This document shows positions 1-60,051 of a stretch of DNA of 60,051 nt, piece by piece. Location of the stretch: NCBI GenBank assembly GCA_023248875.1, contig JAHFDT010000002.1, positions 1 to 60,051 on the forward strand, read 5' to 3'. This DNA is from Myxococcales bacterium. Lineage in GTDB: Bacteria; Myxococcota_A; Polyangia; Palsa-1104; SHYY01. The notes beneath the pieces are model-generated. The model was not told the origin of the DNA, ran no database searches, and saw only the letters and a list, made by a program, of their open reading frames with translations. Each line of letters opens with the position of its first letter. Within the stretch, counting starts at the first letter, position 1. Position numbers and translations under genes: made by a program.

Positions 1-23
1 CTCCCGAGGAGGAACCAATTCAA

Positions 24-1043
24 ATGATCCGAGTCGCGGTAGTCGGCTGTGGCTATTGGGGGCCCCATCTGGTGCGCAATTTTTCGGCGACTCCCGGGGT
101 GGAGGTGGCCTACGCCTGCGACCTCGACCCCGCGCGCCTGGAGGACATCGGTCGCCGCTATCGAGTGGCCCAGCTGACCGCTTCGATCGATCAGGTCTTG
201 GCCGATCCCGCCGTCGATGCAGTGGTCTTGGCCACACCCGTGGCGACCCATCGGCCGCTGGGCGAAGCCGCTCTGCGCGCCGGCAAGCATCTCTGGGTGG
301 AAAAGCCGCTCGCCCATCGCGTCGAGGACGCCGAGGCGCTGGTGGCACTCGCTCGGGAGCGCAACCGACGGCTGCTGGTCGACCACACCTTCATCTACAC
401 TCCACCGGTGCGAAAAATCCGCGAGCTCATTGCGGGGGGTGAGCTCGGCGAAGTCCTCTATTTCGACTCGGTGCGGGTCAACTTGGGGCTGTTTCAATCG
501 GATACCAACGTGCTGTGGGATTTGGGGCCGCACGATTTTTCCATCGCCGAGCACGTCCTCGGGCGAAGGGCGAAAGAGGTCTCCGCGATCGGTGTGCGCC
601 ACGTCGAAGGGGCCCATGAAAACATGGCCTACGTGACGCTACGCTACGAGGGCAATTTGGTGGGCCATTTCCATCTCAATTGGCTGGCGCCGGTCAAGGT
701 TCGCATGACCATGATCGGGGGCAGTCGCCGCATGGTGGTCTACGACGATCTAGGCACCGAGAAGGTCAAGGTCTATGACAAGGGGATCGACGTCGCGCAC
801 GTGGAGAGCGATCTCGAGGCGCGCCGCCGGGCTCTCGTCTCTTACCGGACCGGCGATGTCTGGACACCGCGGCTCGATATGACCGAAGGGCTGGCGGTGG
901 CGGCCCGCGATTTTGCTGCCGCGATCCGTGAGGAGCGGGCGCCGCTTTCGAGCGGCGAGACCGGCCTCAATGTGGTGCGTCTTTTGGCGGCCGCGCAGCA
1001 GTCGATTGAGCTGAACGGTCAGTTCGTGGCCATTCCGCAGTAG
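24..1043 (+). CDS. Gfo/Idh/MocA family NAD(P)-dependent oxidoreductase (sugar or sugar-nucleotide dehydrogenase-like)
   Basis: 339-aa ORF; N-terminal Rossmann motif IRVAVVGCGYWG and EKPLA motif typical of the family; GAGGAGG upstream of the ATG. Confidence 0.85.
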   Translation: MIRVAVVGCGYWGPHLVRNFSATPGVEVAYACDLDPARLEDIGRRYRVAQLTASIDQVLADPAVDAVVLATPVATHRPLGEAALRAGKHLWVEKPLAHRVEDAEALVALARERNRRLLVDHTFIYTPPVRKIRELIAGGELGEVLYFDSVRVNLGLFQSDTNVLWDLGPHDFSIAEHVLGRRAKEVSAIGVRHVEGAHENMAYVTLRYEGNLVGHFHLNWLAPVKVRMTMIGGSRRMVVYDDLGTEKVKVYDKGIDVAHVESDLEARRRALVSYRTGDVWTPRLDMTEGLAVAARDFAAAIREERAPLSSGETGLNVVRLLAAAQQSIELNGQFVAIPQ

Positions 1044-1049
1044 CTCTCT

Positions 1050-2198
1050 TTAGCCTGACAGCGGTCTAGTCCGGGCACCGAGCTGCTGGAGTACCCTCTC
1101 GGCGCGTGGGCGCGGAGGGATGAGTTCGAGGCGCAGTCCATCGAGTTCGCGCCGAACCGGATAGTGGGCACGGTAGCGTTGGAACCGCGCCGCGCGGTCG
1201 ATAGTGCGCACGAGTTCGCGCAGCGCGCGATCGTCCTCTTCGATATTGTAATAACGCCGCAGTACGAGAAGGATCGTACCGAGATCGTCGGATGCCCGGG
1301 TATCGATCGAAAGCGCACTACTGGGCGACCTCTCGGGAACCCACTGCGGTATCTGCTGGAGGTGGGCGCACGCGGCTCGATAGATGGCGAGGGTGCCAGC
1401 GACTTTACCGTTTTCCGAATAGCCCGCGATGTGCGGCGTGGCCAAATCGCACGCCTCGACCACTTCGGGAGCGATATCGGGTTCGTTTTCGAAGACGTCG
1501 AGCAGCAGGCCGCTGACCTGGGAGGCGCGACGAGCGGCGGCGAACGCATAGGTATCGACCACCGCACCGCGCGATGCGTTGATGACGATGGCCCCACGCC
1601 GTAGCTGAGCGATCTCTTTTTCGCCGAGGAGGTGGTGGGTAGCGTCTGGCCCCATCCGCTCGAGCGGCACGTGCAGTGTCACGAGGTCGCTCTCGGCCAG
1701 CAGCGTTTTCAGCTCCACGAACCCGTAGCTTCCTTCGCGGCGAGCGCGCGGTGGATCGCACAAGAGCACGCGGCAGCCAAGCGCCGCCGCCACTTCTGCC
1801 ACCCGGTGGCCGATCGCACCGACGCCGACCACGCCCACAGTCCAACCGGCGACATCGATCTCGCGCCGCTCTGCCCACGTGAGTAGCGCCGCGGTCCACC
1901 ACTGCAGTACCGATCCCGCATTCGCTCCGGGCGCAGCGGCCCAAGCAATATTGTGGGAGGCGAGCCATGTGGTCTCGAGGTGCTCGACGCCGGCGGTCGC
2001 AGTCGCCACGAAACGTACCCGACTCTCCCCGAGCAAGGCGGAGTTCACCTGAACGGTGGAACGCACCAGCAGGAGGTCCGCATCCCGGACGATTTCTGCG
2101 CAAATCTCCTCGGCGCGGAGGAGGACCACCTCTCCCAGGGACGAAAACGCTACCTTCGCATGAGAAATGGCGCGATCCGCGACGATTTTCAGAGGCAC
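1050..2198 (-). CDS. pdxB: 4-phosphoerythronate dehydrogenase-like D-2-hydroxyacid dehydrogenase
   Basis: 382-aa ORF; GVVGVGAIGHRVA NAD-binding motif; N-terminus and about 380-aa length with C-terminal extension resemble PdxB; GTG start. Confidence 0.7.
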   Translation of the reverse strand: MPLKIVADRAISHAKVAFSSLGEVVLLRAEEICAEIVRDADLLLVRSTVQVNSALLGESRVRFVATATAGVEHLETTWLASHNIAWAAAPGANAGSVLQWWTAALLTWAERREIDVAGWTVGVVGVGAIGHRVAEVAAALGCRVLLCDPPRARREGSYGFVELKTLLAESDLVTLHVPLERMGPDATHHLLGEKEIAQLRRGAIVINASRGAVVDTYAFAAARRASQVSGLLLDVFENEPDIAPEVVEACDLATPHIAGYSENGKVAGTLAIYRAACAHLQQIPQWVPERSPSSALSIDTRASDDLGTILLVLRRYYNIEEDDRALRELVRTIDRAARFQRYRAHYPVRRELDGLRLELIPPRPRAERVLQQLGARTRPLSG

Positions 2199-2208
2199 GC
2201 GCTAGACC

Positions 2209-2251
2209 CCTTTCAGGCTGAAATGGCAGTAGATCATTTCAACCTGAAAGG
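2209..2251. repeat. Hairpin with 17-nt arms (1 mismatch) and a 9-nt loop
   Basis: cctttcaggctgaaatg (2209-2225) is the reverse complement of catttcaacctgaaagg (2235-2251) apart from one position. Confidence 0.85.
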
Positions 2252-2254
2252 AGT

Positions 2255-2384
2255 CTACAGCGCGCTTCAGTTGCGTTGAGCGCGAGCGCCCCCGCAGCGA
2301 CCCGAGGGAGCGTACGTGGTAGGTACGTAACCGAGGGGAGCGAGGAGGTAAGCCGCGATTCAACGCAACTGAAGCGCGCTGTAG
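2255..2384. repeat. Perfect 25-bp inverted repeat enclosing an 80-nt spacer, abutting the cupin stop codon
   Basis: ctacagcgcgcttcagttgcgttga (2255-2279) is the exact reverse complement of tcaacgcaactgaagcgcgctgtag (2360-2384). Confidence 0.9.
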
Positions 2385-2386
2385 GT

Positions 2387-2731
2387 CTAGCTTCGGAGCA
2401 GTTGATCATCCGGCGAACACTCGATCACCAGCTCGCACCCCTCTGCTCCAGCGACGGATTCGCGATGGATGGTACCGGTCGCTGACTTGAGCACGTCGCC
2501 CGCGCGGAGGCGAACGCCATCCACGACCATCGACCCGCAGATGAGGTACATGACTTCGGTCCCCGCGTGCTGGTGCGCAAGGATACGGCCGGCGGGGCCC
2601 AGTCGCACCAGCTGCAGTCGGCGCCCGTTGGTTTCGTGGAGATCGAGCGCGCACAGTCCGGCGCCGACATCGCGCCAGCGGCGCTGGTCGACCGAAAAGA
2701 TTTCCTGCTTCGTTTCCGGTTTTTCGGCCAT
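2387..2731 (-). CDS. Cupin domain protein
   Basis: 114-aa ORF; beta-barrel cupin-like G-x-H-x-H region (RILAHQHAGTEVMYLICG) and small size. Confidence 0.7.
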   Translation of the reverse strand: MAEKPETKQEIFSVDQRRWRDVGAGLCALDLHETNGRRLQLVRLGPAGRILAHQHAGTEVMYLICGSMVVDGVRLRAGDVLKSATGTIHRESVAGAEGCELVIECSPDDQLLRS

Positions 2732-2798
2732 CGGTCCTTCCCAAAAGGAGGCTTAGTATACTATAATTAATTTTGTATAGGTGTGATCAGGGGGATCT

Positions 2799-3626
2799 AT
2801 GCGCTTGGGCCTATTTGGAATGGTGCTACTGGCGCTCGGTTGTGTCCCGGCACGTGACTTGACACCGGCAGGTGTTTCGCCCGATGAGGGCGCGCTGCCG
2901 GACCAGCTCATACCCGCTGACCTCGGAAGCGGGAACGACGCCGCTGGGCATGACGAGGGTGGGTGGGTCTGGCATGACGATGGCGGCTGGGGACACGACG
3001 ATGGCGGCTGGAGTTGGCCCGATGGTGGCTGGAGTTGGCCCGATGGAAACTGGGCAAGCGACGGCGGCGGCTGGGCAAGCGACGGCGGCGGCTGGGCAAG
3101 CGACGGCGGCGGCTGGGCAAGCGACGGCGGCGGCTGGTACAGCGACGGGAACGGATACGGCGACGGGAGCGGGTTCGGCGACGGGAGCGGATTCGGCGAC
3201 GGGAACGGATACGGCGACGGGAGCGGGTTCGGCGACGGGAGCGGATTCGGCGATGGCGGCTGGTACTGGAACGGCGACGGCGGCGGGTGGTCCAGCGATG
3301 GGGGCAGCTGGTCTGGGGACGGAGGCGGAAGCGGGTCCGGCGATGCGGGGGGCGGTGGCGACGGTGCGGCAGCGCCCACCTGTAGCTTGAGCGTTACACC
3401 ACCGAGCGGTAACTTGAGTCAAATATTTGCCTTCCTCTGGAGTTCGACCAACGCGAACTCCTGCGCCTTTTGGATCGATAATGCTGCCCCAATGGCGGGT
3501 CCCTGTTCGGGGAGTGGCTCTCAACCTGGCAACCAGCTCGGTGTGGGGACCCACGTCGCTCACTTCACCGCCAGCGGTGCGGGTGGCAGCGCCTCCTGCA
3601 TGTTCACGTTGGTCGTCACCCAATAG
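2799..3626 (+). CDS. Secreted repeat lipoprotein (Trp/Gly/Asp/Ser repeats plus C-terminal Cys-containing beta-rich domain)
   Basis: Signal peptide with lipobox LALGC; repeats GGWSWPD x2, WASDGGG x4 and GNGYGDGSGFGDGSGFGD x2; AGGGGG SD upstream of the ATG. Confidence 0.8.
   Translation: MRLGLFGMVLLALGCVPARDLTPAGVSPDEGALPDQLIPADLGSGNDAAGHDEGGWVWHDDGGWGHDDGGWSWPDGGWSWPDGNWASDGGGWASDGGGWASDGGGWASDGGGWYSDGNGYGDGSGFGDGSGFGDGNGYGDGSGFGDGSGFGDGGWYWNGDGGGWSSDGGSWSGDGGGSGSGDAGGGGDGAAAPTCSLSVTPPSGNLSQIFAFLWSSTNANSCAFWIDNAAPMAGPCSGSGSQPGNQLGVGTHVAHFTASGAGGSASCMFTLVVTQ
2998..3253 (+). repeat. In-frame perfect tandem repeats inside the lipoprotein gene (21-bp unit x2, 21-bp unit x4 at 3051-3134, 54-bp unit x2 at 3147-3253)
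   Basis: tgggcaagcgacggcggcggc is repeated 4 times without mismatch; the 54-bp unit starting gggaacggatacggcgac recurs at 3147 and 3201. Confidence 0.9.
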
Positions 3627-3708
3627 ACCCTCGCTGCCCAATCTTGGGCAGCGCAGCCAGGACCACGACTCGACGGACCCACCAGGATTGGCTACCCTGC
3701 CAAACCTC

Positions 3709-6913
<3,205 letters not shown>

Positions 6914-6921
<8 letters not shown>

Positions 6922-7564
6922 GCTCCACCTACCCCCGCGGGGAGCGCTCTCTCCCAACAACGCCGTCGACCCCAACAAGTACTACTACATGCCACTGGTG
7001 GGTCGGATGTTCCGCGCGCGCATCAACCTGGGGCTGCGACTGCTGCCGCGGCGGCCCGGTCGCCTGCTGGAAATCGGCTATGGCAGTGGGCTGCTCCTGC
7101 CCACGTTGACGGCGCTAGCCGACCGGGTAGACGGTGTCGATCTCGTCTCGCGTCCCACCGAGGTTCGAGCCGCGCTTGCCCGACTCGGCGTCTCGGTCGG
7201 TGAACTGATCCAGAGTGATGTTTGTGCGATGCCCTTTGCGGATGGCCGCTACGATGTCGTGGTTGCCTTTTCCATCTTCGAGCACTTAAAAGCGCTCGAG
7301 CTCGAGCGAGCCCTGGCGGAGACGCGCCGTGTGCTGCGCCCGGGCGGGATGCTACTCGTCGGTTGCCCAGCCGTGCACAAGGGGATGAACCTGGCCTTTG
7401 CTGCGATCGGCTTTCACGGGATCGACGAGCACCATTTCAGCTCGATCCACGACGTGTTGTCGGCCTGTCTGGGGCGGTTCACCGTGGAGCGCCAGGCCAC
7501 GTGGCCGCGCGGGATGCCGCTGGGACTTGCGCCCTATGGGGCGGTCCTGCTACGCAAGCAGTAA
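6914..7564 (+). CDS. Class I SAM-dependent methyltransferase
   Basis: 216 aa; motif [10 protein letters not shown] and acidic loop VDGVD; 8-nt overlap with gmd. Confidence 0.8.
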
Positions 7565-7579
7565 TCCGTCGAGGCGACC

Positions 7580-9052
7580 ATGGGTGAGGCGAATCAGCAA
7601 GCGGGCAGCGACTATTCGCAGCGGGAACAGGCAACGCGGGCGGCCCATGTGGCAGCGCTCGATGCGCTCGCGGCGCAGCGGAACCATTGGCGCAAAAAGA
7701 ATGGTTTCTATTACCGGTCGATCGAGGAGCTGGCTCGCTTTGTGATCCCGCCGGGGGCGCGCGTGCTCGAAATCGGCTGCGGCACCGGCGACCTTCTGGC
7801 CGCCCTCCAACCGGCGGAGGGCGTAGGCATCGATATCGCGCCGCGCATGATCGAGCGCGCGCGGGAGAAGCACCCCCATCTCCGCTTCATCGTCGATGAC
7901 GCGGAGCGACTCGAAGCCCCTGAACTCCACGGCAGGACCTTCGACTACATCGTGCTCAGCGATGTGGTCGGCCAGCTGATCGATGTCTGGGCGGCGTTTC
8001 GTGCGCTCCGACGGGTCGCCCATCCGCGTACGCGCATTCTGGTGACCTACTACAACTTCGTCTGGGAGCCGATTTTGCGCCTCGGCGAACGGCTCGGGCG
8101 GAAGATGCCCATCCGCCAGCAGAACTGGCTTGGAATGGCAGACCTCCGGAACTTGCTCGAGCTGTGCCATTTCGAGGTGATCCGCTCGGGCACGGCGACA
8201 CTGGTGCCCGTCGAGTTGCCCCTGGCGCGGCTCGTCAACCGCTACCTCGCGCGCGCGCCGCTCTTGCGCCACTTCGCATTGACGCAGTTCTTCGTCGCAC
8301 GGCTCGCCCACGGCGGAGGTCCCATTCCCGAGCGCGAATACTCCTGCTCGGTGGTCGTGCCCTGCAAGAACGAGTGCGGGAATATCGACGATATCGTCGC
8401 GCGCACGCCCCACATGGGACGCGCAACCGAGCTGGTGTTCGTCGATGGCAATTCGGACGATGGCACCGTAGAGGCGATCGAGAACCATCTCGACAAACCC
8501 TGGGTAAAGCTCGTCCCCCAGGGCGACGGGCGCGGCAAAGGCGATGCAGTACGCAAAGGCTTTGCGGCTGCGTCCAACGAGCTGCTGTTCATTTTGGACG
8601 CCGATCTCACCGTGCCGCCCGAAGATCTACCGAAATTCTACGCGGCCATCGCGGAGGGCAAGGGCGAGTTCATCAATGGCTCGCGGCTGGTCTATCCCAT
8701 GGAGGGCCAGGCGATGCGCTTCCTCAACCTCCTGGGAAACAAGTTTTTCGGCGCCGCTCTATCGGCGATCTTGGAGCAGCGCCTCAAGGATACGCTGTGC
8801 GGCACCAAAGTGCTGCTCAAGCGGGATTATCAACGGATCGCCAATGCCCGCAGCTTCTTTGGCGACTTCGACCCCTTTGGCGATTTCGACCTACTTTTTG
8901 GTGCCGCCAAACAGAATCTCAAGATCCTGGAGATGCCGATCCGCTATCGCGACCGCACCTATGGCGAGACCAAAATCAGCCGTTTCCGCCACGGCTGGCT
9001 GCTCGGCCAGATGACGCTGCACGCCTGGCGTAAGTTCCGCCAAGCGTATTAA
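7580..9052 (+). CDS. Fusion protein: N-terminal SAM methyltransferase plus C-terminal GT2 (Dpm1/GtrB-like polyprenol-phosphate glycosyltransferase)
   Basis: VLEIGCGTGDL motif in the N-terminal half; the C-terminal half has VVVPCKNE...VFVDGNSDDGT...LDADL and GETKISRFRHG, typical of Dpm1-like GT2 enzymes. Confidence 0.8.
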   Translation: MGEANQQAGSDYSQREQATRAAHVAALDALAAQRNHWRKKNGFYYRSIEELARFVIPPGARVLEIGCGTGDLLAALQPAEGVGIDIAPRMIERAREKHPHLRFIVDDAERLEAPELHGRTFDYIVLSDVVGQLIDVWAAFRALRRVAHPRTRILVTYYNFVWEPILRLGERLGRKMPIRQQNWLGMADLRNLLELCHFEVIRSGTATLVPVELPLARLVNRYLARAPLLRHFALTQFFVARLAHGGGPIPEREYSCSVVVPCKNECGNIDDIVARTPHMGRATELVFVDGNSDDGTVEAIENHLDKPWVKLVPQGDGRGKGDAVRKGFAAASNELLFILDADLTVPPEDLPKFYAAIAEGKGEFINGSRLVYPMEGQAMRFLNLLGNKFFGAALSAILEQRLKDTLCGTKVLLKRDYQRIANARSFFGDFDPFGDFDLLFGAAKQNLKILEMPIRYRDRTYGETKISRFRHGWLLGQMTLHAWRKFRQAY

Positions 9053-9058
9053 TCCCAC

Positions 9059-9290
9059 GGATCAGTTAGGTAGACGCAGAAATCGACCTTCGACTATCGA
9101 CCTTCGAGAGATCGAACTGTCGATCTGATCGAAAGATCGAGAGTCGAAGGTCAATCGCCTCCTCTGCGGCCACTGGATCAGTTAGGTAGACGCAGAAATC
9201 GACCTTCGACTATCGACCATCGAGAGATCGAACTGTCGATCTGATCGAAAGATCGAGAGTCGATGGCCAATCGCCTCCTCTGCGGCCACT
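9059..9290. repeat. Tandem direct duplication of a 116-bp structured element (copies 9059-9174 and 9175-9290, 3 differences)
   Basis: Head-to-tail copies; each holds nested stems (gaccttcga/tcgaaggtc, and agatcga-actg-tcgatct); differences are at 9103/9219, 9148/9264 and 9151/9267. Confidence 0.9.
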
Positions 9291-9295
9291 GAGCG

Positions 9296-9322
9296 CGGGC
9301 CCCCTCGGCAAGCGAGGGGCCC
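9296..9322 (+). terminator. GC-rich stem-loop (possible terminator or attenuator after the GT2 operon)
   Basis: gggccccctcg gcaag cgaggggccc; no clear U-tract. Confidence 0.35.
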
Positions 9323-9349
9323 GTGCTCGGGCCTCCAAGGAGGCTCCCG

Positions 9350-9682
9350 ATGAACTACCGAACCACTCGCATCTATCTTCGGTCACTCGAACTGATCGAC
9401 TTCGTGGCTCGAACTCTGCGCAGTCTGCCGCCCGGCTACGGCTTCTTAGCCGATCAGCTCCGTCGGGCGGCTGCATCGGTGCCGCTCAACTATCTCGAAG
9501 GCTGCGGTCGATCCGGCGCTGCTGAACGGCGGCGATTCTTCTCGATTGCAAGCGGGTCCGCTCACGAGGTTGCAGGCACTCTCGATGTCATGCACCGCTT
9601 CGGAGTCCTGAGTCCGACCGAGCGCACCCTCGGACACGACCTGTGCGATCACCTCGTCGCGATGCTGCGTCGCTTTCGGTAA
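9350..9682 (+). CDS. Four-helix-bundle protein (23S rRNA intervening-sequence protein / Avd-like family)
   Basis: MNYRTTRIYLRSLELIDFV...LADQLRRAAASVPLNYLEG...SGSAHEVAGTLDV is typical of the family; AAGGAGG SD precedes ATG 9350 (ORF-track start 9323 is less likely). Confidence 0.85.
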   Translation: MNYRTTRIYLRSLELIDFVARTLRSLPPGYGFLADQLRRAAASVPLNYLEGCGRSGAAERRRFFSIASGSAHEVAGTLDVMHRFGVLSPTERTLGHDLCDHLVAMLRRFR

Positions 9683-9809
9683 TCGGCGTGATGAAACCAG
9701 GCCACCAGATGACTCGGCGTGACTCGCCACCTCGCCGCATAAGCGACGCATCTGAGCGCGATCCGTGTTCGGGGAGCTGCTTGCTTGAGTCGCATGCGTG
9801 AGTCAGGAA

Positions 9810-10028
9810 CTATTCGGGGTTCGATCGAACCCTCGAACGGCTTCGCAAACCGAAGAAAAGTGCAATCGAACCCAAGATGAGCATCCCATCTCCGACATGG
9901 CAACAAGGGATCCCCATCCACACCCATCTTTCGGGCCCGATGCGGTCGACAATTGCCAGTATTGCTCCTGCAATCAACAGGATGATTGCCCCCTGAGTCA
10001 GCGACAGTTCAGTACTTGGCTCAGCCAT
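9810..10028 (-). CDS. Small two-TM membrane protein (hypothetical)
   Basis: 72 aa from the internal ATG, preceded by a GGGAGG SD; two hydrophobic helices; sits in a lower-GC stretch. Confidence 0.45.
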   Translation of the reverse strand: MAEPSTELSLTQGAIILLIAGAILAIVDRIGPERWVWMGIPCCHVGDGMLILGSIALFFGLRSRSRVRSNPE

Positions 10029-10181
10029 CTCTCGATTCCTCCCTTGCCTATGGAGACTACCCCCAGAGGCTCCCCTGAGGGACTCCCCTGTCAATGAGTC
10101 CAAGATCACGGCATCGATTTTATGATTGAGCCCTGACCAGAATTTTTGTACAAGGCTTCGTTGGTAAGTGGAGAAACCGCG

Positions 10182-10606
10182 ATGGAGGTCGGAAAAAAAT
10201 CGCACTCGGTGTCGTTGCGGGTTGTCTTGTCGTTCTGGGCGGTGTGATGGTCCTGGCAGTGGTTCTCAACCAACATGAGGCCAGTGAAATGGCGCGCAGC
10301 GGGGTTCGTGTTACCGCGATCGTCAAAGACAAATACACCCGTAAAGAGCAAATCAAGCGTCGGCAAGAACAAATTCACTCCTGCTTCATCGTCGAATTCC
10401 AGACCGAAGATGGAAAAACCGGAGACGCCGTCTCCTGCGACAGAGGCATCGATCAGATATTTGACAGAACGAAAACTGGCGATCAGATACGAATCGTTTA
10501 CAAGACCGAAGACCTGACACCAGAGGGCAACCGCGTAAAGCTTGCGGACTTCATGCTCGAAGATTGGGCAGACGAAAAACTCACATCCTTCAAAGGCCCT
10601 TCATAA
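10182..10606 (+). pseudogene. DUF3592-like membrane-anchored protein, apparently frameshifted at an A7 tract (alternatively a truncated CDS from GTG 10244)
   Basis: ATG 10182 with a GGAG SD reads MEVGKK, then leaves the frame at aaaaaaa (10193-10199); the other frame continues IALGVVAGCLVVLGGVMVLAVVLN (a TM helix) plus a domain with GDQIRIVYKTEDL. Confidence 0.5.
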
Positions 10607-10622
10607 TCTACGGCACCAGACC

Positions 10623-11180
10623 CTAAACTTCCATAATCTCCGCCTCTTTTTTGGCGATGATCTCATCCACCTTGGCGACGGCCTTGTCGATCGCCGCCTG
10701 CATCTTGGTCAGGCCGGTTTTGGCAGCATCCTCGGACACATCGCCATCCTTCTCGAGCTGCTCGAGCATCTCCTTGCAGTCGCGCCGCTGTCCGCGGATC
10801 GCCACCTTTGAGTCCTCACCGATGCGTTTGACCACCTTCGAGAGATCGCGGCGCCGCTCGGTGGTAAGCGCCGGAATGGGCAGTCGCACCAGCTCGCCAT
10901 CGGACGAAGGATTGAGCCCGAGGTCAGCCTTGCGGATCGATTGCTCGATCTCGGAGCAGAGCTTCTTTTCCCAAGGCTTGATGGTGATGAGGCGCGGGTC
11001 GGCCACCGCCAGCGATGCCACCTGGTTGAGCGGCGTCATCGTGCCGTAGTATTCGACCCGCACGCCATCGAGTAGCGCCAAATTCGCGCGGCCAGTGCGC
11101 ACCTTGCTGAGCTCGCGCTTGAGTGACTCGAGCGCGCCGGCGATCCCCGAATCCAAGTCCTTGAGTACGTCATCCACCAT
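10623..11180 (-). CDS. frr: Ribosome recycling factor
   Basis: 185 aa; [27 protein letters not shown]...ITIKPWEK. Confidence 0.95.
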
Positions 11181-11901
11181 GGCTCTGCTCCTCCGAAACT
11201 AGCGTGCCGATCGGTTCGCCCATCACCACGCGCCGAATATTTCCCTGCTGCCGTAGATCGAATACCAGGATCGCCAGCCGATTGTCTCGGCACAGCGAAA
11301 TTGCCGTCGAGTCCATCACCTGCAAATCGCGCTGTAACACATCGAGGTAGGAGAGGCGATCAAAGCGCTTGGCGTCGGGGAACTTCTTGGGATCCTTGTC
11401 GTAGACACCATCGACTCGCGTCGCCTTGAGCAGCACATCGGCGTGGATCTCCATCGCCCGCAGCGATGCCGCCGTATCGGTCGTGAAGTAGGGATTGCCG
11501 GTGCCGCCCGCGAAGATCACGATGCGCCGCTTCTCGAGATGGCGCATCGCTCGGCGACGGATATACCCCTCCGCCACCTCGCGGATTTCGATCGCCGACT
11601 GCACGCGCGTCGCCACGTCGCGCCGCTCGAGCGCATCCTGCATCGCCAGCGAATTCATCACCGTCGCCAGCATGCCCATGTAGTCGGCCGACGCCCGGTC
11701 CATCCCCTGCGAGGCCGCCTTGAGCCCGCGGAAGATATTGCCCCCGCCGATCACCAGCGCCACTTCGACGCCAAGCTCGTGAACCTCCTTCACCTCGGCC
11801 GCAATACGCTCGAGTGTCGTCCCATCGATGCCATAATTGCCCTCGCCCATGAGGGCCTCGCCCGACAGCTTGAGGAGGATGCGGCGGTATTTAGGGACCA
11901 C
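11170..11901 (-). CDS. pyrH: UMP kinase
   Basis: 243 aa; [13 protein letters not shown]...[10 protein letters not shown]...[18 protein letters not shown]. Confidence 0.95.
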
Positions 11902-11904
11902 GAC

Positions 11905-12567
11905 CTACAATCCTGCCTGCTTGGCCACCTCGGCGGCAAAATCGTCCTTGCGCTTCTCGAGCCCCTCGCCCAGCTCCCAGCGGACAAAACGGCGGATTCG
12001 GATGTTCTCGCCGATCTTGGCGACGATCTCGGTGAGCAGCGCGCCGATGGTCTTCTTGCCTTCGGGATCACGCACCCAAATCTGGTCGAGCAGACAAACG
12101 TCCTTCTTCCACTTCGCGATCTGGCCTTCGACGATCTTGCCCACGATCTCGGCCTTCTTGCCCTGCTCGATCGCCTTGGCGGTCAGAATAGCGCGCTCGC
12201 TTTCGATCGCATCCGGCGCGACCTCATCGGCCGAGACGTAGAGTGGCGTCGGTGAAGCGCCGGCAATGTGCATCGCAACGTCCTTGACGAAATTCCGGAA
12301 ATCGTCGCCGCGCGCGACGAAATCGGTCTCGCAATTGACCTCGACGAGCACCCCGACCCGGCCGTTGTGGATGTAGGAATGCACCAACCCCTCCGAGGCC
12401 ACGCGCCCCGCCTTCTTGGCCGCCGCCGCCAACCCTTTCTTGCGCAGATACTCGCCCGCCTTTTCCAAATCGCCGTCGGTCTCGACCAGCGCCTTCTTGC
12501 AATCGGCCATCCCTGCGCCCGTTCGTTCGCGCAGATCCTTCACCATCGCTGCCGTGATCTCAGCCAT
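11905..12567 (-). CDS. tsf: Translation elongation factor Ts (short form)
   Basis: 220 aa; [27 protein letters not shown]-like N-terminus; lies between rpsB and pyrH. Confidence 0.95.
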
Positions 12568-12582
12568 CGTTCACTCCAATGA

Positions 12583-13464
12583 TTACTCGTTGGTCTCGGT
12601 TTCGCCCTCGGGCGTCGCGCGCGCTTCGGCATCCGGTCGCGGCCCACGCCGAGTCGAAATCTCCACCTTCGGTCCATCGCCACCCGACTGCACGCGGATC
12701 GTCTCCGCCCGCTCCTCGCCCGACTCCCGCTTGTCGCGCTGCTGGATCGCCCGCTCCTTGCCGAGACGCGCACCGATGAGGCAGGCGTCGGCGATCTTGC
12801 CTGTAAACAGCTTGACCGCGCGGATCGCATCGTCGTTGCCCGGGATCAAGTAGTCGATGAGATCCGGATCGCAGTTGGTATCGGCGATCGCGATCACCGG
12901 GATCTCCAACTTGCGTGCCTCACTGACCGCGATGTGCTCCTTCTTGGCATCGACCACGAACAGCGCCCCCGGAAGCCCACCCATCGCCTTGATGCCGCCG
13001 AGCGTCTTCTCGAGCTTGATCCGCTCGCGCTCGAGCTCCAGCACCTCCTTCTTGGTCAGCCGCTCGAAGGTGCCATCCTCGCCCATCTTCTCGATCGCCC
13101 GCAGCCGGTCGATCGACCCCTTGACGGTACGGAAGTTGGTGAGCGTGCCGCCCAGCCACCGGTTGGTGACATGGAACATCCCCGCGCGCTTGGCCTCCTC
13201 CTGGATCACCTCCTGCGCCTGCTTCTTGGTGCCGACGAACAGCACCGAGTGGCCGCCCGCCACCGTCTCGACCACAAACTGGTAGGCGCGCAGAAACAGC
13301 TGCACCGTGTGCTGCAGGTCGATAATGTGGATGCCGTTGCGGGCGCCGAAAATGAAGGGGCGCATCTTCGGATTCCAGCGCTTGGTCTGGTGGCCGAAGT
13401 GCACGCCTGCCTCAAGCAGCTGGCGCATGGTGATGGGGGCGGACGAATCCTGCTGAGTTTCCAT
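12583..13464 (-). CDS. rpsB: 30S ribosomal protein S2 with a charged C-terminal extension
   Basis: [19 protein letters not shown]...VDLQHT...; conserved rpsB-tsf order. Confidence 0.95.
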
Positions 13465-13679
13465 GGGAACCTCTCGTTTAGCCTCCGCTTCGATCTCTGG
13501 TGGCCGCGGACCCGCAACAGCGCGAGCACAATGCGGAACCTCCCGAAGCGTGTGAATTTACAGCGGAGGATCGACTACCACGGCGGCGGACGGGGTTCAA
13601 GATGAAAACGGGAGGCAGGGGCGCGCTTCGAGTGCAATTTAGCGAGTTCTCCGTAGCCGCGGTAAACTACTGATGATCA

Positions 13680-15461
13680 ATGGCCCGTTTTCTCGAGGAG
13701 CTGGTTTCCGCCAAAGCGCTCCTAGGCTATGGGATGCGGGCCAAATGGCGGGAGGGCTACTCCAGCACGGATCTGCGCGCCGATCTCATGGCGGGGGTGG
13801 TGGTCGGCGTAGTCGCGCTACCGCTGTCGATGGCGCTGGCGATCGCCTCTGGAGTGGCACCGCAATATGGACTCTACACCGCGATTGTCGCAGGCGTGGT
13901 TTGTGCGCTTCTCGGTGGCACCCGCTGTCAGGTGACCGGACCCACCGCAGCCTTCGTCGTGATCCTGGCGCCGATCGTCGCCAAGTTTGGTCTCGCCGGG
14001 CTGCTGGTCGCGGGATTTATGGCGGGGCTGATGTTGATCGCGATGGCGCTGGCACGCTTCGGGCGCCTCATCAAATACATTCCCCATCCCGTCACCACCG
14101 GCTTCACCGCCGGCATCGCGGTGGTGATCGGCACGCTCCAGATCAAGGACCTTCTCGGATTGCAGCTCCACCGGGCGCCCGAGAGCTATCTCGAGCGCTG
14201 GAGGGAAATGTGGGAGGCGCGCGCAACCTTTTCCCCCTGGGAGCTTGTGACCGGCCTCTTGACGCTGGCCCTCCTGGTGCTGGTGCCGCGGGTGATCAAG
14301 CGGATCCCCGCGCCCTTGATCGCACTGACCCTCGCGGGCGTGGCCACCACCCTCGCCGCACACTTTCTGCCGGGCTTTCACGTCGCCACCATCGGCTCGC
14401 GCTTCCATTCGCTGGTCGCTGGCCAGGAGGTGGCGGGCATTCCGCCGCTGCCGCCGCTACCGCTTTTGCCCTGGCACATGGCCGGGCCGGGGGGCCAGCC
14501 GTTTCATCTCGGGGTGACGACGATCCGCGAGCTTCTCCCGGCCGCCTTTGCCATCGCGCTGTTGGGCGCCATCGAATCGCTGCTCTCCGCAGTGGTCTCC
14601 GATGGGATGACCGGTACCCAGCACGATTCCAACGCCGAGCTCCTCGCGCTCGGGATCGGCAATGTGCTGTGCCCGCTCTTCGGCGGAATCGCCGCTACGG
14701 GCGCGCTGGCGCGCACCGCCACCAACATTCGCGCCGGCGCGCGGTCGCCCATCGCCGCGATCGTGCATTCGCTGTTCGTTCTGGCCTGCACCGTGGCCCT
14801 GGCGCCGCTGGTGGCCTACCTGCCGATGGCAGCGCTGGCGGCACTGCTGCTGATGGTGGCCAAGAACATGGCCGAGGCGAAACATTTCGTTCACATCCTG
14901 CGCGTGGCACCGCGGAGTGATCAGCTGCTGCTGCTCACCTGCTTCGGTCTGACGGTGATCTTCGACATGGTGTTGGCGGTCACCGTGGGCGTGGTCTTGG
15001 CGGCGCTGCTCTTCATGCGACACATGGCCGAGATCACCGATGCGAAGCTGGACGAAAACACCATGGCCAAGCTCGAAGTCCCCAAGGGCGTGCGCCTCTA
15101 TGAGATCGCCGGCCCGCTATTTTTCGGCGCGGCCCAGAAAGCGATGAGTGTGATCGATCAAATCCACGATGACTCGGCGCAGGCCCTGATTCTGCATCTC
15201 GGGCAGGTGCCGACGATCGACGCGACGGGGCTTGCAGCACTCCAAACGATGATCGATAAACTCATCCACGGGGGCCACAAGGTGATCCTCTCGGGGCTGC
15301 GCCGGCAACCCGCCGAAGTGATCTCGCGGGCAGGCATCCAGCACATCCCCGGCAAGCTGGCGATCGCACCCGATCTCGACGCGGCGATCAGCCTGGCCAT
15401 TCTGCACCTAGCGCGCACCCCACCGCCGGCACCTTCGACGGATCAGCCTGCGGCAGCCTGA
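13680..15461 (+). CDS. SulP family inorganic anion (sulfate/bicarbonate) transporter with C-terminal STAS domain
   Basis: 593 aa; multi-TM core with VALPLSMALAIASGV, followed by a STAS-like region (LYEIAGPLFFGAA...IDATGL). Confidence 0.9.
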   Translation: MARFLEELVSAKALLGYGMRAKWREGYSSTDLRADLMAGVVVGVVALPLSMALAIASGVAPQYGLYTAIVAGVVCALLGGTRCQVTGPTAAFVVILAPIVAKFGLAGLLVAGFMAGLMLIAMALARFGRLIKYIPHPVTTGFTAGIAVVIGTLQIKDLLGLQLHRAPESYLERWREMWEARATFSPWELVTGLLTLALLVLVPRVIKRIPAPLIALTLAGVATTLAAHFLPGFHVATIGSRFHSLVAGQEVAGIPPLPPLPLLPWHMAGPGGQPFHLGVTTIRELLPAAFAIALLGAIESLLSAVVSDGMTGTQHDSNAELLALGIGNVLCPLFGGIAATGALARTATNIRAGARSPIAAIVHSLFVLACTVALAPLVAYLPMAALAALLLMVAKNMAEAKHFVHILRVAPRSDQLLLLTCFGLTVIFDMVLAVTVGVVLAALLFMRHMAEITDAKLDENTMAKLEVPKGVRLYEIAGPLFFGAAQKAMSVIDQIHDDSAQALILHLGQVPTIDATGLAALQTMIDKLIHGGHKVILSGLRRQPAEVISRAGIQHIPGKLAIAPDLDAAISLAILHLARTPPPAPSTDQPAAA

Positions 15462-15467
15462 TCCGAA

Positions 15468-15806
15468 TCATTCCTTCGGGATGGCGTTCAAGATCGCCTC
15501 GGCCGCCGGATTGGCGGGATGGATCCCATGCTGCGGGACGTCATAGTCGAACTCATAGCTGGCGCCGGGAGCGTGGTAACCCACCCGCACGATGCCGCGG
15601 CAGCCGCGGGTGATCTCCGTCGACCAGCTGCCGCCGGGCGCCGCCGCATGCACCCGCTCATCGATCGAAGGTCCACCGCGGCCGCGATAGGAACGAACGA
15701 TTCGTTCACTCTTTTCGTGATCGCTGGTATCGAACGCCCCCTGGAGAATGAGCGCCGTCGAAAGCATGCAGACGAGGGCGATGAACCACTTGCCGGAGAT
15801 CTGCAT
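15468..15806 (-). CDS. Hypothetical exported protein
   Basis: 112 aa from the internal ATG (MQISGKWFIALVCMLSTALILQGA signal/anchor); the ORF-track N-terminus is Arg/Pro-rich and unlikely. Confidence 0.5.
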   Translation of the reverse strand: MQISGKWFIALVCMLSTALILQGAFDTSDHEKSERIVRSYRGRGGPSIDERVHAAAPGGSWSTEITRGCRGIVRVGYHAPGASYEFDYDVPQHGIHPANPAAEAILNAIPKE

Positions 15807-15972
15807 TAGCAGGCTGTTGATAAAGTCGTTTTTAGGCCGCCACAGGCGGCCCGGCCGGAAGCCCGGCCGCCGCAGGAGAGGGGCCCCGGCGAGCTTTGCT
15901 CGACGGGGAGAGGCGGCACGCCTCTCCCTCGATCGACTAGCAGGCGGCATTCACTGGCTTGGTTTTTTGTGC

Positions 15973-16269
15973 TCATTTGAGTTTTTCAACAGCCTGCGTG
16001 CGCTCCTTGACGAGGCGGCGCAGTCCGGCACGGTCTTCATCGGTGATCTGCTCGGAAGGCGCACCGCCGTCGGCCATCAGTCGCTTGAGTCGCTCTGCCA
16101 ATTGCTGGGCTTCGTGCCTCGTGTCATCCGCGAGCTCCTGCGCCTCGCGCGTCCCGGCGATGGCGCGCAGATGGCCCCAGAGGGTTCGGCGCCCCACCTT
16201 CACGGTGGCACCCAACCAGCCCACGGTGCCGATGAGGAGCAGCCAGAACAGCCAGCGGAAGATTCTCAC
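15973..16269 (-). CDS. Hypothetical membrane-anchored helical protein
   Basis: 98 aa; N-terminal TM (RWLFWLLLIGTVGWLGA) followed by a charged helical region. Confidence 0.5.
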   Translation of the reverse strand: MRIFRWLFWLLLIGTVGWLGATVKVGRRTLWGHLRAIAGTREAQELADDTRHEAQQLAERLKRLMADGGAPSEQITDEDRAGLRRLVKERTQAVEKLK

Positions 16270-16314
16270 GGGGCGTTGATACCTTTCTCAGCTCGCCACG
16301 GCAAGCGACCCTGT

Positions 16315-16512
16315 TTATCGTGCTTCGAACTCCTTGCAAAAAACTACCTCCGGCGTGGGCTTAGCGTAGTGCTCGCGAAGGTGCAGCGCGACCGGCCACT
16401 CGTGCGCGCAGGCGCGCTCAGTGGCGCAGAAATGGCCGCACTGTTCGCAATTGAAGGCGAACGCAAACTGGACGACCTCATTATTAAACTGGCGATCGCG
16501 CACCGCCTGCAT
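16315..16512 (-). CDS. Small Cys-rich hypothetical protein (CEQCGHFC...C...C)
   Basis: 65 aa from ATG 16512; GC-rich third positions; five Cys including CxxC; start choice uncertain (alternative ATGs at 16530 and 16533). Confidence 0.35.
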   Translation of the reverse strand: MQAVRDRQFNNEVVQFAFAFNCEQCGHFCATERACAHEWPVALHLREHYAKPTPEVVFCKEFEAR

Positions 16513-16531
16513 GGCGAGTATCATACCCATC

Positions 16532-17332
16532 ATGCGGCAGAGATACTGGCTAGTTTTCGCGCTGCTCGGATGCGGCGAACCGCCGAGCCCGGCGCCCCTC
16601 GATGCGGGCGTCGACGCGGCGGGCTGGCATGCGACGGTGCAGCTCCCCATGCGCGGCGAGCTGCATTGGGCCGAAGAGCTTCCGCTCGGCGAGCTTGCGG
16701 CGGCCGACCTTTCCGGCAATGTGGGAACCATCACGTACGGCAAACAGACCCATCCCGCTGCGATCTATCGGTCGATTCCGTTTGGCAAGTATCAGCTCGC
16801 CGCGATCGTTTCGAGCTGGGCGGACAACCTCCTGGTGGCCTACGCCTACTGTCAAAAAGGTAAAGTCGACGCCTGGTACCACGAGACGCTCGACCAGCCG
16901 ATGGCCTATCAGGCAACAGTCGTCAATGGGACCTGCCAGCTGGAAAAGATTCCGACGGTGAGTGAGATGATATTCGATCCGATGGAGCAGCTGCCGGCCG
17001 GTCTGCTGCACGCCGACCATGCCTCCGTCACGGGCGCTGACCTGGCGATCGCCGAGGGACTGGGCACTGCCCAGATCAAGGGCGAGGCATGGGACGTCAA
17101 CGCCTTCAACTGGGTCGACTGTTCCAAGTGCGGCGCGACCAAGAATCCGAAAACGGACGGCTGGTACGAGCTGCACAGCCTGCTGCGGCGCGGTCCCGCG
17201 ATTTCGTTTGGCATCTTTTACCTCGAATCGTGGGATCCGATGACGGTGCCGCTCGAATACACGTTCCGCTGGGATGTGCCGAGCGTCTTTCCGCCCGAGA
17301 CCTCGTTTGTGGCGCAGTGGAAGCTCAAGTAG
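16532..17332 (+). CDS. Hypothetical lipoprotein
   Basis: MRQRYWLVFALLGCGEP lipobox from the internal ATG 16532; the ORF-track start 16421 is unlikely. Confidence 0.65.
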   Translation: MRQRYWLVFALLGCGEPPSPAPLDAGVDAAGWHATVQLPMRGELHWAEELPLGELAAADLSGNVGTITYGKQTHPAAIYRSIPFGKYQLAAIVSSWADNLLVAYAYCQKGKVDAWYHETLDQPMAYQATVVNGTCQLEKIPTVSEMIFDPMEQLPAGLLHADHASVTGADLAIAEGLGTAQIKGEAWDVNAFNWVDCSKCGATKNPKTDGWYELHSLLRRGPAISFGIFYLESWDPMTVPLEYTFRWDVPSVFPPETSFVAQWKLK

Positions 17333-17358
17333 ACCGGATGATGTGATCAGCCGCAACA

Positions 17359-17850
17359 CTACAACGACTCCTGTAGCCGGCGCAGCCGACGCGCCCGCAC
17401 CAGATCGTCCCGCAGCCCTTCGATCGTGCGATGCAACAGCGGGTGCACCGCCTGGGCGGCGATCTCTGCGAGTGGCTCGAGCACGAAGCCTCGCTCCTGC
17501 AGCCGCGGATGCGGCACCTCGAGCCGCGGCGTCGAGAGCGTGCGCCCCTCCCAAAGGAGGATATCGAGATCGAGGGTGCGTGGCAGATCGCGCGCGACGC
17601 CGCGCTCGCGGCCATGGCGCAGTTCGATGCGCTGGAGCCCGTCCAGTAGCGGTTCCGGATCGAGCTCGGTGTCGAGAGCGACCACGGCATTGTAGTAGTC
17701 GGGCGGCGGACCGATGGCCTCCGTCTCCCAGACGGACGAGCGTGCGACAATGCGCCCCAGCCCCACCAGTTCCGCCGCCGCGACCCGGAGCGTGGCCAGC
17801 CGATCGCCCAGGTTGGCACCGAACCCGATGTAGACGCGCGAGGGGCTCAC
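17359..17850 (-). CDS. folK: 2-amino-4-hydroxy-6-hydroxymethyldihydropteridine diphosphokinase
   Basis: VYIGFGANLGDR...WETEA...YYNAVVAL...ELRHGRER...PRTLDLDILL; GTG start. Confidence 0.9.
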   Translation of the reverse strand: MSPSRVYIGFGANLGDRLATLRVAAAELVGLGRIVARSSVWETEAIGPPPDYYNAVVALDTELDPEPLLDGLQRIELRHGRERGVARDLPRTLDLDILLWEGRTLSTPRLEVPHPRLQERGFVLEPLAEIAAQAVHPLLHRTIEGLRDDLVRARRLRRLQESL

Positions 17851-17986
17851 GCTCCTACGGTACCATGTTGTCGTGGAGCCCGGGTCGAGACCGTCAAAAA
17901 CGACGACCCACGCGGGCAGTGGCCATGTAACACGCTTAAATCATGTAACTTATTATCAGGAACGGGGTTTGCTTAGCCAAACCCAC

Positions 17987-18931
17987 ATGCAGCCACGCGA
18001 AAAGGATTCGCCGGCGCGGACGCTTCACTCGGCGAAGGCCCGTCCTCTTCGGGAGGTCGGAAAAGCAGACCTCTCAGACGTGCAGGTGAAAAAGTTCAGG
18101 CCCACCGATGCGGCGGCGATCAGCCACTTTGTCCGCGAGGGCTACGTGGCCTACACCGGTATCTATGCGCCTTCCTTGATCGCCGCTTGCCGCTCCTTCT
18201 GTCTCGACCGCTTCCACCATCGGCTGCAGCAGAGCACGAAGCGCAAGCTCGCCCAGGACGTCAATGGATGGGCCGTCGAGATCGTCGAAGCGTTTGCGAA
18301 AACGGACCTCTACGACCGGTTCATCACCCATCCCAAGAGCCTCGCCCTCTTGCAGCGCTATCTCGGGCCCGACCTGGCCATTCTCGGCTACGACGCGTTG
18401 TGGATCAACGTTCCCCGGGACCGGGATCCGGTACTGCTCAAAGGCATCCATTCTGACGCCTGGACCGGAACGTCGATCCACACCCTCTTCGCCAAGACCT
18501 TTTTTACCGATTGCGACGCCTACAATGGCATGTCGGTCTGTCCCGGCTCCCACCTGCAGGGGATGATTCCGGTGCGGAACCGAGCCGTAGATCCCGCCTG
18601 CGACGTCGCATTCAATTCGGTCAATCTGTCCACCATGAAGGCGGGCGATCTATTGATATGGCACCCGCTGCTGCTGCACTCCACGACCGGGCATAGCGAT
18701 ACCAATATCCGCATCTCTTTGACCTCGCGCTACACCTCGACCGAAACCCCGTTTAGCTCGCAGGAGCGTGCGCTCGGCTATCGCACGCTCAGCGTTGGCC
18801 CCATGAATCAGGTCGGCCGTATGATCGGCAACGACCTGCTCACGCCCTTTCGAACCTATGGTGGCTTCGTGGGAATTGACCGAAGAATGGGTGCGGTCTA
18901 TCCGCACAGCGACTACAAAAATGGATATTGA
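17987..18931 (+). CDS. Phytanoyl-CoA dioxygenase (PhyH) family Fe(II)/2-oxoglutarate oxygenase
   Basis: GIHSDAW (HxD) and WHPLLLHST (distal His) spacing fits PhyH-type oxygenases; start is probably ATG 17987, after an AT-rich leader. Confidence 0.7.
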   Translation: MQPREKDSPARTLHSAKARPLREVGKADLSDVQVKKFRPTDAAAISHFVREGYVAYTGIYAPSLIAACRSFCLDRFHHRLQQSTKRKLAQDVNGWAVEIVEAFAKTDLYDRFITHPKSLALLQRYLGPDLAILGYDALWINVPRDRDPVLLKGIHSDAWTGTSIHTLFAKTFFTDCDAYNGMSVCPGSHLQGMIPVRNRAVDPACDVAFNSVNLSTMKAGDLLIWHPLLLHSTTGHSDTNIRISLTSRYTSTETPFSSQERALGYRTLSVGPMNQVGRMIGNDLLTPFRTYGGFVGIDRRMGAVYPHSDYKNGY

Positions 18932-19142
18932 ATCGATCCTCAAGAAACTGCTGCCCGACGCCGGCATCGTCTCACTGGAGGGCGACGTGGTGACCATCGA
19001 ATCTGCAGCCAGCGGCAAGGCCGTCTTCGATGCCGAGATCGCGCTGCGCAAAGAGACAGGACGCCCGTACGAGATCATGCTGGGACGGATGGAAGACCGA
19101 AACGTGATCCGTATCCGGCGGGCAGAGAAAAGGCGCGCATGA
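18921..19142 (+). CDS. Small hypothetical protein (73 aa, Cys-free, basic tail)
   Basis: ATG 18921 overlaps the PhyH stop by 11 nt (alternative ATG 18858); MDIESILKKLLPDAGIVSLEGDVVTIE...RIRRAEKRRA; no clear SD. Confidence 0.45.
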   Translation: MDIESILKKLLPDAGIVSLEGDVVTIESAASGKAVFDAEIALRKETGRPYEIMLGRMEDRNVIRIRRAEKRRA

Positions 19143-19160
19143 CACGAAGGGGATTTCGCC

Positions 19161-20267
19161 ATGAGTGAAAGTTGGAATGAACTCTTGGACGGAACCAAGA
19201 TTGCGTATCATCGGGAGCGCATCGATGCGTGGGAGCGCGGCGAACGGATCGCCCCCATCACCATCGACATGTCCCTCACCCGTTCCTGCAATGCCGGGTG
19301 CCGCTTCTGCGCCGCCTGGTACCAGGAAAACGAGCGAAAGCCCATCACCGAGGAGGTGATGGAACGCTTTCTTGTGGACTGTGCCGAGATCGGCGTCAAA
19401 GGAATATCGCTCATCTCGGATGGCGAATCGACCATCAGCCCCTGTTTCAAATTCACCGTGAAGCGCGGCAAAGAGCTCGGCATCGATATGGCGGTCGGAA
19501 CCAATGGAATGGTGTTCACGCGCGAATGGTCGGAGGAGCTACTGCCGCATCTGACCTATCTGCGCATCAATTTCTCGGGTGGAACCAAAGAGAGATATTC
19601 AGAAATCATGGGTCTCAAACCCGTCTGGTATGACAAGGTCGTACAGAACATCAGAGATATGGTGGCGGTAAAGCGGGAGCGCGGCCTCTCCTGCACCCTT
19701 GGCATGCAGTTTGTGCTCATGCCCGACTTCGCCGACCAGATCCTGCCGTTTGCCGCACTCGGAAAAGAGCTTCGCCCCGACTATGCAATCATCAAACACT
19801 GTTCGGATACGCGCGACGGTGCGCTCGGCGTCGACTATTCCAAATACGACGCGCTCGATGGACTTCTCCGAGAAGCGGAAACCTATTCGGATGAGGGCTA
19901 CAAGTGCGTCGTCAAATGGACCAAGATCAAGGCCAACGGCGGAAGGTCCTACCAAAGGTGCTATGGACCCCCGTTTATCTTGCAGATCTCCGGATCGGGT
20001 CTCGTGGCCCCCTGCGGCGGAATGTTTAACGATCGGTTCCGCAAGTTCCATATGGGAAATATCGTGGAACAATCGTTCAAGGAGATCATTCTGTCGGATC
20101 GCTATCAAGAGGTGATGCGTTATCTCTCCTCGGATCAATTCAATGCCCAAAAGACCTGCGACACCCTCTGCCTCCAACACAAGACCAATGAATTCCTGGA
20201 TGCCTACAAAAAGGGAATGCGCCTGCCCGTGATTGGCGCCGCTCCGGCACACGGGAGTTTTATTTAA
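19161..20267 (+). CDS. Radical SAM enzyme with C-terminal Cys-rich (SPASM/twitch-like) region
   Basis: CNAGCRFC (Cx3Cx2C) at nt 19287-19310; GAAGGGGA SD; C-terminal Cys at RCYG, APCGG and KTCDTLC. Confidence 0.85.
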   Translation: MSESWNELLDGTKIAYHRERIDAWERGERIAPITIDMSLTRSCNAGCRFCAAWYQENERKPITEEVMERFLVDCAEIGVKGISLISDGESTISPCFKFTVKRGKELGIDMAVGTNGMVFTREWSEELLPHLTYLRINFSGGTKERYSEIMGLKPVWYDKVVQNIRDMVAVKRERGLSCTLGMQFVLMPDFADQILPFAALGKELRPDYAIIKHCSDTRDGALGVDYSKYDALDGLLREAETYSDEGYKCVVKWTKIKANGGRSYQRCYGPPFILQISGSGLVAPCGGMFNDRFRKFHMGNIVEQSFKEIILSDRYQEVMRYLSSDQFNAQKTCDTLCLQHKTNEFLDAYKKGMRLPVIGAAPAHGSFI

Positions 20268-20309
20268 CCGCACCATTGACCGCCACCGACCGGCCGGTAG
20301 AATCGCGCC

Positions 20310-21128
20310 GTGCCGTTTGCCATCGCAATCGCCACCGGCCTGGCCACGACGATCGGGGCGCTGCCCTTTCTGCTGCTGCGGGAGGTGACGCGCCGGCTCT
20401 ACGATACCCTGCTCGGTTTTGGTGCCGGCCTGATGCTAGCGGCGGCGACGTTGGGGCTGCTCTCCACCGCGCTCGAGGGAGTTCGAGCCGGCGGTACGCT
20501 GGATCTCGGACGGCTCCTTAGCACGCTGGGTGGCTTTGGCGCGGGCGTGGGGCTGCTCTATGCGATGGACCGGCTGATCCCGCACCAGCATGCGCGCGGC
20601 CATGGCACTCATGTGCATGAGGACCATGTCCACGAAACGGCGGGCAGCGATCCGATCGCAGCGCGGCTCCAGGCACAAAAGCAGGGGCTCTTGGTGGTGG
20701 GCGTGATGTCTTTGCATCGACTGCCCGAGGGCTTTGCCATCGGTGCGGGCTGGGCCGCCGGCGGGCGAGCGCTGGGGCTGACTCTGGCGGTTGCGGTAGC
20801 GGTGCAAAACGCCGTCGAGGGGGCGGTGATGGCGGCGCCCTTGCGACGCGGAGGGCTCGGCGTCGGGCGCCTCCTGGGGCTGGTCAGCGCGACGGGGATG
20901 GCGGTGCCCATCGGCGCCATCGCGGGCTATTTTCTTTCGTCGTTGGTGCCGGGCGCACTGCCGCCCATGTTGGCGCTGGCGGCGGGTGCACTGCTCTATC
21001 TCACCTGCAACGAGGTGATCCCCGAGTCGCACAGCCACGGCAACGAGGTGCGTGCCACGTTTGGTCTGCTCTGCGGCTTTGTCTTCATCATGGTGCTGGG
21101 AGTCCTCTTTGGGCATACCCACTCTTGA
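20310..21128 (+). CDS. ZIP family divalent metal (zinc) transporter
   Basis: 272 aa; His-rich loop HQHARGHGTHVHEDHVHE; LHRLPEGFAIG motif; multi-TM. Confidence 0.85.
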   Translation: MPFAIAIATGLATTIGALPFLLLREVTRRLYDTLLGFGAGLMLAAATLGLLSTALEGVRAGGTLDLGRLLSTLGGFGAGVGLLYAMDRLIPHQHARGHGTHVHEDHVHETAGSDPIAARLQAQKQGLLVVGVMSLHRLPEGFAIGAGWAAGGRALGLTLAVAVAVQNAVEGAVMAAPLRRGGLGVGRLLGLVSATGMAVPIGAIAGYFLSSLVPGALPPMLALAAGALLYLTCNEVIPESHSHGNEVRATFGLLCGFVFIMVLGVLFGHTHS

Positions 21129-21145
21129 GGTATGCTAGGGCTCCG

Positions 21146-21688
21146 ATGAGGAGAGCGATCCCCTTCTTGCTGTGGCTCGTGGCGAGTGCAGCGCTGGCCC
21201 AGACCAACCGCGACGAGGCGCGCGCTCACCATGAGCTCGCCAAGATTGAATTCGCCAAGGCCAAGTTCGCCGAAGCGCTGAGTGAATTTCGCAAGGCTTA
21301 CGAGCTCGCGCCGATCCCCGACCTCCTCTACAACATCGGCCTCTGCCAGGAGCGGCTCTCAGACTGGGCGGGTGCGGTGGAGACCTACGACCGCTATTTG
21401 GCCGCCCGACCGAATGCCGATGAACGGGGGATCCTCGAAGGGAAGATGGGAGAGCTGCGGCAGAAGGCGGCCCCGCCACCGCCGGTAGTGGCGCCGATGC
21501 CGGTGGCACCACCGCCGATCGTTGCGCCACGTGTCGTCGAGAAGCGACCGGCCGCTCCACCGCTCCCGGTTTACAAGCGCTGGTGGTTCTGGACGGCGGC
21601 AGCGGCGGTGGTGGCCGCGGGCGTAGGCACTGGATTTGCGGTGGCGATCACGACCAACAAGACCTATCCGGGGATTGACGTCCCATGA
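21146..21688 (+). CDS. Exported TPR-like protein with Pro-rich linker and C-terminal TM anchor
   Basis: Signal peptide MRRAIPFLLWLVASAALAQ; TPR-like helices (YNIGLCQERL); PPPPVVAPMPVAPPP; C-terminal TM helix. Confidence 0.65.
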   Translation: MRRAIPFLLWLVASAALAQTNRDEARAHHELAKIEFAKAKFAEALSEFRKAYELAPIPDLLYNIGLCQERLSDWAGAVETYDRYLAARPNADERGILEGKMGELRQKAAPPPPVVAPMPVAPPPIVAPRVVEKRPAAPPLPVYKRWWFWTAAAAVVAAGVGTGFAVAITTNKTYPGIDVP

Positions 21689-22560
21689 GGCAGTTTGCAT
21701 GGTTCGCGCTACTGGCCGTCGGTTGTTATGATCCCTGCTTTGGCCATGGTGGCACTTGCATCGGTCTCACCGTGACGGGAAATCTCGGCCCCATCGATCA
21801 GCTGGGCATCACGGTCACAGCAGCGGAGCAAAAAACGCCGCCCCTACCGCAGGAGCATTCGCTGCCCGTCACCACCGCGCTCTATCTTAAGGATGACGTG
21901 ACGGGCATGGTCGATGTGAAGGTGACCGCCTACCATTCGGGCAGCCCGGTAGGCCAGGGCCATTCGGTCGTTCCCGTGACCCCAGGCCAGCATATTCCGG
22001 TGACGATCGCTGTCGTTGGAGCGATCCCCGCAGACGGTGGCGCCCTTGATAGTGGCGCCCTCGATGCTGGCGTCGATGCCAGCCTCCCCACCAATCGCTA
22101 CGTTTTTCTGACCGGACCCTTTAAGGGGGGCGGTGTGCCCGGCCTGATCGCACTCGCTGTCCGTTGCACCAGCGAAGGACAAACGCTGCGAAAGAGCGGC
22201 ACGTTCAAGTCGCTGCTCGGCCGCACGAACAGCGGTAACCAAACGGTGGCGCAGGAGGGAAGGACCATTGTCCTTCCGAGCGGCTCGCTCGTTGCCACCG
22301 ATAGCACGTTTTTTTCCGACAACCACCAAAGCGCCATCAATCAGACGGCGGACAAGAATCCCGTCACGGCCTGTGTCTGGACCAACTTCAAGACCAACGG
22401 GGAAGTCACTCCAGCCACTCCATCCTGTCTGAACTGGATGAGCTCCGACAGCAATGTGCAGGGTAGTGCCGGCAGTGGAACGGCAAAGGACAGCACTTGG
22501 GCGGTCGGCGGGCAACCGTTCTGCAGTAACCAGTGCTACGTCCTCTGCATTGAAAATTAG
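21685..22560 (+). CDS. Hypothetical lipoprotein with Cys-containing C-terminal domain (DUF1554-like guess)
   Basis: ATGA overlap with the upstream gene; lipobox LLAVGC; C-terminal RYVFLT...C...C pattern. Confidence 0.6.
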   Translation: MRQFAWFALLAVGCYDPCFGHGGTCIGLTVTGNLGPIDQLGITVTAAEQKTPPLPQEHSLPVTTALYLKDDVTGMVDVKVTAYHSGSPVGQGHSVVPVTPGQHIPVTIAVVGAIPADGGALDSGALDAGVDASLPTNRYVFLTGPFKGGGVPGLIALAVRCTSEGQTLRKSGTFKSLLGRTNSGNQTVAQEGRTIVLPSGSLVATDSTFFSDNHQSAINQTADKNPVTACVWTNFKTNGEVTPATPSCLNWMSSDSNVQGSAGSGTAKDSTWAVGGQPFCSNQCYVLCIEN

Positions 22561-23723
22561 ATTTTGAGTGAACGCACGCGTTCGACCGCTTCGCGGATCC
22601 GCGGCAGCGGGGCGCAGACGGTGAGGCGAACGTAGCCTTCGCCACCCGGGCCGAAGCCATTGGCCGGCGTGGCGACGATGCCTGCCTCGGTGAGAAGGCG
22701 CCCGGCGAACTCGGCCGAGCTGTAGCCGGTGGGATTGGCGATGAGGCAATAGAAGGTCGCGCGCGGCGCGATTACATCGTAGCCGGCGGTGCGTAGCCCC
22801 GTGACCAACACCTCCATGCGCTCCTGGTAGGTACGGCGGATGGTCTCCACGCAGTCCTGCGGTGAGCTGATGGCGGCGATGGCGGCCGCCTGGACGGCTT
22901 CAAACGCGCCCGAGTCGACGTTGGTTTTGACCTTGCCGAGGCCTCCGACGAGCGCAGCGTTCCCGACGGCAAAGCCGATGCGCCAGCCGGTCATGTTGTA
23001 GGTCTTCGAGAGCGAGTGGAACTCGATGCCACATTCGCGGGCGCCCGGAACTTCCAGAAACGATGGCGGTGGCTCGTCGTAGTAGATCTCGGAGTAGGCG
23101 AGGTCGCTGGCGACGATGATGTTGTACTGGAGGGCAAACTCGACCACCGACTGGTAAAAATCGCGCGTCGCCAGCGCGGCGGTGGGATTGTTGGGATAGT
23201 TGATCCAAAGTACTTTGGCGCGCTCGGCCACCGCCGGTGGCACCGACGCGAGATCGGGCAAAAAGCCATTGTTTCGCTCCAGCCGAAGAGAGTGCACCTC
23301 GCCCCCCATGAAGCGCGTCCAGGTGGCGTAGACGGGATAGCCGGGATCGGGCACCAGCACGACATCGCCGGGATCGACGAAGGCGACGGGAAAGTGGCCG
23401 ATGCCCTCCTTGGAGCCGATGAGCGCCACCACTTCACGCTCGGGATCGAGCCCGCGCACGCCGAAGCGCTCGGCGTAGAAGTTGGCTGCGGCCTGGCGAA
23501 AGGTGGCCATCCCCTCGTACGAAGGATAGCGATGGTATTTCGCCTCGGCCGCGGCGCTCTGCATCGCCGCTACGATGTGTCCGGGAGTGGGCTGATCGGG
23601 ATCGCCGATGCCCAGATCGATAAGGTCTTTGCCTTGGCGACGGAGCTCGGCCTTCTTGCGGTCGATATCAGCGAATAGGTAGGGCGGAAGCTGGCGGATC
23701 CGCTGAGCGAGTTCGATCTTCAT
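22557..23723 (-). CDS. Class I/II PLP aminotransferase (LL-diaminopimelate aminotransferase-like)
   Basis: LPPYLFADIDRKKAE...DLGIGDPDQPTP N-terminus; PLP lysine motif SLSKTYNMTGWRIG. Confidence 0.75.
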   Translation of the reverse strand: MKIELAQRIRQLPPYLFADIDRKKAELRRQGKDLIDLGIGDPDQPTPGHIVAAMQSAAAEAKYHRYPSYEGMATFRQAAANFYAERFGVRGLDPEREVVALIGSKEGIGHFPVAFVDPGDVVLVPDPGYPVYATWTRFMGGEVHSLRLERNNGFLPDLASVPPAVAERAKVLWINYPNNPTAALATRDFYQSVVEFALQYNIIVASDLAYSEIYYDEPPPSFLEVPGARECGIEFHSLSKTYNMTGWRIGFAVGNAALVGGLGKVKTNVDSGAFEAVQAAAIAAISSPQDCVETIRRTYQERMEVLVTGLRTAGYDVIAPRATFYCLIANPTGYSSAEFAGRLLTEAGIVATPANGFGPGGEGYVRLTVCAPLPRIREAVERVRSLKI

Positions 23724-23790
23724 GGTGCGTTATATAACACAACCTCAAGTTGTGTGACCGTCGGCCATCCGCTAGAGTTTTGTCCTAGCG

Positions 23791-25518
23791 ATGGCATCCG
23801 AAACTCCCCCAGGCAGTCGTCCCGCCACAGCGCCCGGTGGTGTGGTGGGCATCCTTCACGTCATTGCCGGAGTCGACCAGGGCAAGGCCTTTCCGATGGG
23901 GCGCGCTGAAACAACGGTGGGGCGCGGCGCCGACCAGGATTGCGTGCTGACCGATCTCAGTGTGTCACGTCGGCACTGCGTCATTGTGGTCGATGGCAGT
24001 GGCTATCGGTTGCGCGATCTCGGCTCGGGCAACGGCTCGCTGGTCAACAGCGCGCGCGTCGAGACGCACCTGCTAGTCGATGGCGACCAGATTGAAATCG
24101 GCAACACGCGCCTGCAGATCGAGCATGCACCGTCGCGCACCGGGGCGACTCCGGCGGGCGGGCTGCCGCAGCAGGATTCAGCGCGGACATTGATCGGCGA
24201 CGCGCCCTCACTGCCGAGCGGGCCCGTCCATCCACCGCGCCCAATGGCGCCATCGGCGATGATGCCGACCACTCCGCCGCCGCGGTCCGTCGCTTCGCGG
24301 ACTCGGCTCATCGTGGGCGGCGCGATTGTGCTCACGCTGGCCGCTGCCAGTGGATTCGGTGTGAGGTGGCTACTGAGCCGCCAAGCCCAGCAGGCCGAGC
24401 AGCTCTATTTCTCGGGGACGCAGGCGTTTGCCGCAGGAGACTTCGCCGGGGCCAAGAAGCGATTTGGCGAAGCGGAGCAGCTGTCCCCTGAGGTGGTCAC
24501 CAAGGCCCGTGAGTATCTGCGCCAGTGCGATCTCGAAATCGGACTCAAGAAACAGCTTGAGACCGCGCGCCAACGGGCAGCCGCCAAGCGCTGGGATGAG
24601 GCACTGCAGGCGCTGGCGAAAATTGAGTCCTCGTCGGCGCAGTTCGAGGAGGCGACGAAGCTGCGCCGTTCGATCATCCCGCCGGCGGTCGATGCCTATC
24701 TGGTCCAGGCGCGTGAACAGCTCGATGAGAACAACCTAACTGCAGCGGCGGTCCCGGTGGAGGCGGCGCTGGCGCTGGACCCCGACCATCCCGAACTGCA
24801 GGCGATCGTGAAGAAGCTGAGGGCGAGCCACGTGCAGGTGCGTAATCCGCGCGAGCCAAGATTTGCTCTGAAAGAGGTCCGGATTGGGCCTAATGCGGAT
24901 GAGGTGGCGGAGGCGCCCAGGGCGCGCGGCGACGATCTGCTGGCGGTGGCGGGAGTCGCGGGGCCCTATCGTTCACGCGATTTTTCGGCGGCGGCGCGGG
25001 CGCTGAAAGAGGCGGCGGGGCGTGAGAAGGGCAAGCGGGCCGCCGAGCTGCAAGCTCAGGCGGCGCAGCTGGTGAATCTCAGCGCGCTGTTGGCACGCGC
25101 CGAAGCGGACCAGGTTCGGGCGCCCAGCAGCGCGATCCGTGCTTATGGGGAGGCGCTGGCGCTCGATGCACGCCTCGGCCATGGGATGCACGATGCGTAT
25201 TTGAAAACGCAAGCGGTCACGATCGCTCGCGACGGAGCGCAGGAGTCCTTTGCGCACCAGCGCTGGGACGTGGCCTATGAGTACGTCAAGACCATCCAGC
25301 GTTTCGGCGGTGAGGACAGAGGCATTGGCGAGCAGCTGCGGAAGAAGGCAGCACAGCTCATCGTCAAAGCGGCATCGCTGCTCGGGCCCAACATGAATGA
25401 TGCGAAATCGCTCTGGCGCACGGTGATGACGATGGTGCCGGCCGATGACCCAAGCTACCAGAAGGCGCACCAGGCGCTGCAGTCTTCGACGAGTGCTCGC
25501 AAAGACGACGACGAGTAA
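23791..25518 (+). CDS. FHA domain protein with TM segment and helical-repeat C-terminal region
   Basis: FHA core TVGRGADQDCVLTDLSVSRRHCVIV...GSGNGSLVN; then a Pro-rich linker, a TM helix and TPR-like helices. Confidence 0.8.
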   Translation: MASETPPGSRPATAPGGVVGILHVIAGVDQGKAFPMGRAETTVGRGADQDCVLTDLSVSRRHCVIVVDGSGYRLRDLGSGNGSLVNSARVETHLLVDGDQIEIGNTRLQIEHAPSRTGATPAGGLPQQDSARTLIGDAPSLPSGPVHPPRPMAPSAMMPTTPPPRSVASRTRLIVGGAIVLTLAAASGFGVRWLLSRQAQQAEQLYFSGTQAFAAGDFAGAKKRFGEAEQLSPEVVTKAREYLRQCDLEIGLKKQLETARQRAAAKRWDEALQALAKIESSSAQFEEATKLRRSIIPPAVDAYLVQAREQLDENNLTAAAVPVEAALALDPDHPELQAIVKKLRASHVQVRNPREPRFALKEVRIGPNADEVAEAPRARGDDLLAVAGVAGPYRSRDFSAAARALKEAAGREKGKRAAELQAQAAQLVNLSALLARAEADQVRAPSSAIRAYGEALALDARLGHGMHDAYLKTQAVTIARDGAQESFAHQRWDVAYEYVKTIQRFGGEDRGIGEQLRKKAAQLIVKAASLLGPNMNDAKSLWRTVMTMVPADDPSYQKAHQALQSSTSARKDDDE

Positions 25519-25527
25519 CCAGATATT

Positions 25528-25869
25528 CTAGCTTCCACGGTAGGTAGAGTAACCAAAGGGGCTGATTAGCAGCGGCACGTGGTAGTGCTGCGCTGGATTG
25601 CGGATTTCAAACTGGACCTCGACGCAAGGATAGAAGGTTTCGCTGCCCAGGCGTCCGAAGTAGCCGCCGGTATCGAAGCGAAGTCGATAGATACCGGTGA
25701 CGAGCGCGCCGTCCGGTAGCAGCGTTCGCAAGCGGCCATCGCTATCGGTCGTGCCTTGGGCCAGCGGCTCAAACTGGTCGGCCGTGCCGCGCCGTTCGAG
25801 CGTGATCGGCACCCTTTCGGCGGGACAGCCTCGGGCGGTGTCCAAAACATGGGTCGTGATCGGGCTCAT
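25528..25869 (-). CDS. uraH: 5-hydroxyisourate hydrolase (transthyretin-like)
   Basis: 113 aa; ITTHVLDTARG...YHVPLLISPFGYSTYRGS C-terminal signature. Confidence 0.9.
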   Translation of the reverse strand: MSPITTHVLDTARGCPAERVPITLERRGTADQFEPLAQGTTDSDGRLRTLLPDGALVTGIYRLRFDTGGYFGRLGSETFYPCVEVQFEIRNPAQHYHVPLLISPFGYSTYRGS

Positions 25870-26372
25870 GGCGATAGCAGTTTCTCCAACCGTAGAAGGG
25901 TGATCTTTTCCTGCTCGCCCGCTGCGATGCGCAACTCGTCGCTGCGGGGATGATCGAGCCGCGCCTGGAGGAGCGCTAGCATCTCAGCCGCATTCCTGCC
26001 CGTGGCACAGACGATGAACCGAAAGCCGAAGCGCTCTTCGTAGACCCGGTTGCTCTCGGCGAGCGCGCGCAATACCTCATCGGATGCGCTGGTTGCGCCC
26101 GCCTGCTCCGAGGCAGCCCAGCCGGCGGTAGAGGCGAACTGGCCACGCAAAGCGTCGAGGTCGCCGATCTTCGGATGGTGCGAAAAGGCCTCGAGCCAAT
26201 CTTTCTCCTCGAGCGAGCGTGCGGCCTCCGCCGCGGCTGAATGCAGCGCAGCCCGATCGACAAACGGGCGCCGTGCCAACATCTGATCCACCCAGTGCTC
26301 CGCACCGCAACAGCGGCGCAGCTCCGCGCTCACCTGCTCTCGCGCGAGCTCGTTCAGCTGCGCCAAGATCAC
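25866..26372 (-). CDS. uraD: OHCU decarboxylase (2-oxo-4-hydroxy-4-carboxy-5-ureidoimidazoline decarboxylase)
   Basis: GTG 26372 overlaps the alc stop (GTGA); AFSHHPKIG...YEERFGFRFIVCATG motifs; the ORF-track N-terminal extension overlaps alc. Confidence 0.85.
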   Translation of the reverse strand: MILAQLNELAREQVSAELRRCCGAEHWVDQMLARRPFVDRAALHSAAAEAARSLEEKDWLEAFSHHPKIGDLDALRGQFASTAGWAASEQAGATSASDEVLRALAESNRVYEERFGFRFIVCATGRNAAEMLALLQARLDHPRSDELRIAAGEQEKITLLRLEKLLSP

Positions 26373-27358
26373 TTCAGCGTGCCCCAAAGACGCAAGCGCG
26401 CTATTCCCCCGTCGGGATAGATGTTGAGCCGCACGTGGGTGACCGGCTCGCTCGTCTGCAGATCGAAGGTATGGCGCTGGTCGGCCTGAAGTTTGGTGGG
26501 CGGCAGAATTTCCTTCCAGGCGATGCTGCGACTGGCGAGGAAATCGCCCGCCACTTCGCCCGCCAGAAAAACGCCGTCGAGCGAGCAGCGGTCGGGAAAG
26601 TTGCCCTTGAAGTGGGCGGTGTCGACCTCGGCGCGCTGCACTAGGCCGGACGCGCCCAGCTGCACGATCACCCAGTCGTGGCCAGGACCCCGCTTGCGCT
26701 TGGTCTCCCAGCCATCGCCCATGTTCAGCGAGGGTCCCGGCAGGATCAGATTGTCCTTGGGCCCGAAGAACATATCGTTGCACAGTTGCACTACGCCGCC
26801 ATTCTCGACAGCCGCGAGGTCGACGAGGCCAACCGTCCGCAGCCGCGCCAGATCGGGCCGCACTTCACCATGCACGCGCAGCCGCGCTACGCCACCGTCG
26901 GGAAAGATGGCCAGGCGCACGTGGGTGAAGCGGTGCACGTCATCGACCGGCACGAGATTCTGCGAGCCTCCCGCAAGGCGCGTGCGTGGCACCAACAAGG
27001 CCCAGTGCGCTCTTTCGAGCTGCTCCGTCGTGGCGTCGGCGGACGCTTCGCAGGCTTCGAGTGAGGCGTGCTCGGGAAAATTGCCGAGGAAGTGGTTGGT
27101 GTCGAAATCGATGCCGCGGATGCGACCTGCGAGCCCCAACCGCACGATGCACCAGTCGTGGCCAGGGGTGCGGCGCCGGCGCGTCTCCCAGCCGTCCATC
27201 CACTTGCCGCGATCGGTGTACTTGCCGGCGATGAAAACGCCGCGCCCCGGCTTGAGGAGATTCTCTTTGGGTGCAAAGAACTCGTCGTTGGCGGCGAGCA
27301 CGGTGCCACCGAGCCGCTCCGCGGCCAGGTCGAGCAGTTGGGTAAAATCGGATGTCAT
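26369..27358 (-). CDS. alc: Allantoicase
   Basis: 329 aa; duplicated allantoicase repeats (DEFFAPKENLL...GWETRRRR and DMFFGPKDNLI...GWETKRKR). Confidence 0.9.
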   Translation of the reverse strand: MTSDFTQLLDLAAERLGGTVLAANDEFFAPKENLLKPGRGVFIAGKYTDRGKWMDGWETRRRRTPGHDWCIVRLGLAGRIRGIDFDTNHFLGNFPEHASLEACEASADATTEQLERAHWALLVPRTRLAGGSQNLVPVDDVHRFTHVRLAIFPDGGVARLRVHGEVRPDLARLRTVGLVDLAAVENGGVVQLCNDMFFGPKDNLILPGPSLNMGDGWETKRKRGPGHDWVIVQLGASGLVQRAEVDTAHFKGNFPDRCSLDGVFLAGEVAGDFLASRSIAWKEILPPTKLQADQRHTFDLQTSEPVTHVRLNIYPDGGIARLRLWGTLK

Positions 27359-28698
27359 GCAGCGGATTTCCTTCCTAACAGTTGCATACCACGGGCGCGG
27401 GCGAGAAAGGAGCCATTGCGGTAGATGGGCTCGCCGCGCAAGATCGTCTGTTCGACGACGCCCGACAGGGTGCGGCCCGCGTAGGGCGTCAACTTGTGTT
27501 TATGCTGGATCATCGTGGGCTCGACGAAAAGTTGCGCTTCCGGGCGCCAGAAGACCAGGTCGGCATCGTAACCCGGAGCGATGCGTCCCTTGCGGCCATC
27601 TAGACCCGCGAAGGCCGCGGGGCGCGCGCTCAGCCAAGTGGTGAGCTGTTCGAGGGTCACGCCGCGCTCGCGTGCCGCCGTCCAAACGGCGGGCAGCGCC
27701 AACTGCACCGATGAAATCCCCCCCCAGGCGCCGAGAAAATCGCCCTGCTCGAGCTGCTTGAGGTGGGGTGTGCAGGGCGAATGGTCCGAGACCACGAAAT
27801 CGATGGTGCCCTCGAGAAGCGCGCGCCAAAGCTGCTCACGGTTGGGTCGCTCCCGAATCGGCGGCGCGCACTTGTATTGGGTGGCGCCCTCCGGGATCTC
27901 CTCGGCGGCAAAGGTGAGGTAGTGGGGACAGGTCTCCACGGTGATCGGCACGCCCGCGCGACGCGCCGTGGCGAGGTCGGTGAGCGCCTCGGCGGCGGAG
28001 AGGTGGACGATATGCACGTGGCAGCGAGTTTGGCGCGCGAGCTCGATCATCAAACGAATGGCCGCGCGCTCCATTTCGGGTGGGCGCGAGTCAAGATAGG
28101 TGGTGTAGTGGTGCGGCGGACCGGAACCCTGCGTTCCCAGATCGAGCTCCGCATGAACGAGGAGCGGCACGTTGCGTCGGGCGAGAATGGGCATCGCTTG
28201 GCGTAGGTCCGCTTCGGTCACATTCGGAAACTCGTCGATGCCGGAAGGGACAAGAAAGGCCTTGAAGCCGAGCACGCCAGCGTCGATGAGCGGCTCAAGT
28301 TCGGCTACGTTCCCAGGAACGAGTCCGCCCCAAAAACCGCAGTCGATGTGGCACAGACCGCCGAGGGCGTGGAGTTTCGTCTCCAGTGCCGCCCGTGTCG
28401 TCGTCACAGGAATGCAGTTGAGCGGCATATCGACGAGCGTCGTAATCCCCCCTGCGGCGGCCGCGCACGTGGCCGTGTCGAAACCCTCCCATTCGGTTCG
28501 GCCCGGCTCGTTGACATGGACGTGGCTGTCGCACAGTCCAGCCATCAGCACCGCATCACCGCCATCGAAAAGCTCGTACGCGGAGGGAACCTCGTGGTGC
28601 TCGGCGATCCGTTCGATCGTGCCATGGTCCACAATGACCGTCGCCGGTCGGACGCCCTGGCCGAAGATCACGCGGCGGCTACGAAACGCTCGCTTCAT
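27355..28698 (-). CDS. allB: Allantoinase (cyclic amidohydrolase)
   Basis: Start at internal ATG 28698 (ATGA overlap with the upstream stop); GLCDSHVHVNEPGRTEWEGF metal-binding HxH motif. Confidence 0.88.
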   Translation of the reverse strand: MKRAFRSRRVIFGQGVRPATVIVDHGTIERIAEHHEVPSAYELFDGGDAVLMAGLCDSHVHVNEPGRTEWEGFDTATCAAAAGGITTLVDMPLNCIPVTTTRAALETKLHALGGLCHIDCGFWGGLVPGNVAELEPLIDAGVLGFKAFLVPSGIDEFPNVTEADLRQAMPILARRNVPLLVHAELDLGTQGSGPPHHYTTYLDSRPPEMERAAIRLMIELARQTRCHVHIVHLSAAEALTDLATARRAGVPITVETCPHYLTFAAEEIPEGATQYKCAPPIRERPNREQLWRALLEGTIDFVVSDHSPCTPHLKQLEQGDFLGAWGGISSVQLALPAVWTAARERGVTLEQLTTWLSARPAAFAGLDGRKGRIAPGYDADLVFWRPEAQLFVEPTMIQHKHKLTPYAGRTLSGVVEQTILRGEPIYRNGSFLARARGMQLLGRKSAA

Positions 28699-29498
28699 CC
28701 CGCTCGTCGCAAAACCTTGGCTGCGCCCCAGCCGGCCAGCACCAGTACGGCGAGCACCATCCAGTTGTAGTCGCTGCCGAAGGTCGAGGTCGGAAAGTGG
28801 TTGCTGATCATGATGAAAACCAGCGGCAGTACCATGAAGGTGTTGTGCTTGGAACGCATCTTGGCGCGCGCGGCGAGCGCTGGATCGGGCTTTCCGCCCG
28901 CTTTCGTTGCGGCGATGAGCTGCTGCTGCGCGGGCAGGATGCAGCGCCACACGTTGGCCGCCATCAGGGTGCCGAGCAGCGCACCGATGTGGATGTAGAC
29001 CGCGCGGCCGCTGAAGAGCCGGGTGAGCCCGTAGGTGATCGCGACCAGCAAGAGGTAGGAGACCACGACCGCCGCTGAGGGCGGCAGCGGCAGACTCCAC
29101 AATCGGTCGTAGATCAACCAGCCGAGCAGGAGCAGTCCGACGGTAATTCCGATGCCCGCTGTTAGACTCAGGTCGCGCACATCCTTATCGATGAGTGCGC
29201 CGCCAAAATGGTAGACGAGAAATAACAACACGATTCCGCTCAACCAGGTAAAGGCCGCTTCCCATCGGAACCAGTGGAGCGTGCGCTCGAGCGACGGTGC
29301 ATTCTGCTTTTCCACCACGTAGAAGCCGCCGCTGTGGACCATCCAGACTTGACCCTGCTCGGCCGGATCGTGCAGGCGCCCATCTAGCCAGGTAAAAAAA
29401 TAGGTCGACCCGATCCAGAGGATCCCGGCGAATACGTGGGCCCAGCGGAGCAATAGATGGAGCCACTCGGTGAGGTCGAAGTTCATTCGATCTTCCAT
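28695..29498 (-). CDS. Membrane urate hydroxylase PuuD-like protein (membrane domain only)
   Basis: 267 aa; multi-TM; N-terminus EWLHLLLRWAHVFAGILWIGSTYFFTWLD matches the PuuD membrane-domain family as I remember it; no CxxCH heme motif; first gene of the purine operon. Confidence 0.65.
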   Translation of the reverse strand: MEDRMNFDLTEWLHLLLRWAHVFAGILWIGSTYFFTWLDGRLHDPAEQGQVWMVHSGGFYVVEKQNAPSLERTLHWFRWEAAFTWLSGIVLLFLVYHFGGALIDKDVRDLSLTAGIGITVGLLLLGWLIYDRLWSLPLPPSAAVVVSYLLLVAITYGLTRLFSGRAVYIHIGALLGTLMAANVWRCILPAQQQLIAATKAGGKPDPALAARAKMRSKHNTFMVLPLVFIMISNHFPTSTFGSDYNWMVLAVLVLAGWGAAKVLRRAG

Positions 29499-29547
29499 TC
29501 GAAAAAAAACGTCCCCAACGAAACCACCATCGAGGCATCATAGCGGC

Positions 29548-30348
29548 GTGCCACCACGAAAGGAAATCCTGATTCGCTCCGCTGGCACCGAGGATTACGA
29601 GTCGTTCGTCGGACTCCTGTCTCATCTCGGCGTCGATGATCCGGTGCCGACGTTCGAGTGTTGGCAAAAGGAGCGACAGCGCGAGACCTGGATCGCCGAG
29701 CGCGATGGGCGCGTGGTGGGCTACTGTTATGCGCAGCTGCTCGGGGAGCTCGGGCGAGTCGCGCAGCTGGTGGTAGGGCCCCAAGCCCGTCGCCGCGGAA
29801 CGGGGAGGGCGCTGCTGGTACGTGCCACAGAGGCGTTCCGCGCGCGTGGCGCAAAGGAGTGGTCACTCAACGTAAAGCCGGACAATCAGGCGGCGATCGG
29901 TCTCTATCAATCCTGCGGACTGCACGTCGCTTACCGCTCGTGGGCGCTGCGAATGCTCTGGGATCGCCTGGAACAGCTGCCTTGCGAAGCAGTCACTGCG
30001 CGCGAATTGCTGCCCGCAGAGGATGGCGAGGTCGAGCTGCAGTGGGGGCTTTCGCCGGGGCGTTTAGCGGCTGCGCGCAAGCTAGACGGTCGCGTCCTTT
30101 TAGGACTGGCCGGCCAGTCCTGCTCCTGGCTGGGGGTCGCCGTGTTTGATCCCTCGTTCCCCGGCGCCTACCCCTTTCGCATCGCCCGTCCCGCGCTAGC
30201 AGGACCCCTCTTGCGGGTCCTGCAGCCCCACGCTCGCCACGACTATCTGGGCCTCGTGGTGGAGGACGATGCCCCACTGGCCGAGGTGCTCATTCAGGCC
30301 GGTGCCACCCTGCGCTTCGAAATGCTGCATATGCAAGGGCCCCTATGA
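29548..30348 (+). CDS. GNAT family N-acetyltransferase with an extra C-terminal domain
   Basis: QLVVGPQARRRGTGRALL acetyl-CoA motif; probable GTG start at 29548, divergent from the purine operon. Confidence 0.7.
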   Translation: MPPRKEILIRSAGTEDYESFVGLLSHLGVDDPVPTFECWQKERQRETWIAERDGRVVGYCYAQLLGELGRVAQLVVGPQARRRGTGRALLVRATEAFRARGAKEWSLNVKPDNQAAIGLYQSCGLHVAYRSWALRMLWDRLEQLPCEAVTARELLPAEDGEVELQWGLSPGRLAAARKLDGRVLLGLAGQSCSWLGVAVFDPSFPGAYPFRIARPALAGPLLRVLQPHARHDYLGLVVEDDAPLAEVLIQAGATLRFEMLHMQGPL

Positions 30349-30378
30349 TGCGCGCGGTGGAGCGAGTCATCGCCGCAT

Positions 30379-32142
30379 TCAGCGCACCCAAGTGCTGCAG
30401 GTCGGAGCATCGCTATTCTTGACCACCGCTCCCAGACCGGTCGCGCGGTTGATGTAGTCGCATGCGCAGGTGGGGGTGTAGCCATCGCCGATCCAGACCG
30501 CTCCAAATGAGCCTCCACCGGTGGTGATCCAGGAGCTCATGCCCCAGTTCTTGTTGCCATTCAGGATCCCGGGCGCCCATCCCCCGTGGACCCCGACGGC
30601 GGTAGTCTGCGTAGGATACTCCCGGGCGGTGACACTATTGGCGAACAGGGTAATCCAACCCGCATTCGGATCGCTGTTGCCGGTGGTCACCACGCTGCTC
30701 TTGCATAACAGCTGGGGCTTAGGCGACCAGCTGTACCCGGGCAGATAGGAACCACGAGTGAGCGTGATATCGGGATTAGCGCCCGCTTCACGCTTGGAGA
30801 AACTCGTGATACTGCTGGCGTCGTTATCGACCAGGGTCCAGCCGCCGCCATCGGTACTCATATCGCAATAAACATCGAAAGGTGCGGTCGGCCCTGCATC
30901 GTCGGGATCGATCGTATATCGACCATCGCCCGTCGCCCCCAGGTAGGCGTGCGCAACGTCGGGCATGCGATACTGGTGGCACCCGCTTGCATACTTGCCA
31001 TCGGCCCAGTTTCGACCCGCGCCGTTCGGGACGATCAAGGTCACACAGTGATGATCGACGCACAGCGAAGAGGTGCAGTCGGCGCTTCCGGACGCGCAAA
31101 GTGCACCGTTGGCGCAGGGGCCGCAGATGCCACCGCCGCAGTCGAGGTCCGTCTCATTGCCATTCTTGACCCCATCGTTGCAAGCAGGTACCGCACAGAG
31201 TGAGTTGCTGCACACGCCGCTGGTGCAATCGCCCGGGGCAGCGCAAGTTTTGCCAGAAGCACACTTAGTGCAAGCGCTACCGCCGCAGTCGATTGCCGTC
31301 TCGTCGCCATCCTTTACGCCGTCGCCACAGGTCGAGGCCACGCATACCCCGATGCAGAAGCCGCTCTTGCAGTCGCTCGCCTGTTGGCAGGAGTGGATGA
31401 GCTCGCACTTGCCACAACCGCCGCCGCAGTCGATATCGGTCTCGTTCCCGTTCTTCACGCCGTCGTTGCAGGCGGGAGCGACGCAGGAATAGTTGCTGCA
31501 CACTCCGCTTAGGCAGTCGCCCGGCGCCTGGCATTTCTTGCCGGGCACGCACTTCCCGCACATCGCCCCGCCGCAATCGATATCGGTCTCAGCGCCATCC
31601 GCGACTCCATCGCTGCAATTCGGCAGGGAACAGACGCCGACGCACAGGTTGCTCTTGCAGTCGTTCGCCGCTTTGCAGCGGCTCAGTAGCTCGCACTTCG
31701 GGCAGCTGCCCCCACAGTCGACATCCGTCTCCTCGCCATCCTTTCGGCCGTCGGTACAGCTTCCGGCGCAGCGGCGATCCACGCCGCAGGCCCCGCTGCT
31801 ACAGTCCTGAGGCACGCTACAGGCTTTACCCTCACTACAGGGCGAGCAGGTGCCCCCACAGTCGACATCCGTCTCCTCCTGGTTCTTGACCTTGTCGTTG
31901 CAGCTGAGGAGGCAGCTACCGGCCAAAGAGCCAGACAGCTCGGCATAGCGGCGCCCACTGCCGAAACAGGTAGAATCGAGGAAACTACATACTCCCGTCG
32001 ACTCGCATCTGCCCTGTAGACTTCCGACTCGGCTGCACTGACTGTCGCTGGCACACCAGTAGGGTTCTGGTGAAACCCCGCAACCGCCCAAAAGAGCGAC
32101 CCACAAGACGGTTCTCAAGAAGAATGTATCGCGCATGACCAT
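30379..32142 (-). CDS. Lipoprotein with six Cys-rich E-T-D-x-D-C-G-G repeats and a C-terminal fibrinogen-related domain
   Basis: Lipobox ALLGGC from ATG 32142; six copies of ET[DA]xDCGG..C..C; C-terminal [17 protein letters not shown] matches the fibrinogen C-domain core motif. Confidence 0.75.
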
Positions 32143-32257
32143 CCCCCGTAGGCCGTAACAGGCCCTTACAGGTACATGGCGCTCCACTGGAAATATCTTC
32201 TATCTCTCGAATCATTGAATGTTTTGAACGAGTCTCTCCACGTATCTTATCCTCGTC

Positions 32258-32797
32258 CTACGGCGAAGAGGGAAGTTCGGCAGGCTCACCCAGCACCTTC
32301 TCGCGCTGCAGCTGCGTCATGGCGCGCTCGAGCAACTTGAGGTGCGTCTCCTCCTCGGCAAGGCGCTTCGAGAACTCCCGCTTCGCATCTCGGTCACCCG
32401 CCTTCTTCGCCAGGTTCACCAGCAGGACCCAGCCTTCGTTGTCGACAAGCTCCGCCGCCAGCAGCGCATGGAGGAGGTGAGGGATCTCCGGATCTCCGTT
32501 GAGCACGATCCTTTCGATGCCGGCCGACTCCGCTTCGACCAGCCGGGATAGCTCCGTTTCGCCGTGGGCGTCACCGCCCAGACTGCGGATCTGCTGTTCC
32601 AGCCACTCTTCATGCTCCTTCTCCTGCTCCCGGTGTTCGAGCAGCTGATCCAGCATGGTCGCGAACCGCTGGTTTTCCGGCAGTCTGATCTTCGCCAAGA
32701 TAGCGTCATAGAGCCGCACACCGGAGCGTTCGAAGCAGAGTCGCTCGTTGAGGACGTTGATGAGCTCGGTAGGGTTGTTTTCCGCTAGTTTGCGCAC
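32258..32797 (-). CDS. Ferritin-like domain protein
   Basis: 179 aa; helical with paired E-x-x-H motifs (EHREQEKEHEEW; LAAELVDNEGW). Confidence 0.6.
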   Translation of the reverse strand: MRKLAENNPTELINVLNERLCFERSGVRLYDAILAKIRLPENQRFATMLDQLLEHREQEKEHEEWLEQQIRSLGGDAHGETELSRLVEAESAGIERIVLNGDPEIPHLLHALLAAELVDNEGWVLLVNLAKKAGDRDAKREFSKRLAEEETHLKLLERAMTQLQREKVLGEPAELPSSP

Positions 32798-32888
32798 GCG
32801 ATACCTCCTGGAGGGGGCTGCTGCAGGAACCGCGCGAGTTGCTCCAGCTAAAAAGCGGATGCAGGGCGGTCCCAGCGGCTACTGCGGA

Positions 32889-34097
32889 TTACTCGTAGCG
32901 CAGGGCCTCGACGGGATCCAAATTCGCCGCGCGGCGCGCCGGCATCACGCCCGAAAGCACCCCGACCGCGCCAGAGAAGCCGAGCGCAATGGCCACGATC
33001 CAGCCCGATAGCCGGATCGGCAGCGATGGCGCGGCATGTTCCACCGCCATCAGGATCAGCGCACCGAGCAGTAGCCCGATGAGGCCCCCTAACACGGCGA
33101 TCACCACCGATTCGACGAGGAATTGCATCAGGATGGTCCCACGCGTCGCTCCTACCGCGCGCCGCACGCCGATTTCGCGCGTCCGTTCACGCACCGATAC
33201 CAGCATGATGTTGGCAATGCCGATGCCGCCCACGACCAGAGCGATCGACGCGATGGCCAAGAGCACCATCGACATCGTCGCGGTGATCTTATTCACCGTT
33301 GCGAGAAGGTCGTCCTGCGACACTACGGTAAAGTCGATCTGTCCACCGTGGCGCCGCTGCAGGAGATCGGTGAGATCGGCGATCGCCGTGGTGGTCTCGG
33401 CCTTGCTGCGCGCGCGCACGAGGAAGTTGCTGAACCCCTCCAGGGCAAACAGATCGAGCGCGCTGGTCGAAGGGATGAGCACCAGATCATCGAGGTCGAA
33501 CCCGAGCGAGGTCCCCTTGTGCTCGAGCAGACCGATGATGCGAAACTCGGCGTCCGCGACCTTGATCGTCTTGCCGAGCGGGTTCTCTTTGCCGAACAGC
33601 TCCGCTTGAATCACCCGCCCCAGCACCACGTAGCGGCGATGGGCGATGACATCGTCTTCTGTGAAGAAGCGGCCGCCATTGACATGCATGTTGCGGATCT
33701 CTTCGAAACGATCGCCGACGCCAAAAATAAAGGTGTCGCGCCGCCGGCCACCGTTGCGCACGGTGCCCGATCCCTGCACCACCCCGGTGATGCCGTCGAT
33801 CGAGTAGACCCGCCGCGCCAGTGCCCCCTCGTCTTCACGCGTCAGCTTGTGCGCTACGCCCGCCATCGGCGGCGCGCCCATGCCCTGGGTCTCGCGGCGA
33901 CCCGGCACGATCTGGATCATGTTAGAGCCGAGCGACGCAAAGGTATCGCCGAGATACTGGCGAACGCCCTCGCCAAGAGAGACCAGCAGGATGATGGCCA
34001 GCACGCCGATCACGACGCCAAGGGTGGTCAAGAAGGCGCGCAGCTTGGAGGCGCGGATGGTATCGACCGCCGTGAGCAAGAGCTCGAGCAGATTCAT
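32889..34097 (-). CDS. ABC transporter permease (FtsX/MacB-type)
   Basis: 402 aa; N-terminal TM, large periplasmic domain and C-terminal FtsX-like 3-TM bundle (VGGIGIANIMLVSVRERTREIGVRRAVGA). Confidence 0.88.
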   Translation of the reverse strand: MNLLELLLTAVDTIRASKLRAFLTTLGVVIGVLAIILLVSLGEGVRQYLGDTFASLGSNMIQIVPGRRETQGMGAPPMAGVAHKLTREDEGALARRVYSIDGITGVVQGSGTVRNGGRRRDTFIFGVGDRFEEIRNMHVNGGRFFTEDDVIAHRRYVVLGRVIQAELFGKENPLGKTIKVADAEFRIIGLLEHKGTSLGFDLDDLVLIPSTSALDLFALEGFSNFLVRARSKAETTTAIADLTDLLQRRHGGQIDFTVVSQDDLLATVNKITATMSMVLLAIASIALVVGGIGIANIMLVSVRERTREIGVRRAVGATRGTILMQFLVESVVIAVLGGLIGLLLGALILMAVEHAAPSLPIRLSGWIVAIALGFSGAVGVLSGVMPARRAANLDPVEALRYE

Positions 34098-34789
34098 GGC
34101 GACGATCCTTCTCGCACATCGGCGACGATCTCGCCGTCGACAATCCGTACCTGCCGTTGGGCGCGCTTGGCCAGCTCAGGATCGTGCGTCACCAGCACGA
34201 TCGTCATCCCGTCGCGATTGAGCGACTCAAACAACCGAACGATTTCGGCTCCGGTGCGTTGGTCGAGATTCCCGGTCGGCTCATCGGCGAGCAGCAGCTT
34301 GGGCTGGTTGACGAGAGCGCGCGCAATTGCCACTCGTTGTCGCTGTCCTCCCGAGAGCTGGTCGGGGCGGTGGTCGAGGCGATCGCCGAGCTCCACGCGC
34401 TCAAGCGTTCGGCGCGCCGCCTCTCGTCGCTGCTTTCTGGAACCCCCTGCATAGACCAGTGGCAGTGCGACGTTCTCGAGCGCGGTGGCCCTCGGCAAGA
34501 GATTGAAGGTTTGAAAGACGAAGCCGATCTTCTGGTTGCGCACGCGAGAAAGTTCGTCATCGTCGAGCTGCGAGACCTCCTCGCCATCGAGGGAGTAGCT
34601 GCCCGAAGTGGGTGTATCGAGGCAACCGATCAGATTCATCAGGGTCGTCTTGCCCGAACCGGACGGTCCGACGATGGCAATGTACTCTCCTGCCTCGACC
34701 TCCAAGCTCACGCCGCGCAGGGCCTGGACACGCGTGGCTCCCAGGTGAAACTCGCGGGACAGGTCGACGATGTGGAGGACAGCAGCCAT
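34094..34789 (-). CDS. ABC transporter ATP-binding protein (MacB/LolD-type)
   Basis: Walker A GPSGSGKTT, signature LSGGQRQRVAIARAL, Walker B LLLADEPTG. Confidence 0.92.
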   Translation of the reverse strand: MAAVLHIVDLSREFHLGATRVQALRGVSLEVEAGEYIAIVGPSGSGKTTLMNLIGCLDTPTSGSYSLDGEEVSQLDDDELSRVRNQKIGFVFQTFNLLPRATALENVALPLVYAGGSRKQRREAARRTLERVELGDRLDHRPDQLSGGQRQRVAIARALVNQPKLLLADEPTGNLDQRTGAEIVRLFESLNRDGMTIVLVTHDPELAKRAQRQVRIVDGEIVADVREGSSP

Positions 34790-35961
34790 CAGTGCGTGGC
34801 GGTCAGAGTCACCCTCACTCCGTCGGCCAGATCCTTGACATTGAGCGTCGCCACCACCCGATCGCCCACCACTACGCCCGACACGATCTCCGTTCGCTCC
34901 CAGCTCGAGAGTCCGATCTGCACCGCGCGCAGCACTGCCTTGTCCTGTTCGATCAGGTAGACATTGCGCTGGGTGCCACGTCCGACGATCACATTGGTCG
35001 GCAAACTTGGAACATCCTTCTTCTCCGCTACTCTCACATCGACATTGGCCGACATCCCGGCACGCAATCCCGAATCGGTCGCCGCTTTCAGATCGTTGAC
35101 GCCCACTTCGATGCGCATGGTCCGAGCACCCTTCTCATCGCGCCGCACCCAAGGCCCTACCGAGGTGACCGTTCCAGCGACCGAACGACCGGGCAGCGCA
35201 TCGAGCCGCAGCGTCGACGGCTGCCCGATCCGGACGCGGCCGATATCGGCCTCATCGATGGTTGCCTCTACCCGCAATTTCGAATCGTCGATGATTTCGA
35301 ACACCGGCACGCCCGGCTGCAGCTCATCCCCGGGATCCGCGGAGAGCTCGACGATCAGGCCGTCGAAGGGCGCGGTGAGCAGGGCTTTGTTGCGCGCCAC
35401 ATTCGCCGATCGCAGCGCCGCCTCCGACTGGGCGATCAACCCCCGGGCGGCCCGCGCCTGTGCCTCCGCCTCCCGCCGTGCTGCTGCGGTATCGTCTGCC
35501 AACTGCTCGGTTCCCGCCCCTTTGGCTGCCAGGGTTCTGGCTCGCTCCGCCGATCGCGTGGTCGCCTCGGCCCGCGCCTGTGCCTGCTCGGCCTGAGCGC
35601 GCTGGGCTTCGAGCGCCGCCAATGCTTGCAAGTGCTTGGCATCGAGATCGGCGCTATCGATCGCCAGCACCAGGTCGCCGCGTCGCACCCGATCCCCCCG
35701 CCGGTGGCGCACCAGTACCACCCGACCAGGCAACTCCGTGCGCACCGTGGCATGGTGCTCCGCGACCACTTCACCGGCCGAAGCGGACGAAACTTCGTCG
35801 CGCACGGTGGTGCGCTCCACCCGTATCGCTTCCACGGGCAGCGGCTTTCGTCTCAGGAGCCGAGGTAAAAGAGCTGCGGCCACCGCAATGCTCCCGATCA
35901 GCATCAGGCGCAACAGCCACTTCTTGCGACGGCCCACTTCCGGCTTCGTCATGGCGCGCAT
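34789..35961 (-). CDS. Efflux periplasmic adaptor (HlyD/MacA family membrane fusion protein)
   Basis: N-terminal TM, coiled-coil hairpin (AQRAQAEQAQARAE...) and beta-barrel domains; start at 35961 or 35952 is more likely than 36015. Confidence 0.85.
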   Translation of the reverse strand: MRAMTKPEVGRRKKWLLRLMLIGSIAVAAALLPRLLRRKPLPVEAIRVERTTVRDEVSSASAGEVVAEHHATVRTELPGRVVLVRHRRGDRVRRGDLVLAIDSADLDAKHLQALAALEAQRAQAEQAQARAEATTRSAERARTLAAKGAGTEQLADDTAAARREAEAQARAARGLIAQSEAALRSANVARNKALLTAPFDGLIVELSADPGDELQPGVPVFEIIDDSKLRVEATIDEADIGRVRIGQPSTLRLDALPGRSVAGTVTSVGPWVRRDEKGARTMRIEVGVNDLKAATDSGLRAGMSANVDVRVAEKKDVPSLPTNVIVGRGTQRNVYLIEQDKAVLRAVQIGLSSWERTEIVSGVVVGDRVVATLNVKDLADGVRVTLTATH

Positions 35962-36008
35962 GATGCGCCGATACAATTTCGGCCGCAACTGGAGTAGATT
36001 TTGGCGCC

Positions 36009-37025
36009 GTGCCACTGTCCCTTGAGGTAGTCCCCCTTGCCCGTGAACGCGATCGGAGCGAATGGAATGCTCGGATTGCGGGAGCGACCGGCGAGTCCTT
36101 CGCGCTCTACCACACGACCCACTGGGCGGACCGGCTCGCCGATCTACTCGGTTTTCGCCCGCGCTATTTCCAACTTTGCGAAGATGGCCAGCCGCGGATC
36201 GCCCTCGTCGGCTTCACGGGTTGGCCCGAGGGCGGTTGGCGCCCCCAGCTCCGCTATGCGCTGCGCCTGCTTACGCGCGGGAGGCGAGGTTTTTGGTGGT
36301 ACGGCCAGCCCGTCGTCTGGGGCGATCCCGAACCGGCACTCGTGCAACACTTTGTCACTTCGCTCAAGAGCTATCTCGAAGATCACCGCCTGCATTTCCA
36401 GTCAGGCCAGTGGTCGGTGCGCAATGAAGAGCTGCTTCCATCCGACTGGGCGCGCCACCGCTGGGCGACCTTGAAGATCGACCTGGAGCCCAGCCTCGAT
36501 GAGCTCAAGCGCAACCTCAAGCCGGCCGCGCGCAAAGAGATCCGCAAGAGCGAGGAGCGGGGCGTCACCGTTGAGCGATTGACCGACCCGGCAGCCATCC
36601 AGGCCTACGGCCGCTTTGCCGTCGAGTGTGCCCGCGCACGCGACAATCAATCGGTCGAGGCCAGCCATTTTTTGTCGGCCTGGCAGTTTCTGCGCAGCAG
36701 CCCTTTTTTTTACGAAACCTTCGTTGCCCGCCACAACGGCGAACCGATCGCGGGTCTCTCGGTGTGGGGCGATCAGCGTACCGTCATGGAGATGGGCTCG
36801 TTTCAGTCGCAGCGCGGCTTCGATGAAAAGCTGGGCGGCCCCGATCTTATCAAGTGGCGGATCATCGAATGGGCCCAAGCGGCCTCGATCCGCTATTTCG
36901 ACCTGGCGGGCATCAGTCCAGCTCCCACCTCGCCCAAAGAGGAGAACATCCGCCGCTTCAAGGAAAAATGGGGCGGCACCTACAGCGAGTACCTCATCCT
37001 TTCCGGCGCTACCGCCCAGCGATGA
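36009..37025 (+). CDS. FemAB-family (aminoacyl-tRNA-dependent peptidyltransferase-like) GNAT-fold protein
   Basis: 338 aa; C-terminal IRYFDLAGISP...NIRRFKEKWGGT resembles FemX/FemAB family ends; GTG start uncertain. Confidence 0.6.
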   Translation: MPLSLEVVPLARERDRSEWNARIAGATGESFALYHTTHWADRLADLLGFRPRYFQLCEDGQPRIALVGFTGWPEGGWRPQLRYALRLLTRGRRGFWWYGQPVVWGDPEPALVQHFVTSLKSYLEDHRLHFQSGQWSVRNEELLPSDWARHRWATLKIDLEPSLDELKRNLKPAARKEIRKSEERGVTVERLTDPAAIQAYGRFAVECARARDNQSVEASHFLSAWQFLRSSPFFYETFVARHNGEPIAGLSVWGDQRTVMEMGSFQSQRGFDEKLGGPDLIKWRIIEWAQAASIRYFDLAGISPAPTSPKEENIRRFKEKWGGTYSEYLILSGATAQR

Positions 37026-38458
37026 GTTCACAGCAGTTTTTCAAAAACATCACCCTGTTGGGCGCGGTCGAGCTCCTGCTGCGGCTCAAGTCCTTGGTGC
37101 TGATGCCGCTCATGACCCGCTGGATCGGCACTGTGAACTACGGTGTCTGGAGCCAGACCGCCGTCCTCTCCGCCACGTTTGTGCCCCTGATCCTCCTCGG
37201 CAGCGAATCGGCCGTGATGCGCTTTCTTCCCGGCCTTCCTGCCGCGACCCAGGCGCGCCAGTTCCTCGGCTGGGTCTGCTCGGTGGTGGGATTCGCAGCA
37301 GCGGTGTGTGGGCTACTCCTGCTCGCGACCCATCCCCTCTCCACGTTCTTCTTTCGCGATGACAGTGCCCTTTTGCGGTTCATTCCCCTCGCTGTCATTT
37401 CGCTATTCGTCACGCTGCTGCTCAATCTCAGCCGCAGCTGGTATCGCATCCATCAGCGTGCGCTCGGCTACTCGCTCCTGAACATCGCCCAATCACTCGC
37501 CAACTTCGTAGCGATTCTCGCGGCCGTACTCAGGCGCTGCGACACCTACCAGATCGTCGCCGTTTCCATCGCCGCAGATGCGCTGGTGGCGGTCGTTTTT
37601 CTCAGCGCGATCCTGCGCCAGCTGGGCTGGTTGCGCCCCGACTTTACGATTCTCCGCCCCTTTCTTCGCTTCGGTCTTCCGCTCGTGCCGGCCGGCTATG
37701 CGATGTGGGGGATCAACTCCATGGACCGCCTCTTTCTGGCCCGCTACACCGATCTTTCGCAGATCGGCATCTACTCCTTTGCCTACACCATGGGCTACAC
37801 GCTGTTTCAGTCCTTCGCCACTCCGATCTGGTCGATGTTTCCCAGCGCGGCAGCGGCCGCCTATCAGAGCGATGATCGAGCCCGAGTTCAGCTGCTGTTC
37901 GAACGCTCGCTGCTTTTGCTCCTGGGACTCGCTCTTCCTGCGATCGCCGGTCTTTTCGCCCTCGGTCGGCCGATCTTTGCGGCCCTCTCGACGCCAGAGT
38001 TTGCATCGGGCGCGCCCTGGGCGGCGCTGGTGATGGCTGGCTACCTCTGCCACATTTGGGCCTCCTACTACGAAGTGGCACTCAGCTGGGTCCATCGCCA
38101 ATACCTCGGCACCGTGGCCATCGGCGCGGCCTGCGGCATGAACCTTCTCTTGAATGTGTTGCTCATCCCCCGGTATGGCCCGCTCGGAGCCGCCGCCGCC
38201 ACGGCCGCCGCCTTTGCCGTCCAGCTGCTACTCGTTTGGCTGCTAGCGAGACACTACCAGCCGCTCGTCCTCCGCCGGGGCCCGATCTTCAAGGTTGCGC
38301 TGGCCGCAGCCGCGATGGGTATTGCAGTCTCTGCCCTGCGAGCCATCGGGCCCAGCACGCTATCCTGGACGATGGCATGGATCGTCGCCGGAGCATTGAT
38401 TTACGGCCTGCTCCTGGTGTGCTGGCGCGTCGTCGACCTGCGAGCGATCAAACGATGA
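37022..38458 (+). CDS. Polysaccharide/oligosaccharide flippase (Wzx-like, MOP superfamily)
   Basis: ATGA overlap at 37022; about 478 aa with roughly 12-14 TM helices; the ORF-track start 36854 overlaps the upstream gene. Confidence 0.75.
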   Translation: MSSQQFFKNITLLGAVELLLRLKSLVLMPLMTRWIGTVNYGVWSQTAVLSATFVPLILLGSESAVMRFLPGLPAATQARQFLGWVCSVVGFAAAVCGLLLLATHPLSTFFFRDDSALLRFIPLAVISLFVTLLLNLSRSWYRIHQRALGYSLLNIAQSLANFVAILAAVLRRCDTYQIVAVSIAADALVAVVFLSAILRQLGWLRPDFTILRPFLRFGLPLVPAGYAMWGINSMDRLFLARYTDLSQIGIYSFAYTMGYTLFQSFATPIWSMFPSAAAAAYQSDDRARVQLLFERSLLLLLGLALPAIAGLFALGRPIFAALSTPEFASGAPWAALVMAGYLCHIWASYYEVALSWVHRQYLGTVAIGAACGMNLLLNVLLIPRYGPLGAAAATAAAFAVQLLLVWLLARHYQPLVLRRGPIFKVALAAAAMGIAVSALRAIGPSTLSWTMAWIVAGALIYGLLLVCWRVVDLRAIKR

Positions 38459-39006
38459 GAAAGCCGGCCATTCCGTTTGTCCGCTTCTATCTCGATCGGG
38501 TGGCCCAGCCCGACTCGCATATTCTCGACATTGGCTGTGGTACCGCGCCCTACCGCGGTCTCCTCCGCGGCCACTATACCGGCCTCGATCTGACCGCCGA
38601 GCCCTATTGCGAAGGTTTTCCGCGCGATGTCGATCTCGTCGCCTCGGCCACAGCGATCCCTCTGCCCGCTGCCAGCGTCGATCTGCTCTTCTCGGTCGCG
38701 GTCTTCTATCAGATCCCCGATTATGAAGCGGCTCTCCGGGAGTTTTTTCGGGTTCTCCGGCCGGGCGGGCGGATCCTGCTGTTCGATTACAATCGACGCA
38801 CCTTGCGCCGCCTCGGCAAGAGCGACGGAAGAACCTACCCCTGCTGGACGCAGTGGCAGCTCAAGGCGCTGCTCAAAAGACACGGCTTCAAAGATCTCGA
38901 GCTACTGCTGCCCAACACGCGCCCGATGTCTGCCCCGGAGAGGGCGCTGCGTCTCATCCACCAGGAGCTATTTCGCCAGTGGGCGATCGTTTCGGCCACT
39001 CGGTAG
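38455..39006 (+). CDS. Class I SAM-dependent methyltransferase
   Basis: ATGA overlap at 38455; ILDIGCGTAPY motif I and VLRPGGRILLFDY. Confidence 0.8.
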   Translation: MRKPAIPFVRFYLDRVAQPDSHILDIGCGTAPYRGLLRGHYTGLDLTAEPYCEGFPRDVDLVASATAIPLPAASVDLLFSVAVFYQIPDYEAALREFFRVLRPGGRILLFDYNRRTLRRLGKSDGRTYPCWTQWQLKALLKRHGFKDLELLLPNTRPMSAPERALRLIHQELFRQWAIVSATR

Positions 39007-39062
39007 GAAAAATATCATATTTCTGACCGTCATCATGTCGTGAACGTAAACGTTCGTGAACG

Positions 39063-39389
39063 TCATTCAGCGAACATCTCGCGAAGCGTCGCCAACACAT
39101 GCCCCAGTGTGCGGGGCGTGAGTTTCCCTAGGCGACGACGCACGCGTTCTCGATCGATCGTTCGCACCTGATCGGCGACGAGGTAGCCACTTTTTCCGGC
39201 GAACTTACAGGACACACGAAATGGATAGGGATGGCTGCCCGTCGTGAGCGGCACCACGACTAGCGTCCGAAGATGCAGGTTCAGCTCGTCCGGCGAAACG
39301 ACCGCACAGGGGCGGGTCTTGCGAATTTCTCCGCCGCGCGTGGGATCGAGGTCGATCAGGACGACGTCGCCGCGCGCTACCACCGCCAC
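39063..39389 (-). CDS. mazF: Type II toxin, MazF/PemK family endoribonuclease
   Basis: RGDVVLIDLDPTRGGEIRKTRPCAVVS...VVPLTT is typical of PemK/MazF; overlaps the antitoxin gene by 13 nt. Confidence 0.9.
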   Translation of the reverse strand: MAVVARGDVVLIDLDPTRGGEIRKTRPCAVVSPDELNLHLRTLVVVPLTTGSHPYPFRVSCKFAGKSGYLVADQVRTIDRERVRRRLGKLTPRTLGHVLATLREMFAE

Positions 39390-39622
39390 TCTTTGTCGAA
39401 GCGCGTCCCGGTGCCAAGTCCAAGCGGCTCGTCCTCGCCAGCTGCATGCATTTGTTGCGCGGCGTCCGCCCAGCCACCGCGCACTTGTCGTGCCGGTGCG
39501 ATCACGATGGTGCCATCCTCAACGCGAAGGTCGATTTCATCGGGGAGCTGGGCCTCCTCGATGAGGGGCCGGGGCAGCCGCACACCGCGCGAATTTCCGA
39601 TATGGACCAGGTGGGTTTTCAT
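39377..39622 (-). CDS. mazE: Type II antitoxin, AbrB/MazE/SpoVT family
   Basis: MKTHLVHIGNSRGVRLPRPLIEEAQL swapped-hairpin motif. Confidence 0.88.
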   Translation of the reverse strand: MKTHLVHIGNSRGVRLPRPLIEEAQLPDEIDLRVEDGTIVIAPARQVRGGWADAAQQMHAAGEDEPLGLGTGTRFDKEWRW

Positions 39623-39658
39623 GTGATCACATTGTAATTACTTCACGGAACTTGTCAA
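39621..39658 (-). promoter_or_regulatory. Putative sigma70-type promoter (TTGACA-16 nt-TACAAT) and ATGTGATCACAT operator palindrome for mazEF; leaderless geometry
   Basis: -35 at 39653-39658 and -10 at 39631-39636 (minus strand); only 8 nt between the -10 and the mazE ATG; a 12-bp perfect palindrome (39621-39632) overlaps the start codon. Confidence 0.5.
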
Positions 39659-39732
39659 CGGAGTTACGGTCTGCCTTGTCCCCGACCGATCCCACGGGCA
39701 GACCATGGCCACCGCCTGGCCTTTCCGCGACA

Positions 39733-39864
39733 AAACAGGGTCGCATTGATGTGTGATCATTTGTCAGCCGAGGAAACCGCGAGGAGCCCGCAGAGCATAT
39801 GTTTTGTATGTGAGCAGGCACCGCAGCGGCTGACGAATGATCACACATCGATGCGACCCTGTTT
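39733..39864. repeat. 38-bp inverted repeat (2 mismatches) with a 56-nt spacer, abutting the TPM gene stop codon
   Basis: aaacagggtcgcattgatgtgtgatcatttgtcagccg (39733-39770) against the reverse complement of 39827-39864; both mismatches would be G-U pairs in a plus-strand RNA. Confidence 0.9.
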
Positions 39865-40315
39865 AGGTATCGGTGGTCGAAATATCATCCGAAAGTTCGT
39901 TCGAGACCGGTTCATCCGGGCGCCGGGGGAAATTTTTTTCTAGCTCCACGCCCACCGCAACCACCGCGGATTCCAGCCCTTCCCCAAGGGCGCCCCGGAC
40001 AAATGCCTCCCGCATGGCGCTCGCCGCCGCATCCCAAAACGGGACGCCCACCACCGCGTGGATCCCTGAATCGCCCAGGATGGCGAACTTGTGATCGCTC
40101 ACCGCCACATAGATGAGAACGCCGTTGTGCCGTTCGGTCGCAGTGAGGCCAAGTTTGACGAACAGGTCCTGCGCACGCACTAGCGCATCCCCCGCGCAGC
40201 GGCCTTCGACATGAACTTTGATTTGTCCAGTCGTGCGCCTCTCAGCCACCTGAATGGCGGCGATGATGCGCTGCTGTCCCTCGGGAGAAACCAGTCGATC
40301 GAGTATTTGCTTCAT
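39863..40315 (-). CDS. TPM domain protein (DUF477 / TLP18.3-Psb32-MOLO1 family)
   Basis: RRTTGQIKVHV...ERHNGVLIYVAVSDHKFAILGDSGI is typical of TPM domains; probable ATG 40315 (the ORF track uses TTG 40321). Confidence 0.8.
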   Translation of the reverse strand: MKQILDRLVSPEGQQRIIAAIQVAERRTTGQIKVHVEGRCAGDALVRAQDLFVKLGLTATERHNGVLIYVAVSDHKFAILGDSGIHAVVGVPFWDAAASAMREAFVRGALGEGLESAVVAVGVELEKNFPRRPDEPVSNELSDDISTTDT

Positions 40316-40479
40316 CACCAACTCCCACTGGCGCCGCCGCCCCCGAAGGAGCCGCCGCCGGAAAATCCGCTCCCCCCTCCGCCCGATGACCAGCCGCTGG
40401 AGCTACCCGACCAGCCGCTGGACCCCAGCCACCACCATCGCGGACGAAAGTTTTCCCATGCGCGGCAGTATACCGCCAT
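40315..40479 (-). pseudogene. 54-codon Gly/Ser/Trp-rich ORF resembling the C-terminal tail of YgcG-type TPM membrane proteins (probable gene remnant)
   Basis: My own translation of the minus strand: MAVYCRAWENFRPRWWWLGSSGWSGSSSGWSSGGGGSGFSGGGSFGGGGASGSW; the stop overlaps the TPM ATG (TGATG); only 28 nt from the divergent GT1 start; below the 60-aa ORF-track cutoff. Confidence 0.45.
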
Positions 40480-40507
40480 TGCGCGCGGATGCTATCCTCG
40501 CGCTCGA

Positions 40508-41602
40508 ATGATTGGCGTCCTCGGCAACTTGGCGAATGTCGGCCATCAGTTCGCTCGCTTTCTCAGCGAGGCGGGCCATCCAGCGACCCTCCTCCTGCGC
40601 GAACGCGACCTGCCTCAATGGCGCCACTACAATCCGGAGGGCGATCCCTACCGAAACCCGCGCGTGCGGGTCGTGCCTGAGCCGCTCAAAGGGCTCAACC
40701 TCCTCTACGAAGCCTGGAGCGCCTCGCGCTGCGAGCTGTTGATTTCGATCTGCCTCGCGGGCATGCGCTACCTGCCGTTTCTCGGTCGACCTTATGTCTC
40801 CTATGCCACCGGTGCCGATCTGCGCGAGCTCGCCGGCGGCGTGGGCTATTCGGGGCTGCAGGTGCACCAGGCACGGCTCGCCTTTCGTCGGGCTCGGCTG
40901 GTCTTCTTCTCCCCCGAGCAGAGCCACATCGATATGATCCGGCGCCTCGAGTTGCGTCACGTCGTGCCGTGGCGCCAATTCGTCGATACCCGCTATTGGA
41001 GCGCGCCGCCGCCGACTGCGGGAGAGACCCTGCGGATCTTCCATCCCACCAACCACGTTTGGAAAGAGAAGTTTCCCGGGCAGGGGCTCAAGCGGAACGA
41101 GGTCGTGTTCCGCGGCTTCCGCGAGTTTCTCGATCGCGGCGGCCGCGGACGGCTGAGCTACCTACGACGAGGACAGGATGTCGTAGCCACGGAACAGCTT
41201 GTCGCCGAACTGCGGCTCGAGCCCCATGTGGAGGCCATCGGCGGAGAGCTCAACCGCGACCAGCTAAAAGAAAAGGTGCTGGCGGCCGATCTGATCGCCG
41301 ACCAATTTGGCGTCGGCACCATGGGCCTGATTGCCTTGGAAGCACTGTCGGCCTGCCGCCCGGTGATCGCCTACTTTGCCGAAGAGATGATGGCACTCGC
41401 CTATCCGCCGCCGGCCCAGGGTCCGCCGCTTTTGAACGCGCGCACGCCCGGCGAAGTGGCGGATCGTCTCCTCGAAGTTCAGGATCCTTCGCGGCTCGTC
41501 GAGCGGGCGCTGGCCGGCCGTGCCTGGATCGATCGCTATCACGCCCCGCTCGAGCTGGCGCGCTGGTACTGGAACCACATCCAGTCACGGCTCGCGCTGT
41601 GA
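40508..41602 (+). CDS. Glycosyltransferase (GT-B fold, GT1/GT4-like)
   Basis: 364 aa from ATG 40508; C-terminal ADLIADQFGVGTMGLIALEALSACRPVI resembles the GT4 E-x7-E region; the ORF-track N-terminus (40211) is Pro-rich and unlikely. Confidence 0.65.
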   Translation: MIGVLGNLANVGHQFARFLSEAGHPATLLLRERDLPQWRHYNPEGDPYRNPRVRVVPEPLKGLNLLYEAWSASRCELLISICLAGMRYLPFLGRPYVSYATGADLRELAGGVGYSGLQVHQARLAFRRARLVFFSPEQSHIDMIRRLELRHVVPWRQFVDTRYWSAPPPTAGETLRIFHPTNHVWKEKFPGQGLKRNEVVFRGFREFLDRGGRGRLSYLRRGQDVVATEQLVAELRLEPHVEAIGGELNRDQLKEKVLAADLIADQFGVGTMGLIALEALSACRPVIAYFAEEMMALAYPPPAQGPPLLNARTPGEVADRLLEVQDPSRLVERALAGRAWIDRYHAPLELARWYWNHIQSRLAL

Positions 41603-41621
41603 TATCGTTCTCGACCGAACA
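41589..41621 (+). repeat. 33-bp direct repeat, copy A (GGCTCGCGCTGTGATATCGTTCTCGACCGAACA), followed by AAGGAGG
   Basis: Identical to 43357-43389 except for one C/T; overlaps the last codons and stop of the GT1 gene and precedes the acetyltransferase ATG 41644. Confidence 0.9.
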
Positions 41622-41643
41622 GGGCACAAGGAGGCCCACGGCA

Positions 41644-42690
41644 ATGCCTCAGGTGAAGGCGATCCGCGCCACGATTCATCCCTCCGCTCGCATCGATCCG
41701 TCGGCACGCATCGTCTGCCAGGATCTGCAGGTGGACGAAGGGGCACGCATCGGCGCCGGCGTAGTGCTGCGCGGCACCCGCCTCCATTTACAGGCCGGCG
41801 CGGAGATCAAAGACGGCGCCCAGATCACCGCCATCGAAGAGTTGGCACTCGGCCAGCGCAGCGTGCTCGGACCGGGATTCCGCGGTTCCGCGCGCGCCCT
41901 GCGCATCGGGGCCTCGTTCTGGTCGACCCATCGCGTGCTGGTCGGCGGGGGCGGTTGGCAGGGGCCGGATTCGATCCTCACCGTCGGGGTTGGCACATCT
42001 TTTTTCGACGGTGCCTTCGTCAATGTCTCGGAACACGTGAGCATCGGCGATGGGTGCGCCTTGTCAGCGGATACTACGATTCTCACCCACGGCTGCTGGC
42101 AGCCGGTGCTGGAAGGCTATCCCTACCTCTTCGCACCGGTGGTGTTGGAGTCGGACGTCGTGGTCTTCGTGAAGTCGGTGGTGCTTCCCGGTGTGACCTT
42201 GCGGCGAGGCACCACGGTGGCGGTGGGTTCGGTGGTCACCAAGAGTTCTCCCGCGCATAGCCTGATCGGTGGAGTGCCGGCGCGGGTACACCGCGAGGAC
42301 ATTCGCCGCTCGATGGACGGCACCGCCCGGCTCGAGTTGGTGCGCGAGTGCATCTCCCGCTGGACCGAGACCTTGGACTGGAAGGGTGTGCAGCTGTTGG
42401 CGGCAACTGCTGACGAGTGGACGGTGGAGTGGAAAGGCCGCGTCGAGCGCGTGCATCTCGAATCGATGCAGGGCCACCCCGTTCTGCGAGTGACGGCCCA
42501 TGGTCAAGAGGTCGACCGGCTCGACTTGCACACCATGAGTTGCCACGGCACCGGCAGCGCGATCTCAGAAGACGTGCGTGACTGGCTACGGCGCAGCGGC
42601 ATGAAGGTGCTCTCGCATCGACCCTACCGACCCTTGCCACCGGCGATGCTGGCGGCGCTGACGGAACTCGAATCTAAAGAACACGCATGA
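41644..42690 (+). CDS. Left-handed beta-helix (hexapeptide-repeat) acyl/acetyltransferase with a C-terminal extension
   Basis: Start ATG 41644 after AAGGAGG; hexapeptide-like repeats (IGDGCALSADTTILTHG...VVLESDVVVFVKSVVLPGVTLRRGTTVAVGSVV). Confidence 0.75.
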   Translation: MPQVKAIRATIHPSARIDPSARIVCQDLQVDEGARIGAGVVLRGTRLHLQAGAEIKDGAQITAIEELALGQRSVLGPGFRGSARALRIGASFWSTHRVLVGGGGWQGPDSILTVGVGTSFFDGAFVNVSEHVSIGDGCALSADTTILTHGCWQPVLEGYPYLFAPVVLESDVVVFVKSVVLPGVTLRRGTTVAVGSVVTKSSPAHSLIGGVPARVHREDIRRSMDGTARLELVRECISRWTETLDWKGVQLLAATADEWTVEWKGRVERVHLESMQGHPVLRVTAHGQEVDRLDLHTMSCHGTGSAISEDVRDWLRRSGMKVLSHRPYRPLPPAMLAALTELESKEHA

Positions 42691-43337
42691 CCGGACCATG
42701 CGATTTCACCCTGCGCCACTACCGCGAGATCTTGGCCGAGGCGATCGACATGGGGTACGTGTTCTCGACGTTCGCTGCGCACGAATCGGTGCGCGCGCCC
42801 CGGCAATTTCTGATGCGACACGATATCGATCTCTCCATCGACAACTGCCTCGCAATGGCGCGCATCGAGTATGAATTGGGGATTGCCAGCACCTGGTTCG
42901 TGCGAGTCCACGCACGTTTGTATAATCCCTTCGAATATCACACCTATCGCAAGTTGCGCGAGTTCGAGACGCTGGGCCACGAGCTCGCCTTGCACTACGA
43001 ACCCGGTTATGCCGCGGCGGTCGGAGAGGACGAAGTGCGGATGGTGCGGCGGGAGAAGGCGATTCTCGAGGCAATTCTCGATCACCCGGTCGTCTCGGCC
43101 TCCGCGCACTTGCCCGGCAAGAGTGGGAAGACAGTGACCGAGGCCAATCTTGCCGATTTCGGCTTACGCTACGAAGCCTACACGGCCCGCTTCATGGAAG
43201 GCTTCAAATACCTATCCGACTCGAACGGCAAATGGCGCGAGGGGTGCGTGTGCGGCCATCTCGGTCGCCACGATCGGCTGTGCGTGTTGACGCACGGCTG
43301 GTGGTGGTTCGAGACCAGTCCAGTGGAGAACTACTAG
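42687..43337 (+). CDS. Polysaccharide deacetylase-like protein
   Basis: 216 aa; ATGA overlap; LMRHDIDLS and HYEPGY motifs recall a divergent NodB-like deacetylase family found in glycan clusters. Confidence 0.5.
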   Translation: MTGPCDFTLRHYREILAEAIDMGYVFSTFAAHESVRAPRQFLMRHDIDLSIDNCLAMARIEYELGIASTWFVRVHARLYNPFEYHTYRKLREFETLGHELALHYEPGYAAAVGEDEVRMVRREKAILEAILDHPVVSASAHLPGKSGKTVTEANLADFGLRYEAYTARFMEGFKYLSDSNGKWREGCVCGHLGRHDRLCVLTHGWWWFETSPVENY

Positions 43338-43356
43338 CGAGCACAGAACCGGCCTG

Positions 43357-43389
43357 GGCTCGCGCTGTGATATTGTTCTCGACCGAACA
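43357..43389 (+). repeat. 33-bp direct repeat, copy B, followed by AGGAGG and ATG 43400
   Basis: GGCTCGCGCTGTGATATTGTTCTCGACCGAACA lies 1768 bp downstream of copy A. Confidence 0.9.
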
Positions 43390-43399
43390 AGGAGGTGCG

Positions 43400-44296
43400 A
43401 TGCGAAACCTACTGTTTCCCCTGCTCCTGTGTACCGCCGCGGCCGCCCATGCCGGGGGCGTCGATGAGGACGATGTGCCTCCTCCGCCCCCCGCCAACGC
43501 ACCGCCCCCTGTCGGCCCGGGCATCCAGGTGGTCGCTGGCACCTACGGCCAGAATTGTCGTGCGCCCTACGGCAATGTGACCAAGTTCTTGGCGGCTGCT
43601 TGCAACGGCCAATACCAGTGCAACTACAAGGTCGACTACACGGTGATCGGCGACCCGGCCTACGGCTGCGGCAAGGACTACTTCGCCGAATGGCGCTGCA
43701 ATGGCCAGCCGCAAGTCTATCGCGCCACCGCAGCCGCCGAGGCGGGCTTCGGTTCGATGGTAAATCTCGCCTGTCCAGGAGCGGCGCCCTCCTACCCGCC
43801 AGCCGTGGCCACTCCGCCGCCCAGCTATCCGCCGCCCGGCTATCCACCACCCGGCTATCCACCGCCTACCTATGCCCCTGCGCCGGTCTACGTGCCTCCG
43901 CCGCAGCCAGTCTATGGGGCCCTCGCGGCCCCGCAACAGTTCGTCTACCAGCCACGCTGGCGCCTCTTCTCGTCGGGGCTGAGCCTCTTTCTCATCAGCT
44001 ATCTCATGGACATCTCGGTCACCTATGGGATGGACCACCACCCGGCCGACAAGTCGCTGATCCCCATCGCTGGACCGATCATGCAGATGTCCGACTCCTT
44101 CAGCTCCGAGTACGCCAACACCGCCAAGGCCTGGTTGGGCCTGGATTTCGTCGGGCAGCTCGCCGGATTGACGATGGCAATTCTCGGGCTGTCGGTGTGG
44201 CAAAAAGTACCGGTCGCGCGCTATGGGGAGCGGCCTGCACCTCGGTTGACCCTCGTCCCTCTTCGCCATGGTTCGATGCTTTCCGTTTCATTCTAG
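43400..44296 (+). CDS. Exported SUEL/rhamnose-binding-lectin-like domain protein with Pro/Tyr-rich linker and C-terminal multi-TM domain
   Basis: Signal peptide MRNLLFPLLLCTAAAAHA; AGTYGQNC...CNGQYQCNYKV...IGDPAYGCGKDYFAEWRC fits the SUEL lectin Cys pattern; PPSYPPPGYPPPGYPPPTY linker; C-terminal TM helices. Confidence 0.6.
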   Translation: MRNLLFPLLLCTAAAAHAGGVDEDDVPPPPPANAPPPVGPGIQVVAGTYGQNCRAPYGNVTKFLAAACNGQYQCNYKVDYTVIGDPAYGCGKDYFAEWRCNGQPQVYRATAAAEAGFGSMVNLACPGAAPSYPPAVATPPPSYPPPGYPPPGYPPPTYAPAPVYVPPPQPVYGALAAPQQFVYQPRWRLFSSGLSLFLISYLMDISVTYGMDHHPADKSLIPIAGPIMQMSDSFSSEYANTAKAWLGLDFVGQLAGLTMAILGLSVWQKVPVARYGERPAPRLTLVPLRHGSMLSVSF

Positions 44297-45577
44297 TTGT
44301 TGCGCTTTGGCCCACTGCTCGTAACCGCGTCTGCATTGGCCGCTTTGCCCCCTTTACCCGCAATTCAGCCGACACCGATCCACACGGTGGAAGTCATCGC
44401 CCACGAAGCGCCGATTGTGTCTCGCCCATGGCCTTCGCAGCTCGAGGGTACGGCCGAGCATGGCGCACGCCTCGGAGTGCGCGGGCTCGTGGTGCGTTCG
44501 CTGCGCCATCGCCCCCAAGAGACTTGGTACGCGGTCGCGCCCTTGGGTTTCGTCGATGCCAAACTCGTGCAGCCGGTCGCCGCGCCGCCCGCGTCGCCGC
44601 CCTCATTGCCAGTTCGTTACCTCCAGGTAATCAGCGAGCAGCGGCTCCCCCTCTACCCTTCACGCGCCGAGCTCGAGCAGGCGGCACCGCCCGAACGGCT
44701 GCTCGGTCGGGGCGATACGCTGGTCGCAGCATCTGCCTTTTCCTGGCACGACCACGACTACTGGCTCTCCCTCGATAGAAAGGTGTTGCCGCAGGCGGGT
44801 ACGGTCGAGATCCATGAGCCCAGCCAGTGGCAGGGCCTCCTGCTTCGTCCCGCGGATCGATTGCCCTTCGGCTGGGCGACGAGCGATGGCACTCCCACCT
44901 TTCGTCGCCCCGGAGATCCCACCCCGATAGCACGGCTCGCACGGCGTGAGCGAGTCCGCATTGTGGGCGAACGCAAGCTCGGTGCGAAGCGTTGGCTCCG
45001 CATCGCCACCGGCGGCTGGGTCGACGGGGAGGCGATCGCGGAAGTGCGGCGTGTCGAGCGACCACGCACCGGTCAATGGATCGATGTCGATGTGGCGGAG
45101 CAGGTGCTGGTCGCTTATGCGGGAGCGCGTCCGAGTTTTGCTACGTTAATTTCGTCGGGTCGCGATGGCACCACGCCGCTCGGCGTCTATCCCATTTGGG
45201 CCAAGGCACGATCGATCACGATGAAGAGCCAGCCCTACGACAAGACGACCTACTTTGCCGACCGCGTACCTTGGGCGCTCTTTTTTCAGTGGCACAATGC
45301 GCTTCACGGCGCCTACTGGCACGATCGCTTTGGCCAGGAGAAGACGCGTGGATGCATCAATCTCGCGCCCTTCGACGCGCGCTGGCTGTTCGAATGGATC
45401 GCGCCACCGCTACCACTCGGTTGGGACGGTCTACAGCGGCGTGACCTCGATCGATCGCCAGTGGTCGTAGTGAGAGATTCCCGTCGGAAGGGCCCGCTGC
45501 CGCAGGATCGCCCGATCGGGCCACCGCAGCCGGCGGTGGAGCGACGGCTCATCGAAGAGGCCGCGGTGAAACGGTGA
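44297..45577 (+). CDS. L,D-transpeptidase (YkuD) family protein with an N-terminal SH3-like/unknown region
   Basis: C-terminal catalytic motif HGAYWHDRFGQEKTRGCINL (His...Cys); TTG start directly after the upstream stop, so the start is uncertain. Confidence 0.8.
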   Translation: MLRFGPLLVTASALAALPPLPAIQPTPIHTVEVIAHEAPIVSRPWPSQLEGTAEHGARLGVRGLVVRSLRHRPQETWYAVAPLGFVDAKLVQPVAAPPASPPSLPVRYLQVISEQRLPLYPSRAELEQAAPPERLLGRGDTLVAASAFSWHDHDYWLSLDRKVLPQAGTVEIHEPSQWQGLLLRPADRLPFGWATSDGTPTFRRPGDPTPIARLARRERVRIVGERKLGAKRWLRIATGGWVDGEAIAEVRRVERPRTGQWIDVDVAEQVLVAYAGARPSFATLISSGRDGTTPLGVYPIWAKARSITMKSQPYDKTTYFADRVPWALFFQWHNALHGAYWHDRFGQEKTRGCINLAPFDARWLFEWIAPPLPLGWDGLQRRDLDRSPVVVVRDSRRKGPLPQDRPIGPPQPAVERRLIEEAAVKR

Positions 45578-45624
45578 CCTCCTCCTACTTGATTAAGGTA
45601 TCGCCTCGCCTATGCTTCTGAGCC

Positions 45625-46935
45625 ATGCGATTGGGAGTCATCGGAACTGGGTACGTCGGACTGGTGGCGGGCGCCGGCTTTGCCGATTTTGGTAACGAGG
45701 TGGTCTGTGCCGACCTCGATGCCGAGCGGATCGCCCAGCTGGCGCGTGGCGAACTGCCGATCTATGAGCCGGGACTCGACCGGTTGGTCGCGAGAAATGT
45801 CCACGAGGGTCGGCTGGCTTTCACTACGGCGATCCACGATGCGGTGAGTGGGGCGGAAGTGGTGCTCATCGCCGTCGGGACTCCGGCGGCTGCCGACGGC
45901 TCGGCCGATCTGCGCCACGTGCTCTCGGCGGCCGAGATGATCGGACGGGCCCTCAAGAATTACGCCGTCGTGGTGACCAAGAGCACTGTGCCCGTCGGAA
46001 CGTCGGCTCGCATCCGCGAAGCAATTGGTCACGTGACCGACGTGGCCTTTTCCGTGGCCGCCAACCCGGAGTTCTTGAAGGAGGGCGATGCGGTCAACGA
46101 CTTCATGAAGCCCGATCGCATTATCATCGGCACCGATGATGAGCGCGCGGGAGAGGTGCTGCGCGCGCTGTATGCACCCTTTGTGCGCACCAACGACCGC
46201 ATCCTGTTCATGGACGCTCGCTCGGCCGAGCTGACCAAGTATGCGGCCAATGCCTTCCTGGCGATGCGCGTCTCCTTCATGAACGACCTCGCCAACCTTT
46301 GCGATCGCCTGGGTACTGACATCGAACCGGTGCGGCGTGGAATGGGCATGGATCCCCGGATCGGCTCGAAATTTCTGTTTCCGGGCATCGGTTACGGTGG
46401 GTCTTGCTTTCCGAAGGATGTTCAAGCGCTCATGGCCACCGCTCGTGAGACCGGCGGCGCGCTCGAGATCTTGGATGCGGTTCACCGCGTCAACGAGCGG
46501 CAGAAAGGGATCTTGGCGGAGAAGATCGCAGCGCATTATGGCCCCCGTCTGCGCGGGCGAACCCTGGCCCTGTGGGGGCTCTCGTTCAAACCTGGAACGG
46601 ACGATGTGCGCGAGGCGCCGTCGATTCGCCTGATCGAACGATTGCTCGAGGAGGGGGTGAGGGTGCGCGCTTTCGATCCGGTGGCGAACCGTGCCATCCG
46701 TGATCGCTTCGGTCAGCAGATCGAGCTGTGCGAGAACAATTACGAGGCGGCCGAGGGGGCCGACGGATTGGCGCTGCTCACCGAATGGCACGAGTTTCGC
46801 CGCCCCAATTTTCAGAAACTGAAGCAGTTACTCATCGAGCCGGTACTGTTCGATGGACGCAATGCTTGGGACCCGAAGGAGCTGCGCGCGTCGGGATTTA
46901 CCTATTATGGGATTGGTCGCCCGTCCATCTCGTGA
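45625..46935 (+). CDS. ugd: UDP-glucose 6-dehydrogenase
   Basis: MRLGVIGTGYVGLV...GGSCFPKDV catalytic Cys motif; 436 aa. Confidence 0.92.
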   Translation: MRLGVIGTGYVGLVAGAGFADFGNEVVCADLDAERIAQLARGELPIYEPGLDRLVARNVHEGRLAFTTAIHDAVSGAEVVLIAVGTPAAADGSADLRHVLSAAEMIGRALKNYAVVVTKSTVPVGTSARIREAIGHVTDVAFSVAANPEFLKEGDAVNDFMKPDRIIIGTDDERAGEVLRALYAPFVRTNDRILFMDARSAELTKYAANAFLAMRVSFMNDLANLCDRLGTDIEPVRRGMGMDPRIGSKFLFPGIGYGGSCFPKDVQALMATARETGGALEILDAVHRVNERQKGILAEKIAAHYGPRLRGRTLALWGLSFKPGTDDVREAPSIRLIERLLEEGVRVRAFDPVANRAIRDRFGQQIELCENNYEAAEGADGLALLTEWHEFRRPNFQKLKQLLIEPVLFDGRNAWDPKELRASGFTYYGIGRPSIS

Positions 46936-46947
46936 TCTAACGACAGC

Positions 46948-48339
46948 CTAGCGCGCACCCGCCGCGGGAACCGACATCTTCTTGGGGCCGAGTAGCTGCT
47001 CGTAGGTACGCTCCGCTTTCTGGCGAAGTGCCTCAGCGATCAGCGTCCTGACTTCGCGCGGATGGCGAAAGTAATTGCGATGGAGCGCCGCATCCTCGGC
47101 GTAGGCCCGTAGCACTTCGGACTGACTCCATTCCGTTGGAAACGGCGTGTAGGTGAGCGGGGCTTCTCGCAGCCACCACTCGGTGAAGCCATAACGGCTG
47201 TGATTCTGCTCGTAGATCGGGGTGCCGGGGTAGGGAACCAACACACCGCGGGCATTGAAGAGGGCTCCCGCTTGGCCGGCACGCTCGAGAAAAGCGATGG
47301 CGCGCTCAAGTTCTCGAGGCGTCTCTTCGGGCCAGCCGAACATGAGATTCACCACGATGTGCAGCCCTGCCTCACGGCACCAGTCGATCACCTGATAGAC
47401 GCGCTCGACGGTGACGCCCTTGCCGATGCAGAGCAGGCGTTCGGGATCGGCACTCTCCATCCCGATATCGATGCCGCCGCAACCGGCTCGTTTCATGTGC
47501 CGAAGGGTCGCGGGATCCAGGTGGGCGGGATGGGCAGTGCAGCTCCAGCCGATCCGGCCCACTCGAGCCAGTGCTTCGCCCAGCTCCTCCATCCGGCGAC
47601 GACCGACGGCAAAGGAGTCGTCAAAGAAGACGAAGGCCTGAGCACCATACTGTTCGTGGAGCGCACGCACCTCCTCAGCCACCGACTGCGCGCTGCGGTA
47701 GCGAAAGCGACGACCGGTGACATCGTTGGAGCAGAAGGTGCAGGCAGCTGGGCACCCGCGGCTCGAAAGCAGGCCGCCGTATGGAATGGGCTGTGCTGCG
47801 CCGTACCAAGTAGGGTCGAAGTGATGCAACGCGGAGAGGGGCGAGGCCAGGGAATCGAGATCGAGGATAAAGTTACGCGGTGGATTGATCTTCATGGCGC
47901 CATCGCTGCATAGAAAGAGGAGTCCGGGGATGGTGTCGAAGCGACGTCGGCCATCGAGCGCATCGGCGAGCTCGCACAGGGTCTCATCGCCTTCCCCACG
48001 GAGCGAATAGCGAAATCCGTGCGCCAGCGGTTCGATCGGTACGACCGTCGGGTGAGGGCCACCCGCACAGAGGGGCCAGCGTTGGGAGAGGCGACGGGCG
48101 AGGGCGTAGGCCGGCTGAACGTGCAATGTCTTGATGTGCAGGCCGACGAGATCGGGTGCAAAAGCGGCAATGGTCTGCTCTATCCCTTCGGGATCGGTCA
48201 GTGCGTGGCTAGCGGAAGCGTCCAGGAGCGCCACGGCATGGCCCGCGCGCTCGAGAGCTGCCGCAAGATAGCCGAAGGCCAAAAGCGGTGTGCGCACCGG
48301 CTCAGGCGAGGGGGGATTGAGGAGAAAAACCCGTGCCAC
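46948..48339 (-). CDS. B12-binding-domain radical SAM enzyme (class B-like)
   Basis: 463 aa; N-terminal Rossmann-like cobalamin-binding region; CPAACTFC Cx3Cx2C motif; no recognisable subfamily by eye. Confidence 0.8.
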   Translation of the reverse strand: MARVFLLNPPSPEPVRTPLLAFGYLAAALERAGHAVALLDASASHALTDPEGIEQTIAAFAPDLVGLHIKTLHVQPAYALARRLSQRWPLCAGGPHPTVVPIEPLAHGFRYSLRGEGDETLCELADALDGRRRFDTIPGLLFLCSDGAMKINPPRNFILDLDSLASPLSALHHFDPTWYGAAQPIPYGGLLSSRGCPAACTFCSNDVTGRRFRYRSAQSVAEEVRALHEQYGAQAFVFFDDSFAVGRRRMEELGEALARVGRIGWSCTAHPAHLDPATLRHMKRAGCGGIDIGMESADPERLLCIGKGVTVERVYQVIDWCREAGLHIVVNLMFGWPEETPRELERAIAFLERAGQAGALFNARGVLVPYPGTPIYEQNHSRYGFTEWWLREAPLTYTPFPTEWSQSEVLRAYAEDAALHRNYFRHPREVRTLIAEALRQKAERTYEQLLGPKKMSVPAAGAR

Positions 48340-48345
48340 AGCGGA

Positions 48346-49737
48346 CTAGGATATCACATCGATTCGATAGCCTGATCCCGACCCGCCTTTTCCGGCTGCG
48401 ATCTGTTGGACCATTTCAGCGATTGCGTCGAGGTTGGAGATCTCCATGCGAAAACCTGCGACTCCGGCGGCTCTGAGGCGCACTGCCAGCGCAGGCGGGA
48501 AGAGGTAGCGGATTGAAGCCTCATCGCAAGCTCCGGCGGTACACTGGACACCAACTTGGCAGCGGTCGAGGTCGATGGTTACTAGTGAGTTCGGTGCGCA
48601 CGGCACCACGCGAAAGGTTCCTTCGGTGCGCTGATTGAACAGACACATCGTTCGAAGTGCGTTCTCCAGAATGGCCATATCCTCGGGTGCCTCATTGCCC
48701 GGTGGGATATCGCACCACGGTAAGAGATCGAGCCGATCGAGGGTCCAACTTTCCAGCGCGACGCCTGAGGCTGCGAGGAAGAACAGCTTCATCCAGGGCT
48801 CGGGCCTTTGCCTGCTGGTAAGAAAATGAATCGATCCATGGGCAGAGTGCTCCTCCCAGCCGAGCTCGAGGAGCCGCTCCGCGAGGCTGGACGGCAATAC
48901 GGTGTCCCACTGCACCAGGCCGGCGTGGGCGCGAACCAGAGGCCCGAGGCCGATGGTGCGGGCGAGCGCCTGGCCTACCTGCACCAGCCAAGGGCCGCCG
49001 AACAGTGCATCGTTCTCATGCTCTTCTGGCCAAACCGTGCCTTTCAGTAGGAGGGTGCCGAGAAAGGCGGGAATGCACTCGTCGAGGTAGGGCGGAAAAA
49101 TCGCTCGTCGGTTTGGACCGAAGTGTGAGAGCTCGTGCACCAACGGAGCGGCGAGGTGGCGATCGATCGCCGCCATCAGAGGCAAACCTCCCTCGAGGCG
49201 CTGTCCGATAGCGGCCAGGTCGGCTGGATAGGCGTAGAGCAGGGGCATGAAGCCCCCGTAGTAGGTGGATTGAAACAGAAGATTTAGCGTGGGCCGATCC
49301 GATCGGAAGGAGGCAGCCGAAGTGGAACCGATCGCCGCTTTCGCATCCCGACCGAGCAGCTCGAACAGCCGGTCGATCGCACCCGACAGACGCGGCAACA
49401 ACGACCAGTTAAGGGGGGTGTGAAACAGCGTGCGATTGGGCTCTGCCAGCGAGACCAGCTGTTCGACTCGGAGCCGCGGCATGGTTTCGAAATAGTGGTT
49501 GGCCACGGTCTGGTCTTTGCCGTTCGTCTCTGCGGCGGCGATCACCCAGGAGAGCCAGCGACCCATCGCCCAGGGCAGCCGCGTTTGCAGCTGCGCGTCG
49601 GGAACGAGCTGGTGCAGAGAGCGTAGCCGATCAACTGCACGTCCGGTGGAGCGCTCCAGGCGGGCAGGCAGTTCCGCCTCAATCCGTGCCGCGGTCGGAA
49701 GCAGTTCACTGGGCTGCATGGCGAATAGGCCAAACAA
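48346..49737 (-). CDS. Hypothetical protein with an HExxH (HELSH) zinc-metallopeptidase-like motif
   Basis: HELSH is encoded at 49123-49137, followed by PYLDE 15 residues later (gluzincin-like third ligand?); 6-nt gap to the radical SAM gene; start at TTG 49737 or ATG 49719. Confidence 0.6.
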   Translation of the reverse strand: MFGLFAMQPSELLPTAARIEAELPARLERSTGRAVDRLRSLHQLVPDAQLQTRLPWAMGRWLSWVIAAAETNGKDQTVANHYFETMPRLRVEQLVSLAEPNRTLFHTPLNWSLLPRLSGAIDRLFELLGRDAKAAIGSTSAASFRSDRPTLNLLFQSTYYGGFMPLLYAYPADLAAIGQRLEGGLPLMAAIDRHLAAPLVHELSHFGPNRRAIFPPYLDECIPAFLGTLLLKGTVWPEEHENDALFGGPWLVQVGQALARTIGLGPLVRAHAGLVQWDTVLPSSLAERLLELGWEEHSAHGSIHFLTSRQRPEPWMKLFFLAASGVALESWTLDRLDLLPWCDIPPGNEAPEDMAILENALRTMCLFNQRTEGTFRVVPCAPNSLVTIDLDRCQVGVQCTAGACDEASIRYLFPPALAVRLRAAGVAGFRMEISNLDAIAEMVQQIAAGKGGSGSGYRIDVIS

Positions 49738-49891
49738 ACGCCCTTTTCGAGCAGGTTCGGCGAAGCGGCGCAGGGTGTCGGTTCATTTGTCCGATATTGG
49801 GGTATTACGTCAGCTTAATTTCTGCAAACGAGCACGTCCCGATCGATATGGCGCGGCATGAGCTCATTCGGCGGTTTGGCCAGGATTAAAC

Positions 49892-50251
49892 TTAAGGAAA
49901 TGGCACGAGACGCGATCTTAGGATCTGCTTGTCGCGCGTCAAAAGGGGAACCTGGTGAACGAGGCTGGTTGCGGCGATCAGCTCGTTGGCGGGGTCACCA
50001 CAGAAATCGAGATGTGTCGATGCGCGAGAGATGGGCAAATCGATCGGCCAGACGTGAAGGGCGCTGAGGACATCGGCGACCTCGATGGCGTCAAGATTGA
50101 GAGTCACACGGCGGAGCTGCACCAGCTTCGCCAGCTCCCACAGGACGATCGCAGAGATTCCCCAGCGGTGCGTCGACAGAAGCTCCTTCTCACGGCGTCG
50201 AAGAGTTCCCTGCAAGGCGAAGATCAAAATATGAGTATCAAGGTTTAGCAT
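49892..50251 (-). CDS. vapC: Type II toxin, PIN-domain VapC family ribonuclease
   Basis: MLNLDTHILIFAL...WELAKL...ATSLVHQVPLLTRD shows PIN acidic-residue spacing; overlaps the antitoxin by 14 nt. Confidence 0.85.
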   Translation of the reverse strand: MLNLDTHILIFALQGTLRRREKELLSTHRWGISAIVLWELAKLVQLRRVTLNLDAIEVADVLSALHVWPIDLPISRASTHLDFCGDPANELIAATSLVHQVPLLTRDKQILRSRLVPFP

Positions 50252-50462
50252 CGACGGCGTTCCAGTAGGTTCCCGTCGACAAAAGATCCCCGTGCACTTC
50301 GATCTGTCCGCGCAAAGCGCCGATCAGCCGCGCCGGGTCCTGATCATAGGGCAAGAGGCGAGCGACGGGACGGCCGTGCTTGGTGATGACGATCCCCTCG
50401 GGATCTAGCTGGTCGATAAGAGCAAGACACTGCTCCTTAAACTGGGCGGCACCGATGCGCAT
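50238..50462 (-). CDS. Type II antitoxin, Phd/YefM (prevent-host-death) family
   Basis: 74 aa; AAQFKEQCLALIDQL...VITKHGRPVARLLP is typical of Phd/YefM N-terminal domains. Confidence 0.8.
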   Translation of the reverse strand: MRIGAAQFKEQCLALIDQLDPEGIVITKHGRPVARLLPYDQDPARLIGALRGQIEVHGDLLSTGTYWNAVDAKP

Positions 50463-50506
50463 GATCCAAATGTAGTCATAATTTATAACTAGTCAATAAA
50501 TATGAC
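50463..50506 (-). promoter_or_regulatory. Putative promoter (TTGACT-16 nt-TACATT) with an imperfect operator palindrome for the phd/vapC operon; leaderless geometry
   Basis: -35 at 50491-50496 and -10 at 50469-50474 (minus strand); 6 nt between the -10 and ATG 50462; gtcataatttat (50475-50486) is nearly the reverse complement of ataaatatgac (50496-50506). Confidence 0.45.
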
Positions 50507-50879
50507 CAGTCTACGTGCGTTCGAAATACTTATTGATCGCCCACAGATCGCGGGCACACAGGCCTGCGAAGTTGACGCCGAGGCCGGGGCCTTGCGGCGT
50601 GCCCAGCCAGCGCACTGCGCCATCGCGATCCTGGGCGTGTTGCTCATCGAGAAAAGTCGTCAGGTGCTCGCGCACTACGATACTCGTTCTCCTGACCGGT
50701 AACCGGATGGTGTCCGGTAGCCGGACCACGAATGAAGAACGACTGGGATGAGAAAAATCCACCCGTGGTTGTGCAGGGCGCTCCACCGAGCGCCCTGGCG
50801 GCAGGGAATCACACAGCTCGAGCCCCTGCGGCGCTTCGAGAGTTGAAGTTGTCGTAGCAGCCGCCCTGCTGCGTCAGAA

Positions 50880-52850
50880 TCAATGCGAGTCGGTTACCGA
50901 GCCGGGGCCGAGAGGCGTGCCGCCATGCTTGAGATAGGCGAGCAGGCCTCCGGCGAGCAGGGTAGCGATTTCCCGGGGCGAGATTGGGGAGCGTAACTGG
51001 ATTGGGTTTACGCCATCCATGACCACCCTCGCTTCGATCTTGGCTGCTCGTTGTCGTAGCGCCGCGGCGAGATCGGGAATGACCAGCTCCTGCCCCAAAC
51101 GCAGGCGGCCGAAATCATCGGCATCGACGAATTCGAGCGGCAGGATGCCCTGTGCGATCAGATTGCGCCGGTGGATCCGTGCGAACGAGCGCGCGAGAAC
51201 GGCGTGCACGCCAAGATAGGCGGGCGCCATCGCGGCATGTTCGCGGCTCGAGCCCTGGCCGTAGTTGGCGCCTGCGACGATGAAGCCGCCGCCCCAACGA
51301 CGCGCGCGCGAAGGAAATTCGGCATCGGTGTTCTGCAGGGTGTATTCCGAAATGGCCGGAATATTGGAGCGGAGCGCCATCACCAGGGCACCGTCCGGCG
51401 CGAGGTCTCCCGTGGACACATCGTCGCCCACGACGATCAGCACACGTCCGCTGAGCACCTCGGGGAGCGGATGCTGCGGTGGTACGGGCTGAATGTTGGG
51501 CCCTTTGATCACCTCCACGGTACGCGCCAGTGCTGGAGGCAGAGGAGCAATGATCTGGCGATCGTCGATCGCAGGATTGGTCGGTGCGGGAGCCAGGGCC
51601 GGTCGGTCGCCGAGCGTGCGGGGATCGGTGAGCACGCCGGTGAGCGCGCTGGCGGCAGCCGTCGATGGGCTGCAGAGGTAGACCTGGTCGTCGACGGTGC
51701 CGGAGCGACCGCGAAAATTGCGGTTGAAGGTACGCAATGAGGCAGCTTGTGAGGGCGGTGCCTGACCCATACCCACGCAAGGACCGCAGGTGGGCTCGAG
51801 CATGCGCGCGCCCGCTCCGATGAGCGTCTCATAGACGCCCGAGCGAGTGATGGTATCGAGGATCTGCCGTGAACCGGGGGTAACGGTCATCGACTGCAAC
51901 CGTGGGTGGATGGAGGATCCCTGGAGCACCGCGGCAACGATGGCGAGGTCGTCGTAGCCAGAATTGACGGAGGAGCCGACGCATACTTGCGCTAGCGGCA
52001 GACCGGTGACTTCACGCACGGGCACCACATTGCCAGGCGAGTGGGGTTTGGCCACCAAGGGTTCGATCATCGAGAGATCGATGAGTTCGTCTGCTTCATA
52101 GGTGGCCTTGGGATCCGCGGTGAGTGGGACATAGTCATTCGGCCGCTCTTGGTGGCTGAGCCATTCGCGTGTGCGCTCGTCCGATGGAAATAGCCCACCA
52201 GTGGCGCCGAGCTCGGCGATCATATTGCAGATCGTTCCGCGCGCGGTCGCGGAGAGCGTCGCCACTCCATCGCCGTAGAATTCGAACACACAGCCCAACC
52301 CGCCGCGCACACCCCGTCGGCGCAAAAGCTCGAGGATCACATCCTTGGGTTCGCACCAGGGATTGAGCTGGCCCTCCAGGCGCACGCCGATGACGCGCGG
52401 GAACTCGATGCGAAACGGATGGCCGGCCAGCGCGACCGCGACATCCATGCCGCCCGCGCCGATGGCGATCATCCCGAGTGCACCGGCCATGGTGGTATGA
52501 CTATCGGCGCCGATCAGCAGCTCGCCCGGGCGTGCAAAGCGCTCGAAGTGGAGGTAGTGGCAGATGCCGTTGCCGGGGCGGGAAAAATAGAGCCCATGGC
52601 GCGCAGCGAAGGTGGCGAGAAAGCGGTGGTCGTCGGGGTTCTTGTAGTCGATCTGCAGCGTGTTATGGTCGACGTAGACCACCGCCAGCGGTGGGGCGAC
52701 ACGTTCGATGCCGAGCTCCTCGAGCTGCAGACAGGCCATCGTGCCAGTGGCATCCTGCAGCAGCGTCTGATCGACGCGCAGTGCGATCTCGTTGCCTTCT
52801 CGCCCGATGGTGTGTTCGCGGAGCAGCCGGGTGGTCAGGTTTTCGCCCAT
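50880..52850 (-). CDS. Aconitase-family hydratase (about 650-aa fused catalytic plus swivel domains)
   Basis: VDQTLLQDATG...GADSHT...CGPCVGMG Fe-S ligand motifs and a C-terminal swivel domain (NYGQGSSREHAA). Confidence 0.85.
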   Translation of the reverse strand: MGENLTTRLLREHTIGREGNEIALRVDQTLLQDATGTMACLQLEELGIERVAPPLAVVYVDHNTLQIDYKNPDDHRFLATFAARHGLYFSRPGNGICHYLHFERFARPGELLIGADSHTTMAGALGMIAIGAGGMDVAVALAGHPFRIEFPRVIGVRLEGQLNPWCEPKDVILELLRRRGVRGGLGCVFEFYGDGVATLSATARGTICNMIAELGATGGLFPSDERTREWLSHQERPNDYVPLTADPKATYEADELIDLSMIEPLVAKPHSPGNVVPVREVTGLPLAQVCVGSSVNSGYDDLAIVAAVLQGSSIHPRLQSMTVTPGSRQILDTITRSGVYETLIGAGARMLEPTCGPCVGMGQAPPSQAASLRTFNRNFRGRSGTVDDQVYLCSPSTAAASALTGVLTDPRTLGDRPALAPAPTNPAIDDRQIIAPLPPALARTVEVIKGPNIQPVPPQHPLPEVLSGRVLIVVGDDVSTGDLAPDGALVMALRSNIPAISEYTLQNTDAEFPSRARRWGGGFIVAGANYGQGSSREHAAMAPAYLGVHAVLARSFARIHRRNLIAQGILPLEFVDADDFGRLRLGQELVIPDLAAALRQRAAKIEARVVMDGVNPIQLRSPISPREIATLLAGGLLAYLKHGGTPLGPGSVTDSH

Positions 52851-52967
52851 GGGACATTGGTTGTAGGCTCGCCGGACGAGCCGTCAACCGTCGGTCAGAC
52901 AATCGTAAGTGGGACACTCGCCTTCACCATCGTCCGAAAATCGTGGTCCGTTCCATCGCAGAGTGCG

Positions 52968-53897
52968 TCATCGACGATGCCGGCGATTGGCCTTCGATCG
53001 CGGAAGAAATCCACCCAGGCAATGGATGGGGTTGACCAATAGCTTACGGAGGAGCTTGACCATCTCGGTCTCTAGGCGCTGTTCGGTTGCTCCGGTCCAT
53101 TCGGGCGCAGCGACGAGGTAGAGGCCGCAATCTGGATCGTGTGGCACGGGAGCACGCACCAGCTGTTTGCGCTCCGCCGCCGTGAGCATGAAGTCGGGCA
53201 GATCACCAACACCAAATCCGGCCAGCACCAGCGCTTTCACCGAGGCGACGCTACTGGTCTTGGCGTACGACAGAGCGGCTTCTGGCACCAGTCCCTCTGC
53301 CCCTGGGGGCGGCTCAATCTCGACGATCGGGAAAGAGGCGAGCTGGCGCTGAGTTCTAGCGTTAACCAGCTTTGGGTAGCGTTTTTTTAGCCCCCAGAAT
53401 TGCAAGTGATAGGCACCCAAGCGATGGGCACGCACCTCGGACGGGGCACCGGAAAAGGAGACGATCGCGAAATCGAGCGCATTAGATCGCACGCGTTCGA
53501 GTAGGGTGGCAGTGCGCGCTGTCGATAGTTTGATCGCAAGCTCGGGGAAGGCATCGCACAGTGGCACGACGAGTTGTGGCAAGAGGAATGCAGCTACGCT
53601 ATCGATGGTGCCCAGGCGAAGGTCGAAATAGTCGCGCTGAGCGCAGCGGGCCACCTCGCGGCGCGCCTGTTCACTCTGCTCCAGCAAGGTGCGAGCACGT
53701 GGTACAAGCGATCGTCCGGCTGCCGTCAGGATGAGGCCACGGCCACGTCGTGCAAAGAGAGACACACCGAGCTCTGACTCAAGCTCATGGAGATTTCGGC
53801 TCACTGCTGGCTGAGTGAGGTGGGCCTGTCGTGCAGCCGCGCTCACCGATCCGGTAGCGACGAAACGCAGGAAGAGCTCCAGTCGACCAAAATCCAT
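52968..53897 (-). CDS. LysR family transcriptional regulator
   Basis: N-terminal wHTH LELFLRFVATGSVSAAARQAHLTQPAVSRNLHELE; 309 aa. Confidence 0.9.
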   Translation of the reverse strand: MDFGRLELFLRFVATGSVSAAARQAHLTQPAVSRNLHELESELGVSLFARRGRGLILTAAGRSLVPRARTLLEQSEQARREVARCAQRDYFDLRLGTIDSVAAFLLPQLVVPLCDAFPELAIKLSTARTATLLERVRSNALDFAIVSFSGAPSEVRAHRLGAYHLQFWGLKKRYPKLVNARTQRQLASFPIVEIEPPPGAEGLVPEAALSYAKTSSVASVKALVLAGFGVGDLPDFMLTAAERKQLVRAPVPHDPDCGLYLVAAPEWTGATEQRLETEMVKLLRKLLVNPIHCLGGFLPRSKANRRHRR

Positions 53898-53906
53898 GCA
53901 AAAATT

Positions 53907-53916
53907 TTATCGATAA
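53907..53916. promoter_or_regulatory. TTATCGATAA palindrome in the lysR / lipoprotein divergent intergenic region (candidate LysR-type box)
   Basis: Perfect 10-bp palindrome 10 nt upstream of the lysR ATG, in an AT-rich region. Confidence 0.35.
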
Positions 53917-53993
53917 CTATGAATTAATACAATTGGACCGAATGGGTTCTCAAGCACAAATTGGTTTTACATAACCTCCTCGAGGAGAGAGCC

Positions 53994-55217
53994 ATGACGC
54001 GCTTACTTGGACTGTTTTTGATGACTGGCTGTGGCATGATCCCGATCGTCGATAGTGCTGGCGGCAGTTCGGATGCGTCGAATGGGCCCTTGCAGCACGG
54101 TCTTACCGTCCATGAATGGGGAACCTACACCTCAGTGCTTAGCTCAAAAGGCGAGCAGCTCTCCGGAATGCACCACGAGGAGGAGGCGCTGCCATCTTTT
54201 GTCTACAGCCGAAGCCCGGGCGACAAGATGCACAACAAGGGGTTCGAGGGGCAGCTGTCCGGCGTAACCCAAAAGCTCGAGACGCCGGTGCTCTATTTCT
54301 ATTCGGATCAGCCCGGACTGGCGGTCAAGGTCAAGGTCGACTTCCCGAAGGGTATCGTCTCCCAGTACTACCCGAATTGCGCCTCATTCGAGCCGCCGCT
54401 TGGCAAGATCCTCCCGATCGCGCAGGGCAAGATGGAGTGGCAGGGCAAGCTCATGCCGGGCCTGACTGGTTTTCCAACGGTAAAGCCGGAGGATATATGG
54501 GCTCCTTCGCGCAAAGTGGCTTCGGTGCCAGTACAGATCGGCAACGAGAAGGAGCAGTTCATTTTCTATCGTGGGCTGGGCACGTTTGATGTGCCGCTCA
54601 AGGAGCAGGCGAACGACGATGGTTCCGTAACGCTGACCAATGCATCGCAGGAGAAGATCGCCCATGTGTTTCTGTTGCGGCTGCATCAGGAGGGAGGCGC
54701 AATCAAGGATCTCGGGTCGCTATCGCCATCCCAGTCGTTCAGCCATGTCTGGCCACCGGCAGGAGGCAAGGAGACGCCGGCCGAATACCTGGCGCATGCG
54801 TCGGACATGATCGCAGCCGCGCTCGTCGAGTCCGGCCTCTACCAGGACGAGGCGCGCGCAATGGTGGATACCTGGCAGCGTAGCTATTTCCTCAAGGAGG
54901 GGACGCGCTTCCTTTACCTCGCGCCGCGCGCTTGGACCGACCAGCTGTTGCCGATCGCCATCGAGCCGGCGCCAACATCGCTGGTGCGCACCCTGGTCGG
55001 GCGGATCGAGGTGCTTTCGTCCGCCGACGAAGCGGGGCTGGTCGACCAGGTGAGCGCGGCAGCGAACAGCAAGATGGCGGCCAAGGATCTGATCGCCGCC
55101 CTGGGGCGCTTTGCCGAGCCGAAGCTGCGCCGTGCGGCTCAGCTGATCAAGGACCCTACCGTGAAATCCTACTGCGACGATGCCATCACCGTCGCTGCGG
55201 AAGAGCCATCCTGGTAG
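53994..55217 (+). CDS. Hypothetical lipoprotein
   Basis: GAGGAG SD; MTRLLGLFLMTGCG lipobox; 407 aa with no recognisable motif. Confidence 0.7.
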   Translation: MTRLLGLFLMTGCGMIPIVDSAGGSSDASNGPLQHGLTVHEWGTYTSVLSSKGEQLSGMHHEEEALPSFVYSRSPGDKMHNKGFEGQLSGVTQKLETPVLYFYSDQPGLAVKVKVDFPKGIVSQYYPNCASFEPPLGKILPIAQGKMEWQGKLMPGLTGFPTVKPEDIWAPSRKVASVPVQIGNEKEQFIFYRGLGTFDVPLKEQANDDGSVTLTNASQEKIAHVFLLRLHQEGGAIKDLGSLSPSQSFSHVWPPAGGKETPAEYLAHASDMIAAALVESGLYQDEARAMVDTWQRSYFLKEGTRFLYLAPRAWTDQLLPIAIEPAPTSLVRTLVGRIEVLSSADEAGLVDQVSAAANSKMAAKDLIAALGRFAEPKLRRAAQLIKDPTVKSYCDDAITVAAEEPSW

Positions 55218-55290
55218 AGCCATCCTGAGCAATCCACCTTTACTTCTCGTCGAGGATCGGCTGGAATCGGGCCTTCGTTAGGAGGCAGCG

Positions 55291-56136
55291 GTGTTTCAGA
55301 ACGATCTGCTCAAGGGGAAGACGATCATCGTCACCGGCGGTGGCACTGGGCTGGGCAAGGCCATGGCCACTCGATGCGCGCAGCTGGGGGCGCAGCTGGT
55401 TCTGACCAGCCGCGATCTGGGCCATCTTGAGCCGACCGCGGAGGAGATGCGCAAGCAGGGAGCTGACGTATTGACGGTGCCGTGCGATGTGCGACAGCCG
55501 GAGAGCGTCGAAGCGATGGTGGCGAAAGCGATTGAGCGGTTCGGAAAACTGGATGGCCTAGTCAATAACGCCGCGGGAAATTTTCTCTGCCCGTCGGAAA
55601 AACTCTCCTACAATGGCTTCAACTCGATCGTACAGATCGTGCTGTATGGCGCCTTCAACTGCACGACCACAGTGGGGCGACAGTTCATCAAGCAGGGGAC
55701 CGGCGGGACGATCCTGTCCATTTGCACTACCTACGCCTGGACTGGTTCCGCCTATGTGTTGCCCTCCGCTGTGGCGAAGTCGGGCGTCCTCATCATGACG
55801 CGTTCGCTGGCGGTCGAATGGGCGCGCCACAAGATCCGCCTAAACGCGATTGCACCGGGGCCGTTTCCGACGGAGGGGGCTTGGTCACGTTTGGCCCCTC
55901 CAGGGATGGGTGAGGAGATGATCGCCAAGAAGATTCCAGCGGGGCGATTCGGACGGCACGATGAGCTGGCCAATCTCGCCGCCTATCTATTGGCAGACGG
56001 CAGCGGCTACATTACGGGCGAGTGTGTGACCATCGACGGCGGCGAGTGGCTGATGGGCGGAGAGTTCAATGAGTACACGAAGCATGACCCAACGGCGGTA
56101 GCACAGATGATGGAGATGATGCGGCCGAAAAAATAA
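55291..56136 (+). CDS. SDR family oxidoreductase (2,4-dienoyl-CoA reductase-like)
   Basis: TGGGTGLGKA cofactor motif, NNAAGNF, and a Y/K active-site region; GTG start. Confidence 0.85.
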   Translation: MFQNDLLKGKTIIVTGGGTGLGKAMATRCAQLGAQLVLTSRDLGHLEPTAEEMRKQGADVLTVPCDVRQPESVEAMVAKAIERFGKLDGLVNNAAGNFLCPSEKLSYNGFNSIVQIVLYGAFNCTTTVGRQFIKQGTGGTILSICTTYAWTGSAYVLPSAVAKSGVLIMTRSLAVEWARHKIRLNAIAPGPFPTEGAWSRLAPPGMGEEMIAKKIPAGRFGRHDELANLAAYLLADGSGYITGECVTIDGGEWLMGGEFNEYTKHDPTAVAQMMEMMRPKK

Positions 56137-56166
56137 GAAAGGGAACGGCCTGGGCCGTTCCCCTTC
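56137..56166 (-). terminator. Intrinsic terminator hairpin between convergent genes (T-tract on the minus strand)
   Basis: gggaacggcc/ggccgttccc 10-bp stem; on the minus strand it is followed by TTTCTTATTTTTT. Confidence 0.7.
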
Positions 56167-56185
56167 TTCACAAAGCTGAACGAAC

Positions 56186-56524
56186 CTACCTCTTCTTGCC
56201 CTTCTTCTTGGCCGGCTTCTTCTTGGCCGCCTTCGCCTTCTTGGCCGGCTTCTTCTTGGTCGCCTTCTTGGCGGCCGCCTTGCCCTTCTTGCGCTTCTGG
56301 CCACCGACCGCACGCTTGGCACGGGCGACGTGACCATTGCCGTCGAGGAAGTAGAGATAGCCCTCCTCGCGCTTGAAATTACCCGCTACCACCTTCTCCG
56401 CCTTGCCGGCAGCCGAGGGGCCGCCCGCACGCTTCATCGGCGTCTTCCAAACGTCCGAGCCACGAAGGAAGTAGAGGTAGCCGTGCTCCCGCTTCACACC
56501 CAGTTTCGCGACGACTTCAGCCAT
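56186..56524 (-). CDS. Small basic protein: duplicated KRExGYLYFL motif domain plus a Lys/Ala/Pro-rich histone-H1-like tail
   Basis: GGAGGAG SD before ATG 56524; two copies of KRE[HE]GYLYFL.G; C-terminal KKGKAAAKKATKKKPAKKAKAAKKKPAKKKGKKR. Confidence 0.7.
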   Translation of the reverse strand: MAEVVAKLGVKREHGYLYFLRGSDVWKTPMKRAGGPSAAGKAEKVVAGNFKREEGYLYFLDGNGHVARAKRAVGGQKRKKGKAAAKKATKKKPAKKAKAAKKKPAKKKGKKR

Positions 56525-56753
56525 GTTTTCTCCTCCATCCAGAAGATGGTTTTGCACAAACTATTCGATGCAGCGACGGGATGTCAACACTTTTTGCAAT
56601 GCAGCAGCGTTTTTCTCGACGGAAGCGCCTCCGAGACCCTTCGGTGATGGCTTTGGCAGCGACGGACCCAGGGGGATTGCTGCGATGCACAAATCAAAAA
56701 TCCCGATCAGTTTCAAGGGGTTCGCTCGTCGAGCGCTCGTCGGGGGAAGGTTG

Positions 56754-57557
56754 TCATACGTCACCGCTCATACGACACCGGTAGACCTGCGAATCGGAGT
56801 CGCCAGCGAATGGCTCTCCTGAAAAGCCCCCGTGTCGGGAGACCACCACGAATCCATGGTGCTCAACGAGCGCCGCCAGCTCCTCCGGAAAGAGCTGCCG
56901 GTGGGCCAGATGGACCACTTGGGTCCGCGGGATCCGCCCGGACGGGTTTTCTACCGGCTCGTAGAACAGGCGAATCCAAGCGATCTGCGTCACTGGATCA
57001 TAGATATGGTTGGTACTGTAGTAGTAGGCCTTTCCCGTCGCTGGGTGGGTGAACCGCGTGCGCGCCCAGCGCTTGGTCGGATCGCGCATCAGCCAGCCGA
57101 GATCTGGATTCAAGACATCAAAGGCGAACTCGCCTTCGGCGGTAAGGTGTTGCCGAACGCAGGCGAAAAAGCGTGCCAAATCCTCTCGCGTGTAGAGATG
57201 CATCATGGCGTTAAACGGGCAGACGATCAGCGGAAAGCGGCGGCCGAGGGTGAATTGGCGAAAATCACCTCGCACCAAGCGCGCGCGCGTCCGCACCTGC
57301 GGCTTGAGTCGTCGCAGTCGCTCGGTGCAGCGGCGCAGCATCGGCTGGCTGAGATCAAGCCCTGCCACGACATGGCCATCACGCACCAGCGGCACCAGCA
57401 GCCGGCCCGTTCCGGCTCCCAACTCGAGCACTTCGCCGCCGACGCGTCGGGCCTGGGTCCGGTAAAAGTTCACATCCGCGCGCCGACGACGGTACTCGTG
57501 GTCATAGAGCGCTGCATCTTCGTAGTGTTCGACGGTTCCGCGCTGCAGCCGCTCCAT
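56754..57557 (-). CDS. Class I SAM-dependent methyltransferase
   Basis: VLELGAGTGRL motif I, acidic loop GLDLS; 267 aa. Confidence 0.85.
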   Translation of the reverse strand: MERLQRGTVEHYEDAALYDHEYRRRRADVNFYRTQARRVGGEVLELGAGTGRLLVPLVRDGHVVAGLDLSQPMLRRCTERLRRLKPQVRTRARLVRGDFRQFTLGRRFPLIVCPFNAMMHLYTREDLARFFACVRQHLTAEGEFAFDVLNPDLGWLMRDPTKRWARTRFTHPATGKAYYYSTNHIYDPVTQIAWIRLFYEPVENPSGRIPRTQVVHLAHRQLFPEELAALVEHHGFVVVSRHGGFSGEPFAGDSDSQVYRCRMSGDV

Positions 57558-57599
57558 CGCGACTGTGATACATAAGCCTTTTTGCCCATGGATGCAGCC

Positions 57600-58283
57600 A
57601 TGAAACGCGCCGTCGTTCTCCTTTCTGGCGGACTCGATTCCACCACGGTACTGGCCATCGCTCGCGAGCGCGGTTTTGCCTGCTATGCGCTGTCATTTCG
57701 CTATGGCCAGCGCCATGCGGTGGAACTTGCTGCCGCTGCCGCGGTGGCACGAGTGCAGGGGGCGCTAGAGCATCGCATGGCCACCGTCGATCTTGGCTGG
57801 ATGGATAGCAACGCACTCACCGGCAGCGCGGAGGTGCCTAAAGATCGGCCGCTCGCAACGATAGCGGTCGGCGAGATCCCGATCACCTATGTTCCAGCGC
57901 GTAACGCACTATTCCTTTGCTATGCACTGGCATGGGCCGAAGTGCTGGGCGCTGCCGATCTCTTCGCTGGCATGAACGCGCTCGACTACTCCGGTTACCC
58001 AGACTGCCGCCCCGAATTCCTCGCCGCCTTTGAGGCGATGGCCCGCCTGGGCACCCGGGCGGGTGTCACCGGCAGCGCGATCACAGTGCATGCTCCCTTG
58101 ATTCGTATGACCAAGGCCGAGATCATCCGCGAAGGGATACGCCTCGGCGTCGACTATGCGCTGACGCACTCTTGCTACGATCCATCGCCCCGGGGGGCGG
58201 CTTGCGGCCGCTGCGACTCCTGCCAGCTGCGCCGCAAGGGTTTTCTCGAGGCAGGGATTGCCGATCCGACGGTCTACGTCTAA
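57600..58283 (+). CDS. queC: 7-cyano-7-deazaguanine synthase
   Basis: [18 protein letters not shown]-loop; C-terminal Zn motif [17 protein letters not shown]; the ORF-track TTG 57582 is probably too early. Confidence 0.92.
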
Positions 58284-58310
58284 AGTCGCTGCATTTTTCG
58301 GAGGAAAACG

Positions 58311-58772
58311 ATGCGCAATGTGCTGATCGCGATGCTGCTGCTCACCGGGGGAGCCGCCCTTTCAGACCCGCCCGCCAAAAAGGCCGCCAAGGGCCAGAAA
58401 CCGAAGAAGGAGGAAAAGGTGGAACAGAAAGTGGTCACTACGCCCTCGGGGCTCAAGTATGTCGATGAGAAGGTGGGCACCGGCGTTTCGCCCAAATCGG
58501 GGCAACAGGTGACGGTCCATTACACGGGAACCCTGGCCTCCGACGGAAAGAAATTCGACAGCTCGGTCGACCGTGGTCAACCCTTCCAGTTCATGATTGG
58601 CGTGGGACAGGTGATCAAGGGCTGGGACGAGGGCGTGATGTCGATGAAGGTGGGCGGCAAGCGCAAGCTGATGATTCCAGCGGCCCTGGGTTACGGTGCG
58701 CGTGGTGCGGGCGGAGTGATTCCGCCCAATGCCGATCTCCACTTCGACGTCGAGCTGCTCGGGGTCAACTAG
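58311..58772 (+). CDS. Exported FKBP-type peptidyl-prolyl cis-trans isomerase
   Basis: Signal peptide; [17 protein letters not shown]...[14 protein letters not shown]...IPP.LGYG FKBP signature. Confidence 0.92.
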
Positions 58773-58774
58773 GA

Positions 58775-59026
58775 GTGCGTAACGATGAGCTCGAAGCGCG
58801 CATTTCCGATCTAGCGCAGCAGGTGGCGACGGAATTTACCGATCTGGGCGACGATCTGCGCTGGGCAATCGCTCGAGCGCTCATCCACCGCGGCATTCAC
58901 TTTGCCGCAGAGCATCCGGGGGTTGAATACTGTACTGTGGCGACCTATCTCGGCGATATGGTCGGCCATGCCCACAAGTTGATGCATGGAGAGAATCCCA
59001 AGGCGCACCGGGAATACACCCATTAG
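58775..59026 (+). CDS. Hypothetical small protein
   Basis: 83-aa ORF starting 3 nt after the FKBP stop (GTG); no recognisable motif. Confidence 0.4.
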   Translation: MRNDELEARISDLAQQVATEFTDLGDDLRWAIARALIHRGIHFAAEHPGVEYCTVATYLGDMVGHAHKLMHGENPKAHREYTH

Positions 59027-60051
59027 TTATAGGTGATCACCGACTTGATGCTCTCGCGACTCTTCTCGAACGCTCCCCGATAGTCCGTCACATCGAAGCG
59101 CCTGGTGATGAGCCGTCCGAGCAGACGGGGCCAGCGCTGTTCGATTTCGGCGAAATGCTGAAGGCCGGATTCAAAATAGGCACGTCCCGCATTGACGGTA
59201 CCAAAGATCACCTTATTGCCTAAGACCACCGCCTGATTGAATCGATCGGCGGGGATCTGAATCTGCTTGTCGCCGCCCGTGACACTGGTGAGGCAGAGCA
59301 CACCATTGACGTTCATGAGCGCGATGGCGTCGAAGGCGATTTTGGAGTCTCCCGTGGCTTCGATGATCAGGTCGAATACCGGGCCCATCGCAGTCGGGAC
59401 AGCCCGCCCGGAAAGGTAGGTAGCACCGCAGGTTCGAACCAGATCGGCCTTCAAGCTATCGGCCGGGCGCGTCGCCAGGGTGAAGGTGTCGATTCCCCGC
59501 AGCCGCAGCAGGAAGGTGGCGAGCAGCCCAATCGGCCCCGCGCCCAGCACCAGGGCCTGCTGGGGCCGCCAGTCCAAGCGCTCTTGGATGCGCAAGATCT
59601 GCTGTACCGCCTTTTCGACCACGCTCATCGGTTCGAGCAGGATAGCGAAGGCACGTTGGTCGGTGGGTACCTTCACCAGGTAGCTGGGCTGCTCGGCAAA
59701 ATACTCCGCCATGAATCCGTGCGCACCCACGATGCCTCGCTCGGTGAATTGTCCCGTCGAGCACATGTCGCTAAACCCGCGGGCGCAATTTCCGCAACCC
59801 GGACAGGCACGTCGCACCGTCGCGACCACCACATCGCCAGGAGCAAAGCCTCGCGCTGCCGAACCCACGGCTTCGACGACTCCCAGCGATTCATGACCCA
59901 GGATCAGATAGTCCGATTCCGGCGGTGCCGTACCGTAGAGGCCTCCATTGATCTCGAAATCGGTGCCGCAGATGCCCGTTTCCAAGACACGAACCAGAAC
60001 CTCGTGGGAGCCATGCACGGGCTCGGCGCACTCTCTCAGATGCACGCTCTC
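59023..60051 (-). CDS. Zinc-dependent medium-chain dehydrogenase (glucose/threonine dehydrogenase-like), N-terminus runs off the window
   Basis: GICGTD...GHESLGVV Zn-ADH motifs and GAGPIGLL Rossmann motif; the reading frame stays open to the window edge. Confidence 0.85.
   Translation of the reverse strand, partial: ESVHLRECAEPVHGSHEVLVRVLETGICGTDFEINGGLYGTAPPESDYLILGHESLGVVEAVGSAARGFAPGDVVVATVRRACPGCGNCARGFSDMCSTGQFTERGIVGAHGFMAEYFAEQPSYLVKVPTDQRAFAILLEPMSVVEKAVQQILRIQERLDWRPQQALVLGAGPIGLLATFLLRLRGIDTFTLATRPADSLKADLVRTCGATYLSGRAVPTAMGPVFDLIIEATGDSKIAFDAIALMNVNGVLCLTSVTGGDKQIQIPADRFNQAVVLGNKVIFGTVNAGRAYFESGLQHFAEIEQRWPRLLGRLITRRFDVTDYRGAFEKSRESIKSVITYN

Follow-up and report, generated by a model that had tools for sequence, protein, structure and literature searches.

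A candidate virus-type sub-cassette of an uncharacterised nucleotide-sugar pathway: co-directional genes for a PhyH dioxygenase, a 73-aa protein and a radical-SAM enzyme

Within a window of 60,051 nucleotides (the whole stretch of DNA analysed here), three adjacent genes encode a PhyH-family dioxygenase, a 73-aa protein and a radical-SAM (rSAM) enzyme, and with moderate confidence we read this trio as a virus-type sub-cassette that was gained by horizontal transfer and belongs to a widespread, as yet uncharacterised pathway for a modified nucleotide-activated sugar. The 73-aa protein is most likely a helper subunit of the rSAM enzyme and not a peptide for modification; among the roles that a preliminary description of this DNA had offered for it, that of a recognition or chaperone element fits best. 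A full-text literature search found no paper on the rSAM family or its partner, and because no family member has been studied, we infer substrate and reaction from genomic context only.

The three open reading frames (ORFs) are co-directional and tightly packed on the forward strand between folK and a ZIP gene (Table 1). The coordinates, motifs and spacings given in the preliminary description were all found again in the sequence, and the trio held up as a genuine co-directional module, uncharacterised in the libraries searched. The start codon of the small ORF overlaps the end of the dioxygenase gene (TGA, 18929-18931), and an 18-nt spacer (19143-19160) containing GAAGGGGA separates the small ORF from the rSAM gene. 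For the dioxygenase, the longest ORF runs from 17873 and the first ATG is that of Table 1; alignment with relatives suggests that the true start is neither of these but a GTG at 18080 or 18086. The direct repeat that had been noted in the AT-rich leader is present, and CATGTAAC occurs in the window at its two copies only (17924-17931 and 17942-17949; chance expectation about 0.39), in a region that could be a candidate promoter or operator. A riboswitch or structured leader was rejected, as the leader gave no Rfam match and its RNA folding was not significant (z = -1.86). Terminator-like and promoter-like sites of the kind found near the end of the rSAM gene are no more numerous than in shuffled sequence.

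Table 1. Positions of the features of the trio in the 60,051-nt window.
Feature	Position	Strand	Basis or remark
AT-rich leader, direct repeat CATGTAAC-N10-CATGTAAC	17924..17956	+	sequence
Sigma-70-like promoter-like site, -35 GTAACA, -10 TATTAT	17927-17956	+	overlaps CATGTAAC repeat
PhyH-family Fe(II)/2-oxoglutarate dioxygenase	17987..18931	+	Pfam PhyH
73-aa Cys-free protein	18921..19142	+	ATG 18921-18923, stop 19140-19142
Ribosome-binding-site-like GAAGGGGA	19146-19153	+	sequence; 7 nt before rSAM ATG
Radical-SAM enzyme, 368 aa	19161..20267	+	Pfam Radical_SAM and SPASM
Family-invariant auxiliary Cys C267	19959-19961	+	26-sequence alignment
Family-invariant auxiliary Cys C285	20013-20015	+	26-sequence alignment
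Family-invariant auxiliary Cys C333	20157-20159	+	26-sequence alignment
Family-invariant auxiliary Cys C337	20169-20171	+	26-sequence alignment
Weak terminator-like stem, then TTTATTTAAC	20241..20258	+	end of rSAM gene
Promoter-like site for ZIP gene	20276-20303	+	downstream of terminator-like stem

The GC content of the trio is 0.53-0.60 against 0.63-0.70 in the flanks (overall 0.576 against 0.628 for the 60-kb window), with most of the drop at codon position 1. The preliminary description had pointed to codons ending in A or T; third-position GC is indeed lower in the trio (0.70-0.74) than in the adjacent genes (0.79-0.83), but the claim was overstated, as several other genes of the window have values of 0.63-0.73. 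Assemblies from three other samples contain the order small ORF, rSAM gene, ZIP gene with a nucleotide identity of about 100%; it is therefore not an assembly artefact. A search for insertion scars around 17.85-20.3 kb found neither flanking direct repeats nor att-like sites that were convincing.

The rSAM protein matches the Pfam Radical_SAM model (PF04055; 52.3 bits, cut-off 29.5), and its CNAGCRFC cluster lies at 19287-19310, as had been described, with the CxxxCxxC cysteines C43, C47 and C50 invariant in an alignment of 26 relatives, in which C74 does not vary either and C214 hardly varies. Four further cysteines lie in C-terminal RCYG (C267), APCGG (C285) and KTCDTLC (C333 and C337) segments, which had been likened to a SPASM/twitch set. 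That likeness stands insofar as the cysteines are present and the Pfam SPASM model (PF13186) is passed (34.5 bits, cut-off 21.5), but the enzyme lacks the full seven-cysteine SPASM motif (CX9-15GX4C ... CX2CX5CX3C ... C; PF13186/TIGR04085, two auxiliary clusters), keeping only an invariant CX12GX4C (C267...G280...C285) and CX3C (C333, C337), with no CX2CX5CX3C block. Because only these two elements are present, the sequence suggests a twitch-like domain with one putative auxiliary cluster. Curated NCBIfam radical-SAM subfamilies (W_rSAM_matur, NirJ, MoaA, viperin, SkfB, PqqE, DesII, BlsE and others) all stayed below their cut-offs, the best score being that of TIGR04317 (56.7 bits against 380), and the enzyme thus falls in none of these curated subfamilies. 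A profile search of the PDB returned SkfB (E 1e-7) and DesII (E 8e-5) only, with BtrN absent at E ≤ 1e-3. A defence-system (viperin-like) reading was rejected: PHROGs and PADLOC gave nothing specific, and the PADLOC pVip match covers residues 33-140 only.

Relatives of this enzyme were found in at least 521 GTDB species genomes and 33 IMG/VR contigs. The family spans many bacterial phyla and one archaeon at 60-77% identity, with members in Pelagibacter, Nitrospina, Azospirillum, Myxococcota and an ammonia-oxidising archaeon, and each of the best 120 database matches to the window enzyme is at least 64% identical to it. Curated family libraries and PGAP label the family just 'radical SAM protein', beside a 'hypothetical protein'. 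We clustered 83 loci and scanned 122 sequences (121 loci and the window), counting neighbours in loci of at least 12 kb, separately for cellular and viral-like ones. The rSAM loci are nucleotide-sugar operons that hold a GmhA-like isomerase and an HldE-like kinase/nucleotidyltransferase (assignments that lie below NCBIfam cut-offs), SDRs, DegT aminotransferases, a thiamine-dependent enzyme and glycosyltransferases. A thiamine diphosphate (TPP) enzyme, either E1αβ or ALS/YerE-like, is present in 60/68 cellular (about 88%) and 23/26 viral-like loci; the corresponding counts are 59/68 and 18/27 for a nucleotidyltransferase, 56/68 and 18/27 for a PfkB kinase, 35/68 and 18/27 for a SIS isomerase, and 54/68 and 8/27 both for DegT and for SDR neighbours. 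No viral locus has both E1αβ and the ALS-like enzyme, which is what alternative solutions to one step would lead one to expect. On a plasmid of the cultured Azospirillum oryzae, the operon reads SDR-SDR-PfkB-SIS-SDR-E1α-E1β-DegT-DegT-hypothetical (360 aa)-radical SAM-NUDIX, and glycosyltransferase genes come next. Among the recurrent neighbours in the loci scanned there is no peptidase, exporter or precursor peptide; sugar enzymes are found instead.

The second conserved component of these loci is a partner protein that exists in two forms. A long partner of about 365 aa is encoded in 78/81 cellular loci, in 69 of the 81 ending at most 120 nt upstream of the rSAM gene on the same strand; viral contigs and the window have the short form only. 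The middle domain of the long partner matches IscU/SufU structures (Foldseek E 1e-4, probability 1.0, TM 0.6-0.66), and NifU_N was matched below threshold in 9 of 21 long partners (best E 1.9e-5), while a profile search of the PDB reached E 0.007 for the IscU-like domain. The three conserved cysteines that serve as cluster or persulfide ligands in IscU/SufU/NifU_N are absent: the position of the scaffold 'GCA(I)S' motif is Ala/Ser in the HMM alignment, and no cysteine column is invariant or at least 90% conserved (alignments A6 and A7). The long partner thus has a cysteine-less IscU/NifU-like fold.

Profile comparison shows that the 73-aa protein corresponds to the C-terminal domain of the long partner, encoded as a protein of its own (the 'short' form; hhalign, small family versus the C terminus of the 365-aa protein, probability 95.9%, E 5e-9). 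BLAST-level searches of 80 cellular loci yielded hardly any match to the small ORF or to PhyH, and a word-indexed search with the 73-aa protein returned itself alone; the first impression that the small ORF is not conserved was overturned by the profile result. An exhaustive HMMER search found nine true small homologues, 32-51% identical, and two false positives (the repeat proteins P0126 and P0131). HMM matches to the small protein lie directly upstream of the rSAM gene in 20/31 viral-like loci; no short partner was detected there in the other 11, one of which (L090) has a copy elsewhere in the locus. The small ORF is thus kept beside the rSAM gene in other genomes, as a neighbourhood check suggested in the preliminary description was meant to establish.

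The 73-aa protein contains no cysteine, as its translation confirms, and is predicted to fold as alpha-beta-beta-alpha-beta-alpha and to end in a flexible basic tail (AF2, pLDDT 80.4 overall and 85-91 for residues 1-50). Across both forms, short and long, conservation is highest at E39, D59 and R64. D59 and R64 are invariant and sit in the low-confidence, probably flexible tail of the model, and N61 between them is invariant in the long-partner alignment only and variable in the short family. An 'Nfu-like' segment had been proposed for this protein; this is unsupported by sequence, as there is no Cys or CxxC and no Pfam or PDB sequence match to an Nfu or NifU C-terminal domain even at E 10, and faint by fold, as Foldseek gave E 0.01 at best and listed CnfU (E 0.08) together with many other small alpha/beta proteins, with nothing significant in either the PDB or the BFVD library. 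What survives of the proposal is the IscU/NifU_N-like middle domain of the long partner.

The short form could also be seen as the substrate of the enzyme that is encoded next to it. SPASM/twitch-domain enzymes act mostly on peptides or proteins, the small gene lies immediately upstream of, and is translationally coupled to, a SPASM/twitch-group rSAM gene, as in the PqqD/PqqE and MftB/MftC pairs, and the conserved D59 and R64 in a probably flexible tail could equally mark a modified site. The rSAM enzyme, here together with PhyH, would then modify a residue of the D-x-N-x-x-R tail in the small protein and at the C terminus of the long partner, yielding a RiPP-like peptide or a protein-derived cofactor. 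We regard this as decidedly unlikely. The cysteine-free small protein has no leader/core architecture, its first 50 residues form a folded domain, and in the 78 cellular loci with a long partner that domain belongs to a multidomain protein. Unlike PqqD and MftB, it has no winged-helix RRE signature and no Pfam PqqD match, and its fold is a different one; neither it nor the rSAM enzyme matched PqqD or RRE models, and the latter cannot accommodate an RRE domain, since its CxxxCxxC begins at residue 43, with 42 residues before the first Cys. What marks RiPP radical-SAM maturases, namely a precursor peptide with a core, an RRE/PqqD-like element and a linked peptidase or exporter, was not found: the trio has no precursor peptide, no RiPP tailoring genes lie beside it, and the conserved neighbours of the family are nucleotide-sugar enzymes. 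PhyH, moreover, occurs in just 5/68 cellular and 1/27 viral-like loci. The peptide-modification option and the precursor role raised in the preliminary description are therefore set aside.

The IscU/SufU fold of the long partner, together with the conserved auxiliary-cluster cysteines of the rSAM enzyme, brings up another function, that of a dedicated Fe-S helper which rebuilds or recruits a cluster for an rSAM enzyme that sacrifices its auxiliary cluster, for example in sulfur insertion into a sugar. Such sacrifice is exemplified by BioB, LipA and the thiosugar-forming AbmM; NfuA plays a comparable helper part for LipA, and it docks on its rSAM clients LipA and MiaB through a degenerate A-type domain. 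This reading is highly improbable in our view: all three IscU ligand cysteines are missing, neither the long nor the short partner has a cysteine column that is invariant or at least 90% conserved, the IscU-like domain is wholly missing from the viral and window form, and no linked cysteine desulfurase was found in the loci examined. In contrast to NfuA, NifU and IscU, the partner has no cluster-binding Cys and no Nfu CxxC and is genetically dedicated to one rSAM enzyme instead of being a general carrier; the small protein matches Nfu only weakly in structure and not significantly in sequence. By analogy with NfuA, the degenerate scaffold-type domain may be an rSAM docking module.

The window rSAM enzyme has its nearest relatives (68-77% identical) on contigs that also encode RecT, an integrase and polyvalent proteins (1,462 to about 3,800 aa), and a neighbour-joining tree places it inside the short-partner viral clade. 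Two phage-like contigs carry all three genes, contiguous in one (L002) and in the other (L084) in the order PhyH, small-ORF homologue, one extra 70-aa ORF, rSAM; their PhyH proteins are 59-62% identical to the window dioxygenase. Isolated phage genomes in GenBank contained no close rSAM relative (best tblastn match 25% identical). Lower GC and viral-type nearest relatives support the horizontal origin that had been proposed for the trio. At just 73% DNA identity to the closest relative found, the rSAM gene was not copied very recently from any of the phages sampled. The 60-kb window contains no DegT, kinase, nucleotidyltransferase, SIS isomerase, TPP enzyme or linked GT2, which makes the trio an orphan, intact and acquired horizontally.

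An orphan of this kind might be a functionless relic of a phage sugar cassette, lodged between folK and the ZIP gene and intact only through recent capture. The missing pathway partners, the lower GC, the viral relatives and the core housekeeping flanks (rpsB-tsf-pyrH, folK, ZIP, aminotransferase) all speak for a relic, which we nevertheless consider unlikely. The three ORFs are intact, tightly coupled and equipped with a ribosome-binding site and a promoter-like leader, the arrangement recurs in other samples, and the DNA divergence from the closest relative speaks against very recent copying from any sampled phage. The rSAM enzyme departs from the family at 6 of 169 highly conserved columns, inside the family range of 2-10, and so shows no sign of decay. 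The rest of the genome, beyond the window, may hold the missing genes.

The dioxygenase scores 41 bits against the Pfam PhyH model (PF05721; cut-off 22, E 3.4e-10) and keeps the HxD...H iron triad (H193, D195 and H269 in ORF numbering), which is invariant in alignment A8. Its score against TIGR04324, the sporadic carbohydrate cluster 2OG-Fe(II) oxygenase, is 41.9 bits with a cut-off of 150, which suggests a distant relative only.

These features allow us to propose a role for the trio in a sugar pathway. The rSAM enzyme would use its 5'-deoxyadenosyl radical for hydrogen abstraction from an intermediate that is a sugar or a nucleotide sugar, and a second electron would be taken up via the single twitch-like auxiliary [4Fe-4S] cluster. 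The most likely reaction would be oxidation of a C-H/C-OH centre in the manner of BtrN-like dehydrogenases, which oxidise a secondary alcohol by two electrons; contextual support comes from the one predicted auxiliary cluster and from the linkage to DegT and TPP enzymes needing a keto group. A rearrangement tied to a two-carbon branch from the thiamine enzyme is possible instead. The small protein would act as a non-catalytic, stoichiometric, obligate subunit, with putative docking on the rSAM enzyme through the conserved D-x-N-x-x-R tail, and the PhyH enzyme would be an accessory that adds an optional hydroxyl. In the window genome, the trio would either tailor a sugar made by unlinked genes or be a recently captured, still intact fragment.

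Among known systems, BtrN, the twitch-domain 2-deoxy-scyllo-inosamine dehydrogenase of the butirosin pathway, resembles the window enzyme in its single auxiliary [4Fe-4S] cluster (for the latter predicted from four invariant C-terminal cysteines), in a carbohydrate-type small-molecule substrate (likewise presumed here) and in DegT-family aminotransferases alongside, which most cellular rSAM loci have and the window has not. By contrast, it requires no dedicated small subunit and belongs with aminocyclitol rather than nucleotide-sugar and TPP enzymes, and it was not among the PDB matches. DesII, the TDP-4-amino-4,6-dideoxyglucose deaminase/dehydrogenase, is an rSAM enzyme that acts on a nucleotide-activated amino sugar and the second-best solved relative, but the similarity is confined to the core barrel, and DesII has neither an auxiliary-cluster domain nor a partner protein. 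We know of no radical-SAM enzyme and no IscU-like partner in the known branched-sugar pathways. The YerE and AviB1/AviB2-type pathways, which lead to sugars with a two-carbon branch (yersiniose, eurekanate, paulomycose), likewise have a nucleotide-sugar operon that encodes either PDH-E1αβ-like subunits or a TPP enzyme of the ALS-like kind, and E1αβ or YerE-type thiamine enzymes put two-carbon branches onto keto-sugars (PMC4753412). The activating genes of the rSAM family, by contrast, resemble the heptose route (GmhA/HldE-like) and not the CDP- or dTDP-hexose routes.

More tentatively, and with some doubt, we suggest that the rSAM enzyme and its partner form a new two-component radical enzyme, in which the partner would be a degenerated, cysteine-less NifU/IscU-type obligate subunit and the 73-aa protein its minimal, virus-type version. 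Together with the thiamine-dependent carboligase, this enzyme might make an undescribed branched higher-carbon amino sugar for the surface glycans of hundreds of species, and phages may carry the pathway to decorate DNA, virions or the host surface.

Sugar-tailoring radical-SAM enzymes are few, and each (BtrN, DesII, AprD4, AbmM) gave new chemistry. The family described here is unusually conserved and also frequent on phage contigs, yet annotated only generically. The window holds a minimal three-gene version of the system, and the Azospirillum oryzae plasmid operon is a cultured, genetically tractable one. If our reading is true, a cysteine-stripped partner with an Fe-S-scaffold fold would be a new type of accessory subunit for the radical-SAM superfamily. 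The pathway probably makes a sugar that decorates surfaces or DNA and affects how phages and their hosts, abundant bacteria of the environment, recognise each other.

The three co-directional ORFs set out in the preliminary description match the sequence exactly, with the small gene overlapping the end of the PhyH-type dioxygenase gene and a short spacer preceding the radical-SAM (rSAM) gene. The Pfam models PhyH, Radical_SAM and SPASM all scored above cut-off in the trio, and the small protein had no Pfam match. GC content is 0.53–0.60 across the trio versus 0.63–0.70 in the flanks. Lower third-position GC, also claimed previously, holds relative to the neighbours (0.70–0.74 versus 0.79–0.83), but the difference is modest and other genes of the window share the same range. 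The leader contains the sequence CATGTAAC twice, the two copies, 18 nt apart, being the only ones in the 60 kb; this repeat overlaps a promoter-like site, and the leader yielded neither a riboswitch nor significant RNA structure. The small-ORF/rSAM/ZIP arrangement was also assembled from three other samples at approximately 100% identity.

Features of the window, with positions on the forward strand
Feature	Position	Strand	Remarks
Glycan cluster	3427–9052		about 9 kb upstream of the trio
rpsB, tsf, pyrH-like amino-acid kinase	11173–13464		a few kb upstream of the trio
PhyH-type ORF	start likely GTG 18080 or 18086 (alignment with relatives); stop ends 18931		co-directional with the other two
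Small ORF	18921–19142		73 codons; 11-nt overlap with the PhyH stop
Spacer, small ORF to rSAM ORF			18 nt; contains GAAGGGGA
rSAM ORF	19161–20267		368 codons; CNAGCRFC at residues 43–50; C-terminal Cys 267, 285, 333, 337
Second radical-SAM locus	45625–49737		unrelated to the trio
UDP-glucose/GDP-mannose dehydrogenase	45625–46932	+	
B12-binding radical-SAM protein	46951–48339	-	adjoins the dehydrogenase
463-aa protein	48349–49737	-	same length as the B12-binding protein; no Pfam match

The trio is flanked by SulP, folK, ZIP and an aminotransferase, all ordinary genes of a chromosome, and the rpsB, tsf and pyrH-like genes show that the contig is chromosomal. At 90% identity the proteins encoded by the latter three each cluster alone, which shows how sparsely the host lineage has been sampled.

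The rSAM enzyme is a member of a large family. A protein search returned thousands of relatives, the best 120 of which were all at least 64% identical, and when one genome per species was scanned, 521 genomes had a relative, 61–68% identical to the window enzyme. The hosts are Omnitrophota, Acidobacteriota, Planctomycetota, Verrucomicrobiota, Nitrospinota, Alpha-, Beta- and Deltaproteobacteria, Myxococcota, Pelagibacter, SAR202 and one Nitrosotalea archaeon. Conservation this high in a family so patchily distributed suggests that a single fixed reaction has been moved horizontally. Across 26 aligned relatives the CxxxCxxC triad, C74, C267, C285, C333 and C337 are invariant and C214 nearly so; the C-terminal pattern is CX12GX4C plus CX3C. 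Because the CX2CX5CX3C block that defines a full SPASM domain is missing from these proteins, such a domain was rejected, and the cysteine pattern would most economically be read as a single, twitch-like auxiliary cluster. Against the curated NCBIfam subfamilies the enzyme fell below every cut-off (best 57 bits versus 380), and profile comparison retrieved only SkfB (E 1e-7) and DesII (E 8e-5) as solved relatives, aligned over the core barrel only.

To place the family in its genomic context, ORFs around the rSAM gene were clustered in 83 loci and marker proteins were searched against 121 loci, neighbour counts being restricted to loci of at least 12 kb. Both approaches revealed a recurrent operon that establishes a sugar context for the enzyme elsewhere, in which GT2 and TIGR04372-family glycosyltransferases also recur. 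The two kinds of thiamine-dependent (TPP) enzyme are mutually exclusive in viral loci.

Recurrent neighbours of the rSAM gene in loci of at least 12 kb
Neighbour	Cellular	Viral-like
PDH-E1α/β-like TPP enzyme	59/68	18/26
ALS/YerE-like TPP enzyme	5/68	5/26
Either TPP enzyme	60/68	23/26
Cytidylyltransferase-like nucleotidyltransferase	59/68	18/27
PfkB kinase (usually fused, HldE-like)	56/68	18/27
DegT aminotransferase (often two copies)	54/68	8/27
SDR epimerase/dehydratase	54/68	8/27
GmhA-like SIS isomerase	35/68	18/27

The cleanest annotated example is a 12-gene operon on an Azospirillum oryzae KACC 14407 plasmid (NZ_CP054615, 207.5–219.9 kb). It reads SDR-SDR-PfkB-SIS-SDR-E1α-E1β-DegT-DegT-hypothetical (360 aa)-radical SAM-NUDIX, with glycosyltransferases beyond it; PGAP labels its central pair merely 'hypothetical protein' and 'radical SAM protein'. 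AviB1/AviB2 exemplify E1-type TPP enzymes that branch keto-sugars. Both E1αβ-like and YerE-like TPP enzymes add a two-carbon branch to keto-sugars (PMC4753412). Because the recurrent operon carries enzymes of this kind, the rSAM family belongs to a nucleotide-sugar pathway, not a peptide pathway, and the product is probably a branched amino sugar. The peptide option raised at the outset was not supported, since the recurrent neighbours are nucleotide-sugar enzymes and the defining tests for a RiPP maturase system failed.

Just past the A. oryzae sugar operon (NZ_CP054615, 22518–29983 of locus L124) lie genes annotated as PqqD-family chaperone, lasso peptide B2, asparagine-synthetase-B family and 2OG-Fe(II) oxygenase, and then three 'tail fiber protein' genes, all probably unrelated to the operon. 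PhyH was found by the marker search in few rSAM loci. A few cellular loci have a shorter, different PhyH-like dioxygenase directly downstream of the rSAM gene (L020, 11046–11861; L022, 11135–11893), 21–22% identical to the window PhyH and without its ~65-aa C-terminal extension; a hydroxylase has thus been recruited to the rSAM more than once.

In cellular genomes the gene directly 5′ of the rSAM gene encodes a protein of ~365 aa without Pfam domains. This long partner was present in 78 of 81 cellular loci, and in 69 of the 81 it was co-oriented with the rSAM gene and ended no more than 120 nt from its start. Some genomes encode the partner as two genes, of ~106 aa and ~244 aa, which shows it to be modular. 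In 18 cellular loci its profile matched in two separate pieces or reading frames (L015–L020, L022, L025, L040, L045, L046, L049–L052, L058, L066, L067 and L073); those inspected (for example, L016) have two adjacent genes, one of ~106 aa for the N-terminal domain and one of ~244 aa for the IscU-like and C-terminal parts. A Polyangiaceae MAG (L048, ~9900–9950) is the sole cellular locus in which just the C-terminal-domain part was detected upstream of the rSAM gene (profile positions 326–366, E 6.5e-4); it may encode either a short form in a cellular genome or a partner that has diverged.

Phage-like contigs instead encode proteins of 70–94 aa, 44–49% identical to the window small protein, whose gene in most contigs runs up to or into the start of the rSAM gene; a short form stands just upstream of the rSAM gene in 20 of 31 viral-like loci. 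When 1.84 billion representative proteins were searched exhaustively with HMMER, only nine further small relatives came to light. Profile alignment establishes homology between the small family and the C-terminal ~60 residues of the long partner (hhalign probability 95.9%, E 5e-9). AlphaFold models agree with this homology: the predicted alpha-beta-beta-alpha-beta-alpha order of the small protein (pLDDT 80) is repeated at the C-terminus of the long partner (pLDDT 83 overall). E39, D59 and R64 (E338, D358 and R363 of the long partner) are invariant in both forms, and N61 (N360) in the long-partner alignment only. D59 and R64 sit in a low-confidence tail of the model, which is probably flexible until bound. 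A rival reading makes the small protein, or the tail of the long partner, the substrate of the rSAM; we propose that the small protein would be a stoichiometric, non-catalytic subunit.

In the long partner, the middle domain adopts an IscU/SufU fold (Foldseek E 1e-4, probability 1.0), with a sub-threshold NifU_N match in 9 of 21 members and E 0.007 in a profile search of the PDB. The long partner might, alternatively, service a sacrificial auxiliary cluster of the rSAM; no Cys column is invariant or at least 90% conserved in the partner alignments, and the IscU-like part is never present in viral-like loci. The defining tests for an Nfu/IscU scaffold failed, and the Nfu-like character first ascribed to the small protein was not supported, sequence and fold searches giving no significant match for it.

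Horizontal origin, also suggested initially, is supported. The nearest rSAM relatives (68–77% identical) lie on contigs, one of them an IMG/VR viral genome, that encode RecT, integrase, AAA_24 and polyvalent proteins ranging from 1,462 to ~3,800 aa. In all, 33 IMG/VR contigs carry a relative; IMGVR_UViG_3300031507_000069 is an example of a phage contig. In a midpoint-rooted neighbour-joining tree, whose branching order is only indicative, the window falls within a viral short-partner clade, sister to the cellular long-partner clade. The phage-like locus L002 has PhyH, small and rSAM genes contiguous, whereas in L084 one extra 70-aa ORF separates the small-ORF homologue from the rSAM gene; their PhyH genes are 59–62% identical to that of the window. 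The trio's GC of 0.576 fits those phage-like contigs (0.53–0.63) rather than the host's 0.628. Together, these results show a viral-type origin of the trio. At the DNA level the closest identity is 73%, which rules out a recent donor among the sampled phages.

The phage-like contigs nearest the window carry a larger cassette (L085, 2661–13247; L087, 2897–14948; L001, 2509–10008) of a second MoaA-like rSAM/SPASM enzyme, DUF4177, cytidylyltransferase, PfkB, SIS, DJ-1/PfpI, an unusually long (770–790 aa) ALS-like TPP enzyme, small ORFs, rSAM, GT2 and HAD_PNKP. Polyvalent proteins of >3,000 aa adjoin it in L085 and L087.

We suggest that the rSAM would act on a sugar or nucleotide-sugar intermediate by removing a hydrogen, with the second electron passing to the enzyme's single auxiliary cluster. 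A BtrN-like oxidation of this type could create or process a keto group for the TPP carboligase and aminotransferases; a rearrangement of a C2-branched intermediate would be the alternative. PhyH would act as an optional hydroxylase. The trio could also be a relic in this genome. A marker search found none of the pathway's other genes in the 60-kb window. The rSAM itself shows no sign of decay: of 169 highly conserved columns it departs from the family at 6, compared with 2–10 in other members. The upstream glycan cluster (GT87 glycosyltransferase, fucose-synthase-like epimerase, GDP-mannose 4,6-dehydratase, methyltransferase and a methyltransferase-GT2 fusion) is of the GDP-mannose-derived deoxysugar type and unrelated; it could in principle be a putative source of keto-deoxysugar substrate.

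The system resembles BtrN and DesII in radical-SAM sugar tailoring, and YerE and AviB1/B2 in C2-branched-sugar pathways, and falls within none of the curated subfamilies tested. NCBIfam (June 2026), Pfam, PHROGs, PADLOC and full-text literature gave no description of such a partner; as far as these libraries and literature go, neither the dedicated, cysteine-less IscU-like partner nor its minimal viral form has been described. The window copy is an orphan fragment whose putative activity in the host is uncertain, and the rSAM family is a worthwhile target for enzymology.
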